A stretch of DNA of 62,337 nucleotides, counting the filler, from Globobulimina sp. (taxonomy: Eukaryota): NCBI GenBank assembly GCA_003354225.1. It is 22 parts of 22 records of this genome, joined end to end, with 100 filler letters (N's around TTAATTAATTAA, not from the genome) between each part and the next. Parts side by side here need not be neighbours in the genome. Positions count along the whole stretch, not along the records: positions 53,931 to 56,666 come from PIVH01005146.1; 21 more parts are not named here. The stretch is one strand, 5' to 3'. The notes beneath the pieces are model-generated. The model did not search any database. It worked only from the letters and a program-made list of their open reading frames with translations, and was not told the origin of the DNA. The translations under genes were made by a program, and so were the position numbers. Below are positions 1 through 62,337 of the stretch, in pieces. Within the stretch, counting starts at the first letter, position 1, and the number at the start of each line of letters is the position of its first letter.

Positions 1-846
1 CGAATATGAATACTTTGTAAAGTTTGAAGCATTTTCATGATTCTCATCAATTATTTGCAACCATGATTCTTTTCCGTTTTTCTGGGTTTGATATCCAACC
101 ATATACCAAAAGCATGCAAAATAATGTGCTGTAATTAGCATTGCTGCCAAACAGCGAATACATTTTAAAGTCATAGCAGCTTCTCTGACATACACATAGC
201 GGCCAAAGCCTTTGAATAATTTAAATATTCGCAATACCCGCAACATTTTGAGCCCTCGCAACAATCGAAATATTCGTAACATTTTCACAATTCCAGTTAT
301 ATTCTCGTCTTGATTTGAAAACAACGGCACAGCAAATTCTAACGGCAGCGACGAAATTAAATCTAAAAAAAACCAGGATTTTAAGTATTTGCTAGCTATG
401 GCTTTTGGTGCTGTTATAATATGTAAATGGTCGAATTTGTCAATGTACGCAGTCCGGAAATTTAAAACAATGTCCATTAATAAAAACAGATCTATTACCA
501 ATGCAATGGCGCCGATGGGCTCTGTTACTGTCAATATGGTACCAAAGGTCAACGTATATGGAACAGCAATCGATGTATATAATAAGGCGAGAACAACGAA
601 TGAATCCCATATTAACCTGAATGGACCAAATGGATGAATCACCATATTGGCAATGGGCAATCTGCAGCATGGCGCATCATTGGCAGTGTTATGCTTAACT
701 AACGATTTAAATTGCGATGATGGTGATAATTGAGATGGTGGTGATAACTGTGAGGCAGAACTATGCATTTCGGCAACAGCTGCATCAAAAGATACTTTTG
801 TTTCGTTTGTATTTGTATCTTTTTGTTTACAGCATAAACAGCCCAT
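1..846 (-). CDS. Cyclic-nucleotide-binding-domain (EAG/HCN/CNG-type) voltage-gated cation channel, N-terminal part S1-S5, 3' truncated by the window edge
   Basis: Not in the ORF track because it has no stop. Manual translation from ATG 846 gives MGCLCC...VIHPFGPFRLIWDSFVVLALLY..., IDLFLLMDIVLNFRTAY, IASKYLKSWFFLDLISSLPLE, an Arg-rich S4 (MLRIFRLLRGLKMLRVLRI) and AHYFACFWY. Confidence 0.9.
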   Translation of the reverse strand, partial: MGCLCCKQKDTNTNETKVSFDAAVAEMHSSASQLSPPSQLSPSSQFKSLVKHNTANDAPCCRLPIANMVIHPFGPFRLIWDSFVVLALLYTSIAVPYTLTFGTILTVTEPIGAIALVIDLFLLMDIVLNFRTAYIDKFDHLHIITAPKAIASKYLKSWFFLDLISSLPLEFAVPLFSNQDENITGIVKMLRIFRLLRGLKMLRVLRIFKLFKGFGRYVYVREAAMTLKCIRCLAAMLITAHYFACFWYMVGYQTQKNGKESWLQIIDENHENASNFTKYSYS

Positions 847-1440
847 GGTTTTAAAACTACTCTATATTTGATTTGAACAAATGATTTTTTTGCCACAAAA
901 TGTTTTTATTTCATGACAATTATTTTTGCTCGATGGGCAATCCCGTGATTCAAACATTGTATAAAATACTTACTTTAAATAATATGTTTGATATAGAAAC
1001 AAAAACAAGAGAAAGTTGTACAGCCACTACCAAAGAGGTTTAGATGATTTATGACCACAATATATCATTGAAAACAACTCTGTTATTTCCAATATACATT
1101 ACACCATTCCTCTACGAGTATTAATTAGAAACACTTCTAGCAAACAAATAATAAACCTGGTTCTCACAACTATAATGAAATTAACAATTATCTCTGCAAA
1201 TGGGAGTGTTAGGGTTTGATCATCCGTTCTAATTAAATGGCATTTGCTAGCAATGCCAACCATGATACTGTACACTTTCTCTTTTTTTTCTTTTTTTCCC
1301 TGATAGAAATTCATGTGTATACTGCATATGTACATATGTATAATTTGATTAATGAACAATCGAAGGAATGGCGTAGATCCTGATCGAGTTCAGTTGCAAG
1401 CTTTTTCTTGAAATAACAATCTGCGAAGTTGCACTGAAAC

Positions 1441-2436
1441 ATGGCTCTTTTACTTTTAATACTACCATACATTTGTTTGTCTGCTTTGGAAGATAGCAGC
1501 AATGACAGTTTCGTGGAAGATATGTGTTCAGCAATCGATGAAGAATTTTGTAGTGTCACCAATGAATATGCGACACAAACATCCTGTGACATTGCAGGAT
1601 TACGAAGTTGAGTGATTTTATACATGTAACTATGCAACATTAATATTATGATTATCTCCTAAATAGTTCCCGGTTCTAAATTTCCGCCAACACCAAAAGT
1701 TGAAATGGAAGTGTGGACATCCATTGATTTTAATTTTTGTCCAGAAGATATCTCAATTACTATCAGTTGCAGCGCTAAAATAAAAATTGAATATTTGGGT
1801 AAAAAATATGAAGAAATTGTGAGTAATTCGATCCGTTTTCCATTAGGTTTTCAATCGACAACCACGTTGTTATCATGTAAAGCAATGTTAGCTCCGCTTG
1901 GATTGGATTTTATTTGTACTTTGGGTGGATATAATATTGATATTACCATTGATTTGATATTTACAATCAATATATTTCAATTATATGCCGATATTGTTTT
2001 AAATTTACACAATTTATATCCAAAAAATATATTATTATTTCGACCAATTGGTATTGGTTTACCTCCGAAGTTTATGAGTATTTTATGCTTTTTGTCTGAA
2101 TTACCTTTTAAAGGGAATAATTCGTCAAATAACAGGCAGATCGTTGTCATTACGAAAACAGATACAGATAATTATTGTGCGGCCAGTGTCGACACCACAA
2201 GTAATCCGACGCCATGGCCAACAACTCGATTATCAACAACTCCGTTGCCAGCAACTACAGAAATCACCGGTGAAGCCGAGCAAAATGAAGTTATTGCAAA
2301 TAATAATAATTCAGCGTACATAATCGCAGCTGGTTTATGTGCTGCAGTTATTTTACTTTTACTCATTTATTATTTTTATAAAACTTGCAATCAACGCAAA
2401 GAGAGAAACTTAAGCAATATTAGTTCTTTGTTGTAG
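1441..2436 (+). CDS. Type I membrane protein of unknown function (signal peptide, Cys-containing ectodomain, Thr/Pro stalk, C-terminal TM); 2 exons, 1441-1606 and 1667-2436
   Basis: Exon 1 (MALLLLILPYICLSA...) joins the 1705 ORF in frame through a 60-nt GT..AG intron (1607-1666). TM segment AYIIAAGLCAAVILLLLIYYFY. Confidence 0.7.
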
Positions 2437-2740
2437 AGCAAGATATTTTATAATGTAATGAATTTAATTAAAAAATATAATTATTAATTTTCTAATTATT
2501 CAATTTATTTCATGCATTTTGTTTTTTGTTTTCGTTATTGTTGTTTTCATGAAATAACATCAAAGTGTTCGTCGAATCAAGAAATAGATATTTTTGATCG
2601 ATCAACGCTCTGAAGTCTGATCTTCAATTGCAATTTTTCAAATATGTAGTGATTATTCAACGCCATTGTCAACACCATAATGTCACCATTCTGCAGTTAA
2701 CCCAAAAAACCCCACCCGACTTCTTAATAATCATTTAATC

Positions 2741-2840
2741 NNNNNNNNNNNNNNNNNNNNNNNNNNNNNNNNNNNNNNNNNNNNTTAATTAATTAANNNN
2801 NNNNNNNNNNNNNNNNNNNNNNNNNNNNNNNNNNNNNNNN
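2741..2840. other. Artificial contig-joining linker (44 N + TTAATTAATTAA + 44 N); first of 21 copies
   Basis: The same 100-bp block starts at 2741, 5581, 8421, 11261, 14101, 16940, 19779, 22618, 25457, 28296, 31135, 33974, 36812, 39650, 42487, 45323, 48159, 50995, 53831, 56667 and 59503. The core has stops in all six frames, and the pieces between linkers decrease in length from 2740 to 2735 bp. Confidence 0.99.
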
Positions 2841-2900
2841 CAAACAAAATACAATCATCAGACGGGTATCTTAATCCAAGCAAATCCTACATTATCAATC

Positions 2901-4676
2901 ATGGATCCTCCACCACCTACATTCGTCACTGGTACTCACGTGCCAGAAAACACATATTCCTATCCAAGCGATGCACAAATGGACCATTTTATAATCGCTG
3001 CAAAGATCCGATCTGCAGCAGGAAGAGGAACAATATCAAGTGCCACCATTGCAGCTATTGCGGCTTTATTGAAAGATAAAACAATAAATCCGTATGGCAA
3101 CAATGAAGGAATAAATGTGGATATTAAAGCGATTAATACGGCTTATCATAAAGCTGTTGCTTATGAAGAAGCACATCCAGAACAAGACAAGCAAGATCAC
3201 AGTGACGTGGTCACTTTATTAGCAAACACATTGTGGTTCGACAGGGCTTTGAAGAGGCGAAGGAAAGCAACGTGGGAGAAGAGATTGACTTTATTTGATG
3301 TCAATGCTCAGTTAGAAGGTTGGGATTTTCCTAACCCACCACAACAAGCACTCCTTTGTGAACCCAGAGATAACGATGATTCATCGGGGAGTGATGCTGA
3401 TGATCATCATGAAAACCCCGATGATATCAAAATAGATATCGAAGAGGAATTGGAGGATTCCGATAAAGAATCGGAGGTTGATGAGATTTTTGAAGGCGAA
3501 GAAGAAAAAATATCCATCGATTTACCAATATCGGGGGATGATAATCCATCCGTTTCATCTCAACCTGAAAACGTTAAAAAACGTATGATGAAACTCACAA
3601 ATTCAAAATTCGTAAAAGCTGAGCAAGCAAAGGATTTTGAAGCCAAATTCAAAATGAGATACAAGAAAGTTATCAATTATCGATTGGATATGATAAGAAA
3701 TATTGGTATTTATTCAAAACAATCCGAAATAAAATATGTGGACATTGCACATTTATTCAATGCATACAATCATAGGATGTCACAATATTTGGTAAATTTT
3801 AGGGTTTATCACCATTTACCGCCGGCATCCTCGAAATTTGCACGTTTATTAAATTCAAAAGGAGAGAAATTAAAGAAAGTGATTTTAGGCATTTATTATG
3901 AACAATTTATTTTTTTAGAACAGAAAGAATTTATTAACAAAGAAGGAAAAAGGATAAAGGCATACGACACTTTGGACGTTATACCGAAAGAAACGTACAA
4001 AGCAAAGAAAAACAAAGTCGTTTTCATTGGAAAACGGTCTGACGGCAAAAAGAAGAGACCATTGGATCAATGGGATGAATTAAGAGAATATCGTCCAAAT
4101 AAACGAAGGCGTTTAGACAGCGAAGACGAGGGTGAAATTGAATGGATGCCAACAACAACAACCTCCACAACGACACACGACTCGATGTCCAGAGATGCAC
4201 CAAATAAATGGCAACGAAACGTGATAAAACAAATTAACTCAATATCACAAGCCATTGGTGTCATAAACTCAAATAAAAATACATCACCACAGAAACAATC
4301 GGTCGATGCGATGATAAAGGCCGAAGGCAGAGGCGTTAAAAGATGGAGTAAAGAGCATCATGTACATAAAACCAATTTGGGTTTTCAATTGATTGCCAAC
4401 AACACAATAAATTATCAAAATAAATCCAATCAACAATCTACTTATCAATTTATGATGAATTGCGCGCGAAACAAGGATGTTATCGATGAAATTCAAGGTT
4501 TGTTTTGGATCTGTATCCTTTTATCATGTGAGCCGTGTAAACAATGTGTTTGTTTACAATCTTTATGTATGACTTTGGAGGACAACCTTGTGTGTTTTAT
4601 CTGTTTTATACAATCTCGTTTTTTCTGGAGAGAAACGTTTTTGTTTGCTTTGTTTCCGTACATTTACAATTTATAA
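2901..4676 (+). CDS. Hypothetical protein with an acidic region and basic NLS-like clusters; 3' end uncertain (probable intron from about 4498)
   Basis: 591-aa ORF. Composition turns T-rich and intron-like after DEIQ G|GTTTG. No family recognised. Confidence 0.55.
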   Translation: MDPPPPTFVTGTHVPENTYSYPSDAQMDHFIIAAKIRSAAGRGTISSATIAAIAALLKDKTINPYGNNEGINVDIKAINTAYHKAVAYEEAHPEQDKQDHSDVVTLLANTLWFDRALKRRRKATWEKRLTLFDVNAQLEGWDFPNPPQQALLCEPRDNDDSSGSDADDHHENPDDIKIDIEEELEDSDKESEVDEIFEGEEEKISIDLPISGDDNPSVSSQPENVKKRMMKLTNSKFVKAEQAKDFEAKFKMRYKKVINYRLDMIRNIGIYSKQSEIKYVDIAHLFNAYNHRMSQYLVNFRVYHHLPPASSKFARLLNSKGEKLKKVILGIYYEQFIFLEQKEFINKEGKRIKAYDTLDVIPKETYKAKKNKVVFIGKRSDGKKKRPLDQWDELREYRPNKRRRLDSEDEGEIEWMPTTTTSTTTHDSMSRDAPNKWQRNVIKQINSISQAIGVINSNKNTSPQKQSVDAMIKAEGRGVKRWSKEHHVHKTNLGFQLIANNTINYQNKSNQQSTYQFMMNCARNKDVIDEIQGLFWICILLSCEPCKQCVCLQSLCMTLEDNLVCFICFIQSRFFWRETFLFALFPYIYNL

Positions 4677-4971
4677 TAGATTGAAAATTAAGTGAATAGA
4701 AATTGTACAGTCATAAACTAGTCAGTTTCAGAGACAGTTTATGTACAATTTGAGGACCATCAAGGGAGTGAATGACAATTTATTCAAGAGAATAATTGTC
4801 AAATTTATTCAACTCCGATGGCGTTATACAAAGTAAGTATAACTACACATAGTTATTAAGACCCATTGCATTAAGAATTATAAATAGCATAATTTAAATG
4901 AATTATGAGTTTAGACATGACATTTTGTGCAAAATGTCATGTCAATGTAGCTGCATAATTAAATAACAAAT

Positions 4972-5580
4972 CTAAATACAGTAGTGTTCCCGATAAGAGG
5001 TACGATGTTCCAGCAATAAATCATTTAATTTAAATCCAATTATATATCTCAAAATAAATTGTGTAGATAATATTCCATACAAATGCAAATCAATCTCGTT
5101 CTGCTTTTTTCCTCTCAAACCGATATATCCCGCACCAACCAATGATTCGAATATAACAACAATACGCATTGGATCGACATTATGATACAATGCAATGGCC
5201 GCTGACAATTGTACTTGCACAAAAAGCGAATCGAGCTCAATTCCATAATGTGGTAATTCTCTATATATTGTATCTTCCAATTCAACATATAATTCATATT
5301 TTTGCTCAAAATTTTGCTCATTTTTAATGATATGCATTAAAGCAACACATTTAATATACAACGTTGGTGCATCTGGTTTTTTTTCCTCCTTTATATATGT
5401 TGCAAAATAAGCCAATGATTCACTTGGATTTCTTGCTGAAATGTAACCTCTCATTATATCAGTTGCAATAATAATGTTCTGTTCAACTCCGTATTTATCC
5501 ATAATCTGTAACACGTTTTCAACTGCTTTCATATCTCCATTGCGACTGTAAACATTTAAATAGGCACTAAAAGTTTGTAG
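4972..5580 (-). CDS. Pentatricopeptide-repeat (PPR) protein C-terminus with a possible Smr-like domain, 5' partial
   Basis: The frame is open to the contig edge: LQTFSAYLNVYSRNGDMKAVENVLQIMDKYGVEQN IIIATDIMRGYISARNPSESLAYFATYIKEEKKPD are 35-aa PPR-like units. EIDLHLY...QFILRYII resembles the start of an Smr domain (DLHG). Confidence 0.7.
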   Translation of the reverse strand, partial: LQTFSAYLNVYSRNGDMKAVENVLQIMDKYGVEQNIIIATDIMRGYISARNPSESLAYFATYIKEEKKPDAPTLYIKCVALMHIIKNEQNFEQKYELYVELEDTIYRELPHYGIELDSLFVQVQLSAAIALYHNVDPMRIVVIFESLVGAGYIGLRGKKQNEIDLHLYGILSTQFILRYIIGFKLNDLLLEHRTSYREHYCI

Positions 5581-5682
5581 NNNNNNNNNNNNNNNNNNNN
5601 NNNNNNNNNNNNNNNNNNNNNNNNTTAATTAATTAANNNNNNNNNNNNNNNNNNNNNNNNNNNNNNNNNNNNNNNNNNNNAT

Positions 5683-6360
5683 TCCTCTCAGTCCGTAGTA
5701 GCACAAGCAAACCATAGATATAATACCAATCAATCACCGCATCTATTACGCCAAGCAATGAATGACCGCATCTTACATTATTTATCCAGGCAAAATCCAC
5801 ACAATTTAGGTACCAAACCATTGACACCGATGAAATCGATGAAATCCAAAGCAAAACAACCATTGAAATCGCAATTGAAACTTGTTAAAAGCAAAACAAT
5901 TAAGCATAAAAGAAAAGAGGTAGACGTGGAACTATATTCTGCTCTGACTGGTGATGAGGAAGAGGTGGCCGCCGCATTGGGATTAGATGAAGAGGAGTTG
6001 GGTGAGACCGTGGATCGCATTGTGGCGCAGTTAGTGGCGCAGTATATGGATAATGACAGTGAGGAGGTGGATGTTGGACAGATATTTGCCACTGAGATGA
6101 GTGTAGAGAATGGCGATGTGAGTATGGAGCAAATTACTTTGGATGAAGGCTCTATGGAAGAGATCAGCGAGTTATTGAACAGCATTGCCAATCAGCATAA
6201 AAAACAAGATGGGGATGGGACTGATGGAGATGTGGAGAGTGAGGAGGCACACATTTTTGCATTAAAATTTAAAGTGGATAATGTGGCTGGTGATCAAGAA
6301 GGGAATGGGAATGATAACAAAGTGGAGGATGAAAATAGTAATGAAACGAATGATGAATAA
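5683..6360 (+). CDS. Hypothetical protein, very acidic C-terminus, 5' partial
   Basis: Open frame from the contig edge through the 200-aa ORF. E/D-rich with coding-like composition. Confidence 0.6.
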   Translation, partial: SSQSVVAQANHRYNTNQSPHLLRQAMNDRILHYLSRQNPHNLGTKPLTPMKSMKSKAKQPLKSQLKLVKSKTIKHKRKEVDVELYSALTGDEEEVAAALGLDEEELGETVDRIVAQLVAQYMDNDSEEVDVGQIFATEMSVENGDVSMEQITLDEGSMEEISELLNSIANQHKKQDGDGTDGDVESEEAHIFALKFKVDNVAGDQEGNGNDNKVEDENSNETNDE

Positions 6361-6541
6361 AGGAAAGTTTTTTGAATGAAATGAAATGAAATAACTAAAA
6401 TTGTACAATGCATGCATTAGAAATCGAGTCTGCAATGCAAATTATTTTTATCATTTTTCAGCTTGTTGATTCTTTAAGTTACTACATCCTCTATTTTTAT
6501 CATTTTATCATAAACTACGACACTAAATCCTTTATTTTTAG

Positions 6542-7837
6542 ATGGAATTAAATGACATGGATCTTAATGCTGGTTTAATACATGAAGCACAGATAACTGA
6601 CAGAAGCACTGGAGATCAGTTGGAAACCATTAAGCATGGCAAATACCATTCACTCGCATCAAAATGTTTAATAGTCGCAGCAATTACTGGTTTTGTCTGT
6701 TATTCAATTTATGGAATTGATAAAATAAATTCGTCTCAAACGCACCCTGAAACAAAATCTGATCAACTGCCTGTATCCAACTATGATTTACCAGCGGTGT
6801 TTGTTTGCACTTATTGGCCGCTTTGGTCTGGTTTCTCTCAACTTGATTATTTTTATTATGGATTGGTTACAAACAACCCAACAATATTAAATTCCGCTAC
6901 TTTCGACCCAACAATATTCGTTTGTGAGAACAAATTCAAGTATTCTTATGGTAATTGCTCCTGTGATTTTAATTACAATTCATCCATTCCGTGCGATCCA
7001 TATATTACTGACGATTACACAGAACCATTAAATCGCGCTCAATGGACCGTCTTAAAATATAACAAAACCAATGGACCGTTTTACCAGAATCAGTGGGACA
7101 ATAATTTAATTGAGAATTGTTGGGCAATAATTCCACCGAGAAATGCTGAATTTAATCTTTTGTTATATCATAACACCATAGAAAATACGGTGGGAATTCT
7201 GACCGGAGACGCAAAAAATATTCAGATTCCTGCCATTATATTTGCAGCTATTCATCCAGATGGTATTGATGATTGGTATTTAGCATTACAAAAATCACAG
7301 GGGATACTTTCAAATACATCAGCTGGCGATATGTACTCTGCTGGATTCCCATGGCATTTTACATCGTTATGGAAAACGTCTGAAATATATCTATCACTTT
7401 ATACCACCAAAACTGTTTCGAATGAAATAAAACATGTTTATGATACGAACTTGGTTTCAGATCGATATTCAAAAGATCTGATGCAGGCTGATTTAAATCT
7501 ACACGGTAATGGCTATAAATGCAATGAATGTCCTCCATTGTTTTTACCAAAGTTTGCAATCATCATTGATGTAAATGCGGTGGCATTGGACAATGATGCA
7601 ATTCCAGTGTTATTTCAAACATACACTACTGAGTATGCTGGGTATACGTGGGTTGACTTAATGAGCGGAATGGGTGGCTTCATTGGATCAATTATAACCA
7701 TTATTGGTATAATATTTGGTGTTTTATTAAATGGCGATTATATTAGTTCATTATGTAAATGGCAGGGATTTGCACCGTATCCTCCATTTGATGAACATTT
7801 TCAAGTCAGAATAAAAAGACTTGTCAAAAAGGAATAA
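6542..7837 (+). CDS. Two-TM membrane protein with a large Cys-containing extracellular loop; DEG/ENaC/ASIC-like channel candidate
   Basis: TM1 CLIVAAITGFVCYSIYGI; post-TM1 LPAVFVC (compare FPAVTIC); pre-TM2/TM2 EYAGYTWVDLMSGMGGFIGSIITIIGIIFGVLL (compare E..Y...LL.DIGG.LGL); multiple N-glycosylation sequons. Confidence 0.6.
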   Translation: MELNDMDLNAGLIHEAQITDRSTGDQLETIKHGKYHSLASKCLIVAAITGFVCYSIYGIDKINSSQTHPETKSDQLPVSNYDLPAVFVCTYWPLWSGFSQLDYFYYGLVTNNPTILNSATFDPTIFVCENKFKYSYGNCSCDFNYNSSIPCDPYITDDYTEPLNRAQWTVLKYNKTNGPFYQNQWDNNLIENCWAIIPPRNAEFNLLLYHNTIENTVGILTGDAKNIQIPAIIFAAIHPDGIDDWYLALQKSQGILSNTSAGDMYSAGFPWHFTSLWKTSEIYLSLYTTKTVSNEIKHVYDTNLVSDRYSKDLMQADLNLHGNGYKCNECPPLFLPKFAIIIDVNAVALDNDAIPVLFQTYTTEYAGYTWVDLMSGMGGFIGSIITIIGIIFGVLLNGDYISSLCKWQGFAPYPPFDEHFQVRIKRLVKKE

Positions 7838-8192
7838 AATGATATAAATAACATACATAATTAATATTAATTATAAGTAATAAGCATTCATTTATTGTAC
7901 TCATCGTTTATTCGCTGATTTGCATTCCATCCATAACCTATTTCTATAAACTAAATGATTTTTAAAGCTGAGCTGATGGCATAGTACAAATGCGTGAGGA
8001 ATTTCGCTATTAATACAAAAATAGCTGACGATGCAAATCAACAAAAACATGTTTCAGATTTCAGATTTAATTTATGTTATAATGGTCGGAATTGTGTACA
8101 TAGTGATTGCAACAGATCAGTAAAATTGGTGGTGTTGAAAAACACCTGGTAAAAAATAAAATAATTATATACAAAAAAATGGGGATTTTAGT

Positions 8193-8420
8193 TTAGTTTT
8201 TCTTTTTTCCTTTTTTTTGTGGCAATAATGCGGCATTGATGTTTGGTAAGACGCCGCCTGAGGCAATAATGGCATTTCCAAAGAATTGATTTAATTCATC
8301 GTCATTACGCACAGCCAACTGGATATGTCTCGGGATGATCCGCAATTTCTTATTATCTTTGGCAGCGTTGCCGGCCAACTCCAATACTTCGGCCACAATA
8401 TATTCTAAAACAGCTGCCAT
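8193..8420 (-). CDS. H2A: Histone H2A, C-terminal half, 5' partial
   Basis: [43 protein letters not shown] and [16 protein letters not shown]. Confidence 0.97.
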
Positions 8421-8643
8421 NNNNNNNNNNNNNNNNNNNNNNNNNNNNNNNNNNNNNNNNNNNNTTAATTAATTAANNNNNNNNNNNNNNNNNNNNNNNN
8501 NNNNNNNNNNNNNNNNNNNNCCGAATTATATGCATATACATTCAGGATAATTCATTACAGCGTACCTTGCATATCCATGGATTTAGCTTAGATTCAGGCC
8601 AAATTCTCAGATTGTGCGCTGAATCTACATTTTAATTTGGATC

Positions 8644-9852
8644 GTGTCTAATTTGATAAATTTATTATTAAAGTTTGGCGTGAATCCATTACAAAAATCA
8701 GCAGATAAGTTTCGTGAAAATGCATTGGCAAAATGCAATTGGAGATGGAGATTATACCAAGAACAGCAACAGAAAATGAATGATGACATTAAGCATTATA
8801 ATGAATCAGACGGTAAAGTTAAGAATGATAATCATATATATATCCGATCAATATATTTATCAAAATTATTATGTATTGGCAATTCTGGCAATATGATATA
8901 TTTTAGCAATGTCAGCAATGTAGGAACATCATGTAAGGAATATGCTCAATTTTTATTAGAATGCGTCAGTGATGAAGATAATAGTTATATTATCAAAGTA
9001 AAATTTGGTTCTTTAAGTTTTAAGCGAATATGTTCAATGAAACATGTTGATAATAAATCAGACCTTGCATTAACTGCAAATATTACAGATAAAAGTGTAA
9101 GTTTTTTACCATATACAAATAGTAAACAACAAAATTGGTTCATTGATAAACAAGTAATCGGAAATGAAGAAGGGATTAAAATTTGTTGTGTAGATGTTGA
9201 TGATGTTAATAAATATGAATTATATGCAACAAATAATCATCAAATAAAGTTAAAACAAGTTATTGATGACGAAAAACAAGAAGAAGAAGGAAGAGATTTG
9301 GATACAACATTAGAATCATTGTTTGTCATTTTAAATAAATTCAGAGTTTACAAGTTTGAGTTTGCAACCGGTGGCTCGAATTGGTTGAATTATAAGTCAG
9401 AATTACATGGTGACATAGAAAAATGTCGACGTATTCATCAAAACATTGTTGATAAATTACAGCAGGCAATGAAAATAGAAAAATTATATGGTCATACTAT
9501 GAAAAGCGATGTAAAGGAAAATGATGAAACTCATTCAAAGAATTGTAAGAAGAAAAAATATAAACCACCGAAAATAATTCATAGGTTTGGTGACTATGCA
9601 AAACAGCAGCAAAAGTATGATAGATTTGGTAGACGACATCAACAAAATTATAAAACGAGCAGAGAAAAAGGAATTTTTGCAAGATATAATGTATCGAAAG
9701 GATTTGGCTTTATTCGTATGGATAATGGTGGTGATATATTTGTTCATCGTTCTGAAATGAAAGCAAAAGGATTTCAATCATTATTTGAGGGCGAAAATGT
9801 AGAATTTGATGTTGTTGTTCAACATGATGGACTCAGAAACGCATATAATTGA
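8644..9852 (+). CDS. Protein with a C-terminal cold-shock domain and a possible ankyrin remnant at the N-terminus; 5' end uncertain
   Basis: KGIFARYNVSKGFGFI (RNP1), DIFVHRS (RNP2) and GFQSLFEGENVEFDV. The N-terminal LINLLLKFGVNP is ankyrin-like. Confidence 0.8.
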   Translation: MSNLINLLLKFGVNPLQKSADKFRENALAKCNWRWRLYQEQQQKMNDDIKHYNESDGKVKNDNHIYIRSIYLSKLLCIGNSGNMIYFSNVSNVGTSCKEYAQFLLECVSDEDNSYIIKVKFGSLSFKRICSMKHVDNKSDLALTANITDKSVSFLPYTNSKQQNWFIDKQVIGNEEGIKICCVDVDDVNKYELYATNNHQIKLKQVIDDEKQEEEGRDLDTTLESLFVILNKFRVYKFEFATGGSNWLNYKSELHGDIEKCRRIHQNIVDKLQQAMKIEKLYGHTMKSDVKENDETHSKNCKKKKYKPPKIIHRFGDYAKQQQKYDRFGRRHQQNYKTSREKGIFARYNVSKGFGFIRMDNGGDIFVHRSEMKAKGFQSLFEGENVEFDVVVQHDGLRNAYN

Positions 9853-9972
9853 ACGTCACATCAGATGATCTGTAAAAGGAATCATAGAATTGTCTCAAAA
9901 AAAAAAGATTGATTTGTGAAGTGACACATATCCATTTAAATTTACTTACACTAAGGTTTTTTTCCAGAAAAC

Positions 9973-11260
9973 ATGGCAAATAGATCAAGTGAACAGGTCC
10001 TTCAGTTTGCCGATCAATCCTCACAAGAAATAAGCGAAAGCTCCACATTCATCAATTCTACTGCGGCAGCAGATATGCACAGCGTTAGCTGGAGTCAATT
10101 ATATTGCCATTGGATACCGCTGGTAGTTTTACTGTTGGATCACTACGCTGTCTTCGCTGCAATGTTTATCATTGTACCATTATACACTGAAAACGAGACA
10201 ACAACTGGATATTTAATATTTGTGTTAGGATTTACCAATCTATTCAGTGGATTCTTCGCTGGCCAGATTTCACAAAAATATGGATGTGTATTCATATTAA
10301 TTATGTCTGTAATAGTTCGTAGTGTTGGTTATTCACTTTTATTTTTCTGTTATGATACATATCAATATTCTGTTTGGTATATTTCATTGGCTTTGTTGGG
10401 AACATCACAAAATTTCAGCATGCAAGTCAGTACACGTCAGCTATATACATTTTGTTTTGGCAAACAATCATAAACATACTATATATAATAATAAAAAGGG
10501 GACAGCTACGTATTCTGCTCAATATGTACCAAACAATAAACGTGGTAGATTTAATACGTCAATTATGGGATTCCGACGGTTATCATTTTTTATTGGCTCA
10601 TTAATTGCTGGCTATTTAATATATAATCAAGGTATAAAATATTGTATATTTGTATTTGGAATGATCTCTTGGTGCGCTTTGGTGTTGTTGTGTTTATTAG
10701 TTACGCCGCCAAACTATTATAGAAACAATCGGGATGAATTCAGGAATGACAGTTTTGTTGCTTGGAAAAATTCATATAGGGATCTCAACATTTTTAAACG
10801 GTGCTGTAGTTTGAGGTATTTGTGGACTTGGAAATTAAACGAATATTTACATTTATGTTATATGTTAGGTTATGGATTGCTGCCAATACAGAAAAAATGG
10901 ATAATTCAGTTGTTAACTTGGATGAAAAGGAAGATTTAAGTTTTGTAAACGTTTTTAAATTATTTTATAAGCAGATATTACTGATTACATTGTTTACGTT
11001 TGGTTTAACGTATGCTCGTACGGCAAGGAGAATAATTATAACTTTCCAAGGACAACATATCGATTTGAATGCGAAAAACATTGGATTTATAAATGCCATT
11101 TCATATATTCCAGATTCGTTATTATTTCCAGTGGCTGGATATGTGATGGATCATTGTGGCAGGAAATATAATGCAGTCATATGTATGTTCATGTTCTGTG
11201 TCGCAATGTTATCGATAAGTTACTGCAATACTTTTGATTATTTGATCTATAATTCGTTGC
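9973..11260 (+). CDS. Major facilitator superfamily transporter; exons 9973-10425, 10499-10815 and 10869 to beyond 11260, 3' partial
   Basis: Three hydrophobic ORFs join in frame through GT-AG introns 10426-10498 and 10816-10868. Motif-A-like GQISQKYG and GYVMDHCGRK, plus YVPNNKRGRF. Confidence 0.85.
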
Positions 11261-11360
11261 NNNNNNNNNNNNNNNNNNNNNNNNNNNNNNNNNNNNNNNN
11301 NNNNTTAATTAATTAANNNNNNNNNNNNNNNNNNNNNNNNNNNNNNNNNNNNNNNNNNNN

Positions 11361-12005
11361 CTTTAAGAAAAAAAGCTGAAACAATTGCTCCAATTGGAAA
11401 ATGTATTTCAAATGTTATGCAGTGACATTGTAGAAAGGTTTACAATTTTTTTGTTTGTTTTGTTGATTTTGCTGCAGAATTTATGCTATTTGGGGTGGGA
11501 TAATTTCGATGCAGAAGCATGGTTTATTGACGCATTCAAATTATTTTTGATCATGGTTGGCTTTGAAATGATTGTCGATACAATGAAGCATGGCTTCATT
11601 ATTAAAAATAATAATTTTAACATCAAAATCTATAAATCATTTTATATCCGATTGTGTATGGACTTTACCAATGCGCGGCGAATGAATTGTGGTACCAATG
11701 ACAAGTTGTTTTTTATGGATCGGAGGTTAGGATTTTCATCATTGCCATTGGTTACTTTATTTTTACGCGTCATGTGGCAATTAAGTGAATATAATCAGAA
11801 TCACTTATATGTGAAAATCACATTTATTGTGATATTATTTGCTGTTTTGTATCTGTTCAAATTGTTGTTGAGTTTAATAATGAATGCAAAATCTGTAAAA
11901 ACATTAAATGAAAAACAACCGGATGTGGATGAACAGTATGTACTCGCAAAACGATTATCAAAGGTAAGACGATATGGATTGTTTGTTAAAAGAATTCCAA
12001 CTTGA
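11361..12005 (+). CDS. TAPT1: TAPT1/Emp65 (DUF747) family ER membrane protein, C-terminal part, 5' partial
   Basis: FQMLCSDIVERF, EMIVDTMKHGFIIKNN, RRLGFSSLPLVTLFLR and terminal RYGLFVKRIP. Confidence 0.85.
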
Positions 12006-12218
12006 TATTTTTAAGTGCTTTTTCTATTTAAAACGCTACGCATCGATTTCCTGACTGTTTGTGCAAATTCATTCGGTTTGCAATCTGATATTCTGATTTG
12101 CTATATACGTACAAACGAGTAAAGACGACTGATGCTAAAATAAAATTAATAGCGGACCACAAAATTCAAAAAACGAAAAAAAATATATTTATCCGATTGT
12201 TTTCTTTCTGCAACTGTC

Positions 12219-13457
12219 TCAATCGCACTCTTGTTCCAAATACGCATAAGTTTCAGTAAATTGAGTAAATTCAGTTTCCTCATCACTGCATGTGCTCATT
12301 ATTGAAGAGCTGCTCGTTTTTTTCACGTTTTGTTGTCTTTGTGCTTGGATTGCTGTTTTTAAAAACGAAAACAAATCAATTACAGTAACTTGCCCACATT
12401 TATTCTCATCCATTTTGTTCCAAAATATTTGCGTTTCTTTTTCATTTAAATTTAACATTTTGGCAAATTGTTTAAATCCATCATATTGTAAATGTCCACA
12501 ATGATTCACATCAATCACATCAAAAATATTTAACGTTTTCAACAATAATTTCCAACATATTTGCTTTTCAATATGTTTTTTAATTTGATTCACTTTTGGA
12601 TTAATTTGTACATTAATAAAATATCCAACAAACTGACTCAAACTCACTTGCATTTGACTACAATCCTTAGACATTATTTTTAATATTTCATCCACTGAGC
12701 AATTATCAACGTTTGTGATTTGTATAATTTCTAAAAAACGTTTCGTTTCATCGCATGATATAGAAATGGCTTCTTTTTGTTGTTTTTCTTTTTCGTTTTC
12801 TACAATATTTATAGGTTGATATCCAGCAAAACAATAAAATAATCTTTGCAAATTTTGCTTGTACACATTCCAACTTTTTACATCTTGCTTAGACTCATTC
12901 CAACTCTGTGAATAAACAGATGTGCTGCAGGTGCACGTACACGTACTGTCATCGCCATCGTCGGAATAACTGAGATCAGTCCAGACACTCTCGTTTCGCT
13001 TCGATAAGTTGGATTTCTCCGTTGTTATATGTGATTTGTGCGTATTCAGAGCGAAAAATGAATGACTATCCACACGTTTAATGCGTTTAAATTTTTTAGA
13101 TGATGGACTTAGAATAGTTTGGATATGGATAGGTGGCGATACGTTTTTGTCGTCTTCTATTAAATTAGTTTCTTCGTTGTCTTCTTCCTCTTCGACTTGT
13201 ACATTATGTTCGTCTCCATCTTCTTGCTCGGTGTTGTCATTTGCATCATTGTTCACAATAAATGTAACCTCTGTGCTGGTGGTGTCTACAGTATCTACAA
13301 CAATGTCAACTTCATCTTTTTTGTCCTCGATTTGTGAATATGCTTTTTTGAATCTTTTTTTGATGCAGAAATACCATGATATCAAAGCAACGATGATGAT
13401 GATAGCAGTGCTAACAATAAAACCAATGATAATTGACTCTTTCTTGGAGAGAGGCAT
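12219..13457 (-). CDS. Membrane-anchored EF-hand protein (N-terminal signal anchor, acidic linker, C-terminal EF-hands)
   Basis: TM IIIGFIVSTAIIIIVALISWYFCI followed by KKRFKK. EF loops FDVIDVNHCGHLQYDGF and WNKMDENKCGQVTVIDL. Confidence 0.75.
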   Translation of the reverse strand: MPLSKKESIIIGFIVSTAIIIIVALISWYFCIKKRFKKAYSQIEDKKDEVDIVVDTVDTTSTEVTFIVNNDANDNTEQEDGDEHNVQVEEEEDNEETNLIEDDKNVSPPIHIQTILSPSSKKFKRIKRVDSHSFFALNTHKSHITTEKSNLSKRNESVWTDLSYSDDGDDSTCTCTCSTSVYSQSWNESKQDVKSWNVYKQNLQRLFYCFAGYQPINIVENEKEKQQKEAISISCDETKRFLEIIQITNVDNCSVDEILKIMSKDCSQMQVSLSQFVGYFINVQINPKVNQIKKHIEKQICWKLLLKTLNIFDVIDVNHCGHLQYDGFKQFAKMLNLNEKETQIFWNKMDENKCGQVTVIDLFSFLKTAIQAQRQQNVKKTSSSSIMSTCSDEETEFTQFTETYAYLEQECD

Positions 13458-13516
13458 GGAGTCAATTCAGTTGAGTACTTCAGAAAACGTGTTTTATTAG
13501 AATGACTTCTTAAACG

Positions 13517-13747
13517 GAGCCTACACAAGTTAAATAGTCGCCTAAATAGTAGCATATTTTTCCTAAATAGTTGCCTAAATAGTCATCATTTTCCGTTTCT
13601 GTATTGAAATAGTCACTAAATAGTTGCATATTTTCGTTTTTGTATTGAAATAATTACTAAATAGTTGCACATTTTCGTTTTTGTCACTAAATAGTCACAA
13701 ATAGTCACTAATTAGTTACATAGTGACTAATTAACTTGTGTAGGCTC
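13517..13747. mobile_element. MITE-like element A (231 bp) with ~23-bp terminal inverted repeats and internal CTAAATAGT-type tandem repeats
   Basis: GAGCCTACACAAGTTAAATAGTC at 13517 versus GACTAATTAACTTGTGTAGGCTC ending at 13747 (one mismatch). No target-site duplication seen. Confidence 0.7.
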
Positions 13748-13764
13748 GTCATTTAGCAAAGTTA

Positions 13765-14006
13765 GAGGCTGGGCACCGTGAGGCTGGGTAATCTGATTAG
13801 TTACCACATAACTATTTAGTGACTATTTTAATCCAAAAACGAAAATGCAACTAATTAGTTACTCTTTAGAAACTATTTAGTAATTATTTCAAAACAACGA
13901 TATTATGCGTAACTATTTAGTAACTATTTAGTAACTATTTAGAAACCTAGGCTATTCAGCAACGATTTAGCAACTATTTTAGAAACTAATCAGATTGCCC
14001 AGCCTC
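13765..14006. mobile_element. MITE-like element B (242 bp) with TIRs and an 8-bp target-site duplication (hAT/P/Merlin-like)
   Basis: TIR GAGGCTGGGCA / TGCCCAGCCTC, an inner 23-bp IR copy at 13780, and CAAAGTTA on both sides (13757-13764 and 14007-14014). Internal ACTATTTAG repeats. Confidence 0.8.
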
Positions 14007-14200
14007 CAAAGTTACTGGACGTGGAATAATGACTAATTTTCAAAATCAATTGAGTATTAAGACCAACTAAGTTCGGAGGTTAAACATTCGAAAGCATGTC
14101 NNNNNNNNNNNNNNNNNNNNNNNNNNNNNNNNNNNNNNNNNNNNTTAATTAATTAANNNNNNNNNNNNNNNNNNNNNNNNNNNNNNNNNNNNNNNNNNNN

Positions 14201-16579
14201 CCGAACACAAACATATTCAAACTTAATGACGTGTTATATTATAAATGTTTGAATGACGTTGACGCCAAAAACAAAGAAAAAACACCCAAAAATGATGAAA
14301 AAACGGCCAAAATCGAAGAAAAAACAGCCCAAATGGATGATAATTGTGTCTGCAAAGCTGTGATGGATGAAACTCAACAAATAATGTTCTATGATTACGA
14401 AAACGAAATTGATTCTATCATTGGCGCAACATTTGAATGTAAAAAGATACGCTATGAATGCAAAAAAATCACAAACGATCATAAAATACTCTGCCAATTG
14501 GCATCGCAAAATAAAATGTATGACTCCAACACCAAAGACATTCTCATATCATTCAATATGCAACAAATGAGAGATTTCACTTGGATGAAACCACATAAAT
14601 ACAACACCAACAGCAAAAACACAGAAACTGCAGTCGAATGGGACCAAAATATTGCGTTTAACGATGACAATGACTGGGACAAATTGCTCCATTTACGGCA
14701 GGTTTTGCATGCTTATTATGGCCAATACAGGAAAATCTGCATCGACTTTATCCCCAATTTGATTTACGGCATCGAGGGTTTCATCCAGGTCTTAGTCAGC
14801 AGCCAAGTGTCCAGCTATGTGGACTTCAGAGGCATTAACAAGAACTTTGTGTACAGCGACAACTTAACTGTGCTCAAAGTGCCCTTGTCCAAAAGTGATG
14901 TGTTCAACGCGCCGACGAAGGTGTTGACCTATCTGGAAAAGCGACAGTTGACCAAGTTTATGCAAAGTGTGTTGAACGACGCTATCGACGCCGCAGAGAT
15001 CGAGAACATAACCTTTAGTGAATATATGTTGTCGCAGCAACAGAAAGTTTCGCCCAAGTTGTTGAATTTTATCCGCTATGCGCTGGCTTTTCTGGACTCT
15101 GCTGAGGAAGATCCAAATGCTAAGGACATGCTCCATCGGTTGCGGTTATTTCTGAAATCAATCGGGAGATTCAGTGCGGGCTCGTTCTTATACCCAATGT
15201 TTGGTTGCGGTGACTTGGCGCCGGGCTTTGTGCGTAGCAGCGCGGTGAAGGGCGGCGTGTTCATTTTAGACTGGAGCCCGAAAGCCATTGTGGTGCAGGA
15301 TATGAAGTATCACAATGTGTGTGGCAAAAAGGGATATTTGTTTGAGTGGCAAGTGGATCATCAATTTTATTGTGTGGTTGATGTGGCTAAATATGAATGT
15401 TTGTGTGTTTTGGATGGCAGTGTGAGGGTATTTGATGGGAATGCGTTGCAAAATGAAAGTGTGGCATTGATTGGACGGAGATTTGTGTTTGCTGAGGACT
15501 GTGTGTATGAAATTAGGTCCATGCGGGCCATGTGCGATGGTTTTGTGATGAAATGTGCATTGACGCCACAAATTAGCAGCAATCCAAACATGCACAATGT
15601 CGCAAAGGTGGTTTATCTCTCATTGCAGCAGTTGATGTTTGTAAAATGGATGCATTATACTGCGGGTCGTGAAAATGGAGAGGAACATAAAAATGACAAA
15701 GTGGATGGGAATGAAAATGTAATTCGATGTACGGGTATTATAACCGCGGCAAATCAGTTTGTCAAAACGCGATACTTTGTGGGCGGCGTTGATTATTTTT
15801 CAAATACGATACGAAAAGTAACGGTTAAACACTATCGAATGACGGTGATTTCTGACGGTCCGATTGCTGGCACTTTGTTTAATAAGTTGCAGAAAGAAAA
15901 AAATAATGATTCAGAGAGCGATGACGATGACAGTGATGAAACGGAAGAGAAGGTTGAGAAAAAAGAAAGCGTTGAAGAGAGAAGTCATTGTTGTGTGGTA
16001 CATATACCACCAAATACAAAACCGTTTGATAATATATATTCGATTCATATCATCCAATTGGATCATTTTAGTTGCACTGTTCCACCGCCTTTGTGTTTGA
16101 CATTTTTTTGGTGTCAAAGTGGTGGGAATAACAATGCAAAAGTATCATTGGAGAGATGTTTTGATATATTTTATCGAAGACAGGTGATCGTGGATGGAAA
16201 TGTGGAACAAAGACCGTTGGGTTTAATGAGAACCATTTATGAGCAGAGAGTGAGAGAAGTTAATACGGACTCATTTGCCGAGAATGTGCATATTGTAAAA
16301 GATTCAAATGATACCATTGGATATGAAAATGCTGTACAAGCAGCAAAGACTTTGTTTAAAAAAATGTATCCGAATGATGTGTGGATGGAAAAGGATAAAA
16401 AGAATGAACCACAACAAAGTAGAGCTGATCGAGTGTTTGGTGCATTGCAAGAGGAGGAAAAGGATAAAAATATAGAGGAACAGGAGAAACCTTCAACTGA
16501 TAATAATGATTCACCAGACAAGCAAAATGAAAATGAAAATGAAAATGATAAACAACTTGGTGGAGATGTTGCAAAATAG
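14201..16579 (+). CDS. CHM: Rab escort protein (REP/CHM, GDI superfamily), 5' partial
   Basis: RKICIDFIPNLIY, LVSSQVSSYVDF, KVPLSKSDVF...LEKRQLTKFM, SIGRF and FLYPMFGCGDLAPGFVRSSAVKGGVFIL. Acidic C-terminal tail. Confidence 0.88.
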   Translation, partial: PNTNIFKLNDVLYYKCLNDVDAKNKEKTPKNDEKTAKIEEKTAQMDDNCVCKAVMDETQQIMFYDYENEIDSIIGATFECKKIRYECKKITNDHKILCQLASQNKMYDSNTKDILISFNMQQMRDFTWMKPHKYNTNSKNTETAVEWDQNIAFNDDNDWDKLLHLRQVLHAYYGQYRKICIDFIPNLIYGIEGFIQVLVSSQVSSYVDFRGINKNFVYSDNLTVLKVPLSKSDVFNAPTKVLTYLEKRQLTKFMQSVLNDAIDAAEIENITFSEYMLSQQQKVSPKLLNFIRYALAFLDSAEEDPNAKDMLHRLRLFLKSIGRFSAGSFLYPMFGCGDLAPGFVRSSAVKGGVFILDWSPKAIVVQDMKYHNVCGKKGYLFEWQVDHQFYCVVDVAKYECLCVLDGSVRVFDGNALQNESVALIGRRFVFAEDCVYEIRSMRAMCDGFVMKCALTPQISSNPNMHNVAKVVYLSLQQLMFVKWMHYTAGRENGEEHKNDKVDGNENVIRCTGIITAANQFVKTRYFVGGVDYFSNTIRKVTVKHYRMTVISDGPIAGTLFNKLQKEKNNDSESDDDDSDETEEKVEKKESVEERSHCCVVHIPPNTKPFDNIYSIHIIQLDHFSCTVPPPLCLTFFWCQSGGNNNAKVSLERCFDIFYRRQVIVDGNVEQRPLGLMRTIYEQRVREVNTDSFAENVHIVKDSNDTIGYENAVQAAKTLFKKMYPNDVWMEKDKKNEPQQSRADRVFGALQEEEKDKNIEEQEKPSTDNNDSPDKQNENENENDKQLGGDVAK

Positions 16580-16668
16580 TATAGGCTTAAGCTTTGATTT
16601 TTTTGTTTTTATAATTACTAATTTTACCATGTTTCAGTGTCGCCAATATGTGTAACTTTTACTGAAAC

Positions 16669-16939
16669 ATGCAAGAGCAGAAAAACCAAGCAACGAATGA
16701 TGATAATAATGATATTACACCACAACGTATTCCAACGGAAGATCCAAATAACGGTGGTTCCGTATTGAAATCAAAGGGCGCTGTACGTTTTATATTTTTC
16801 TTCTCAGATAAAAGCTTAGCAGAAGGAAATTACTGTGTACATCCCTTTGGTTCCAAACAATATCATCAATTTTACATCATTGACAAGAATCGTTCTGCGT
16901 ATTTCTGTATTTATCAAGACAGACAATCGGATGATGTGC
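16669..16939 (+). CDS. Hypothetical protein N-terminus, 3' partial
   Basis: ATG-initiated frame open to the contig edge. Confidence 0.35.
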
Positions 16940-17123
16940 NNNNNNNNNNNNNNNNNNNNNNNNNNNNNNNNNNNNNNNNNNNNTTAATTAATTAANNNNN
17001 NNNNNNNNNNNNNNNNNNNNNNNNNNNNNNNNNNNNNNNGCGCATGCACAATCTTGCAATAATTTATTGGTGATCTGGATTTTCCACATCTTTTTCGACT
17101 GAACCAGATACCACTAAATCACA

Positions 17124-17900
17124 ATGGCAACCTCCAAATTGGACACCAGCAAATATCGCGCCAACCACAGTCCAGAGGAAGAGAAACTAATGGTGGCCTA
17201 TTTACAGATGAAAAAAGGAGAAAACATTAAGAGCAAAGCAACGCAAATCTCGTTATTATTGATGCAACAAAAAAAGAAATCTGTTTTTCTATTCTATGCA
17301 TTTATTTATCTAATGGTGTTATTGCCTTTGTTGTGGCAAATCTTTGTGAGTACAATCTCGTCGTTGGGTGGTCTGATTGTGGTAATTTGTGCGTATTTAC
17401 TCGCAGACTTAACCTCCGGATTAGTGCATATTTATTTAGATTACAGCGTGGTGCGTTTTGATGGAACCATGACAGATTTCAATCGAATGGGTTTTCAGGT
17501 TCATCATTTATATCCAAACCATCAATGGATGGTTCATGAAAATTATCAACCGGTTTACGAGACAGTCACTGTGTTTCCCACTGTAATCTTAATCAGTTTA
17601 TTGAATCGGTTTACATTAAATAATTTATTTATTTATTATTTTACATTTTTTTGTTTATGTTTTCAAGCCGCTCATTATTTTTCGCACGCCGTTACGCATC
17701 AAAAATATGTGCCAAAATTTGTTTTATTATTTCAAAGAATTGGCTTATTTATAAATCCCAAAGCTCATCAAAAACATCATCAAACATTTGATGTAAATTT
17801 CTGTATTTTAGCTGGTTTATTCGATCCTATCTTAAATAAACTTGTCAAGAATGAAAATCTATTAAAATCTTATGTGTCATTTATGGACAACATATTATGA
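17124..17900 (+). CDS. PEDS1: TMEM189/Kua/CarF/FAD4-family lipid desaturase (plasmanylethanolamine desaturase-like)
   Basis: His boxes ADLTSGLVHIYLD, FQVHHLYP, AAHYFSH and HQKHHQTFDVNFCILAG. Multiple TM segments. Confidence 0.85.
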   Translation: MATSKLDTSKYRANHSPEEEKLMVAYLQMKKGENIKSKATQISLLLMQQKKKSVFLFYAFIYLMVLLPLLWQIFVSTISSLGGLIVVICAYLLADLTSGLVHIYLDYSVVRFDGTMTDFNRMGFQVHHLYPNHQWMVHENYQPVYETVTVFPTVILISLLNRFTLNNLFIYYFTFFCLCFQAAHYFSHAVTHQKYVPKFVLLFQRIGLFINPKAHQKHHQTFDVNFCILAGLFDPILNKLVKNENLLKSYVSFMDNIL

Positions 17901-18159
17901 TTTATAATTATAATTAATTTGATATTTTATTTTCTGGAGTTTTGTTTTTTTTGTTACTATAGACATTATGCTTAATTATTAACATGTATTGCTTTTTTTG
18001 CTTCTCACTTCATATATTTACACAACACGACGACATTTAGACTTTTTATCCTTGCACTCAACGGCATCATATCCAATCGACACATGACTAAAAAATATAA
18101 AAAAGCTTAATTATTTAATAATTAATTATAACAAAATGATCGAATTAAATTTGTTTTAT

Positions 18160-19778
18160 TTACACACATTTCGACCAAAGCTTCTTTTCTCTGCAGACAC
18201 AATCCGCAAATGACACATTACGCGTCAAACGACTGCTGCATTGTTTATACATTTCGCAAAATGTCGTTTGTGCAGAATGGCATGAAAACACTCGTTTTGC
18301 GTTGCATTGGATATTCTGCACCACACCGCCGTGCGCATCGAACATTGCAATAATATCTCTTCGCGGCAACAATGAAATTGCGGTTTTCTCCAAACTGTCG
18401 ACACTGAAACCCAACTTTTTCGACGAGTATAAAGTGCCGGCATTGGACACAGCAAATGAAATTATATTATTCTCGTCGCCATAGCCGTCCTCATACAGCC
18501 GGGCGGCGACAACCTGCGCCACGGAGCCACCCAAGCTGTGTCCCACGCAAATGACATCACTCTCGTTGGCCACGCCGACAATCTCATTTTTCACAAAATC
18601 ATAAATTGGATTGTCATAATTCTGCCGCACCGAAGGCGTGATCAGCCGCTCCGGCATCGAGGCCAAATCGATAAACTGGCGAATAAATCCCATGGGCAAC
18701 ACGTCTGTCAACGGGATGAGCCACGAAAACAGCTCAAGTGTCACCGCCTCTGTCCATAACCCAATGTCTTGCTCAGTCTCTGTTTTGTCCATAGTCCCGC
18801 GGACTGCAATAATATCAAAATTAAATTCTTCGTTATAAATATGAAAAAAAGAAGGATTTTTATGCGTGGACAAGCTGTTAACATCCCAGCCATTTTCTGC
18901 ATAATCACCGCCGAACCAGTTAGCAAATTGTTGGGTTATTTGTGCTTTTGAGGAGCCATAATAAGCCACAACACTTAAATACGTCAAATCCATCACGGAT
19001 AAATAAGCATTGTCTGCCAATGTAAAGTCACAGATTGGATATGATGACGAAGCAATAGGTGCCATAGGTTCGCTCTTCTCAAAAGTTCCCTGCGTCGCTT
19101 CGTTGCTCTGTCTCAAATACAAAGAGACCGTCAATATCAACGCAACAATATATATTACAATAAAACACCAACCAAACCAATCCTGCGCACAGTGACAATA
19201 TTTGTTGCAACCAAAGTAATCGTTGCGTTTATAATCATATTTGATTTTGCTCCAAAAGGGGATAAATTTGATTTCGTCAATCATCAATTCGTCAACGTCA
19301 TATTGCACAGCTTTCAGTAACGGCAAATCCGAATCGTTTTTAATGAGCATAGTTCCCGCCGTGTTCTGTTGATGATGCCTCTTTTTTGGATTTGCGCCTT
19401 TTCCGGTGGCCGACGGTTCAGATATCTCCATCAACAAAACATTATTAACCACCTTGCTGTCCTCCAAAGCGAGCTTACGTTGAAAGTATTCGTTATGGAA
19501 TCTGGTGCTCCATAGCATGTATAATGCATTGTATTTTCCTCGCTCAAACACAACGACAATATAATATAACACACCGCAGCCGGCTGCAAACCGAAATACT
19601 TCGTCATTGTTCACAATGTATATCAATGCAAATACTGCGACATAGACAAATACAGCAATGATGACCGCGCATTGAAGCAAAGCGGGATATTGCACCATAT
19701 GAGGGTCGCTATGCTCAGCGCTGGCGTCAATTACAAATATTAATTGACAAATATTGATCTTTTGATTTCTACCACAGC
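18160..19778 (-). CDS. Multi-TM class-3 lipase (alpha/beta hydrolase), 5' partial
   Basis: IIAVRGT, nucleophile elbow CVGHSLGGSVA, RRDIIAMFD and CHS. TM segments upstream. The frame stays open to the contig edge. Confidence 0.88.
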
Positions 19779-19941
19779 NNNNNNNNNNNNNNNNNNNNNN
19801 NNNNNNNNNNNNNNNNNNNNNNTTAATTAATTAANNNNNNNNNNNNNNNNNNNNNNNNNNNNNNNNNNNNNNNNNNNNATTGACTGGAAATTTAGAATTT
19901 TTATCACTATTTTCCTCAATTTTAAAATATTTTTAAAGAAC

Positions 19942-20823
19942 ATGGAAGTGTCGCATAATAATCCTGAATTGATACCGGACTCAGCTCAGTATATTGTAAG
20001 ATTTTTTAAAACAAGATTGGGATTAAGCGATGACAAAAATTTTAAAGGGATTTTAGAGTTTTTCAAGCATTCATCATATTCGTTTGATTTGCGCAAACTT
20101 CATAATATTGTTATGGATAAACAATTAATGACAACATTTAAAAAGCAAGTTTTAGATGAATTGGGTATTATGATTCCAATGCCTTTTAATAGATTTTTAG
20201 GAAACGGTATATTTCAAATTGGATATATTCAAAATGATGCAACACGAACAGTGACATTTACTTGTAAAATATGGGAATTTATTGGTTTTAAAATATTATT
20301 GCCATTATTTATATTATCAAAATTAATGAATTTCATCTATCCATTCTTGTTTTTGATGATTTATTTTCTGAATTTGTCACAAATTGAAAACACTGCAATA
20401 TATTCAACCAATTTTCATTCATTTCAATTAACATTTACGCTGATTTTTGTTGGTTTGATATTTTGTGGTATAATGGGATTGTTTCCATTTGCTTATCGGT
20501 ATTATATTACGTTGTGGCATTTATCGGCAATAAATGTTAATCGAAGAGTTCTTGCCAAATATTTTTCAGATCCGCAACAAATTGAATCAATTGTGAATAA
20601 TACAAAATATTTATATTACGAGATGTATATAATGATGATATCAACACAATTAATCAAAGATAAGTTTGGATGCAATATAGGTGATCTTATTAATGAATAT
20701 GTGTTTACACCTAAAATAATATTGGAACAAATAATGTATGCACAGGACTGGGATGAACATATATTGAACTTTGAACCCATGGATATTTATAATACTATCC
20801 AACCGTACTTAATGTCGCAATAA
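19942..20823 (+). CDS. Membrane protein, paralog of the C-terminal half of the XK-like protein at 42587-43928; probably 5' partial
   Basis: Shared blocks in the same order: PLFILSKLMNFIYP / PLYIMSRCIGLCIP, FQLTF / FQWFM, LWHL / MWHI and KFGCNIGDLINEY / KFSHDITDIILAF. Confidence 0.6.
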   Translation: MEVSHNNPELIPDSAQYIVRFFKTRLGLSDDKNFKGILEFFKHSSYSFDLRKLHNIVMDKQLMTTFKKQVLDELGIMIPMPFNRFLGNGIFQIGYIQNDATRTVTFTCKIWEFIGFKILLPLFILSKLMNFIYPFLFLMIYFLNLSQIENTAIYSTNFHSFQLTFTLIFVGLIFCGIMGLFPFAYRYYITLWHLSAINVNRRVLAKYFSDPQQIESIVNNTKYLYYEMYIMMISTQLIKDKFGCNIGDLINEYVFTPKIILEQIMYAQDWDEHILNFEPMDIYNTIQPYLMSQ

Positions 20824-21076
20824 AAGTGTTTTTTACCATCACAACACCGAAAGTGTGAGATAATTATGTTTCTGGATCACACGTTTCTCACTTTCCTTGC
20901 ATATTTTTTTTATCTATTCGTAATTTAAGACATTTTAAGTTCATGCTAATCACATTCATTATTTACAAAGCACAAATGTTATGATAAATTCATAATAAAA
21001 AACAACGTATATACATCATTAAGATCATTTATAAATTTTGCAATATATAAAAACAATAAATTATACAAATCCTACA

Positions 21077-22105
21077 TTATGCTTCATATCCTAACATTGA
21101 ACTCATCCAAAACCATAGCAAACCAGCTTCCATGAAAAATAAATAAAGCAACAAAGTGCATTGAACAGCACATGTACATCCGCCAAGTTTATCATTTTTG
21201 ACATCTGTTTTACAGCTTTCACAGCAACATAACTTATCCACACCAGTACTAAAATTAATCCAATGTTGATGAATTGCAACAACTTGAAACTGTAATGTCA
21301 ATGCTAACAATGTTGCCTGTAGCCGTGAGAAAGACAAAGGATCACTGACGCTATAAATCACCACCAATCCCACAATAACTGTGTAATAAACATTTGTCAC
21401 AAAATACCATGTTGCAAAACCCCATGATTTATACATCGGTGGCTTGGAATATGTCTGTGACTGTTTCTCGAGCTCGTCCGTCGTTTGCTGTGTATTTGAT
21501 GGATATTCCCATTGAGTTGTTTTGGTCATATCATTGACATAGCACATGTTCCCTCCATTTGTATATGCCACCCTCCATCCCGCTGGCAATACAACTACGT
21601 TTGGTTGAGGTGCAGGATTTGTGCTCATTTGAATTTCAACGGCAATTTGAACATCTTTAGGATTGTTCTGATGTTCAACATGCGAATAACTTTTATGAAT
21701 TTGTCCACAAAAATCAATATAACTGAACGCAGCGCCATAATACAATGTAATTATTCCCTGATACGACATTGAGTGATTTTTTATATTCATTTCATTGGCA
21801 TAATATTGATACTGTTTCGTTGGTTTCATGCCATAGATTAAGAGCATGATGATGGCACCAATACGATCTACAGAGATAAAGCAAACACTGTAAATAATGA
21901 ATGATGTTTCATCATCGATGTCTTTGAATTTCATTTCAAATTTTGAACAGTCGAGATATGATAAAATATATATAATATCTATTAATATACCGATTAATTT
22001 CAAAGAGATTACCATTTTTCTTCCGGATGAGGTACCAGCACAACCAATGAATGCAGCCATTGATGCTAACATACAACCTCCACCATTTATTGTTGAGTCT
22101 AACAA
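21077..22105 (-). CDS. Multi-pass membrane protein with an internal WW domain; start uncertain
   Basis: LPAGWRVAYTNGGNMCYVNDMTKTTQWEYP is a WW domain, flanked by several hydrophobic segments. Confidence 0.75.
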   Translation of the reverse strand: MLDSTINGGGCMLASMAAFIGCAGTSSGRKMVISLKLIGILIDIIYILSYLDCSKFEMKFKDIDDETSFIIYSVCFISVDRIGAIIMLLIYGMKPTKQYQYYANEMNIKNHSMSYQGIITLYYGAAFSYIDFCGQIHKSYSHVEHQNNPKDVQIAVEIQMSTNPAPQPNVVVLPAGWRVAYTNGGNMCYVNDMTKTTQWEYPSNTQQTTDELEKQSQTYSKPPMYKSWGFATWYFVTNVYYTVIVGLVVIYSVSDPLSFSRLQATLLALTLQFQVVAIHQHWINFSTGVDKLCCCESCKTDVKNDKLGGCTCAVQCTLLLYLFFMEAGLLWFWMSSMLGYEA

Positions 22106-22717
22106 ATATGATGTTGTTTGTAAATAAATACATACAAATATGTGAGTGTTCTCTATTAGGCCTTTTGGCGTTTATGCACTGTTTCTAAAAACAAAGTTTT
22201 TGAGGCGGTACTAGTAACAATTATAAAAACGCTATTTCATACTATTGACGTTCATTATCACACAACTGAGAAAGCTATTAATATTTAATAAAACAACACA
22301 AAGCAAAAATGTTAACAAAAAAAATAGGTCATATAAAAAAATTAAAATGTTATAAAAACAACGAATCACGAATCTCAAAATTATTATTTGATGTAGGCAG
22401 TCATGATCACCCTCAATCTGTATTATTTTTATTTGATTTTAACCATTCACTTATTTTTGATGTATTGAAAAAATTTCCACTTTCAGTTCCTTGCTCCGAA
22501 CTACTATTTAATTCTTGTTCATCCTTTAATTTCTGCAATATTTGTGTACAATATTTATATTGTTGTTGAATATTTAACTTCAATTTTTTGTTATCAATCA
22601 CAATTCCCCTCTGCGATNNNNNNNNNNNNNNNNNNNNNNNNNNNNNNNNNNNNNNNNNNNNTTAATTAATTAANNNNNNNNNNNNNNNNNNNNNNNNNNN
22701 NNNNNNNNNNNNNNNNN

Positions 22718-25456
22718 TTCTGCTAGTGTTAAGAATTTGCATCCTACCGTTTTTTGTATAATTCTTTTTACTATACCTATCAGTCTCTCGTAAAACCCTC
22801 CCATCCAAGGTGCTAATTCAGTTATAAATTTCCATTGTATGCCTTCTGTACGAGTATATTCTTTTGTATTTAGCCAAGTTAACTCTAATGATTTATCTGC
22901 TGCTTTAAATTGCTTTGCGTTATCTGATATAATCATTTTTGGTCTACCTCGACGTCCAATAAATCGTTTTAGTGCTGCAATAAACTCTTTAGTAGTCATG
23001 TCTGTTACTATTTCTAAATGTATTGCCCTTGTAGATGCACATGTGAATAAACAGACCCAAATTTTTTCGCTGTTTTTATGCCCTTTTACTTCAATCGGTC
23101 CCCAGTAGTCTATCCCGATGTATTCGAATGGTTTACTAGGACTAACTCTGAATTTTGGCCAAGGGGGTGCAGACGGAGGTTGATAAGTATTGTTCCAATA
23201 TCTTTTACATGTTCGACAGTTTTTTATCAGAGATTGTATCGGTGCACGACCTTGTGGAATCCAATACTCGTACCTTATTTGAGCTAATGTTTGTTTTACT
23301 CCTGCATGCATCAAACGTTCGTGACATTGTTTTATGACCAAATTTGTGAAATGACTGTGTCTGGGTAACAATTTGGGATGTTTTGTATCTCTTGGTAAAT
23401 CTGTATTTTGTAATCTACCCTTGCATCTAATTAAACCTTTTTCGTCCACATAAAGACCTAAATCCTTGACAAGTTGACCTGTTTCCTTTTTACGTAGAGA
23501 TGCTTTTATGTGTGCGAATTCTGTATCTTGAGCGTAAACTTCCCATACTTGCTTTGCCCAAATTAAATCATTGTCGTATGACGGCATTTGATCATTTTTG
23601 TATGCGGGTAAACCTTTTTTAAATTTAAAATAAATCATCCGAGCATCTGCTGTTACTCTAAGTAATTTATTCAATGACGAAAACCTTGTTATATCCATAC
23701 CTAATGGTGCTTCGATGCGTTTTGTTAATGCCAACATTGCCGTACTTGTGTGTGTATATTTTTCAATTTCTTGTTTCTCTTGAAACCATTCAGACTCTAC
23801 CTTATTTAACCATTTTGGACCGTTCCACCACAAAAGTTTGTCGAATTTTTCTTGTGGTTTTGTTGGAATGTCTGCTGGATTGTCCTTTGATGGCACATAC
23901 CGAAACTCTAAGCCTTCGACCTTTTTTATTAATTTTACTCTATTAGTTTCGAATATGGGCAAAACCTTTTCTGTATTAATCCATGCTAAGACACATTTTG
24001 AGTCTGACCAAAGTACTGTACGTGCGATGTTACACCGTAACTGTTCTCTTACAAATTCAATACATTTTGCACCTAATACTGCTCCCATTAATTCTAATCT
24101 TGGTATTGAAACTTGTTTTCCTTTATTATTAATGGATGCTAAGCGATTTTTGGCATAAATAAGTGTCGTGCTTGTTTTGTCATCCGTTATACGAAGGTAG
24201 ACAGCTGCCGCATATACTTTTTCTGATGCATCCGTGAAACAATGTAACTCTACATATTGTAACGCTGTTATTGGTCCGACGATTCGTGGCAATTTAATTG
24301 TAGGTACAATGTTTAGTATGTCCTTTAATTTTCCCCATTGCAACTTTATGTCCGAAGGTAATGCATCATCCCACTGTAACTGTTTTTGCCAAACTGTTTG
24401 TAACAATAATTTGCCTGCTGCAGTGTATGGATTGAATAATCCTAAGGGATCAAATAATTTTGCAATTGCCTTCGTCAAATTTCGTTTTGTATGTACTTCG
24501 ATTTCGTTTAATTTTGGGTCCACTAATGATATGAGATCGTTTTTTAAGTCCCATTTTATTCCCAAAACCTTTACTATTTCTCCTTTAGCTCTATCCTTTT
24601 CGGGTAAACTTTCAATGAATGCTTGTGAGTTTGAACTCCATTCTCGTAAATTCATCGATGCATCTTGAAACATACTTTTAGATATTTTGTAAAGTCGTAA
24701 CGCACTTTCTAAATTCGGTTCACTAACTACTACATTGTCGACATATAAATTTCTTGCTAATTTTGTTGCAATGTCTGAGTGAATAGTATTAGTGTATTGT
24801 TGTAAATGATGTCTAATTGTAGCCATCAATAAGAACGGACTGCAAGTTACTCCAAATCCTACACTTGTAAATCGATATATGACTAAATTGCCTTTATCTG
24901 TAATTGGATTGTTTATGTCGCGTATCCAAAGCAGTCTATTTACATCTCTATCTGTCGATGTGATAAGAATTTGTAAAAATGCTTTTTCTATATCTGCTGT
25001 GATACCGATTTTTTCTTTGCGTAATCTTAGCCATAAACCGACTATGTCTTCAAGACCCACCGGACCTCGATATAAAAGATCGTTTAGACTATTATCGTCT
25101 GTTTTTGATTTACTCGATGCATCGTAAACTACCCGAATTTTCGTTGTTGCTCTATCTGGTTTAATAACACAATGATGCGGTATGTAATATACTTTGTCAC
25201 TTGTTTGCATATCAGGTGTTACTTCCTCTATAATACCCAATTTTAAATGTTCTTGGAACACTTGATCATATTTTTCAATCATTCCTGGGGTTTTTGTCAG
25301 ATTTTTAATTAAGGAACGCAAACGTGTAAGTGCAACTCCGTAATTATCGTTTAATGGTGCACTCCTATCTTTATATGGATAATGCACTTCATACCTTTTT
25401 GCTTCTTCATTAAATTTAACTGTATCATTAAAATGTTTTTGTGCGATAAAGTCGTC
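22718..25456 (-). mobile_element. pol: BEL/Pao LTR retrotransposon pol fragment (RT - RNase H - integrase), open across the whole contig
   Basis: YYIPHHCVIK...TTKIRVVYDAS, ADIEKAFLQI, FGVTCSPF, NLYVDN, KVLGIKWD, FDPLGL, ELHCFTDASEKVYAAAVY, SIPRLELMGA, WSDSK, NPADIPTK, zinc finger H..HAG..CRTC, and integrase GIDYWGP / ISDNAKQF / ERLIG. Confidence 0.95.
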
Positions 25457-25556
25457 NNNNNNNNNNNNNNNNNNNNNNNNNNNNNNNNNNNNNNNNNNNN
25501 TTAATTAATTAANNNNNNNNNNNNNNNNNNNNNNNNNNNNNNNNNNNNNNNNNNNN

Positions 25557-26101
25557 GTGTGTTGAACTATAATATAAATGACCACAATGAAGATACAAAT
25601 AAAAAAACAAAAATTGACACAAACTGCACTAAACTGTAGAAAATATACATGTATTTTATCACATTCTGCTCGAAATCCTGCATCTTCCGTACAAATTATT
25701 TCTTTATCTGCTTGCTTAAAATCACCGCCGTTGCCTCGTTCCGCATAATGACGCCCAAAGCCTTTGCATTTTTTGATATGCTCACATTTTAACGTGTTCT
25801 CAAAATATTGGCATATTTCTTTCCCGATATTAATATATGACTCATTATCACGTGAATATTCCCAATGGTCGTGACTTCTCAATTTATCATTATCGCCATC
25901 AATATGCACTACTTTGATATGTGCGAAATCATCAAATAATTGCTTATGATCATATACTGCATATTTGCCATGCAATTGCTGTTGACAAATATCAAACAGC
26001 TTCACATTCTGCATTGTCTTTTGCAACAAATCATAGGCTTCCAACACCACACTTATTCTTTGAAACGGGCCACATTTCGTTGCTATTTCATCCATACTCA
26101 T
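25557..26101 (-). CDS. Hypothetical protein N-terminus with His/Cys motifs; intron 25567-25634, 3' partial
   Basis: CGPFQRI..L..Y, LFDDFAHIKVVH and CEHIKKCKGFGRH. Removing the 68-nt GT-AG intron gives DKIHVYFLHSTH. Confidence 0.6.
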
Positions 26102-26120
26102 ACCACAATGACACGGAGCA

Positions 26121-26789
26121 TCATGTTTTTTTTTCTTCTGCTGAATGTTGCGAATGAGGGCTGGGACGACTTTCTATCGATAATTGCTTGGCAGTTTTAT
26201 TCCGCAATAAAGCACAGAATTTATGTCTCATTTTTACTTCGTCAGCATTCAATTTAGGTTTAGCACTCTGCCCGGTATCACTGACATTGATTACGCATGG
26301 AAGCCACCATGGTGATGCTGGTAATGATATTGGCGCAGAAATGGTCCGTTTGATCGGATTAATTATACGTTCTATATAACAGTGATGTGAATTTGTTAAT
26401 TTTTTAAAGATTTCTGTAATACAACAGTTAAAAACATCATCACATTTCATCTCAGGCATCTCGTCAACTATTTTAGCACCGTATATGACCTTAAAATTGA
26501 AACAAGCGTTGCTTCCATGACCGTGATCAACGAAATGATCTTTGATTGCCTGTCTGATATCGTGCTCACCCATCTCGTTGAGCCGTTTTATAATACTCTG
26601 GAAAAGGTTTCTCATTTTTGCGGTATAATTTATGCAAGATATCTTTGAGTCAGCGGCATAAATTGGAACGTGACCGTCTGATTTTGACCACGATTTTGAT
26701 CGCACTGCCGAAGGTTCTGACATTGTGCAAAATATCCAAGTGGGACTGCTTCCGCCTCCAGTCTTTGAAAGATGGCTTCCCAAATACAT
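26121..26789 (-). CDS. Hypothetical protein; start uncertain
   Basis: 222-aa ORF with no recognised motif. Confidence 0.4.
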   Translation of the reverse strand: MYLGSHLSKTGGGSSPTWIFCTMSEPSAVRSKSWSKSDGHVPIYAADSKISCINYTAKMRNLFQSIIKRLNEMGEHDIRQAIKDHFVDHGHGSNACFNFKVIYGAKIVDEMPEMKCDDVFNCCITEIFKKLTNSHHCYIERIINPIKRTISAPISLPASPWWLPCVINVSDTGQSAKPKLNADEVKMRHKFCALLRNKTAKQLSIESRPSPHSQHSAEEKKT

Positions 26790-27098
26790 ACGTCATATAA
26801 TTGTAACGAAGGTGAAGATTTCAGTTTTAACGCGTGGATAGCCACAAATGGATTGACCGAAATCAAACAACTTTTTATTAAACACAATGCCATCACATCA
26901 TCCACGTTAAAAAATGATTCGGCACAATATCAATCATTAATGACTGACAAAGAAGTACGTTCCGATCCTGGTTTGATGAAAAAAATTATGAAGGCTGTGG
27001 CAACATTAATAAATAATCAAACTCCAATTATTATGTATGAGGAAGAACACGCAGCACAACGAAAGATGTCATCCTATTTAAAAGTTGGATCAAACTGA
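26772..27098 (+). CDS. Small protein with a SAM-like helical N-terminal domain
   Basis: FNAWIATNGLTEIKQLFIKHNAIT resembles the SAM pattern W L...GL..Y...F.....I. Confidence 0.45.
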   Translation: MASQIHTSYNCNEGEDFSFNAWIATNGLTEIKQLFIKHNAITSSTLKNDSAQYQSLMTDKEVRSDPGLMKKIMKAVATLINNQTPIIMYEEEHAAQRKMSSYLKVGSN

Positions 27099-27665
27099 AT
27101 CGATTTTGAATACATTAAACGATGAATTACCAAAAACTATTAAATTAACACATGGAACTTGTTTGAGATTTTGTCAGTATAGATGACTAATCGCCAAAAT
27201 CAAAATGCTTGTAACTTCCGCAATACTGATGCTATCCAAATTCTTTCTGGTGCAAAATGCATATAATTGAATTCTGCATCTTTTCCGCACAAAAAAATTT
27301 GTCGACGCGGTTTGAAAAAAATCTAGATTTGCCATTTCCTACCTCCAGTATACCTCCAGTTTTTTCGAAAATTTAAATGTAAGCATATATGGTTAAATGC
27401 TACCATAAAAAAAAATTGTATGTACCAAATATATTGTATGTTTAATATGTTGCGTATAAAGATGTTTTTTGTTGATTTCTGTATTCAAAATGAAAAGTTG
27501 TGATGTTTATCAGCTATAAAACATACACAACCGAAACACAAACAAAAAATTGTAAAATTAAAAAAAAATGTGATGATGGGATTTTAACCCAAATCTTCTT
27601 TAATTAGATGCTCTCATTGAGCAATCATCACAATAAATTGCACTGGTGGGAATGTCCAGTTTGCT

Positions 27666-27880
27666 TTGTCCACGATAACGAAAAGCCAAACTGTGTGCAC
27701 GGTGGTTATGTGCAGGTTGCTTTGTCCACGGTGGTATGTCAAGGTGGCTATGTCGCATATGTGGGTTATGTCATGGTGCTTTGTTCACGGTATTTATGTC
27801 AACAGTGACCGTGGGTTATGTTCACGGTGGTATGTAACGGTGGCTAGGTCGCGGTGGCTATGTCGCGGTGGTCTGTCGCA
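27666..27880. repeat. Degenerate minisatellite of (T/C)ACGGTGGT(T)ATGT-like units
   Basis: Repeated CACGGTGG / GGTGGCTATGTCGC / GTGGGTTATGT motifs. Confidence 0.65.
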
Positions 27881-28395
27881 TATATACGTAATCCAATTAA
27901 TTTAATACAACACCCATAATTTTATCACCATACCATAAGTAAATCCATCCTGAATGCCATAAGTAAATCTCATCCATACCATCTTGAATAATCATAATTG
28001 TATCACAATGAGCGGTATATGCTCCGTTTTCCATTTATAAACGGTACCAAATGCTACCAATTGGTGCAAATCCACCATAATACTCATAAGGAGCTGTGTA
28101 TGCTCCGTTCACCGTCGAAGCTGTGCCATGGTGACCAAAAAAAAAACGGGAAAACTGGAGGTAACTGGAGGTATCTAATTTTATCATGGGTATCGTATAC
28201 CAGCTTCCAGACTGTTCTAGAACCTCGTAGCAGTACACAGGTCGGGCAAATATACCCATTATCATTTTTTGAAAGTTACAAATATATAGGACCAANNNNN
28301 NNNNNNNNNNNNNNNNNNNNNNNNNNNNNNNNNNNNNNNTTAATTAATTAANNNNNNNNNNNNNNNNNNNNNNNNNNNNNNNNNNNNNNNNNNNN

Positions 28396-31134
28396 CCATA
28401 ATATTTTGAGGTAAATTTAATTGATAGAGAGAATTTTTTATTTTATTTTTTCTAGTCATTGGAATGCCTAAACTTTTATGTAAATGCAATACAATAATTT
28501 CTAAAGCTTTGTATGTTTGTATATTATTTATCGTATTTATATTGGTCAATGTCGGTATTGGTGTGGATATTGCTTGAGAAGCATCAATATCCATACATTC
28601 AAATAGTGCTTTTGTGTGCCATAACAACGATTCTTTTTGTTTCTCATTAAATCTATTCAATATTTTCCCTTTTGATGAAATAATTAATTGCGACACACAA
28701 TGAATCCATTTATTATTATTATCAGTGTGCGTAAATAATTCGAATATATTATCTGTTTCTTGCTGAGCCCATTGCAATAATATTTCAACAATTTCAGTTT
28801 CACCCAATTCCATCGCAATATGAATGGGCATTTTATTTTGTTTATTTTTTGCATTTAACAATTTTGCGATACTTGTATTATTATTTCCGCTAAAACTTAT
28901 AAACATATTAACACATTGAATATCGCCTAGCAATGCAGCATAATGTAATATATTGTTATTGGAGGGAACATCTGTATTGTTATTAAAATCGTAATCATAA
29001 TAATATAAAATCTGTAAACATTTTAACAAATATGCCTTATTTTTTGCATTCTCATTGTTTGATCTGTATCGAACTAAGCCATGCGCCAAATATCCACCAT
29101 ATGATTGACAGTAATAATTAATTTCTATGTTTTCCGTTTCTAATAATAACTGTAAAATATCTGGATTTGGATTCAATGCGTTTGTTAAAAACAAGGCGTG
29201 CAATATTGAATGTAAATAATTTTGATCTGGCGTCCAATGATTATCTTTCATAACATATTGCGCAAAGAATTCAACCACACCATTTTTACCATTCTTTACA
29301 GCGTAATACAATGGTGTCTGGCCGTGCATATCTTTGATGTAAAAAGCATTGGTTGCTTCAAATAAGACATTCAATTCGCCATTTTCATTCCCAATTAATT
29401 CATTTAAATAATTTGTATCCGGATCAATATGCAATTTATGTGTATCCCGTTTGACACTTTGCAAAAATGCATCTAATAAATGTACAAAGGAGCGACATTT
29501 GTTTCTATTTCGATTGTTATTTTTATATAAGAAACAATACTCAAATATATTAATACCACTCCGATTGCAATCTGATTCTAATTGTTTTATAAAGTTATTT
29601 GTTTCTGACGTTTCCAAGAATTCTTTTCTTCTTCTTTCAAATATATTATTTCGATTTAAATACAATTCCGAGGTGAATTCAGAATGATTGTCCAATAAAT
29701 TTAAGAAAAATAACCATATTAACTCTTCATACTGATTCATTAAATCGTTTTTATTTTCTATTAAATCAATCGAGTACAATGCATCAATAATTGTATAAAA
29801 TACATGTTGTTTTAATTGCTGCTCCATTTGATTTAATATATTTAATCCCAAACAAAAATGAAACAATCTCCCCATATTTGTCACCATTTGTTTTTCTTTA
29901 TGTTTATCAACACAGTTTCCTCCATTTTCGATACTAAACTGAATCGATTCTTTAATTCTTTGAAATATAAAATGTAACGGATAATCGATTTGCGTTACAT
30001 CAAAATGAAATTTCTTATTTTTTTTACTCTCGCATTTCAAATCTGCAGTTTTATGGAAAAAGTCATAAAAATATATGCGATCTTTTTGTTTACGTCTACG
30101 TATTGCTAATTGTTGGAATACCCGTTTTTGTTTTTGCTTCGATTGGTATTGCATCGGAGATTTCAAATCTTTTAACAATTTATAAAAATCGTCAATATCC
30201 AAATAACCAGTTTTATTCACATCGAATCGCGCAAATAATCGCTGTACATCCATCAAACTATCAACCCGCGATATTATTACTTTGCACCCACTATTTTGCA
30301 ACAAATAGCCCAACATTTTACAACTTGACAAATCTAAATTGGATAAACTACCAATTGATATCCGTATTGTTTTCAATTTACAAGTTTCAGAGTGCAGTGC
30401 TTCTAACAACGGAGTGACGGAGGCTTTGTCAAATTTAAATCCACAAAAATTCACATCCTCCACATATCCTTTTTTGATGGCCGCTAAACGAGGAACAAAT
30501 GTAGCAATGGGCACTTCCGCTAATTGCAAAACACTCAAAGCATACTCACTAAATAACATACCATGTAACCTGGCATCACACCGAAATTCAATGAAATGGA
30601 CCACTAAGTTTAATAATGATACACCAATTGAGATATATAAGTCTTTTGCTGCAATACCAAATTGATTTTGCTCTTTCAAATTTCCATCTGCCGCTGAATT
30701 ATTATATGTTAATTGTATGAAAATATAGGTTTGTAACAGTGTTTGTGGCACAGACTCGGAAAAAATCTCAATTGCTTTCCGATACGTTTTGACTGCTTTT
30801 ATCTGTCTGTCAGCCGCCGCAATTAAGCCAGTTCCAAAGATAAATGCATAAATACCATGCAATACTTCATACATTACGACCCAATATATTTCATACAAGG
30901 CACAGCACAGCGCACCAAACGGTGGAAACATATATAATATCAATATTATGTTGAATAGATAGTTATTATTCGACTTCTTTTCAATATATGTTTGTATAAA
31001 TCTTAAACTCGCACTCCATGCTAACACAAACGGCAAAGCTATAAATAAACAAGATAGCATAAACCATATCTTCTCATTTCCTGTATACAGTTCCAAGGCA
31101 ATTATAATATCGGTATACATATCAAAATACATAA
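28396..31134 (-). CDS. XK-related (scramblase-like) membrane domain fused to an EF-hand and ankyrin repeats; both ends partial
   Basis: XK-like DMYTDIIIALELY..WFMLSCLFIALP and EIFSESVPQTLLQTYI..ISIGVSLL. EF-hand FARFDVNKTGYLDIDDF. Ankyrin repeats GQTPLYYAVKNG, NNILHYAALLG and KMPIHIAMELGETEIVEILL. Confidence 0.8.
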
Positions 31135-31411
31135 NNNNNNNNNNNNNNNNNNNNNNNNNNNNNNNNNNNNNNNNNNNNTTAATTAATTAANNNNNNNNNN
31201 NNNNNNNNNNNNNNNNNNNNNNNNNNNNNNNNNNAGGGACTTAGTAAATCAGTTGGTAAGGGGCACACTGTCGATCCAGAGCTTTTTTTTAGAGGACTTA
31301 GTAAACGTAACAAATATAATCATGGAAACAGAATATGATACATATAGTTCAGAAACAATATCTCATTCAATTGGAATATTATTGTTTCTGAATGTATATA
31401 AATTGCATCGT

Positions 31412-31993
31412 TTAATTCCTGTAATACCTCAATAAAGAATTATATATTTCCATCGATGATGACAATCGATTTTCGTTTTGAAAGATGGCAGTGGATATTT
31501 TACATTTCTTCCTATAATCCACAGCAATTCTTTCCAACAATAAACAACCAAATCCAGCACCTGTGCCACCACAAAATGATTGATTTATAAGAAAGCCTTG
31601 TATATTGTCACAGGCTTCGACCATTGTTCGCAATGCACAGTTTGTTTCGTAAATTAATTCTTTGCCTGTTCCATAGTGAGCTTTTGCAAAATTATAACTT
31701 GCATCTTCCGCACCTGAGATGAGATACGAAGAATGTAATGTGTCTCGATACTTGTATCGTTTCCGTACATTCTCAATTGAATATGGATCCAAGTCAACAA
31801 ATAAATTGCGGGCTATATACTTTCCATTGCATGTTTCTTCAAAAAACGCTGATATTTGATCATCGTTTTCTATTTTATGTTGTTTATTGCCAGTGGATGA
31901 TATTCCTTGTTCCACGCAATATTGTTCCAATATACATTGTCCTATATTTACACCACACCCTCCAATATTCAATGTAAGTACTTGTCTGGGCAT
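31412..31993 (-). CDS. TUBA: Highly divergent alpha-tubulin-like protein, N-terminal GTPase domain only; continues into an intron or is truncated
   Basis: MPRQVLTLNIGGCGVNIG, ARNLFVDLDP, GAEDASYNFAKAHY, QSFCGGTGAGFG, LLERIAVDYRKK and EIYNSLL. Probable splice donor AG|GTATTA after YNSLL. Confidence 0.8.
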   Translation of the reverse strand: MPRQVLTLNIGGCGVNIGQCILEQYCVEQGISSTGNKQHKIENDDQISAFFEETCNGKYIARNLFVDLDPYSIENVRKRYKYRDTLHSSYLISGAEDASYNFAKAHYGTGKELIYETNCALRTMVEACDNIQGFLINQSFCGGTGAGFGCLLLERIAVDYRKKCKISTAIFQNENRLSSSMEIYNSLLRYYRN

Positions 31994-32071
31994 GGTATCT
32001 AACAGTATGTGCCTGACTTGGTTTATCTGCCAAAACATTATGGTGTTTGTGTTTATATGTTGCAGCAAATG

Positions 32072-32791
32072 CTATAAGAGGAGTATTTGCTCCCTATCAC
32101 CTCCTTTGCCTCTAAAGTCAACACACAGTTTATATTCTTTTTGGGTGTCAATAGCATCGAATGCGATACCAAAATCATCGCCATTTATTATGTATGATAA
32201 AGTACCTTTTATTTCCGAAAAGTCACATTTGATTGATATCGTATCATTATATTTTAGACAAATGGTATGCCGCTTATAAGGAGACCCTCCGCCTCGGCCT
32301 GATTGATTATGCCATAAGCTCCCATTAACAGTGCACATTCCATATCCTTGATTCGTTTCATCGTAAAAATATCCTTTAATCTCTTTATGTGTTTTTTCTG
32401 ATTCAATAATCCCAACAAATGTATCTCTAAAATAAGCTCTTTGTTCAGTATCAATCAATTGAATACTCCATATTTTTAACTCTCCAAATCGTACCGTATC
32501 CTGAGAAAACGCATGAGTTACAAGGAATTGATGTCCTTCCTTTTTTTTAAAATATGGATTTTCAATAATTGTAACACCAAATACATTGATATCGTCCCAT
32601 TCAGGGACTGGAACAATGTGATAAAATAAGAACACTAATTCAATTATTGCATTTGGAATGAGTTTGTGACAGTCTTTGTCATCATGAATATATCCAAACA
32701 CAAGCAGATTACTTGTTAACTCCTGGATTTTGTGATAATCTTTAGATTGCAGTAATTTATTTTGTTTTGATTTTGGTGTTTTGTTGTCCAT
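32072..32791 (-). CDS. Protein with an N-terminal LLVFGY..IP..II.L...FY motif and a C-terminal SPRY/B30.2-like domain
   Basis: C-terminal DTISIKCDF...GTLSYIINGDDFGIAF....YKLCV is a SPRY-type beta-sandwich pattern. Start placed at MDNKTPK. Confidence 0.65.
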   Translation of the reverse strand: MDNKTPKSKQNKLLQSKDYHKIQELTSNLLVFGYIHDDKDCHKLIPNAIIELVFLFYHIVPVPEWDDINVFGVTIIENPYFKKKEGHQFLVTHAFSQDTVRFGELKIWSIQLIDTEQRAYFRDTFVGIIESEKTHKEIKGYFYDETNQGYGMCTVNGSLWHNQSGRGGGSPYKRHTICLKYNDTISIKCDFSEIKGTLSYIINGDDFGIAFDAIDTQKEYKLCVDFRGKGGDREQILLL

Positions 32792-32845
32792 ATCCTGTAC
32801 AGCAAAAATCTTTGTTAAATAAAATGTTGAGTGAACTTTAAAACC

Positions 32846-33880
32846 ATGCCCAAAAGCAAAGATAGAGCGAAAAAGAAACAACAACACAAACACAAACACA
32901 AACCAGAATCCCCCAAAAAACTTGATGATGATTTATCTAATAAATCTACAGTTAAATATACAGTTAAAACTGATAGAAAAAAATTGTTAGTATTTGGTTA
33001 CATGAGAAAAATTCATAATGAAATGATTCAGATTCCAATGGATGTTATCAATTTATGTTTATTGTTTTATTATATCCCATACTATTCTGCTGAGATACGA
33101 CATCTTAAAACGAAAACATTTGTTTTAAAACACTATCAATTCCAAGCAAATATTTTTTACAATTCATTGACCTGCGCTTATGACTATAAATTGTCACTTA
33201 TCAAAAGAGGAAAAAAAGAACGTAATTGTATAGAATTAATCACATTATATCACGAATTGCTGCTACCCGCAGGAGATATAATCGATATTAATACTGCAAC
33301 GTTCACGGATTTACATAGAGATTTTAAGCTAGAATTCAAATTAATGCGTTCTAAATTAAATTTTGTGACAATGAATACAAAGATACTACGGATTGGGGAC
33401 TCATGCAACATAGCAAAAGCTCCGTATACTAAATACATGAAATATACAGAGTTTAATCCATATGTAAGCATGTCAACTAAATGCGATATTAAGTGCAGAA
33501 TAATGGATATTGCAAAGTACGTGGAAGTAACCAATATATTTTCAGCTAAGTTTGATAACAATTATTGGTGTTTGAAATATGAATCGGATAAATACCTTGC
33601 ATTGAGATTGTTGTCTTTGCCGATTGGAATTGAAAAAATTAAAGTGAAATGCATATTGAATGGCAAACATAAAATGACAAAACTGCTGCGATTGTTTGAC
33701 GGAGAGAATCAATGTCAATTTGATGTTGATTTTGAGACAAATGGTTTGCTGGAATTTAAGGTCAATATTGTTGTTCTGGAGGCGCACAGTGTTCATGCTA
33801 AGATTAATAAGAAAAAGTGGATGGATAACGGGTTCATTCAACCTAAAATGGGTAACAAATTTATCAGATTAGACTCATAA
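32846..33880 (+). CDS. Protein with an N-terminal LLVFGYMR..IPMDVINLCLLFY motif and a beta-rich, possibly MATH-like, C-terminus
   Basis: 344-aa ORF from MPKSK. Shares the motif with its divergent neighbour. C-terminal WCLKY..YLALRLLSLP..FKVNIVVL. Confidence 0.6.
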   Translation: MPKSKDRAKKKQQHKHKHKPESPKKLDDDLSNKSTVKYTVKTDRKKLLVFGYMRKIHNEMIQIPMDVINLCLLFYYIPYYSAEIRHLKTKTFVLKHYQFQANIFYNSLTCAYDYKLSLIKRGKKERNCIELITLYHELLLPAGDIIDINTATFTDLHRDFKLEFKLMRSKLNFVTMNTKILRIGDSCNIAKAPYTKYMKYTEFNPYVSMSTKCDIKCRIMDIAKYVEVTNIFSAKFDNNYWCLKYESDKYLALRLLSLPIGIEKIKVKCILNGKHKMTKLLRLFDGENQCQFDVDFETNGLLEFKVNIVVLEAHSVHAKINKKKWMDNGFIQPKMGNKFIRLDS

Positions 33881-34073
33881 ACCTTTTGCCAGGAATTGCA
33901 TAGTTCTGTGTGTTGTATATTTGTGTTTGATCACTTTGAGGCAACAAAAAAAAACTGTCAAGACACATTTCACNNNNNNNNNNNNNNNNNNNNNNNNNNN
34001 NNNNNNNNNNNNNNNNNTTAATTAATTAANNNNNNNNNNNNNNNNNNNNNNNNNNNNNNNNNNNNNNNNNNNN

Positions 34074-34161
34074 ATCCAAACCAAAGATATTGACAGCACA
34101 TTAAATATTAGTTTAAAATAAACTAATAAATAATTTAATTGGTTGACAAAATCTTCGACCA
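34074..34161. repeat. 88-bp direct repeat, outer copy (identical to 34747-34834)
   Basis: ATCCAAACCAAAGATATTGACAGC...TTGGTTGACAAAATCTTCGACCA occurs twice at an offset of 673 bp. Confidence 0.95.
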
Positions 34162-34998
34162 ACCGTCGTAAACGAAGTTACACGATCACTGCTGACGGAC
34201 ATCACTTAACGATAAACAGAGGACTAGGTCCGATCACTCTTGCAAGCATCACTGTGTTCACCTCTGTTTTTGATATCAGGAAGTTTGTCAAAAACGGTTT
34301 GTTTGACTATTATAAGATGCCCTTTGCATTTTTATCTGTAAACAGATAAGGCAGGGACGTCAACAAATTATTTCCACTGAAAATAAATAAAGGAGAAAGG
34401 TATAGCAGAAATAAAGTGTTGAAGGACCAGCTTATACTTATAATAGGGTGCGGGCGGGTGGGTTTCAAACAATTAAGGTCTAGAGAAGAAAGGTTTTGTT
34501 TCTGATGAGAACTGAAGTACGAAGTCAATCATCAAAAACACTTTCTTCGTGTTGACCGCAATAACCTAGGAAGTCTCAAGTGTTCGACTGCCGGCAATTA
34601 TAGCTACTTTCAAGCACTTGAGTTTCGAAGATAGATTGCAAGGAAGGAATATTTAATTAATTAATTTATTTTATATTAAATAAATAAATAAAACAATAGA
34701 AGAGGTTTGGTCAACGTTGTTCACGTTTGCAGGTAAAGTCAGCAGGATCCAAACCAAAGATATTGACAGCACATTAAATATTAGTTTAAAATAAACTAAT
34801 AAATAATTTAATTGGTTGACAAAATCTTCGACCACCGAAATCTTTGGATCCTTAGGATCTGACGATTACCCCAACGTGTCCTTAAATCTCTTATGTTTTT
34901 TCTTTTTGGATGTAGTGAATTTCTGTGCGAAACTAGTTGTCAGATTGTGAAAAACTTTAAGTCTGTAAAAAATTTAATTTAAACAATGGGTTTGTTTG

Positions 34999-36018
34999 CT
35001 AAGTCAGTCGGCGTATGTCATCAATGGTTAAATTAGATAATTTAGCCAAATCAGTAAAGTCCAACCGAATATAGATGCGCTTCCAACAATCAGTGGACCA
35101 TCTGCCCCATTTCGCAATTTTATAATCGGGAGTATTGGCTCTCGCTAAATCAGTTGCTCTGCCAATGCGTAACGAATGGCTTCTATATTTTGTGCCATCT
35201 AATTTCATTACATTCGCAATATGTTCCATGGTGTTATTGATGCAATCTGGAGTCATTGCGACATTATTATCTTTCTCAAAGACGAAATCTGATTTCTTTA
35301 ATGGTCGCTTTAATTGTTTCTCTCTGAATTTGCACAAGTTCCAAATAGTATGCGGTCCACATGTCAATGTTCCATGGCTGGCGCATGTACAATTCACTGG
35401 TAATATCTCTAATTTCTCATTATCCTGATTGCATTTGGATTTATCGACTTTTATTGCCAGCGAAATGAGCTTATTGCTATCGTCGAAGAACCAAATTAAA
35501 TTTCGATAACGTAAAGGCACATCGCCCAATGCAATCGATGGCGGACTTGAAGTATATTCACCAACGCGACAACCCCACCAATATCCAGCTGCTAAGCAAC
35601 CAGCTAAGGTCAGGGATAATTTTGTTTGTGTTTTCAAAATGATATCAAACGCAAACTGTAAATGCTGAAAACTCCATGGATGTTTCGCTCGTTTCAAGCT
35701 CGGTCGCCAACGTTTATAACCTTTCAGTTTCCTATGGATTGCTGGATGGTTTTTACGCACGAATGTGATTCCGTGATCATTCCAGTATTTACCCAGTGCT
35801 GTAAGGCAAGTATTTGCTACGCCGTCGGGAATATCCTTTCCTTGGAAGGTCTTCTCCCAATACAACCATCCCAAATAACGAATCATCATTGTTTCAGGTG
35901 TCATGGTATGGCGAAACTCCAATGGATCAATGTCTTTTTGGTGACAGAACTTGAGGTAATATCGCAAATAACTTTTATCTGTTTTTTGAGTGCGTTTAGC
36001 GTCTGCTGCGAGACCCAA
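34999..36018 (-). CDS. Tyrosine recombinase of the DIRS-order element; no in-frame ATG at its 5' end
   Basis: Catalytic motifs GCRVGEY (R), KSKCNQ (K), HSLRIGRAT (H-x-x-R) and GRWSTDCWKRIYIR (W, Y). Confidence 0.92.
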   Translation of the reverse strand: MGLAADAKRTQKTDKSYLRYYLKFCHQKDIDPLEFRHTMTPETMMIRYLGWLYWEKTFQGKDIPDGVANTCLTALGKYWNDHGITFVRKNHPAIHRKLKGYKRWRPSLKRAKHPWSFQHLQFAFDIILKTQTKLSLTLAGCLAAGYWWGCRVGEYTSSPPSIALGDVPLRYRNLIWFFDDSNKLISLAIKVDKSKCNQDNEKLEILPVNCTCASHGTLTCGPHTIWNLCKFREKQLKRPLKKSDFVFEKDNNVAMTPDCINNTMEHIANVMKLDGTKYRSHSLRIGRATDLARANTPDYKIAKWGRWSTDCWKRIYIRLDFTDLAKLSNLTIDDIRRLT

Positions 36019-36256
36019 ACGATAAGCGGTATCATCTTCGATGGCGAACTATGTACAATTGGAATAGTGTGGGCAAGGAATAGTGGATTATGTTATGGAA
36101 AAACAGGGAAGAAATCTGAAATTATTTAAATAATAATGTTTGTTTATTTGTTGTTTTTAGGCACTAAATATTGTCGTTCGATCTCGTATTTTCTACATAA
36201 GTCCGTAATTTCTTGTACAACATTTTGACATCGAGTCGGTCGGTTTTGTAGAGGGA

Positions 36257-36811
36257 CTAAACACTGACTGAGTGGATTCTCTGCAAACCGAGATGTTCCA
36301 TCCATAAATGTGTCTCGTTCTTAATTAAAAGTTTTCCAATCTCTCTAAGTACACACTGCAAATCCGGTCGTGACAAGGTGGCCCTAAACTTACTAATCAT
36401 CCAACATACGGGCTCTTTATCACACCAGGTTGTAATCGCTTTTCCTCTACGTCGACGCTGATTTACTTTTAATAAAGTATATACAGCGATCATTTCACGC
36501 CATTGGATATCTCTATTATCTGGATTATCCATTTGAATTTTATCCCAATGACATTGGAACCAACTACCTGATGGTTTATGTAAATAGCCACCGACGCCGC
36601 CATATACTTTGGCTGCATCAGTATATCCGATAATGTCCGCGGAATTGGCTGGTTTTATTAAATGGGTAAATGAACATCCAATGGATGCGGCGTGATTGAT
36701 ATGTGACATCAATATATTGGATATTGGGGGAAGATGCATATACGAAAGCATCTAAGTTACGGGCTAAGACTGCTAAAGGTCTGAGGAATTGGGCGCTATG
36801 TCGTGCTCTGC
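36257..36811 (-). pseudogene. Frameshifted RT-connection / RNase H region of the DIRS-order element
   Basis: RNase H motifs YTDAAK..GVGG, DIQWREMIAV and WCDKEPV. The upstream RARHSAQFLRPLAVLARNL is in another frame, and the usual N..AD.LSR end is missing. Confidence 0.75.
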
Positions 36812-36929
36812 NNNNNNNNNNNNNNNNNNNNNNNNNNNNNNNNNNNNNNNNNNNNTTAATTAATTAANNNNNNNNNNNNNNNNNNNNNNNNNNNNNNNNN
36901 NNNNNNNNNNNAATACGAATTGGAGGGAT

Positions 36930-37814
36930 GTGGATTTTGCAAACTTAGATCATTATAAATTGATGCGATGCACAGTCAACGATGAATTAAAGATTGAAGA
37001 TCTATATAAAATCATAGATACCAACACAACCAACCAAACCACACTAAATTCCACGATATCTGAAGACGAGAATAAACAGGAAAATTATATTGATGCTGCG
37101 CGAAGTAATAATATTATGAATGGACTCTCCCAATTACCGCATGAGAATTTAAATAATAATAATAATACAAATCTGATACAAATTGACTCCTTATTACCAA
37201 CCAAGTCATTACAATCGGCAGAAGAGCAATTATTAAATCATGGATTGGTGGATGAGGATTTTGATGATGCAAACCCTCAAACAATTGAATTTAATGAAAC
37301 AAAGAATATTACGTTGGAGGAGGACAATATAACCAACCAATCACTAATCACTTTGATGAATAATCCATATATCTCCCCATCACTCATCCCATTAATTACA
37401 ACCACTGCGATGCTACAAAATATCCAAAATGATAATTTTAACAACAGCTTCTCCAATTTATTAACCAATCAACAATCAATTCAAGAAAATAACACTCCAA
37501 TAACTACAACAGCAGATTATGTATTTAATGATGAACCAGAAATTGAGATTGTTGATATTGATCATCGTCCCAGGAAACCGCAACCAAAGCAACCTCTCCA
37601 TTCGGTGACTATAGCTCCGAATATACCTAAATATAAAGACCGAAGCACCAATGAATCGTTCCGGGTCAATATGCTTAGCAATAAATTAGATAAAACAACA
37701 AATAATAATAAATTAAAAAATAAATTACCATTTAAGAATTTGAGAAAGAAAACAAAAGCAAATTCAAAAAAACGACAACAACAAAAGTCCGATATTAGAA
37801 AAGATGCAAAATGA
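36930..37814 (+). CDS. Asn/Gln-rich ORF with a basic C-terminus, probable LINE ORF1 C-terminal part, 5' partial
   Basis: 294-aa ORF upstream of and co-oriented with ORF2. Confidence 0.55.
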   Translation: MDFANLDHYKLMRCTVNDELKIEDLYKIIDTNTTNQTTLNSTISEDENKQENYIDAARSNNIMNGLSQLPHENLNNNNNTNLIQIDSLLPTKSLQSAEEQLLNHGLVDEDFDDANPQTIEFNETKNITLEEDNITNQSLITLMNNPYISPSLIPLITTTAMLQNIQNDNFNNSFSNLLTNQQSIQENNTPITTTADYVFNDEPEIEIVDIDHRPRKPQPKQPLHSVTIAPNIPKYKDRSTNESFRVNMLSNKLDKTTNNNKLKNKLPFKNLRKKTKANSKKRQQQKSDIRKDAK

Positions 37815-38237
37815 TTAGAACGTTGGTTGCAGCCGTAACACAAGTCATACTTTGTAATTTATGTATATATAAATATTTAGTCTCTTTTAGTTTTCTTATA
37901 TTTTATACCAATTATACCCTCCAAATTCACCCAATTACCCTCCATTTATACACTGCTTTTATTTTTGTAATTGATATTAATAAAGACAGAGACCATTCTA
38001 TTGTCCCGGATTCGCACTTTGAGAGTATATCTCAATGCGATCTGATAACCACCATAGAATACTCCACTTTAATTCAATCACTTTCCTTTTTTTATACAAT
38101 AATAAAATTGTTGCCACGGCAACTCAATTTAATTCAATTACAACCCGATTCCCTTATCAGTGTAACAAGAAAACTTGAAGCCCACTACAAACGCCACAAA
38201 AAATGCTCTCAAAAACGATACAAATATAAAATAAAAA

Positions 38238-39649
38238 ATGGTTAAATATAACATATTACAATATAATGTCAATGGGATAATCAGTCCCACAAAAATGTCA
38301 CAAGAAAATAAATGTAGAAAGATACATCAAATCATGATATCTAAACAAATTGACTGCCTCCTCCTTCAGGAATGGAGTGCCACCCTACGTTATGCAATAA
38401 ATCCAACAAATTCAAGTTATACGGACTCCAATAACCGAATACATTCACTTAAATTCCCTATAGAACTATTCCCAAAGTATAAAGTCCATTATACAGGAAC
38501 AGAAACAGCAATCCTGTATAGAGACTCACTGCTAGTCACCCCAATAAATTCTCCTCTAAATTACAACCATAATGATCGAACAAGAAATTGCCACATTTCC
38601 AGTATCATCATCCATAGTGGCGACCAAAACATAGGCATCCATTCCTTGTATAATTGTCCAAGAAACCCAAATATTGATCAACTGTTTAACTATCCAATGA
38701 CTGTAGATAAGAATATAATAGCTGGCGATTTTAATGTGCCACACATAATTTGGGGCAGCGATCGATCAACAGCTGAATCTGAAAATTTTGTTAATGGATT
38801 GGAATTCCTTGACATGCAAATTCTAAATATAACCAATCCATCCTATACTCATATACATAAATCGTACCATAAAAAATCCTCAATAGATCTTACATTGATA
38901 TCCAATAATTTGAAACATACTAAATGGAATATACTGCATTCTTTATATGACCCAAACTGCTCCGACCACGTTCCCATCGCTACCACCTTTGAAGTGGAGA
39001 ACGTTTTTGGTTTCAGCGAAACAAAAAAAACGTGGAATCTATCGAATTCAAGAAAATGGAGCAAATTTACAGAGGAATTGGCAATAAACATAAAAGAAAC
39101 ACAATTTGATCATAATCCAAATTTATACACAGAACAACTAACGTATCTCATAATTTACACGGCTGAGAAATCGATTGGATACAAACATTACTACCGTGGC
39201 CATAAACCATGGTGGAACAATAAAATAAAAAGATTAAAGAAACGCTGCAAACGGCTCCGTCGAAGAATACAGCGATTAAAGCGGAAAGCAAAACGTTTCT
39301 CCACTGATTTCCATATATATCCCAAATATAAACGATTAAAACATGAATTAAATGTGCTGCAATCAAAGAAATATAAATCAATCCAAAGAGCCAAACATGC
39401 CCATTATAAGAAAATAAATAAATATATCCAAACTTGCAAAGATTATGGTCGCCGTTTCTGGCGTACAATATCGAATAATAAAACAAATGACATAAACACA
39501 AATAATATCCCTCCATTGAACTATAAAAATAATAAAAATATAATTGACCCGGTAAAGCAGGCTAAAGCTCTCCAAGAGGCCATGACCAGACCACCAAAAC
39601 CAAAAACCAGTCCGTTGCATAATGAATGGCACAAATATGTAAATAAATT
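38238..39649 (+). CDS. LINE ORF2: apurinic/apyrimidinic-type endonuclease plus linker; RT lies beyond the contig end
   Basis: ILQYNVNGI, LLLQEW, IAGDFNVPH..WG, SSIDLTLIS, SDHVPI and KPWWN. Confidence 0.92.
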
Positions 39650-40014
39650 NNNNNNNNNNNNNNNNNNNNNNNNNNNNNNNNNNNNNNNNNNNNTTAATTA
39701 ATTAANNNNNNNNNNNNNNNNNNNNNNNNNNNNNNNNNNNNNNNNNNNNGAATTAGGAACCGGTCAGGCACTGAGTTATAAAGAGACGAAAAGGCATGAC
39801 CCCAAGTTTCGACTCTAGTTACTGTCAGTTAAAGGCGACAACGTGTATTTTGGCCAACGACGGTTGATGTTTGAACCAAAATACCTATCCGTAATTAATA
39901 TCCATTAGTATAAAATTAATTATTTAATATCAACAAAACCAATGGCCATTTTATAATGTGTGAAGGTTTTTAGTTTGAAGGTTTTTACAGTAAGATGTTT
40001 TCACTGAACTATCA

Positions 40015-40170
40015 TCCCAATCCCAATCACAAACAACAGCCAGCCAGCCGCCCACCAACCACCAACCACCAACCAACAACCAACCAGCCGCCCACCCACC
40101 ACCAAACCTGCCAGCCACCCACACCCACACCACATCTACCCGCCACCCACACAAACAACCGGCAACTCCA
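40015..40170. repeat. CCA/CCAA-rich low-complexity tract
   Basis: Repeated ACCACCAACC / CAGCCGCCCACC units. Confidence 0.7.
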
Positions 40171-40207
40171 AAAGTTGAAGTCCGATCACCATAATGAAAA
40201 TTAGCTA

Positions 40208-41221
40208 ATGCATGTTGTATCATTGCTTGTTGAATTGAATGAGATCCGTTTATATTTGGATAAATATTGGAAAACCAAGCGATCATCGACAAGAATGTCA
40301 GTTTGTGTGCGCATTGTTGCAAAATCGCTGATATTTGAAAATGTGATTTATATTTGTGATAATTCATTGCTATCGGCACTGGATCCAAATATCCAATGTA
40401 TTCCATTGATAATTGACAATATGTATTTATTTCAAAGCGTTTGTAAATTGCATGAAATGGACAATGAATATTTATATAAGAATCAGCCATTGCTTGTATT
40501 GCGAGATATTGCTATGTATTTTATGCATAATGATGAAGGGAATAATGGCGATTTGCAATTACGATTTGATTCGTTTTCAATGATTGGTGACATCAAAGAT
40601 ATGGCAATCATGGCAGAGCATAGACATTGTCAATATAAGTATCATTTATTTGATATGAATACTTTGGGTGAGACACCTTGGATTGCTTTAAATTCGTCCA
40701 TGATTAAAATAAATGGCAGCTGCAATATAGAATTGGTGTCAATTAATGATGGATTTGATGTTCGTTGCATTGAGTGCAGAAAAATAAGTTTACGATCATA
40801 TAAAATGAAGAATGATGATGTTATACAGGTATTAGTTGATGAGGATGATGATGTTGATGAAAGTAAGAAAGTGGAAGGTGTTGCCTGTATTGACTGTTGT
40901 AAAAGAAAGGGAGAAATTCGAATGGTTTTAAAAAGAGCAAATGACGATTTTCTTGTAATTGTTGTTGCTGTAATTAATATTTGGTATAAAAGCAGTGATT
41001 TGGATAAATATTCACAAGGCATTGTCCAAGTGATAGATTGGAAGGATCATAAAACATATTTAGATGCATTGAATACATTAAAAATGCATTTATGTACTTT
41101 GGTGGATAACGGGGACAATAAATTGAAACAATGTGTAATCGAATATGAGCTCGACTCAAACGCAAATAGTGACAGTATTGAGAATGTTAAATGTTATGAT
41201 TCTTTTCATTGTGTAATTTGA
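40208..41221 (+). CDS. Hypothetical protein with CxxC pairs
   Basis: 337-aa ORF containing CIEC and CIDC. It is in frame with the upstream ORF 39995-40204 across a single TAG. Confidence 0.55.
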   Translation: MHVVSLLVELNEIRLYLDKYWKTKRSSTRMSVCVRIVAKSLIFENVIYICDNSLLSALDPNIQCIPLIIDNMYLFQSVCKLHEMDNEYLYKNQPLLVLRDIAMYFMHNDEGNNGDLQLRFDSFSMIGDIKDMAIMAEHRHCQYKYHLFDMNTLGETPWIALNSSMIKINGSCNIELVSINDGFDVRCIECRKISLRSYKMKNDDVIQVLVDEDDDVDESKKVEGVACIDCCKRKGEIRMVLKRANDDFLVIVVAVINIWYKSSDLDKYSQGIVQVIDWKDHKTYLDALNTLKMHLCTLVDNGDNKLKQCVIEYELDSNANSDSIENVKCYDSFHCVI

Positions 41222-41257
41222 CTTTAATACAATATAAATTTCAAATGTTTTTTTTAC

Positions 41258-42486
41258 TCAATCACTTTCCTCGTCTTCTTCATCAGTTTCCATTTCACAC
41301 AAAACATCCACATAGTCCTTCTCTAAGAAGCCCAAATCTTCCCTAGCCTCCGCAAATTCGCCTTCTTCCATTCCTTCTCCAACATACCAATGCACAAACG
41401 CTCTCTGAGAATACATCGAATCATATTTCTTGCTTATTCTGTCAGCAAACACACGACTTATACAGGTTTGATTTCCAATCATTATGGCATTCCTTTTGCA
41501 CCCTGCAATGTCATCATCTTTTGTAATTGTGGTCGGTGTGTCATTCAACCCAACTTTAAAGCCCGTCGGACACCATTCTACAAACGTTACTTTCTTGTTG
41601 CTCTTCAACCATTGTACAGTCGCCTCGGCTTCCTTTGCTTTCACGTCCCCTCTAAAGTTGACGCTAATTGCCATATATTTATCCTCCTCGGCATCAAAAT
41701 CATTCACTTTACAGAAGAAATTGTGCGGATCAAAGACCTGTTCAGTTATTCCTTGAACATCGCATCTTTGTGTCGCTATTTTGTTCGCTGTGAAAATCGG
41801 TGCCATGGCAGTGATCATGAAATGTAAACGAGGGAACGGCACTAAATTCGTTTGGAATTCATTTAAATCGACATTTAATTCGCCTTCAAATCTTAATGAA
41901 GCAGTCATTGAAGATAACGTTTTCGAAATCAATCGATTTATATTATCATAAGACGGGCGTTTTATGTCCAATTTCTTTTGACAAATCTCATAAATTGCTT
42001 CATTGTCCAATATCAATGAGATTTCAGTATGATCCAACAGCCAATGAGTAGTTAATAATGCATTGTATGGCTCTACAACGCAGGTTGATATTGTTGGTGA
42101 TGGATATACTTCGAAGCCTAACTTTGATTTTTTCCTGTAATCCACAGCAATTCTCTCTAATATTAATGCTCCCAAACCAGACCCTGTCCCGCCGCCAACT
42201 GAGTGGTTGACTATAAAACCTTGCATATTCTCACAGCAATCCACTAATTTACGCAACCTATCGTCAAAGGTATCAATTATTTCTTTGCCGACTGTATAAT
42301 GGCCGCGAGCGAAATTATTAGCGGCGTCTTCTTTGCCGTTCAACAGAAATTGCGAAGAATACATATCTTTGTAAATGCTCTGTTTTATGTCGTCAATCAC
42401 ATTTGGTTCTAAGTCAATGAATATGTTTCGAGGGACATATTGCCCACTTTGTGTTTCTTGGTAGAAGCATTGAAACGATTTATCTG
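41258..42486 (-). CDS. TUBA: Divergent alpha-tubulin (Retaria/foraminiferan alpha-2 type), 5' partial
   Basis: [60 protein letters not shown] and RAFVHWYVGEGMEEGEFAEAREDL. Divergent FDAEEDKYMAISVNFRGDVKAKEAEATVQWLK. Confidence 0.95.
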
Positions 42487-42586
42487 NNNNNNNNNNNNNN
42501 NNNNNNNNNNNNNNNNNNNNNNNNNNNNNNTTAATTAATTAANNNNNNNNNNNNNNNNNNNNNNNNNNNNNNNNNNNNNNNNNNNN

Positions 42587-43928
42587 TTTGCAAATGGTGG
42601 CCATTGTATATTACAAGGAATATAACAATTACTTGGCAATATCATCCATATTAATATCTATGTGGTCCGTCTCAAGCAAATCATTTGTGTTTGCAGCTGG
42701 TTCAGCATTGGATAAATACACACTAATTTTTAATTGGTTATGTGTTGTAATCGATTTTTTTGGTTTATTTTTTATCATTTCTTGGATATTTTATAATGAA
42801 ACAATATTTTACATATTTTTCTCTCAGTTTGTTGTATGTATTTTACCATTCGCTTTTTGGAGTATGTTGGCATTTTGGATGCTATGCATTGCCATCACGT
42901 TTGGAGATTATGTGTATGAGATTGATAACCGTTGGGTTGGTTTCATGATAGGTTGTTGTTGTTGTAGTTGTATATTTGTTGGAATTACTGCATTCACTGC
43001 GATATGTTTCTGTATTTTTGTAATGTTGTTACAAATATTCCATTGGACATACATCGCATTGATATTATATAGCTTTGGTACCAACAGATATCACTTTGAA
43101 AACAAAACAAATGCGATTGGGTATAACCATGTCATTTCGTGGATTAATAATGCAAATAAAGTTAATTATAAAAAGTTCGCAATTTCAAAAAAACAAGATC
43201 GAATCATTCGAATTGCTGCAACCAATCAATATATGTTAAATAAGTGGTCGCTGTGCAAGCCTTTACCAACACTCACTGCCTACTTAGCGGATAATTATCG
43301 ATCAGCCTTTCAAAGAGTGACATATCGCGGTTTAAGATGCAACACAGATTTGCCAAAACAGTCTAAATTTGTTGCCGCTTTTTTTGGAGCATATTGTGGA
43401 TTGTTTTGGGACAAAGTAGAAACGTTTAAAAATCCACAGCTGTTTGGCAGAGAAAGAAGAATAAAGAGAAGGAATAGCTTGCAAGGTGCTATATTTTTTT
43501 TTCCTGTGGTTTATCTATTTGGGCCATTATATATTATGTCGAGATGTATTGGTTTATGTATTCCTGTCATAATTATTGTCGATGAGCTGGCAAACAATTC
43601 GCACAAATTTGAGTGGGATTTTCAATGGTTTATGTTTATAATTTATATAATCGGAGAGATTGCGATTTTATGTTTATTGTTGGGGAAAGTATTGCGACTT
43701 CAACACATTATGTGGCATATATTACCTTCACGATCGTTGGTGGTGCCCTTTTCAAATGATATAAACAAAGCAAATGTAAGGATTGAAGAATTGAAATTTT
43801 CATACAGTAAAATGATTGAATTGCCAATGATCAAACAACTACTAATCATTAAGTTTAGTCATGATATAACTGATATTATTTTGGCTTTCATGTGGAAACA
43901 AGATGAAGCTTTTCCGGATGATACTTGA
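42587..43928 (+). CDS. Multi-pass membrane protein, XK-related-like, 5' partial
   Basis: Starts LQMVAIVYY...LAISSILISMWSVSSKS, like the segment after the XK ESxPQ..LQ motif. Many TM segments. Confidence 0.6.
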
Positions 43929-44087
43929 TAAAACTTAAAAAGTACATGTCATTGTATTGAGTTAAAGTGTGTGTTTTTTTGCTACAACACATCAACAACT
44001 CTTCTTTCACTGCTTTTCATCCCTTCCTTCCAATAGAGCCATATTCCATATCATTTCATTTTTACAAAACCCCTTTTAATTTGAAAA

Positions 44088-45322
44088 ATGAGAGAATGTA
44101 TAACAATCCACATCGGTCAAGCTGGCGTACAAGTAGGAAATGGTAAGTCATCTAATCTAAATCAAGAAATACAAAACCCAAATTCAAAAAATAAACAGCA
44201 TGTTGGGAGTTATTCTGTTTAGAGCACGGCATCCAACCCGATGGGCAAATGCCATCCGACAAGACCATAGGTGGAGGAGACGATTCTTTCAATACCTTTT
44301 TTAGCGAAACCGGCGCCGGCAAACATGTGCCACGCACCGTGATGGTCGATTTGGAGCCCACTGTGATCGACGAAGTGCGCACGGGAACCTATAGGCAGTT
44401 ATTCCATCCGGAACAGTTAATATCCGGTAAAGAAGACGCAGCCAACAATTACGCCCGCGGCCATTATACAATCGGCAAAGAAGTGATTGATTTGGTATTA
44501 GATCGCATTCGCAAATTAGCGGATAACTGTACCGGTTTGCAAGGCTTTATGATCTATCACTCCTTTGGTGGCGGTACCGGCTCTGGTTTTGGCTCTTTAT
44601 TATTAGAGCGGTTATCTGTAGATTATGGCAAGAAATCCAAGATTGAATTTGCAGTGTATCCATCGCCACAAATCGCAACTGCTGTGGTCGAGCCCTATAA
44701 TTCTGTGTTATGCGCACATGCTATGATGGAGCATTCTGATGTGGCCTTCATGGTCGATAACGAAGCATTGTATGATATTTGCCGCAGGAATTTAGGTGTG
44801 TACTGTGCATGAAATGTATATTTGGATTACGTCATCAAAACTATATTAATCTATAACTGTGAACGCACCAATATAGGAATTGAAAGACCAACGTATACGA
44901 ATTTAAATAGATTATTAGCACAATGCATCTCTTCCGTGACCGCCAGTTTACGTTTCGACGGTGCCTTAAATGTGGATTTGACCGAATTTCAGACTAATTT
45001 AGTGCCGTATCCACGCATTCATTTCCCTCTATGTGCGTTCGCGCCGGTTATTTCAGCTGAAATCGCGTACCATGAACAATTATCGGTGGCAGAAATCACA
45101 AATTCCGTTTTTGAGCCCGCTAACCAAATGGTAAAATGTGATCCGCGCCACGGCAAATATATGGCGTGCTGTATGATGTACCGCGGAGATGTCGTTCCCA
45201 AGGATGTAAATGCAGCCATTGGCACAGTAAAAACAAAGCGAACCATCCGATTTGTAGATTGGTGCCCCACTGGATTTAAAGTTGGAATTAACTATCAACC
45301 GCCAAATGTGGTCCCTGGCGGC
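44088..45322 (+). CDS. TUBA: Canonical alpha-tubulin; exons 44088-44142, 44199-44795 and 44877 to beyond 45322, 3' partial
   Basis: [45 protein letters not shown] (K40 present), [10 protein letters not shown] and [16 protein letters not shown] introns 44143-44198 and 44796-44876 restore the frame. Confidence 0.97.
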
Positions 45323-45422
45323 NNNNNNNNNNNNNNNNNNNNNNNNNNNNNNNNNNNNNNNNNNNNTTAATTAATTAANNNNNNNNNNNNNNNNNNNNNN
45401 NNNNNNNNNNNNNNNNNNNNNN

Positions 45423-45927
45423 ACCAACGACTAAAATTGTAAACGTCGAAAAACCAGAAAAATTGTTAAAACTCTTCAAAAAAGAACATAAACGAAAGAA
45501 AAGAAAAAAGAAAGCACAAAAAAAAAAAGCAAATATGGTTAGTCCACAAGCATCGATTGGACGGCTCATTGATTCCATGGAACAGCAAGAGGCAAAAAGA
45601 GTAATTGTGTTTTTATATTATGAATTTTTTAAACATCACAAATTATCCGAAAGTACAACAACAAAATTCTTGCAAAAATATACCAAATTAAAACTGAACC
45701 AAACAATGGGCCAATTATTTAAGTCGCATTCAATCACGTTATTAAAAGATAATAATTACACATTAACCGGGAAAGACTTATGGCGAATATATAGAGACTT
45801 ATCCAATGCTGCCATTAAATTACCAGTTACGTACTTGCGATTTTGCGCACCATTTACATGTGCAAGGATGAAATATTTTGTTTGCTGTGCAAGGATGAAA
45901 TATTTTGTCTTTGTCTGTGTGGGGTGA
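45423..45927 (+). CDS. Hypothetical Lys-rich protein fragment; ends uncertain
   Basis: Open frame from the contig edge. The 3' part includes a duplicated TGTGCAAGGATGAAATATTTTGT that is probably intronic. Confidence 0.4.
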
Positions 45928-47026
45928 ATGTGACTGAATGCCGGTGTTTGTTTGGCGATCCACCGTTAAAGATTTCTTGCCCCACTTTTGTTTTGGTATA
46001 CGTACTCGCACTGTTTCTAAGACTAAGAGTGGTCGGTACTGGTCAGTGCCTACAGCGTTTAGCTGAAAACGATAAAAATAGCCCGTCGGTTTAGTCTGAT
46101 TTCTCGATTGGTAATGCTTACTTAATGGACACATACTGTTCTATTCACGTATTGCTTTATTATCCGGTCCATTTAACAGTTTTTGTACTTCGTACTGCTG
46201 GCTTATGCAGAAACGGACAGTTTACGCCTTTGCTGTCCATTCACCTCACTTAGAAAATATAATATATTCTAGCATTTATATTTTATATTAACTGTACGCA
46301 TTTATATTATATATATATAGCAATTAACAGGAGCATCGATTGGGGAATGTTTTACGGCGATGGTCGAAGAAAAAGAGAATATGATGAATGATGTTACAAT
46401 CACAATGACATCGACGTATATGAAACAAAGAAATTTAACACATGAAGTGTTACAATTTTGAAATTAAAAAAAATGGTTGTCTTTATTTAATTTTTGCTTG
46501 ATATATTATGTTTTGTTTGTGTTTTCAACAAAATATTTCTTGTTTGTTTTGTGTTTGAACGCTCATAATAATATTTTCTATTTTTTTCTTTGTTTTTTTA
46601 TTTTATTTTGTTATCAAATATCTCTCTCTGTTCATTATTTTATTTATTTATTTTGTTTTTCCTGTTTATTTTTGTTTGCTATTGTATTAAATATCTAATA
46701 TCTGTCTCTGTTCATCATTTAAGTTTATTATTTTTCTCTTGCACATCAATGACATCCATAGCTCCATTTCATTCGCAAGAACTTGTAAAAAGTTCAAATA
46801 AATTAACATCATAACTAGTAGCGGACATGACAGAAACAACAATACAAGGAGCTATTGATGAATTAGGCAATGGGATGAGTTTGAAAATTGACTGCGACGT
46901 TGATTAGTTTTGTTTTTCAGTTTGGAAATATTACAAGAAACGTACAGCCAAAAACGGCACAGAATGCACTTCAAAAGCATTGGTCTCAAAATTAAATAAC
47001 AATGAAAACAAAAAAAAAATGATTTA

Positions 47027-48102
47027 TTACACATTATTTGCATTGACGTAATTTGTGTCAAAATATTTAGGTTTATTAGTTAAAATATATTGGATAATAA
47101 ATTCAATTTGTTGTTTTAAGATTTGTTTCGTATCATTATCCAAATCATTTGGCGATAACAACTGCGGCAATTTAACAAATAATCGGCATAAATGCTCCGC
47201 GCCGTAGATCTCATCCATGCTAAGATGCTGATGGTGAGTGGTCACATTATTATATTGATTCCTTTCTAATTTATACAGCAATGTGACTTTGAGAGCCTGA
47301 TTGAAATAATCCTTCAATCCACGCGATATCTCAGTGACGATATTCTTGTCTTGCCCTGATTTTATAGCAAACGCTTCAAAATCGGTCAAAATATCCGTTA
47401 TACGAACACCAACGTTTCGCGGCAATGATATTAATAATGATTTTTTAGTTATATTCTCCCAATCGATTATCAACGACTTCTTTAACTGTGTTGGCAATTT
47501 AATTTCCAATGTCTCTCTCTCTTCGCCTCGGCCTCCATTCTTGTTATTTTTATTTTTGTTTTTCTTCTTTTTATCAACGCTGTCTTCCCGGTTTAACCTT
47601 CGTTTCTTCTTTGACGATGCCGGCACATTATCCACATTCCTCAATTTCCTCTTTTTCTTATTCTTGTTCTTATTCTTATTTGTGTCATAATCCTCATCTT
47701 CGTCATCATCGATGTCGTTGTCTTGCTCTTCTTCGTCGTCTTGTTGTTCTTGCATTTGCTGTAATTGTTGAGCTTTAATCTCAGCTTTTTTCTCAGTCAT
47801 AATTTGAATGTTTGTCGGATTTATTTTTAATAAACGACGTGCATTGACCCATTCATCCCTATGTCGGTTGGTTATGAATGTTGCGTAAAAAAACAAAAAG
47901 AGAGTGTATACCATCGTTTATTCCATCCCTTGTAATGTATTCTATAAAGAGCTTCTTTTGATTTACTGTCAAGTTTATGTTCTAATATTTTGGCTTCGTA
48001 AATGTCATCGTTGTGTTTTTGAGGCAAAACTAGCACCTTTTCATCTTTTTGGAATTTGTATTCATGTGAGTCAGAACCGCTGGACCGTTTCTTGGACGGC
48101 AT
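47027..48102 (-). CDS. EAF3: MRG15/Eaf3-family protein (chromo-barrel plus MRG domain); intron 47859-47911
   Basis: IYEAKIL..YRIHYKGWNKRW|DEWV is restored by a 53-nt intron. MRG motifs LKKSLIIDWENIT, GLKDYFNQAL..LLYKLERNQY and IYGAEHLCRLFVKLP. Confidence 0.93.
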
Positions 48103-48258
48103 GCTTGACAAGATTTGAGGATACGAAAAAGTTTTTGCCGTGTCATGCAAATAGGGCCNNNNNNNNNNNNNNNNNNNNNNNNNNNNNNNNNNNNNNNNNN
48201 NNTTAATTAATTAANNNNNNNNNNNNNNNNNNNNNNNNNNNNNNNNNNNNNNNNNNNN

Positions 48259-49149
48259 ATACAGTTACACCAAATATAAAATATCAAGCAACTGTAGATT
48301 TACCAAGCAACGCTGACAACAATCCGAATTTGAAGATCCGCTTTCGAGTTGATTCAGTAGTTGATGAAGAAGAGAATTGTTACATTAATGACCTCCGCAT
48401 TTATTCCAATCCCGCAACTCCGCCACCAACATCACCGCCAACAACAAGTAGTCATACATGTACATATTGTGGAATATTATAATTCTCACATTGTTCTCCG
48501 TATGATTGTAATACCAGTCGTGAGTGGACAAAAATATTTTGATGTATAGCACATGTAATAGCACTCTTTTACTGTGTAATCAGAAATAGATATCATATCT
48601 ATCGTTGTTCAACTTGAGTGACATATGACATACATATAAAATATGTTTGTCCAGTCAATGACCAGTATTGCAAAATTTGATACAGATATCCCTACAACCT
48701 CAGCACCAACAACCTCAAATCCAACATCCGTACCAACATATGTACCCACTACAAATCAACCTACACAATTTCCAACCAATTATCCATCCTCAGACCCAAC
48801 AGTTGATCCGACAAGTTATCCTAATACAGATCCAACATCTAATCCCAGTTTAAATTCAACGCAAGAGATCGAAGGAGAGATTCAAGATGGCTTTGATGAT
48901 AAAGACGATGTTATTACAACAACCACAAATTACAACTACCGCGATTACACTCGTTACAGAGTTATTGTAATTATTGTCTTTATTTTTATATTTGCATTTT
49001 GCCTTATTTCTTGTTGTTTGGCTATTATATTATATTTAAGAAAGAAACGAATTACTTTAAATGAACAAATTAAATTGACGCACGCAGTCAGCTATGATGG
49101 CGCTGAAGGTATGCAAATATATTCGAGATTTACAATTGTCACTAGCTGA
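48259..49149 (+). pseudogene. PT-repeat (mucin-like stalk) type I membrane protein, apparently disrupted
   Basis: TSAPTTSNPTSVPT repeats and TM VIVIIVFIFIFAFCLISCCLAIILYL. The upstream exon has an in-frame TAA near 48480, and a +1 frameshift near 48675 is needed after splicing GTGAGT..CCAG. Confidence 0.55.
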
Positions 49150-49299
49150 TTTTAATGAATTTGCTGTACTGCTCTTGTCACTGTTATATCAGTAGCGAAC
49201 AATTGGAAATCTCTGTAAAGATGAGATTGTGTTATCAAATGACAATGATTTGATTATTATCTTTTAAGTTTTTTTGATTACATACAAAAAACAGGAATT

Positions 49300-49411
49300 T
49301 CTGAAATAATCCAGGAAATATTCTGACTATTAAGTTAATTTTTATTTCAGAAAACACCATCTGAAATAATCCAGGAAATATTCTGACTATTAAGTTAATT
49401 TGTATTTCAGA
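49300..49411. repeat. Tandem pair of 52-bp units (period 60), each bounded by a TCTGAAATA/TATTTCAGA inverted repeat
   Basis: 49300-49351 and 49360-49411 differ at one base. Confidence 0.85.
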
Positions 49412-49641
49412 TGTGCTAATACTATTGTTTCTGAAATAAAAACTTATTTTTCTGAATATAATGTTATATATTGTATACAGTTATATATTTCTATATGTTA
49501 ACAGTTACATACTGTATACTAAATATAATTGCTGCGGATAACATCAATATTCCATTTGGCTTTTTGCTTACTATGAAATGGTCGATGGTTTCACAAAAGC
49601 TTTACTGCTCACTAAGTACGTCCATAATTTTAATTGTTGTA

Positions 49642-49794
49642 TTTAGTAACATGACATCGCTTTTACATCGCTTTTACATCGATCAACATCGCTCATACAA
49701 GCGATCAACATCGCTCACATTGTTGGTGTTAGGGGTTGACATGACTTTGCTAAGTCCATGATACATTTACGATTTTTTACATCATGTTACTAAA
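49642..49794. mobile_element. Small MITE-like element with a 13-bp perfect terminal inverted repeat
   Basis: TTTAGTAACATGA ... TCATGTTACTAAA with internal ACATCGCT repeats. No clear target-site duplication. Confidence 0.45.
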
Positions 49795-50033
49795 ACTAAA
49801 AAAACAACAATCGTTTATCAAACATCAATGTCTTCGTCTCCTCCGTCTCTGTGTATTTATATTGTAAGCAATTTTTGATTATGTTGCCGATTGATACTTA
49901 TTTTTCAGATGAAATCCAAAAGAAGGTCTATGTGTGTAGCAGGAAACGGCTAAAATGGTAAACAAGAAAAGATATGATTGTATACAACAAACAAGAAAAG
50001 ATATAAATGTTTAATAAAATAATATTAGTTATT

Positions 50034-50696
50034 TTATCTCATCTTTTTCTTTGGAGGTTGGCTATCTTGACACATGATACATATTGGTTTATCATAATGT
50101 TTACTATACTTGTCTCCATAATATTTAGCAAACTCAGCAGCTTCCGCAAATGTTTCATATTCTCGACACTCAGCACCACAACATTCTGTTTTACAAATTG
50201 AACAAGAAAATATACGATGAGATCCGCAGCCACCAATGCCATATTGAACTCGAATATCTGCATATTCCGAACATTCAAATTCTTCACACACGGTGCAATA
50301 TGCCCGATGCTTTGTGCAATATGTATAAGTTGAACCACATACGCAATGCTCTGATAAAAATACTTGATCACACCGAGAACAACCTGGCCCCATAAAATGT
50401 TTCTCAAAAAAGCATTGTTCAATATTTTCTTGATTTTTCCCTCCGCAGTGGGCACAAAATACTTGTTTTGTTTGCGACGAATAATATTGTGCTGAATCTG
50501 ATGCTTTATCCTCCTCACAATGATTACTATGTAAAATTAAAACATCATCGTCACAATTGTGACATTGTAATATTTTTCCGGTCGCGTATTCAGATATTTC
50601 TCTGACGATCGAACTTGCTAAATTGAGAACTGTTTTTTGTATTGCATTGAAGATTATAATACATTGTGCCTCGTCTTTGTTATTGGTAAATGTCAT
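50034..50696 (-). CDS. Cys-rich protein with many CxxC pairs (zinc-binding) and an N-terminal helical motif
   Basis: CHNC, CAHC, CSRC, CVC, CTVC, CSIC, CAEC-like and CIMC clusters. N-terminal LASSIVREISEYATG and C-terminal PPKKKMR NLS-like end. Confidence 0.6.
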   Translation of the reverse strand: MTFTNNKDEAQCIIIFNAIQKTVLNLASSIVREISEYATGKILQCHNCDDDVLILHSNHCEEDKASDSAQYYSSQTKQVFCAHCGGKNQENIEQCFFEKHFMGPGCSRCDQVFLSEHCVCGSTYTYCTKHRAYCTVCEEFECSEYADIRVQYGIGGCGSHRIFSCSICKTECCGAECREYETFAEAAEFAKYYGDKYSKHYDKPICIMCQDSQPPKKKMR

Positions 50697-51094
50697 GAAT
50701 GGCAGTAAACTGGCCAAATGTAACTTAACGCTATATTTCAAAAGATAACCTCCCCCCCCCCATGGTCGATATATTGTATACATTCCTTGCCATTATCTGA
50801 GAAACGCTATGCAAATCCAGAAACTGTTTGCTATAGATTTGTCTTGGGTTCGTCTTCACTTTGATTAATTAAAGTTTTCAAATTTTAAGTTTTTCAAATT
50901 AAGATACACTAATGGCACGCACTAAAAAAAAAAGCATCACGCTAAATCTAAGAATACGATGCAATCAAACGCAGTTTAGACCGCCTACAAAGTGNNNNNN
51001 NNNNNNNNNNNNNNNNNNNNNNNNNNNNNNNNNNNNNNTTAATTAATTAANNNNNNNNNNNNNNNNNNNNNNNNNNNNNNNNNNNNNNNNNNNN

Positions 51095-51555
51095 GAATTG
51101 CAATGTTTTTCAAATGTTTGTAATTGTAAAGGTAAAAGATTGCGAGTGTTGGTATATGGGAATGAAATTATTGAATGCATTGAATGTTTATTTTTATGCA
51201 GCGATAGTTCGTCAATGGTTGGACTTATGACTGGCGGTGAAAATAGAAATTCTTCTTGTTCTGCCAGCGAATTTTGTACCTTGTTATAGTTTATTGCATG
51301 AGAGGTTATTGTTATTTTAGCTGGGTTCGAATTCTTATTATTTGATTGTCTGATACTTTTACGATGATTTTGCAAGTTTGGCCTGATGCTTTGACATGGA
51401 TTCCAGTGATTGTTGCTGATTATATTTCGTGCTTCGACCCATCGTAATGTCGCCATATGCGGAGAGTGCCTTGAAAAAAACATTAATTGGTTTGGCCTTT
51501 CTGGCAAACGACCAAATTTGTCATGATATAGTCGCAAAATATCTGCTGTTGACAT
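51095..51555 (-). CDS. Hypothetical protein N-terminus, 3' partial
   Basis: MSTADILRLYHDKFGRLPERPNQLMFF...; the frame is open to the contig edge. Confidence 0.5.
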
Positions 51556-51765
51556 GGTCGTCTTTTTGAAAACTTGAATTTTTTCTAGTCTGCCGTTTTT
51601 GCGCGAATATAGCATGCATGCACAATTTGTCAATAAATATATATAGAAATAAATAAAATTATAATATTAGACAGAACAATGATGATAAAATAAAATAAAA
51701 TAAAATAAAATAAAATAAAATTGCACACTTTTTTTTGTTTGTTTGTGTATTTTGTGAGTGTCCTG

Positions 51766-53830
51766 TCAGTCAGTTGATATGTTATTGGCAATTTGTACCG
51801 ATATATGCGATTGCGTGTTATCAATGGTTTCATCATTTTGTAAGTCCATATATTTTGTTGTTGATCTTTTTAAAATAAGTAATGCGCAAAAATGCATTAA
51901 AACCAATAACAACAATAATGCAACAATCGGATATTCCAAATTATACTCATTATACTCTAATGTTTGTAAAACATTTTCCCCTTCAAATAAACAACCAGCA
52001 GCACCATCTCTTGACGGACATTGGAATTCTTCATTTTTAAATTCGTTGATACAATATGCCATATACGACCATCTTGTCACAGAAAAATAACTAATCCATG
52101 ATAACCAATCTGGCATTTTGGAAACATGCATAAAAAAGCCTGAAAATAGTATCATAATTCCAGCCAAATTTTGACCGATAAGAGACACAGCGCGAAGAGT
52201 CAGAGGTAAACCGCTGCACAAAAATCCTAAGCCAATTGCGGCAAAATTATTTAACATTGTAATCAATAAATAAACAGCAAAGGTCGAAATATCACTCTTT
52301 AAACCAACAATGTAATATAAAATTGCTGCCAACATCACTGGGTACACTAATTGAAAAAACATTGTCGATGCTAATGTTGTGATGTAATACATAATCAATG
52401 AATAGGATTTTGTCTGCATTTCTCTTCGAACAATCAATTTTTCAAGAAAAAATATTGGGATTACCTGAACTGTACCGCCTAAAATCTGCATCATAGAAAT
52501 ATAGCCAAATAAAAATTGTCTGTTAAATATGGAGCCATTTAACTCCGAATAAACAGCAGAACTAAGGAATGCGGTAACGAGTGTTGCTACAAACCGTGTT
52601 ATAAATGATCTTTTGCTTCGAACTATTTGCCGGAACGACCTAACTGATAAAATTGACAGTTGTTGAAATATTGAAACTTTTTCAAAATTACTTTTTTTAA
52701 AATTGGAGAATCTATTTGTATTTGTATTTGTATTTGTATTTGATTCAATTGCTTCTTTGATCAAAACTCTTTGATCAAACTCTTTGATCAATTCGCTAAT
52801 TTGTAATATTGATTCATTTCTGGCTTTCTCTGAACGGCTATCCACGGATATCACATCTAAGAAAAAATCAGCGGGATTGAAATAATTCGGACAAACAAAT
52901 CCTTTTTGTTTGAAATATTCCAATGCGACATCACCTGATTTTCCGTGGTACGCAGTGTGTCCGTTGTGTGATAGTAAGAAAATGGTATCAAATAAGTTAT
53001 AAATGGATGAGCGTGCCTGGTGTATGGATAATATCACAGTGCATCCGTTATTACATAATTTCTTTAATGTTTCCAGAACTTTTAAAGATTGAAAACTATC
53101 TAAACCAGACGTAGGCTCATCGAGTAAGATTAGCGACGGATTTCTAATTAATTCCATGCCTATGACCAGCCGTTTTTTCTCTCCGCCAGAGATACCGCGA
53201 GAAACGTCATCACCAATACGGGTATGAGATATGTCTAATAAATCCAACTCCGATAAAGTTTGTTGAACCAGTTGTTCCCTGTCGTTCTGTGTTGCAATTT
53301 CAGAATTAAATTTCGCCGCAGTCATTAATGTTTCAAAAACTGTTTGTTGACTATGCAACGCGTTGTGTTGTCGAACGATCCCAATTAAATTTCGAAATGA
53401 GCTTCTCCCCAAATTCTGTCTATCCGTGCCGTTTATGATAACGTTTCCCGTCAATTTACTGTTCTTATTTGCGATTACTGTGTTTGATAATATATTTAAT
53501 AGCGTTGTCTTACCTTTACAAAACAAATACACATTCAATATTTTTGGAAATTCACTTGCAAGATAAGACGAATTTGGATGGGAGATAAGATGTAAATATG
53601 TAAAAAAAAATATGTAAAAAAATAATTAATACCAGATCCACTCGGTCCCATAATAGCACATAATGTTCCTTCATCAACTTTGCCGCAAATGTCATTAAGT
53701 ATACATTTTCTCTCCTTTTTTACCACTACAGAATATGTGATATTTTTCCACGACAAATTAATTGGAATTCTGCTTTTTTTGGTACACGTCTTAGCCAAAA
53801 CGCTGCGATCTATGACTAACTTCATCATAC
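51766..53830 (-). CDS. ABCG: ABCG (white/BCRP-type) half transporter; intron 53514-53632, 5' end at or near the contig edge
   Basis: Walker A GPSGSG|KTT split by the intron, signature ISGGEKKR, Walker B LILLDEPTSGLD, H-loop SIHQ, NPADFFLD and a C-terminal six-TM domain. Confidence 0.95.
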
Positions 53831-53930
53831 NNNNNNNNNNNNNNNNNNNNNNNNNNNNNNNNNNNNNNNNNNNNTTAATTAATTAANNNNNNNNNNNNNN
53901 NNNNNNNNNNNNNNNNNNNNNNNNNNNNNN

Positions 53931-56666
53931 TCAGCCAAAATTCCAAATGTTTCTAATAAGAAATCACGAATATACGCAATTGCAAATGTCAAATTAAAGC
54001 CTGCTTTGCCGGACTCTTCGCCCCCTACGATTCCCTTATTTTGTTTAATTAATTTATTTAGAATATTTTGTTGAGTTTTTATTTCATTTCTTGTTCCTTC
54101 ATAAACAATTGTCGCCGCACAAATATTATCCAAATTGAATCCTTTCCATTTGGTTAAATATAATTTTGATAAAAATGATTTGTAATTATGTGATTTGCTG
54201 CCACTTGTTTTCAGAGTTTGTGATAGTTTAAATTGTGTATTATCTACCAAGCGTAATGATGCTGGACGACAATTTGTAGCGATATTTTTTACCATTTTCA
54301 TCATATTTATGCCATCCCTCCAGGCGGGAAATACCACGGAATCATACGCTACGATATCAGGCAGTTTATGCAATCGAATGACAGCCGATATAATAATACC
54401 TAAACTCCCTTCAGATCCATAAAATGGAGCCAAATAATTTGTGCCCGCAGCGACCCGGCCATACAAACCCATATTGCGATTGAGTAAACCTAACGATGTT
54501 ATCACCTCAAAGTCGATCACAATGTCTTCAATATTGCCATATTTACTTCGTTTCATACCAGAGGCAAAGGTTGCTATCCATCCGCCTAATGTTGAAAACT
54601 CATAAGAGTCCGGATAATGACCAGAGGTAAAACCAAATGAATTCAATTCTTTCTCTAACTTTTTGCCAGTTATACCAGCCATAATATTCGCAGTCTGATT
54701 CTCTCGGTTGATCCAAATTACTTTATTCATTAAACTCATATCGACCGATATTATTCTCCTTTTTTCCACTTTTTTATTTGGACACCACAGGGCATGCGTT
54801 ACGTTGGTACCTCCTCCATACGGTATTATGCACAGACCATTGCCGAATCTGTGACAATTATTCACCAATGCAATCAATTCAGTTTTGTCCTGTGGATAGA
54901 CCACAATATCTGGGATGCGGAAATCTAGATTTTTAAGTCGCAAATGTAACATATCAGAGACTGTGTGACCGGTTCCATGCATATAACGGTTCGCTATATC
55001 TTTTGTTACATACTTTGAACCAAATAATTTATGCAAAAAAGTCATTAATTCGTCGTCATTATCATTATCATTAATATTAATATTGTTATTCAGACTGATA
55101 CAGACAGGGAAATAGCGTTTTTTTCTTAATAATGGAATCTTTGATAAATCCGATAAAAATGAGATTGATTTATCAAAGTATTTATCACTTATTTCGTATC
55201 TTGACCCTTTAAAGAATAATTTATCAGATTTTAAACAAAAATAACAATCTCTGTAACCCCAATATCCTAAATTCTCATCACCGACAGATATCCTTTGACT
55301 TACTAAGCCATCGGAATCATTTGTGTTAAATTTGAGTAATGCCATTGATTTGTTTAAGTAATTAAAAGATCGATACTCTGCGATAATGTATTTGATCAAA
55401 CTGATAAACTCTTTGTAATCCGCCTCATTCTCCGCATCATCGATATCCTCCGCCTCATCCTCATATTTCATGTCTGATTCCAATTCCATTATATTACCAT
55501 TTGTTAGCCAATATTTTGTATCAGAATCAAAATAATTGCAAATATAATGTGCAAATTGTAATGTTAACATATAAATTTCTTTATTATTTGTGGGTATATG
55601 GCTAATCGCCGTGGGGTGCACTTTACAGCCTTTCTTACTTAAAAAGCTTTCAACGTTCAATTTAACCGATTTGTTATTTATATAGGGATAAATATGATAT
55701 TTGGTAATATTTGTCATTTCCATTTGTTTTAATTGTACTTTGTTCACTAAATTATTAAAAAATTGTTTATTATAATTTTGTTTTCTGACTGGAATAATAT
55801 CACCAATTTCTATATTAATATCGCCCAAAAATACCTTATTTTTGATCACAACGTCATAAAACCAGCCAAACAATTTAATCACACTAAAATCGGTTTTTTC
55901 ACCATCTAATTCTTTATAAAACGAGTCTTGTTCCGGTACGCGTTCATAATTGATAGCAATTGGAACAATATTTAAGTCCATTTCTTGCGCCAATACAGAT
56001 AGAGCGCCATGATGTGGCTTTAAAAATTGTCGATTCCGCGAGCGGGACCCTTCAATGAATAATTGATACACGTTATTTTTATCTTTGTTTTGTTTAATTT
56101 TTTTGGATAAAAAGCCATTTTTTATGTTATTCGAGCCACTATCAATAAATATGGTGTTCATCATACTCATACACATGGCGATGAGGGGCGATTGCTTGAA
56201 CTTACTCGTTGCAAATGACAATGGCATGGATAGGCCAAACAGCTGGTATTTGACGCATATCTTACAAATCAGTAAAAAATCATAAAAAGAGCGATGTGTG
56301 GGCAATAGTACAATATTCTTTTTATTTGATAATTTCCTTAAATTATCCAATGACTTATGCCCAATAATGACTTTATTGCAGGTCTTGCTGAGAATATAAG
56401 TAAAACAGGTATTTGTAATCGAAATCATTAAATTAAAATCATATTTAAATAATGGTATGGAAGCGGTCAAATCATTGATTGGTATCTTCGCTAAGTCGCA
56501 GGAGCTCTGCGCTACGATGGTAACATACTTCTTTCCATCAAACGAAATATCCGGTGTTATACCATCAGATACTTGGAAGTTGGTAGAGGTAAAATGTGCA
56601 AACTGATAGATAACGCCACTACGAACCACTACATGTTCAACTTTCGGCGGGGCAAACATTTCATTC
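53931..56666 (-). CDS. AGPS: Fusion of a PlsB/GNPAT-type acyltransferase with alkyl-dihydroxyacetonephosphate synthase (AGPS); possible fatty acyl-CoA reductase tail at the N-terminus; both ends partial
   Basis: One uninterrupted frame. Acyltransferase motifs LLPTHRSFYDFL (HxxxxD), FIEGSRSR and IVPIAINYERVPE. AGPS motifs WGYRD, HGTGHT, RIPDIVVYP, IIPYGGGTNV, GHYPDSYEFSTLGGWIAT.ASGMKRSKYGNIED, GSEGSLGII, PASLRLVDNTQF and LTFAIAYIRDF. Confidence 0.92.
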
Positions 56667-57042
56667 NNNNNNNNNNNNNNNNNNNNNNNNNNNNNNNNNN
56701 NNNNNNNNNNTTAATTAATTAANNNNNNNNNNNNNNNNNNNNNNNNNNNNNNNNNNNNNNNNNNNNCATAATCCGAAAACTATGCCAAGTTACAGTGAAA
56801 TGCATATATATTCTGATCACAATGTCTGGTTTTGCATGGTTGATCACAATTTGTATAGAGGGTATTTAGATGCCCCCATTTCAGTTTGTGTGTCTATACC
56901 CCACTACTTCTCTCTCCACATTTGCCAATCGGATTAACAAGGTTGTATTACACATAGCATAGATGTAGGAAACAAGCTAGCTGTACTCTGCACAATAGAA
57001 AGCCATACACACATATCTATTACATATATATTGGATAATAAA

Positions 57043-57376
57043 TAAAATATTGTATATAGTATCAAAGTTCTTATTATTTTAATAACTTCTGGCTAATAAA
57101 CAAAAAGTTGTATATTATCACAATAATAATACGCAGTTACATCCAGATCGCTATTCGTTGGATTACAACTAATTAGCATTTTTGATTGTGCAATCACATG
57201 TGTTTTTCTTAAAATATTGTATATAGTATCAAAATTCTTATTATTTTAATAACTTCTGGTTAATAAACAAAAAGTTGTATATTATCACAATAATAATACA
57301 CAGTTACATCCAGATCGCTATTTGCTGGATTACAACTAATTATCATTTTTGGTTGTGCAATCGCATGTGTTTTTCT
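57043..57376. repeat. Tandem duplication with a period of 167 bp covering the 3' end and downstream region of the zinc-finger gene
   Basis: TAAAATATTGTATATAGTATCAAA...CATGTGTTTTTCT occurs at 57043 and 57210 with few mismatches. Confidence 0.9.
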
Positions 57377-57847
57377 AAGGCTTTCTTGGTCGTATATGCC
57401 ATTCTACATTTGTTACACCCGAATTTCTTTTTCCGTATCCAGTAGGTATGATATTTCTGCCAATGTTCTGTGAATACATCCACACTGCCATCTATAACTT
57501 TTCGACATTGATAGCACCAATAACCTTTGGACATCTTCTAAAGAAAAGAAGTGAATAAAGTGAAGTTATTAGATAAAATCGACATAGAAAATGTTGTCCA
57601 CCTCTTCCGAATTTGACGACACTATTTGAGATTCTTTGTTTCCATCTCTTTCCTTCTTTTCTTTGTCAAATTTCTCTCGCCATTCCTTTTCTTCCCGTTC
57701 TTTCTTCGCTTGTCTATACTCTTTAGTAAAATAATATGGTTGACAACAACCTTTCCTATTGGGTGGTCGTAAATTCCCATTCATACCATACCCCTCGTCT
57801 TCGGAGGATTCATCGTCATCCTCGAATTCCTCCAAATCCCACAACAT
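57343..57847 (-). CDS. Small C2H2 zinc-finger protein with an acidic N-terminus; intron 57538-57601
   Basis: Two ORFs join in phase 0 through a 64-nt GT-AG intron. Fingers CYQC..HWQKYH and CNKC..YTTKKALEKHMRLH. Confidence 0.75.
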
Positions 57848-57949
57848 AACAACTTTAATAAAAACTTCAAAATATAATATACGTCAACACACTAGAACCA
57901 GATGTGCAGTAAATAACGACACAATTTTACATATCTATTTCATCATAAG

Positions 57950-59470
57950 CTGGCCTACTTTTAGATGGTGGTGTGGGTAGACCGGCGACGCTTACATCGT
58001 CATAGTAATACTCTATTAGCGTCATCATTAGCTGACCTACTTTTAGATAGGGGGTGAAATTGGTGTCGGCCGCCATTTATTCAGCGTCGGACATTGTTTA
58101 TTCAATGTCGTTACCCTAGCCCAAAGGGATAAGGTCCTACCTGAACATCAAGCGGTTACTGTAACCACCCTGTATCGAATTCAAGTGGTAATCGAAATTT
58201 GGCACACCGCCAAAAATATATCGTGGCTACCCTGTCATCGGAACACCCTCCGTTTCCATAGCAACCAGTGTCTATTGTATACCAATAATGTTGTGACATT
58301 ATCACCTCTTTTTGGGATGGGCGTCGTTTTTCAACAAATAAATTTTCCACGTTCGACAAATAAAATCATCTATTTTCGCGTCGTGCGTTGTTTATATCGC
58401 GCCCGGCACCGTTTTAATAGCGTCAGACACCACCCCGTGACCTATTTTTAGACGGCGCAAAAAATTATTCGCAAATAATCTTTATCAATATATACAGACA
58501 TATTGTGACGTCCTTGTTATAGAACGGACGTCGACAGTTCCCAGTAAAACCGTCACATTGTCCTTGCGACAAGAAGAGGGAGTGATTAGACTCGACCGAT
58601 ATCAGATTACTGGGATACATATAAGCAAAATAAAACTCATTAATATAGAGAGTCGCGAATTTTGAAACATAAACCGTACGGGTCACACTCAAATATATTA
58701 AAAATCTATAAAAATAAATATTTCTGCGTTTAACAAATAAATCGTTTCTTTTTCGCGTCGGGTGCCGTTTAAATCGTGTCGTCGACATTTAATAGGAGTC
58801 GCTTACCATAACTACAGACATTGGGCCCATTCACTGGCTGGCCTATTTTAGACCATACACACGCTATTGACAGTGTCATCATTAGCTGACCTACTTTTAG
58901 ATAGGGGTAAACTGACGACGCTCACGTCATCACAATAATACTCTATTGACGATAGATATACCAATAATCGATAATTAATAATTTATGTTTTAAAATAAAT
59001 ATCAAAATCGATAAAATAGGTGAAAAAACAATAAATATCTCGTTGGGCGTCGTTTATTCGGCGTCGGGCGCCGATTAAATCGCGTCCGATACCGTACCCC
59101 TTCGATCGGAGGTCTATACCCGAACATATATATCAAAAATAGCTGAAAAATCGACAAATATATCGTCGGGCGTCGTTTATTCGGCGTCGGGCGCCGTTTA
59201 TTTACTATCAGATACCGTACCCCGAAGGGGTAAGGTATAACACGTTGTAGCATAGTAAAAGGGCTTTTGGTTAGAATAAATCGTCGGGCGCCGTTTATTC
59301 GGCGCCGGGCGCCGATTAAATCGCGTTCGTTACAGTACCCCGAAGGGGTAAGGTCATACCTGCGCATCCTGGGCGCGAAAATTGAATTTTCCCACTTTTT
59401 TGATAGGTGGCGCGTCGATTAGATAATGATGCGTCGATTAGATAATGCATCACGCGTCGATTATAACCCC
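57950..59470. repeat. CpG-rich complex repeat region with ~120-bp units and dispersed partial copies
   Basis: CGTCGGGCG(T/C)CGTTTATTCGGCG(T/C)CGGGCGCCG at about 59041, 59164 and 59282, with degenerate copies near 58065, 58375 and 58753. CTGACCTACTTTTAGATAGGGG at about 58032 and 58886. Confidence 0.8.
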
Positions 59471-59922
59471 CCACGTTGTGGCATAGCAGTTGGACTCGAC
59501 GGNNNNNNNNNNNNNNNNNNNNNNNNNNNNNNNNNNNNNNNNNNNNTTAATTAATTAANNNNNNNNNNNNNNNNNNNNNNNNNNNNNNNNNNNNNNNNNN
59601 NNCCTGTGTGTTACTTTTGGATGTTTATTTGTTTTATTTTAAGGAAATTGAATGTTGGTCGTTGGGATGTTTGATGAGTTGGCAAATCTATAATATTAAT
59701 TAATTTATCTAAGTGAGTGTGAGGACTGAGTGTCCAAAATTAATTTATTTATCCGTTATTTTTCTTTTCCGTGAATGTTCTTTGTGATTTTAGCTTTGTG
59801 GTTTTTTTTTCTTTTTTGTGTTGTGTACACACCATTGCTAAACATTGTGTTTTTTCACATGTTTACGTTAAATTAATCTAATCCAATCTAACTTAAATGG
59901 AGTAAATATGAAATACACACAG

Positions 59923-61335
59923 TTATTCAGTATCATCGTCAAGATTGGGTATTTTAACTCTGATTGGCTCATTTTCAACAAAAGATTTATTTTGTTTTTG
60001 TTTTTGTGCTAAATATGATGTGGATTTACGCCTTGATGCGCTTTTTGGTGACGTAATCATATCAAATCTTTCCTGACTTCCGCATGCTCGCAATCGTTTA
60101 TTAACATCGTTAGATTTCCTTCTTGATAGTAACGTATTAAATCCACCACCATGTTTTGGCTTTTTTGAAGGTGATGGTGATTTTACAGGCAATGGTTGGA
60201 ACTTTGATGGTCCACGACCGCATGCAATACAATTACCACTTTGTGTACCAAATGACGGTGCTTGTGGTTGTGAACCACCATTATTTGCTGATTGTATTAA
60301 TTCCATTATTTCTTGACGAAAATTTGCTTGTTGATCAAATATTTGTTGCGTTATTTCCTGTTTTATACTATCAACATCGACTGGATTCTTTATCATTGAT
60401 TCTAACTCATTAAATTTTTCATCAACAGACAATTTAAATGTATCTTTTTCTGATTTCATATTTTCAATATCTTGATTAATTTCATTTTGTTGGTTTAATT
60501 GTGTATCAATGTTTGTAGAAATTAATTGTATATTTTCATTTATTTTTGCTGCAAAATTATTGTATATATTGTCTATAAATTGTTGATATTTATTTGTGTC
60601 TAATTTATGTTTTAAATCTTCGATATCTGCTTTTTGTGATAATTCTTTATTTGTTTCAAATTGAAATAGTTGTTGTTTTTCATCAAATTGACTGATTTTA
60701 TTTGTCGTTTCATTTAAACAATTTTCTATTTTTGTATCTAATTCTAATGCTTTATGATGCAATATTTCTGTTAATTGATTGAGGTCATCTTTAAATTTAT
60801 TATCTTGTTCTTGTATTATTTCTTTATTTTCTTCACATCGCATTGATAAACTACGGATTTCATCATTTGTTTCTTGTTGTAAATTTTCAAAATCTTCTTT
60901 TAAAGTGTCGCAATTTTCTAATGATTTACTTACTTTATTTGATATTGCTTCTACAGCGGATAAACATTCTTTCTTTAATAGATCGCATTGATTATTGGTC
61001 ATATCTTTCATTTTATGTAATTTATTATCAACTTCTGTGGATAGCTCAGACAAACATTTTTTCATTTTCTTCATTTCTTTATTTAATGTATCATTTAGTT
61101 GTACACACTTTTCATTACATAAATTTAATTCATTTTTTAAATTGGATATATGTTGGAGTGAGTTTTCAATTTTTTCTTCAATATCTCGTGATTTCTCCAT
61201 TTCATCTTTAAATGCTTCAATAATTCCATAGAAGCCAACTGATAACATCTCAATCGAACCAACAGCACCATGTTGAAAATTCTTCAATGCTGGTTCTACT
61301 TTCACATTTTGTAATTTGTTGAATGCCTCGCTCAT
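59923..61335 (-). CDS. Long coiled-coil protein with a C-terminal CIACGR motif and basic tail
   Basis: 470-aa heptad-rich E/K/Q/N ORF containing LSQKADIEDL..KLD, then CIACGR and HGGGF. Confidence 0.75.
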   Translation of the reverse strand: MSEAFNKLQNVKVEPALKNFQHGAVGSIEMLSVGFYGIIEAFKDEMEKSRDIEEKIENSLQHISNLKNELNLCNEKCVQLNDTLNKEMKKMKKCLSELSTEVDNKLHKMKDMTNNQCDLLKKECLSAVEAISNKVSKSLENCDTLKEDFENLQQETNDEIRSLSMRCEENKEIIQEQDNKFKDDLNQLTEILHHKALELDTKIENCLNETTNKISQFDEKQQLFQFETNKELSQKADIEDLKHKLDTNKYQQFIDNIYNNFAAKINENIQLISTNIDTQLNQQNEINQDIENMKSEKDTFKLSVDEKFNELESMIKNPVDVDSIKQEITQQIFDQQANFRQEIMELIQSANNGGSQPQAPSFGTQSGNCIACGRGPSKFQPLPVKSPSPSKKPKHGGGFNTLLSRRKSNDVNKRLRACGSQERFDMITSPKSASRRKSTSYLAQKQKQNKSFVENEPIRVKIPNLDDDTE

Positions 61336-61410
61336 TTTTTACCAAAGATACACAAATTGTATTTTAAGAGTGTTTTCAACTGAATTCAGTCCAAACTTAA
61401 AAAAAAAAAA

Positions 61411-62337
61411 ATGAACAATGGCGCAGAGCACCAACGAGGTGGTTTATCTCGATTTTGCACAGAAACCACAGAATGGAATGCTCTTATCTGTTCAATCGCA
61501 TTTTTTTTAATATTTTCAGCTTTTGGAACTGTACAGGTATATATATATACACTAAACAACCACACCCACACTAACAACATATATACATAATTAAACAATA
61601 TGAGAAAGAATTACGCAACATCTTCCCATGGAGATGACGGTGCCATATCATTAGCAATCTTGTACATAGTGTTAACATTCAGCAACATCATCGTCCCCTT
61701 ACTAGCCTCTTACATCTCGCCTCGTTGGGCCATGTTTTTAGGGTCAGCCACCTATGCCATCTATGTCGGTGCCAACATCCATGAAGTGAGATACATATTA
61801 TTTGCAGCCGGAGCCTTAGAAGGGTTTGGCGCCGCATTATTATGGGTGGCCCAGGGCTCCTTCATTACGAAATGTTCGCATGAATACGAGTCCAAACACG
61901 AATTACAAATCAATTCACAGTTAGGATATTACAACGGCTTATTTTGGGCTTGGATGGTCTTAAACCAATTCGTCGGCAACTCCCTCGCCGCCGCCTTATT
62001 TTATTTTGACATCCCTACCACCACCGTCTATATCGTGTTCACCACCATTAACATCTTTGGTGTGTGTGTTTTTTTATTAATTAAACCCTTCGACTCGCAA
62101 TCACAGCACATCGAGTCGCAAAGCTACAGAAACGACAGCATACAATCTCCGGCGTCCACGTCTGCGCTCACCAGCAAAAGTCACGAAGGCGACTATCATA
62201 AAGGACAAGTACAGAGTTCCATCATTGACGAAAATGATATGAGCGCTTATAAATACAATCAAAGTCAGAAAAACAAAAGTAATAAGCCGACCTTATCCGA
62301 GATAGAAACGATACCTTTCATTGACAATAAAGTGATA
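61411..62337 (+). CDS. UNC-93/MFSD11-like MFS membrane protein; exon 1 61411-61536, exon 2 from 61609, 3' partial
   Basis: Not in the ORF track. Manual translation gives SIAFFLIFSAFGTVQ|NYATS..GAISLAILY, PRWAMFLGSATYAIYVGAN, GFGAALLWVAQGSFITKCS and GYYNGLFWA. The 72-nt GT-AG intron is in phase 0. Confidence 0.9.

Follow-up and report, generated by a model that had tools for sequence, protein, structure and literature searches.

The synthesis of ether lipids starts with three enzymes that are separate proteins in animals, whereas several protists have two of them in one fused protein (FARAT). FARAT was reportedly described from Tetrahymena thermophila by Dittrich-Domergue in 2014 as a bifunctional protein combining a fatty acyl-CoA reductase (FAR) with a DHAP acyltransferase. 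In mammalian peroxisomes, the acyltransferase GNPAT and alkyl-DHAP synthase (AGPS, EC 2.5.1.26) are separate proteins that form a complex. The gene fragment described here, from Globobulimina sp., resembles the mammalian pair in representing the same enzyme families, predicted to carry out the same two consecutive reactions, but the two are linked covalently through an acidic linker rather than held in a non-covalent complex. Its AGPS part shows 32–35% sequence identity in Foldseek alignments with AGPS structures and about 41–44% identity to nematode AGPS.

FARAT is present in T. thermophila and Dictyostelium discoideum, and AGPS is a separate protein in organisms with FARAT, as stated in passages of PMC7375469 and PMC13012113. 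The same succession of FAR and a GNPAT-type acyltransferase within a single polypeptide is found in the Nonionella stella orthologue of the present gene (P0260) and 31 family members, and the presumed role, supply of both AGPS substrates, is also shared. Unlike FARAT, however, P0260 and the family carry AGPS appended covalently at the C-terminus; the FAR part of the Globobulimina gene would lie outside the stretch analyzed. According to a passage of PMC13012113, the Myxococcus xanthus operon MXAN_1676-1675-1674 encodes AGPS, a FAR-GNPAT fusion and a further gene. This operon also keeps the three activities genetically together, with FAR and acyltransferase already fused, but its AGPS is a separate adjacent gene, whereas here AGPS is in the same frame, downstream of the acyltransferase. 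The main text of the same 2026 phylogenomic survey (PMC13012113) places FARAT within Diaphoretickes only in ciliates, with the enzymes distributed patchily elsewhere in SAR; the only fusion it mentions is that of FAR and acyltransferase.

Contig, reading frame and continuity

The window, a stretch of 62,337 nucleotides including filler from assembly GCA_003354225.1, consists of 22 unrelated contigs of 2735–2740 bp joined by spacers (N44-TTAATTAATTAA-N44); neighbours in the window are therefore not genomic neighbours. Positions 53931–56666 correspond to exactly one 2736-bp contig. As the initial annotation had noted, this contig carries a single stop-free frame of more than 900 codons (Table 1), which lies on the minus strand. 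The chance of 911 codons without a stop at this base composition is about 2e-33, and the remaining five frames contain at most 78 open codons. The 911-codon frame runs off the contig at either end, so the start and stop of the gene are absent from the window. It represents an inner part of a gene for a predicted multidomain ether-lipid synthase.

The continuity of this fragment was assessed using contigs of public sequencing runs, among them X6 and X8, which come from two studies, neither of them the probable source. A single X6 contig spans 53937–56005, a single X8 contig spans 55203–55763, and the probable source run itself has a 1700-nt contig spanning 54606–56297. Contigs of three further studies tile the entire stretch, two of them bridging the linker within one record, and no assembly joints were reported in the contigs of the four public runs compared with it. 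The junction between acyltransferase and AGPS is also covered independently by P0136 and P0003. The linker (about 55250–55750), where the initial annotation had proposed to look for a chimeric assembly, is thus bridged by contigs of other studies. Of the differences listed against X6 and X8, 35 of 40 fall at third codon positions (p 2e-12), and both indels relative to the run contigs are 6 nt long and in frame; the gene is under purifying selection. A pseudogene was considered and is ruled out by the intact frame together with the third-position bias.

Sequence of the gene is found beyond either end of the contig. In runs X5 and X6, contigs extend 2384 and 2626 nt, respectively, beyond position 56666, and an X6 contig extends 399 nt beyond 53937, where its first 30 letters continue the AGPS sequence. 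In both X6 and X8, the loose end past 53937 translates as the next AGPS residues.

Table 1. Features of the Globobulimina contig and the flanking spacers (positions along the window; residues of the 911-codon frame).
Feature	Position	Strand	Remarks
Assembly spacer N44-TTAATTAATTAA-N44	53831..53930	.	100 nt, non-biological; marks contig end
Open frame, 911 codons, whole contig, both ends open	53932..56665	-	stop-free translation; 65% identity to P0260 residues 688–1564
Segment between FAR and acyltransferase in orthologue, residues 1–107	56345..56665	-	aligns to P0260 688–790, after its FAR; 54% identity
GPAT/GNPAT-type acyltransferase domain, residues 108–238	55952..56344	-	PF01553 Acyltransferase, E 8e-15
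Block I HRSFYD, residues 124–129	56279–56296	-	acyltransferase motif
Block III FIEGSRSR, residues 203–210	56036–56059	-	acyltransferase motif
Block IV IVPIAINYE, residues 233–241	55943–55969	-	acyltransferase motif; extends slightly past Pfam boundary
Mainly helical region, residues 239–396	55478..55951	-	pLDDT mostly 80–95; 53% identity to N. stella
Acidic linker, residues 397–420	55406..55477	-	12/24 residues D or E; length variable
Long helix (~411–443), then second low-confidence connector before AGPS, residues 421–467	55265..55405	-	AlphaFold2
Alkyl-DHAP synthase (AGPS) domain, residues 468–911, truncated by contig end	53933..55264	-	guinea-pig AGPS 4bby, E 1.7e-82
PF01565 FAD_binding_4, residues 585–726	54488–54913	-	Pfam, E 1e-27
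Motif GHYPDSYEFSTLGGWIAT, residues 682–699	54569–54622	-	AGPS motif quoted in the initial annotation
PF02913 FAD-oxidase_C, partial, residues 773–874	54044–54349	-	Pfam, E 2e-4; profile positions 6–88 of 248
Assembly spacer N44-TTAATTAATTAA-N44	56667..56766	.	100 nt, non-biological; marks contig end

Acyltransferase and AGPS modules

The Pfam domains occur in the order anticipated by the initial annotation, PF01553 followed by PF01565 and PF02913, and the acidic linker that it had recognized between the modules was located at about residues 397–420. Its further claim, of a covalent link between a GNPAT-type acyltransferase and AGPS within one frame, is supported by the bridged junction, the collinear orthologue and the third-position bias.

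In glycerolipid acyltransferase motifs, block III is defined as FxEGxRSR, block IV as (V/I)PxxIxYE and block II as GxxFI(R/x)R with its arginine(s), of which the block III and IV definitions reportedly go back to Lewin et al. in 1999. Block II of PlsB/GPAT contributes phosphate-binding arginines. Residues H124, R125 and D129 of block I (H124/D129 forming the catalytic HX4D dyad), F203, E205, G206, R208, S209 and R210 of block III, and P235, Y240 and E241 of block IV are invariant in 13 aligned family members. The sequence at block II departs from the GPAT-type pattern, reading TIFIDSG in the contig, TIFIDTG in P0260 and TVFIDSR in Bolivina argentea P0130. The other 10 aligned members, from diatoms, dinoflagellates and unnamed sources, have an AFFxxRG-like block II. 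The motif set, initially described as complete, is therefore present in blocks I, III and IV but divergent in block II in the foraminiferal lineage, because of which substrate binding may differ in the foraminiferal proteins from that in other members.

A profile of the 13 family members matched GPAT chains with E-values of 1.2e-25 and 3.3e-24, compared to 5.8e-7 for a PlsC-type LPAAT, and the match to the GPAT chains reaches beyond the Pfam acyltransferase domain. With the single sequence, the best solved relatives were also GPAT chains (2.4e-6); human GPAT1 was matched only at E 0.016, the acyltransferase being very divergent from the animal enzymes. By sequence comparison, the domain is nearer to GPAT1/PlsB-type than to PlsC/AGPAT-type chains, with no GNPAT structure among the matches. 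The helical region that follows (residues 239–396) is part of the acyltransferase module. When just the acyltransferase half served as query in a word-indexed search, no more than four proteins were retrieved, all of them ACBP-DegT-FAR-acyltransferase forms.

The contig holds about three quarters of an AGPS, which aligns to residues 95–522 of the 658 residues of the guinea-pig enzyme. In the structure-sequence search, Dictyostelium AGPS (2uuu) was matched at E 1e-62 and D-lactate dehydrogenase only at 5e-20. The best Foldseek matches are AGPS structures (E 1e-33, compared to 3e-18 for LDHD); those listed are only AGPS-type and related flavoenzymes, with none for the acyltransferase. The family profile matched AGPS at 2e-204. 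These comparisons place the predicted FAD-linked, two-domain fold nearest to characterized AGPS, and not to D-lactate or glycolate oxidases. R805 (ASLRLVDN) aligns opposite guinea-pig R419 (ASIRLMDN), the active-site arginine. The C-terminal catalytic elements of AGPS presumably comprise an HHH loop and a catalytic tyrosine (Y578 in guinea pig). The AGPS part bearing the HHH motif is outside the contig, beyond the end of which about 139 C-terminal residues of P0260 fall. SHHHG is present in P0260; of the 10 other aligned members covering this region, 9 share it and P0123 has THSHHHG. Thus, the AGPS identity, called unmistakable in the initial annotation, stands with motif GHYPDSYEFSTLGGWIAT present, but the domain is incomplete. 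The titles of PDB entries 4bc7 and 4bca refer to an Arg419His and a Tyr578Phe mutant, respectively.

An AlphaFold2 model of the 911 residues, built with 56 aligned sequences, has a pLDDT of 78.6 and a pTM of 0.57, with the linkers at low confidence. The pLDDT is below 50 for residues 1–36 and 55–75 in the N-terminal segment, 398–409 in the acidic linker and 436–455 in the second connector. The model gives no confident fixed arrangement of the modules and hence no structural support for a channel. The acidic linker shares 17% identity with N. stella, in which 12 of its 24 residues are missing, and the X6 and X8 contigs have an in-frame 6-nt deletion at 55439.

Full-length orthologue and family

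The orthologue P0260 of N. stella (EukProt EP01083 P076999, 1703 aa), the nearest relative of full length, is 65% identical over all 911 residues and contains FAR (PF07993, residues 358–612), acyltransferase (790–918) and AGPS (1245–1693) domains. The family profile matched a solved fatty acyl-CoA reductase at 7.5e-23. A tblastn search of the window with the N. stella protein matched this contig only, with no FAR piece elsewhere in the window. Because the orthologue has FAR upstream, the frame is open on that side and contigs continue for 2.4–2.6 kb, the fragment is probably the middle of a FAR-acyltransferase-AGPS protein; we infer that the FAR domain lies upstream in the Globobulimina gene, outside the contig. 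From this comparison, the gene is probably a FARAT with AGPS appended, encoding all three committed activities. The initial proposal of a design distinct from FARAT, with FAR encoded separately, is not supported, since P0260 has FAR directly upstream of acyltransferase-AGPS.

Of the 275 homologues retrieved, 50 combine acyltransferase with AGPS, and 31 of these include FAR as well; the domain order never departs from FAR, acyltransferase, AGPS. The fused architecture is found in diatoms, dinoflagellates and foraminifera, with named members in Thalassiosira, Stephanodiscus, Chaetoceros, Nitzschia, Durusdinium, Effrenium and Gymnodinium. Proteins with all three domains include KAL9182467.1 of Thalassiosira profunda (2461 aa), KAG7374222.1 of Nitzschia inconspicua (2294 aa), P0026 of Durusdinium trenchii (1449 aa) and CAJ1452663.1 of Effrenium voratum (1811 aa). 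Diatom members differ from FARAT in additional N-terminal ACBP and DegT-like domains. The foraminiferal clade is distinguished from the diatom and dinoflagellate members by a shorter middle region as well as by its block II. Records with MMETSP or Trinity names, which are presumably RNA-based assemblies, carry the fusion as one ORF. As to the host, a neighbouring contig in the window encodes an ABCG transporter with best matches in the same two foraminiferal data sets.

A search of the ESM Atlas gave no usable match, and a scan of metagenome contigs with a single protein gave 592 pattern matches, none confirmed. Giant viruses had been suggested as another place to look for the architecture; when viral contigs were scanned with the family alignment, two pattern matches and no confirmed member were obtained, which speaks against this suggestion within the collection scanned. 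Several members are automatically named "alkylglycerone-phosphate synthase" in UniRef, and the architecture, initially regarded as uncharacterized, is thus present in databases. No description or characterization of the fused architecture was found in full-text literature searches, the scope of which excluded Datasets S2–S5 of PMC13012113, which may list such proteins, and the 2014 JBC paper on TtFARAT. The fusion of acyltransferase and AGPS is real and apparently has never been studied.

Proposed pathway, alternatives and implications

The contig is probably intron-free sequence from the interior of a nuclear gene in a foraminifer-like protist, a gene that encodes a multidomain enzyme predicted to initiate ether-lipid synthesis. 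In the proposed scheme, for which we infer catalytic activities, DHAP specificity, channelling and cell location, the upstream FAR domain would reduce acyl-CoA to fatty alcohol, the GNPAT-type acyltransferase would convert DHAP to 1-acyl-DHAP, and the AGPS flavoenzyme domain would exchange the acyl group for the fatty alcohol to give 1-O-alkyl-DHAP. Joining the modules by flexible linkers would fix their ratio at 1:1:1 and could hold two hydrophobic intermediates beside the enzyme that uses them. Such an arrangement would be a covalent version of both the mammalian peroxisomal GNPAT-AGPS complex and the FARAT-plus-AGPS system of ciliates and Dictyostelium. None of the C-termini of 11 relatives is PTS1-like (SKL type), a further difference from FARAT, and the contig itself has neither protein end; a peroxisomal location is therefore unsupported.

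Fragmentation of the assembly (contigs of about 2.7 kb, word depth of about 3–6 in the probable source run) could produce a chimera of two genes, and foraminifera eat diatoms, which share the architecture, so the contig could come from prey. Either origin is very improbable, given that contigs of further studies tile the stretch and bridge the linker, P0136 and P0003 span the junction, and P0260 is collinear across all 911 residues. In the AGPS tree, the contig sequence groups with N. stella (100/98) and two metagenome proteins (100/100), outside the diatom/dinoflagellate clade; it is only 27–35% identical to the diatom and dinoflagellate members, and its GC content of 0.337 is within the 0.30–0.39 of the other contigs. 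The contig is most likely from a foraminifer.

The gene could alternatively encode acyltransferase and AGPS only, starting from a methionine at the contig edge, with FAR elsewhere. P0130, which is 73% identical to residues 1–262, starts M-N-E-I-F-A-P where the contig has N-E-M-F-A-P; its methionine, one residue before the first residue of the frame, could mark a genuine shorter product, the base preceding the frame is a G, as at the end of ATG, and 19 of the 50 acyltransferase-AGPS proteins have no FAR match. However, P0130 is itself a 260-aa fragment, many FAR-less records are on short contigs or visibly truncated, and the equivalent methionine in N. stella is internal, with 687 residues, FAR among them, ahead of it. 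In two other studies, contigs also run at least 2.4 kb upstream, unbroken at the contig end, and residues 1–75 fold poorly alone, as expected of an inter-domain segment; a two-enzyme product is unlikely. Slightly less likely still is that, in the foraminiferal lineage, the module has ceased to be a canonical DHAP acyltransferase and now either works on a different acceptor or is chiefly a scaffold for AGPS or its acyl-CoA-binding module. The loss of both arginines and the glycine of block II in the three foraminiferal sequences, while the 10 other members keep the motif, would fit such a change, but blocks III and IV remain intact along with the HX4D dyad, no other segment is as conserved with N. 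stella as the Pfam acyltransferase domain (85% identity), and substitutions are concentrated at third codon positions. The reading as an internal piece of a three-activity enzyme is preferred.

A more tentative, but serious, possibility is that an undescribed "megasynthase", combining FAR, a GNPAT-type acyltransferase and AGPS in one polypeptide, is common to foraminifera, diatoms and dinoflagellates. In diatoms it also has a hydrophobic segment and, at the N-terminus, acyl-CoA-binding and aminotransferase-like domains. Such a protein would carry out every committed step between acyl-CoA plus DHAP and alkyl-DHAP, and may be membrane-anchored and non-peroxisomal. If so, FARAT-type synthesis would not have been lost in SAR outside ciliates, contrary to the survey's main text (PMC13012113), but consolidated through an additional fusion, in keeping with a single origin, and ecologically dominant protists would make ether lipids by a channelled route. 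A complete, fused enzyme set in named diatoms, dinoflagellates and foraminifera changes the evolutionary picture, and a natural fusion that bears AGPS is a "Rosetta stone" of the functional link between GNPAT and AGPS. The channelling of acyl-DHAP and fatty alcohol would become testable in a single recombinant protein. The lack of obvious peroxisomal signals raises the question of the cellular site of the pathway. The fusion thus points to unexplored ether-lipid biology in major marine primary producers, coral symbionts and sediment foraminifera.

Reading frame and domains of the synthase contig

The window is not continuous genome but consists of 22 contigs of 2735–2740 bp, ordered by length and joined through 21 spacers of 100 nt that place a stop in all six frames. 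The 12-mer at the center of each spacer has 22 matches in the window (0.09 expected); one, at 34653, lies inside a contig with no spacer. Because the contigs are concatenated, arguments from synteny within the window are invalid, and neighboring contigs are uninformative in this respect.

The region 53931–56666 corresponds to precisely one spacer-bounded contig. Translation of its minus strand (53932–56665) gives 911 residues free of stop codons, which has a chance probability of about 2e-33 at the composition of the contig; in none of the other five frames does an open run exceed 78 codons. The 911-codon frame runs off the contig on both sides: its earliest ATG, at 56659, is already the third codon, and at the other end the two bases next to the spacer begin a further codon. 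Every motif quoted in the initial annotation was found in this frame, and the Pfam domains PF01553, PF01565 and PF02913 follow each other in the order that it had anticipated. Residues 95–522 (of 658) of guinea-pig alkyl-DHAP synthase (AGPS) align to frame residues 468–907 (E 1.7e-82), and Dictyostelium AGPS also aligns to this part (E 1e-62). The observation of the initial annotation is therefore confirmed, with the corrections that the frame lies on the minus strand, is truncated by the assembly at both ends, and lacks about 139 C-terminal AGPS residues present in P0260, a 1703-residue orthologue from Nonionella stella.

Features of the synthase contig and of other contigs in the window
Feature	Position	Strand	Remarks
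Acyltransferase PF01553	frame residues 108–238	minus	Pfam, E 8e-15
FAD_binding_4 PF01565	frame residues 585–726	minus	Pfam, E 1e-27
FAD-oxidase_C PF02913, first third only	frame residues 773–874	minus	Pfam, E 2e-4
6-nt in-frame deletion in X6/X8 contigs	55439		acidic linker
6-nt in-frame deletion in X6/X8 contigs	55070		N/D-rich low-complexity stretch
ABCG-type half transporter gene	51766–53828	minus	separate contig; intron-like AT-rich break of about 110 nt near 53540–53625
Pao/BEL-type LTR retrotransposon polyprotein (Peptidase_A17, RVT_1, integrase)	22670–25387	minus	separate contig
Non-LTR endonuclease-reverse transcriptase ORF	38238–39701	plus	separate contig
Long ORF, XK-related (scramblase-like) N-terminal domain and ankyrin repeats	28396–31132	minus	separate contig
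Tandem duplication, 167-nt unit, 95% identical; 88-nt repeat	57043–57376 and 59013–59341		separate contig
Spacers	2741–2840, 5581–5680 ... 59503–59602		N44-TTAATTAATTAA-N44

Pao/BEL elements are mainly metazoan, which may make their occurrence in a foraminifer-like assembly worthy of attention. A small zinc-finger-like ORF overlaps the 167-nt-unit duplication with its 3' end, and an 88-nt GC-rich repeat occurs in three copies farther along that contig.

The acyltransferase–AGPS junction

The junction between the acyltransferase and AGPS is real, as established by three independent lines: contigs of sequencing runs, sequence variation and relatives. The stretch is contained, in part or whole, in eight of ten listed public runs, from four studies, and the junction was compared in contigs of four runs, one per study. 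In the probable source run, a 1700-nt contig spans 54606–56297, reaching from the first part of AGPS across the linker and through blocks IV, III and I of the acyltransferase. Single contigs from runs of other studies, X6 (53937–56005) and X8 (55203–55763), cross the acidic linker (55406–55477), and overlapping contigs of a further run, X5, tile the region. The comparison with these four runs reported no joint, whether a skip, an inversion or an intron-like gap. Since contigs from other studies bridge the linker, the chimeric assembly that the initial annotation had considered is not borne out.

Divergence of the X6 and X8 contigs from the window amounts to about 3%. Third codon positions of the 911-codon frame account for 35 of the 40 differences listed (p 2e-12), with 62 more existing beyond those listed, and the only two indels are 6-nt in-frame deletions. 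Among the relatives, P0260 is collinear with all 911 frame residues (its residues 688–1564, 65% identical), and the junction is also spanned by P0136 (Logan, 384 aa, 52%) and P0003 (ENA, 794 aa, 43%).

Extent and source of the gene

The contig does not hold the whole gene. Past 53937, the X6 and X8 sequence encodes the AGPS residues that come next in P0260, with one X6 contig extending 399 nt beyond this end; past 56666, contigs of X5 and X6 extend 2384 and 2626 nt, respectively. In P0260, the aligned part is preceded by 687 residues that include a fatty acyl-CoA reductase (FAR) domain (PF07993, residues 358–612). This domain is itself preceded by an N-terminal part of about 340 residues and a hydrophobic stretch around residues 298–325. 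Since this orthologue carries FAR upstream, the window fragment is most likely the middle of a FAR–acyltransferase–AGPS protein. A two-domain product could instead start at the Met on the contig edge, where P0130, a Bolivina argentea protein (73% identical), begins; however, P0130 is a mere 260-residue fragment and the same Met is internal in the N. stella protein, which makes such a product improbable. Thus, the fusion of acyltransferase and AGPS in one frame described in the initial annotation stands, whereas its two-enzyme form with a separate FAR is less likely than the three-module protein.

Two different window contigs have their nearest relatives in the same pair of foraminiferal EukProt sets, B. 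argentea and N. stella, with identities of 65–74% for the synthase fragment and 49–57% for the ABCG transporter of the neighboring contig. At 0.337, the GC content of the synthase contig agrees with the other contigs (0.30–0.39). In the AGPS-domain tree, the closest neighbor of the window sequence is N. stella (support 100/98); two unnamed metagenome proteins join this pair next (100/100), and the diatom sequences are placed at a clear distance. Contamination from diatom prey is therefore unlikely, judging from these sequence comparisons. Both EukProt sets are presumably transcriptomes of field-collected cells. Some cross-contamination between them is possible, since the Bolivina-labelled P0249 falls in one 90% cluster with the N. 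stella protein.

Family architecture and predicted function

Window-protein hits and cluster members, some of them near-duplicates (275 proteins in total), were classified by local phmmer with parts of P0260. Acyltransferase and AGPS occur together in 50, of which 31 also contain FAR, constantly in the order FAR, acyltransferase, AGPS; four contain FAR and acyltransferase only, and 220 contain AGPS with no detectable acyltransferase. Pfam scans bear out these architectures. The FAR–acyltransferase–AGPS architecture occurs in foraminifera, diatoms and dinoflagellates. Among the named members of the family, the diatoms are Thalassiosira profunda (2461 aa), T. exigua, Stephanodiscus triporus, Chaetoceros debilis (2479 aa, an MMETSP transcript) and Nitzschia inconspicua (2294 aa, named 'FAD binding oxidase'), and the dinoflagellates are Durusdinium trenchii, Effrenium voratum and Gymnodinium smaydae (a Trinity ORF). 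The architecture is visible in databases, where the automatic UniRef name of several members is 'alkylglycerone-phosphate synthase'.

In diatom members, FAR is preceded by two additional N-terminal domains, ACBP (PF00887) and a DegT/DnrJ/EryC1-like aminotransferase fold (PF01041) (P0124, P0271, P0126, P0133 and P0272–P0275, all outside the window), and the alignment places a hydrophobic segment between these domains and FAR. P0272–P0275 (about 1450 aa) end shortly after the acyltransferase domain, and records of 800–900 aa (such as P0098, P0024 and P0105) begin shortly after it, comprising AGPS with an N-terminal extension of 230–300 residues. Either the gene is truly split in some diatoms, or gene calling breaks at an intron.

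A profile built from 13 family members identified each module by its matches to solved structures: AGPS (2e-204), GPAT chains (1e-25 and 3e-24, compared with 6e-7 for PlsC) and a fatty acyl-CoA reductase (7.5e-23). The unrooted AGPS tree was built from 71 rows, of which 36 were fused proteins and the other 35 a selection from 131 complete proteins without the fusion; named ciliate, amoebozoan and discoban sequences were not among them. A branch with support 92/83, recovered in 89% of 200 bootstrap trees, sets apart the fused proteins together with 11 shorter records nested among them, probably gene models that were cut short. This tree would be compatible with the fusion having arisen once, a reading kept at that strength because the 11 records were put into the family after a quick tree had been inspected, the tree is unrooted and the named groups are missing.

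The contig is thus a fragment of a multidomain ether-lipid synthase in which the known FAR–acyltransferase fusion (FARAT) is extended by AGPS, an architecture more extensive than initially annotated and apparently uncharacterised to date. Full-text searching found no paper describing an acyltransferase–AGPS or FAR–acyltransferase–AGPS fusion, although the original TtFARAT paper and the supplementary datasets of PMC13012113 could mention such proteins. Passages of the latter, a 2026 PNAS survey, describe FARAT as widespread, the enzymes as seldom co-occurring outside ciliates in Diaphoretickes, and FAR, DHAP acyltransferase (GNPAT) and AGPS as 'patchy' over SAR; ciliates are the sole Diaphoretickes in its FARAT tree. 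AGPS is treated as a separate protein in passages of two Dictyostelium papers (PMC13256971, PMC7375469).

The catalytic signatures of the acyltransferase and AGPS are largely preserved. All 13 members share the acyltransferase HX4D dyad and blocks III and IV without change, R805 of the frame aligns with guinea-pig R419, and the HHH motif, located outside the contig, is found in P0260. Conservation between the window and N. stella is highest in the Pfam acyltransferase domain (85%), followed by FAD_binding_4 (75%); identity falls to 17% in the acidic linker, half of which is absent in N. stella. Some caution is called for: the block II arginines are lost in the foraminiferal clade, none of 11 relatives checked has a PTS1-like C-terminus, and the AlphaFold model (pLDDT 78.6, pTM 0.57) places the modules without confidence. 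The biochemical function, the cellular location and the upstream FAR of the source organism are put forward as predictions.

FAR yields fatty alcohol, GNPAT yields acyl-DHAP, and AGPS exchanges the acyl for an alkyl chain. Based on this enzymology, the full protein would convert acyl-CoA, NADPH and DHAP to alkyl-DHAP, with its modules probably tethered by flexible linkers.

Follow-up and report, generated by a model that had tools for sequence, protein, structure and literature searches.

Ether lipids and plasmalogens require three committed enzymes. Two of them, the acyltransferase GNPAT and alkyl-DHAP synthase (AGPS), are distinct polypeptides in animals; a complex of the mammalian pair has been reported. 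AGPS is treated in print as a separate enzyme, whereas the fatty acyl-CoA reductase (FAR) is known to be fused to GNPAT. The portions of a 2026 survey drawn on here (PMC13012113) describe this bifunctional FAR-GNPAT, FARAT, from Tetrahymena thermophila, Dictyostelium discoideum and Myxococcus (MXAN_1675), and within Diaphoretickes place it in ciliates only; Rhizaria, foraminifera and diatoms go unmentioned in the main text of the survey, and foraminifera and Bolivina are absent from 12 of its 15 supplementary files. Our literature search found no paper describing a FAR-GNPAT-AGPS or GNPAT-AGPS fusion and none on the ether-lipid enzymes of foraminifera; in the foraminiferal metabolism literature covered, which included one preprint, the terms plasmalogen, ether and alkyl do not occur, and in the preprint neither do AGPS, GNPAT or acyl-CoA reductase. 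Polypeptides joining FAR, acyltransferase (AT) and AGPS do exist naturally, as proteins of 1700–2700 aa from metagenome and genome sources with the order FAR-AT-AGPS or ACBP-aminotransferase-FAR-AT-AGPS (P0008, P0010, P0011 and others), and the protein considered here has its closest full-length relatives among them. We found no description in print even of the AT-AGPS fusion itself.

The window analysed, 62 337 nucleotides of Globobulimina sp. (GCA_003354225.1), consists of 22 contigs of 2735–2740 bp separated by N44-TTAATTAATTAA-N44 fillers. One of these contigs (PIVH01005146.1, positions 53931–56666) is spanned in its entirety by a single reading frame, 53933..56665 on the minus strand (window:53933-56665:-), on which all the features of this contig given below also lie. 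The frame has 911 codons without a stop, is open at both contig ends and encodes a predicted FAR tail, an acyltransferase and AGPS; ahead of its first full codon a single base, G at 56666, is left over, which could complete an ATG or any other codon with G in third position. The initial annotation described the frame as open to this edge and its first residues as NEMFAPPKVEHVVVRSGVIYQFAHFTSTNFQVSDGITPDISFDGKKYVTIV, and our translation agrees. Under the standard code neither TAA nor TAG occurs in the 911 codons, and a ciliate origin with genetic code 6 was therefore dropped. The listed differences from the contigs of a related strain are third-position and synonymous in 33 cases out of 38, and both indels are 6 nt long; purifying selection acts on the frame. 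Its closest relative is a transcript of another foraminifer, Bolivina argentea (P0006, EukProt EP01084 P057818), with 72% identity overall. The fusion of acyltransferase and AGPS within one frame is certain, and the contig is best explained as coming from the interior of a foraminiferal gene that belongs to the FAR-acyltransferase-AGPS fusion family.

Residues 62–446 (55328..56482) form a glycerolipid acyltransferase fold of the GPAT/GNPAT type, assigned both from Pfam (PF01553, residues 108–238, E 8.3e-15) and from structure, the model matching human GPAT1 (8e4y) over 370 aligned residues with a Z score of 23.4 (model range 54–446). Block I, HRSFYD (residues 124–129, 56279..56296), contains the HxxxxD catalytic motif; block III, FIEGSRSR (56036..56059), conserves EGxRSR, and the proline of block IV is present in VPIAINYE. 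Block II is altered, reading IFIDSGS (56132..56152) where relatives have xFxxxRx (xFxxxRG): the arginine position is Ser176 here, and serine also in Bolivina, but arginine in all 43 aligned non-foraminiferal relatives. In PlsB/GPAT the block II arginine binds the substrate phosphate. As a residue invariant in 43 relatives is missing, GNPAT activity is not assured, and one may ask how DHAP would be bound by this acyltransferase without the arginine.

The acyltransferase continues in the same frame into AGPS (residues 468–911, 53933..55264), so that two activities that are separate proteins in animals are covalently joined. The assignment rests on Pfam and on the guinea-pig enzyme (4bby_A), which matches residues 468–907 over chain positions 95–522 with an E value of 1.7e-82; the match of the same part to D-lactate dehydrogenase is far weaker (E 5.2e-20). 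PF01565, the FAD-binding PCMH domain, spans residues 585–726 (E 9.6e-28) and PF02913 spans 773–874. The chemistry expected is that of mammalian peroxisomal GNPAT and AGPS (AGPS structures 4bby and 2uuu), to which the AGPS part is alike in sequence. A low-complexity insert, NNNININDNDNDD (55052..55090), lies within the N-terminal part of AGPS, at a point where the assemblies of runs X1 and X5 run into local difficulties. In the guinea-pig structure, the C-terminal catalytic loop of AGPS comprises a His-His-His loop and the catalytic Tyr. The contig end cuts the domain at the position matching residue 522 of the guinea-pig enzyme, about 135 residues short of the expected C-terminus, and the contigs of runs X6 and X8 run on in frame beyond 53937 (..ESFETFIP).

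At the other end of the frame, residues 18–61 (56483..56614) carry the motif QFAHFTSTNFQV...P.ISFDGKKY and a following helix. A custom HMM trained on the corresponding segment of 24 FAR-AT relatives from outside the foraminifera matches residues 21–54 with a score of 19.3 bits (E 2e-4); the score for the Bolivina orthologue is 19.2 bits. In 2000 composition-matched shuffles of each sequence the best scores were 12.5 and 10.7 bits, respectively, and none reached the real score. The Pfam Sterile profile (PF03015) found no match in the first 100 residues, even at E ≤ 10; among 11 proteins scanned the same profile gave sub-threshold matches in four (four of the eight FARATs), with E values from 4.4e-4 to 0.13 over profile positions 2–48. 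A protein-atlas feature search with residues 1–100 gave no usable match. The position of the segment is collinear, directly before the acyltransferase, in 26 aligned relatives, and the hydrophobic signature F.HF.S.NF...P.I.FDG.KY is kept in two foraminiferal genera and in distant FARATs. The phmmer alignment to one FARAT, P0013, begins at residue 22, and in two alignments residues 18–61 fall on P0013 residues 367–411. The structure model of P0013 (pLDDT 92.4, pTM 0.90) superposes its residues 1–411 on the rice FAR Defective Pollen Wall (7eoz_B) with a Z score of 39.3 and an rmsd of 3.0 Å over 400 residues, and among the matches listed for this model the extended-SDR ones mostly end at about 406–415. 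Because the tail maps inside this superposition, it is predicted to be the integral end of the reductase fold rather than a linker; the last elements of the rice enzyme, which stands alone and served as template for the FAR part of the FARAT, correspond through P0013 to residues 18–61, and only this C-terminal end has an equivalent in the window.

Taken with these alignments and models, residues 18–61 or thereabouts appear to be homologues of the final strand and helices in the FAR fold, and the first 60 or so residues are best read as its closing elements. They would represent the second half of the C-terminal (Sterile) subdomain that closes the fold, the first part of which lies beyond the contig edge. 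An assignment of these 60 residues to the acyltransferase fold was rejected because acyltransferase structures align only from residues 54–77 onwards. When the protein is modelled without a FAR domain, residues 1–33 have pLDDT values below 50 and a helix at 44–60 is placed next to the acyltransferase with values of 74–81. Residues 1–17 (NEMFAPPKVEHVVVRSG, 56615..56665) are poorly conserved, with 7 of 21 residues identical to P0006 in the N-terminal stretch; they would be either a true N-terminus or, within the C-terminal subdomain of FAR, a loop and short helix. Position 56625 is C in all four runs compared, which changes Val14 to Gly. The resemblance to a FAR C-terminal tail noted in the initial annotation thus stands above chance, and the segment does occupy the exact position at which the FAR part of FARAT and FAR-AT-AGPS proteins finishes.

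The comparison with FARAT can now be drawn. In both, the FAR tail leads directly into a GNPAT-type acyltransferase, the tail motif lies at the same position, and HxxxxD and EGxRSR are present. FARAT, as described in the consulted portions of the survey (PMC13012113), consists of FAR and GNPAT only, whereas the acyltransferase of the contig continues into AGPS; in addition, the contig has serine for the block II arginine and holds the FAR tail alone. The FAR-AT-AGPS fusions share with the contig the AT-AGPS junction and the tail motif, and their acyltransferases are 29–33% identical to this one. They differ in that the foraminiferal sequences have a possible start codon inside the FAR fold, and in that the ACBP, aminotransferase and Rossmann parts would lie beyond the contig end. 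A quick maximum-likelihood tree built on 60 rows of the AT domain groups the two foraminiferal sequences with these fusions, in a clade of 30 rows that holds fused and long FAR-AT proteins (SH-aLRT 90 and 86, not starred), and apart from FARATs of 800–1100 aa and stand-alone acyltransferases; this placement is tentative because the foraminiferal branch is very long, at 2.13 changes per column. A word-based protein search with residues 1–480 (candidates of 501–1595 aa) returned four distant FAR-AT proteins and one with a 262-aa query (candidates of 144–459 aa) P0006 alone; an 80-aa query gave no match and missed even P0006.

Whether the remainder of FAR is encoded in the same gene depends on the sequence upstream of the contig. 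Among 18 AT-AGPS relatives inspected with Pfam, NAD_binding_4 lies upstream in 15 and is present in cut form in one, the other two being N-terminally truncated fragments; no complete AT-AGPS protein without FAR was seen among the 18. There is room for a FAR domain upstream, because the contigs of X5 (record 15, 3304 nt, with almost the same sequence as the window) and X6 (record 18, 3317 nt, about 94.5% identical and possibly RNA) extend 2384 and 2626 nt, respectively, past the contig end, in the case of X6 at similar depth. The X6 contig could, however, hold a neighbouring gene or genomic DNA, since an intergenic spacer in this genome can be as short as about 75 nt (61336–61410) and the RNA label is a guess. 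The much weaker conservation of residues 1–20 than of the rest of the protein also counts against a FAR domain in the same polypeptide. NAD_binding_4 was found in none of the 64 other window ORFs of at least 110 aa; searches of metagenome contigs with the 262-aa query and with the family alignment gave no relative, and searches of genome contigs with the family alignment and an exact 39-nt pattern found nothing. The FAR evidence of the contig itself consists of the last 60 or so residues of the fold, and the whole gene would probably encode all three enzymes. We consider it moderately probable that FAR belongs to the same gene as the acyltransferase and AGPS and that the missing upstream part encodes the Rossmann domain (NAD_binding_4, PF07993), where the NAD(P)H site TGxTGFxG and the YxxxK catalytic pair would lie.

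The alternative that survives best, although unlikely, is a split gene in which the start ATG ends with the G at 56666 and FAR is encoded separately, perhaps directly upstream, minus its last 60 or so residues. The initial annotation had named a nearby start codon among the signs against its trifunctional reading, and there is partial support for such a codon: P0006, which is transcriptome-derived and the only close orthologue covering the N-terminal end, starts with Met one residue before the first codon of the contig (MNEIFAPK, compared with NEMFAPPK), and the leftover G is as in ATG. Moreover, the contigs of X8 (record 22, possibly RNA) and X1 stop 18 and 24 nt, respectively, beyond the contig edge, and stops of several assemblies near one point are as expected at a transcript start. 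The upstream sequence in X6, at similar depth, would fit an adjacent FAR gene, and the conservation of the tail core in two foraminiferal genera and in FARATs points to continued packing of the tail against a reductase. In this arrangement the AT-AGPS tail would supply in trans what the reductase fold lacks and dock FAR onto the AT-AGPS protein; that a detachable tail of this kind completes a separate tail-less FAR, so that fold complementation rather than a covalent link assembles the three-enzyme machine, is in our view doubtful. None of the 18 fused relatives shows a fission inside the fold, we know of no precedent for one in this family, and no foraminiferal FAR sequence was found. TransDecoder can trim 5′-partial ORFs to an internal Met. 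It was used on the Bolivina data, according to the methods description, and the Met of P0006 may be a trimmed internal one; gene callers place internal Met starts elsewhere in the family (P0007 and P0035).

We think it improbable that FAR has been lost or moved, leaving a bifunctional GNPAT-AGPS that begins at the contig edge with a vestigial tail as a mere N-terminal extension of the acyltransferase. The start-codon evidence (the leftover G, the P0006 Met and the X8 and X1 contig ends) would suit this explanation equally, the helix at 44–60 is modelled beside the acyltransferase at moderate confidence, and the long branch and lost block II arginine indicate a lineage that remodels the protein freely. 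However, one would not expect the hydrophobic signature to persist across two genera and in distant FARATs if the tail were useless, residues 1–33 have no confident structure on their own, and stand-alone acyltransferases begin after this segment, 77–94 residues before HxxxxD compared with 123 here. That the likeness is an accident of a short hydrophobic motif, residues 1–61 being an unrelated leader, would agree with the silence of PF03015 and the protein atlas but is highly improbable given the shuffles, which failed independently for both foraminiferal sequences, the collinear position in the 26 relatives and the start of the P0013 alignment at residue 22.

With FAR in the same polypeptide, as we prefer, the upstream FAR domain would make the fatty alcohol, the GNPAT-type acyltransferase domain would make acyl-DHAP, and the AGPS domain would create the ether bond by replacing the acyl group with the alcohol, the intermediates perhaps passing between the tethered domains by channelling. 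That GNPAT-type and AGPS domains share one frame in a foraminifer is beyond doubt, and a piece of FAR is probably retained with them; Rhizaria are thereby linked to a broader group of FAR-AT-AGPS megaenzymes. A gene starting at the contig edge would give a rare case of one fold divided between two proteins. A gene that is trifunctional as a whole would let a single polypeptide produce alcohol, acyl-DHAP and ether bond, and would be of use both as a natural system in which to test substrate channelling and as a compact part in ether-lipid engineering.

Three Pfam domains lie in the minus-strand frame at 53933–56665 (911 codons, stop-free under the standard code and open at both ends of contig 53931–56666), namely Acyltransferase PF01553 at residues 108–238 (E 8.3e-15), FAD_binding_4 at residues 585–726 (E 9.6e-28) and FAD-oxidase_C at residues 773–874. 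In a search of solved structures, residues 468–907 matched residues 95–522 of guinea-pig alkyl-DHAP synthase (AGPS) with an E value of 1.7e-82, far ahead of every other flavoenzyme. An AlphaFold model of residues 1–470 (mean pLDDT 78.7) matched human GPAT1 (8e4y) with Z 23.4 over 370 residues, covering model residues 54–446, and smaller acyltransferases aligned to it only from residue 75–77 onwards. It is therefore certain that a GNPAT/GPAT-type acyltransferase (AT) and AGPS are fused in a single frame. The catalytic C-terminus of AGPS falls outside the contig, and contigs from two public sequencing runs, X6 and X8, carry on in frame there.

The frame is under purifying selection, as 33 of the 38 listed differences from related-strain contigs (there are 62 further differences) are synonymous and at third codon positions, and both indels are of 6 nt. 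The window itself consists of 22 unrelated contigs of 2735–2740 bp between N44-TTAATTAATTAA-N44 spacers, so that 'genes' on either side of a spacer are not genomic neighbours. At position 56625 the window has A where the contigs of all four runs compared have C, changing V14 to G, and the contig from run X1 shows three differences within the contig's last 170 nt but none in the rest of its long pieces, namely records 1, 4 and 6; the contig end may therefore hold low-coverage errors.

The initial annotation had seen in the first residues of the frame, which our translation reproduces, a resemblance to the C-terminal (Sterile) domain of fatty acyl-CoA reductases (FARs), at one end of the contig; this resemblance was borne out and could be sharpened. 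Query residues 17–48 or thereabouts (GVIYQFAHFTSTNFQVSDGITPDISFDGKKY) aligned, in a MAFFT alignment with 26 relatives, with a conserved block of the form DLPxLFxxFxxxxFxFxSxLxAPxxFDGxRY, which directly precedes the AT in all aligned FAR-AT and FAR-AT-AGPS proteins. A custom profile of the block region, built from 24 sequences, all non-foraminiferal, scored the query at 19.3 bits (residues 21–54) and its Bolivina argentea orthologue at 19.2 bits, compared with maxima of 12.5 and 10.7 bits, respectively, among 2000 shuffles of each sequence. The Pfam Sterile model did not reach the window's frame; among FARATs (FAR-GNPAT proteins), it gave sub-threshold hits in four of the eight scanned (E 4.4e-4 to 0.13, profile positions 2–48), which by our count on the alignment terminate on the tail motif.

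A model of one FARAT, P0013, made from 48 sequences (pLDDT 92.4, pTM 0.90), superposed through its residues 1–411 on the solved rice FAR DPW (7eoz_B) with Z 39.3 and an rmsd of 3.0 Å over 400 residues, and the extended short-chain dehydrogenase matches to P0013, among the matches listed, mostly end at about residue 406 to 415. Two independent alignments equate query residues 18–61 with P0013 residues 367–411. From this superposition and mapping, the first 60 residues of the frame are predicted to be the closing strand and helices of the FAR fold, with the AT fold starting after them. In agreement with this assignment, residues 1–33 have pLDDT values below 50 when modelled without a FAR domain, and the HxxxxD motif lies 123 residues from the start here, compared with 77–94 in the family's stand-alone acyltransferases.

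An exhaustive phmmer search of residues 1–480 against 1.84 billion representatives (E ≤ 0.001) returned 1033 hits, headed by the B. argentea protein (P0006, 260 aa, EukProt EP01084; 73% identity, E 2.1e-115), which also comes from a foraminifer. Next in rank comes P0007, a fragment of 121 aa on an ENA contig, and the remainder, at 37% identity or less, are in the majority FAR-acyltransferase proteins. P0007, a second foraminifer-like orthologue, begins at an internal conserved Met at about query position 50 and departs from the alignment after MCMSMM, as if its exon were intron-flanked in that organism, whereas the window's gene is intron-free over 2.7 kb. In a quick maximum-likelihood tree of the AT, the foraminiferal pair groups with the clade that holds the FAR-AT-AGPS proteins (SH-aLRT 86 and 90), although the very long branch leading to the two sequences (2.13 changes per column) makes this placement tentative.

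Whether the rest of the FAR lies upstream in the same gene is a separate matter, and we consider that arrangement somewhat the better bet. Natural FAR-AT-AGPS proteins exist and are the nearest full-length relatives of the window's protein, and the tree places the foraminiferal pair with them. Among 18 AT-AGPS proteins examined with Pfam, NAD_binding_4 lies upstream in 15 (preceded in several of them by ACBP and a DegT-type aminotransferase), is cut in one, and two are N-terminally truncated fragments, so that no complete AT-AGPS protein lacking FAR occurs among the 18. A detached end of a fold would, moreover, hardly be expected to retain its hydrophobic signature in two genera if it had no reductase to complete. 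Two contigs from public runs also extend past the contig edge: X5 record 15 (3304 nt, four differences in 920) by 2384 nt, and X6 record 18 (3317 nt, 38 differences in 691) by 2626 nt at similar depth, the latter argument being limited by the RNA label of X6, which is a guess.

Several observations, however, count against a FAR in the same gene. The Bolivina peptide begins MNEIFAPK, its Met precisely one residue ahead of the window's NEMFAPPK, and the single base left over at 56666, ahead of the first full codon, is G. The Bolivina data set went through TransDecoder, in which a Met start may reflect either an upstream in-frame stop or start refinement of 5′-partial ORFs, and the Met is therefore suggestive of a start codon rather than proof of one. 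X8 record 22, possibly RNA, falls in depth from 49.7 to 9.7 towards its 5′ end and stops 18 nt past the edge, the X1 contig ends 24 nt past it, and residues 1–20 are far less conserved than the remainder. On another contig of the window, divergent genes are separated by a 75-nt gap (61336–61410), which makes short leaders and merged transcripts of neighbours plausible and so weakens the X6 argument. These observations leave room for a gene split within the FAR fold, with the FAR encoded separately, which we regard as unlikely. A vestigial FAR tail is less likely again. Other explanations together take the small share that is left.

In the AT itself, the alignment shows blocks I, III and IV preserved, but in block II the two foraminiferal proteins have serine (FIDSGS in the window, at 56132–56152 on the minus strand, and FIDSRS in Bolivina) where 43 of 43 other relatives aligned have arginine. 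In PlsB/GPAT enzymes, this arginine helps to bind the phosphate of the substrate. Because of the replacement, substrate binding by the foraminiferal AT may differ.

Elsewhere in the window, contig 17040–19778 carries a complete 258-aa ORF (17124–17900, plus strand) that matches Lipid_desat (PF10520) with E 9e-18 and also, weakly and far under the cut-off, the CarF/PEDS1 plasmanylethanolamine desaturase model NF045946 (E 1e-3); on sequence, it could be FAD4-like or PEDS1-like. As PMC13012113 reports no PEDS1 in Diaphoretickes, the ORF's identity bears on the question of whether plasmalogens are made in foraminifera. The divergent pair comprises a coiled-coil protein gene (59923–61335, minus strand), whose start codon lies 75 nt from that of an UNC-93-like gene (from 61411, plus strand) with, by eye, a short GT..AG intron near 61536–61606. 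A Pao/BEL-type pol (Peptidase_A17, RVT_1, integrase) occupies an entire contig (22718–25456, minus strand), a retroelement ORF with an endonuclease of the endonuclease-reverse-transcriptase type lies at 38235–39647 (plus strand), and a 912-codon frame combining an XK-related (scramblase-type) membrane domain, EF-hand and ankyrin repeats fills 28397–31132 (minus strand). At 58300–59480 (contig 56767–59502), a GC-rich motif (..GGCGTCGTTTATTCGGCGTCGGGCGCCG..) recurs, by eye, several times in alternation with AT-rich stretches.

The portions of PMC13012113 consulted describe FARAT in Tetrahymena, Dictyostelium, Myxococcus and many protists and, within Diaphoretickes, from ciliates only. Its main text makes no mention of Rhizaria, foraminifera or diatoms; a search of 12 of the 15 supplementary files found neither foraminifera nor Bolivina, met Rhizaria only as Bigelowiella and Plasmodiophora entries, and showed the Phaeodactylum AGPS listed as a 554-aa protein. 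A full-text literature search found no description in print of a GNPAT-AGPS or FAR-GNPAT-AGPS fusion and no paper on foraminiferal ether-lipid enzymes. A five-domain ACBP-aminotransferase-FAR-AT-AGPS architecture is present among the relatives by Pfam. The window's protein is a divergent foraminiferal variant of this unpublished fusion, with an N-terminus that may be unusual. By homology with FARAT and the animal pathway, from which we infer the activities, the FAR would convert acyl-CoA to fatty alcohol, the AT would form acyl-DHAP, and AGPS would put the alcohol in place of the acyl group, yielding alkyl-DHAP, such that the fusion would allow a local hand-over of both AGPS substrates.
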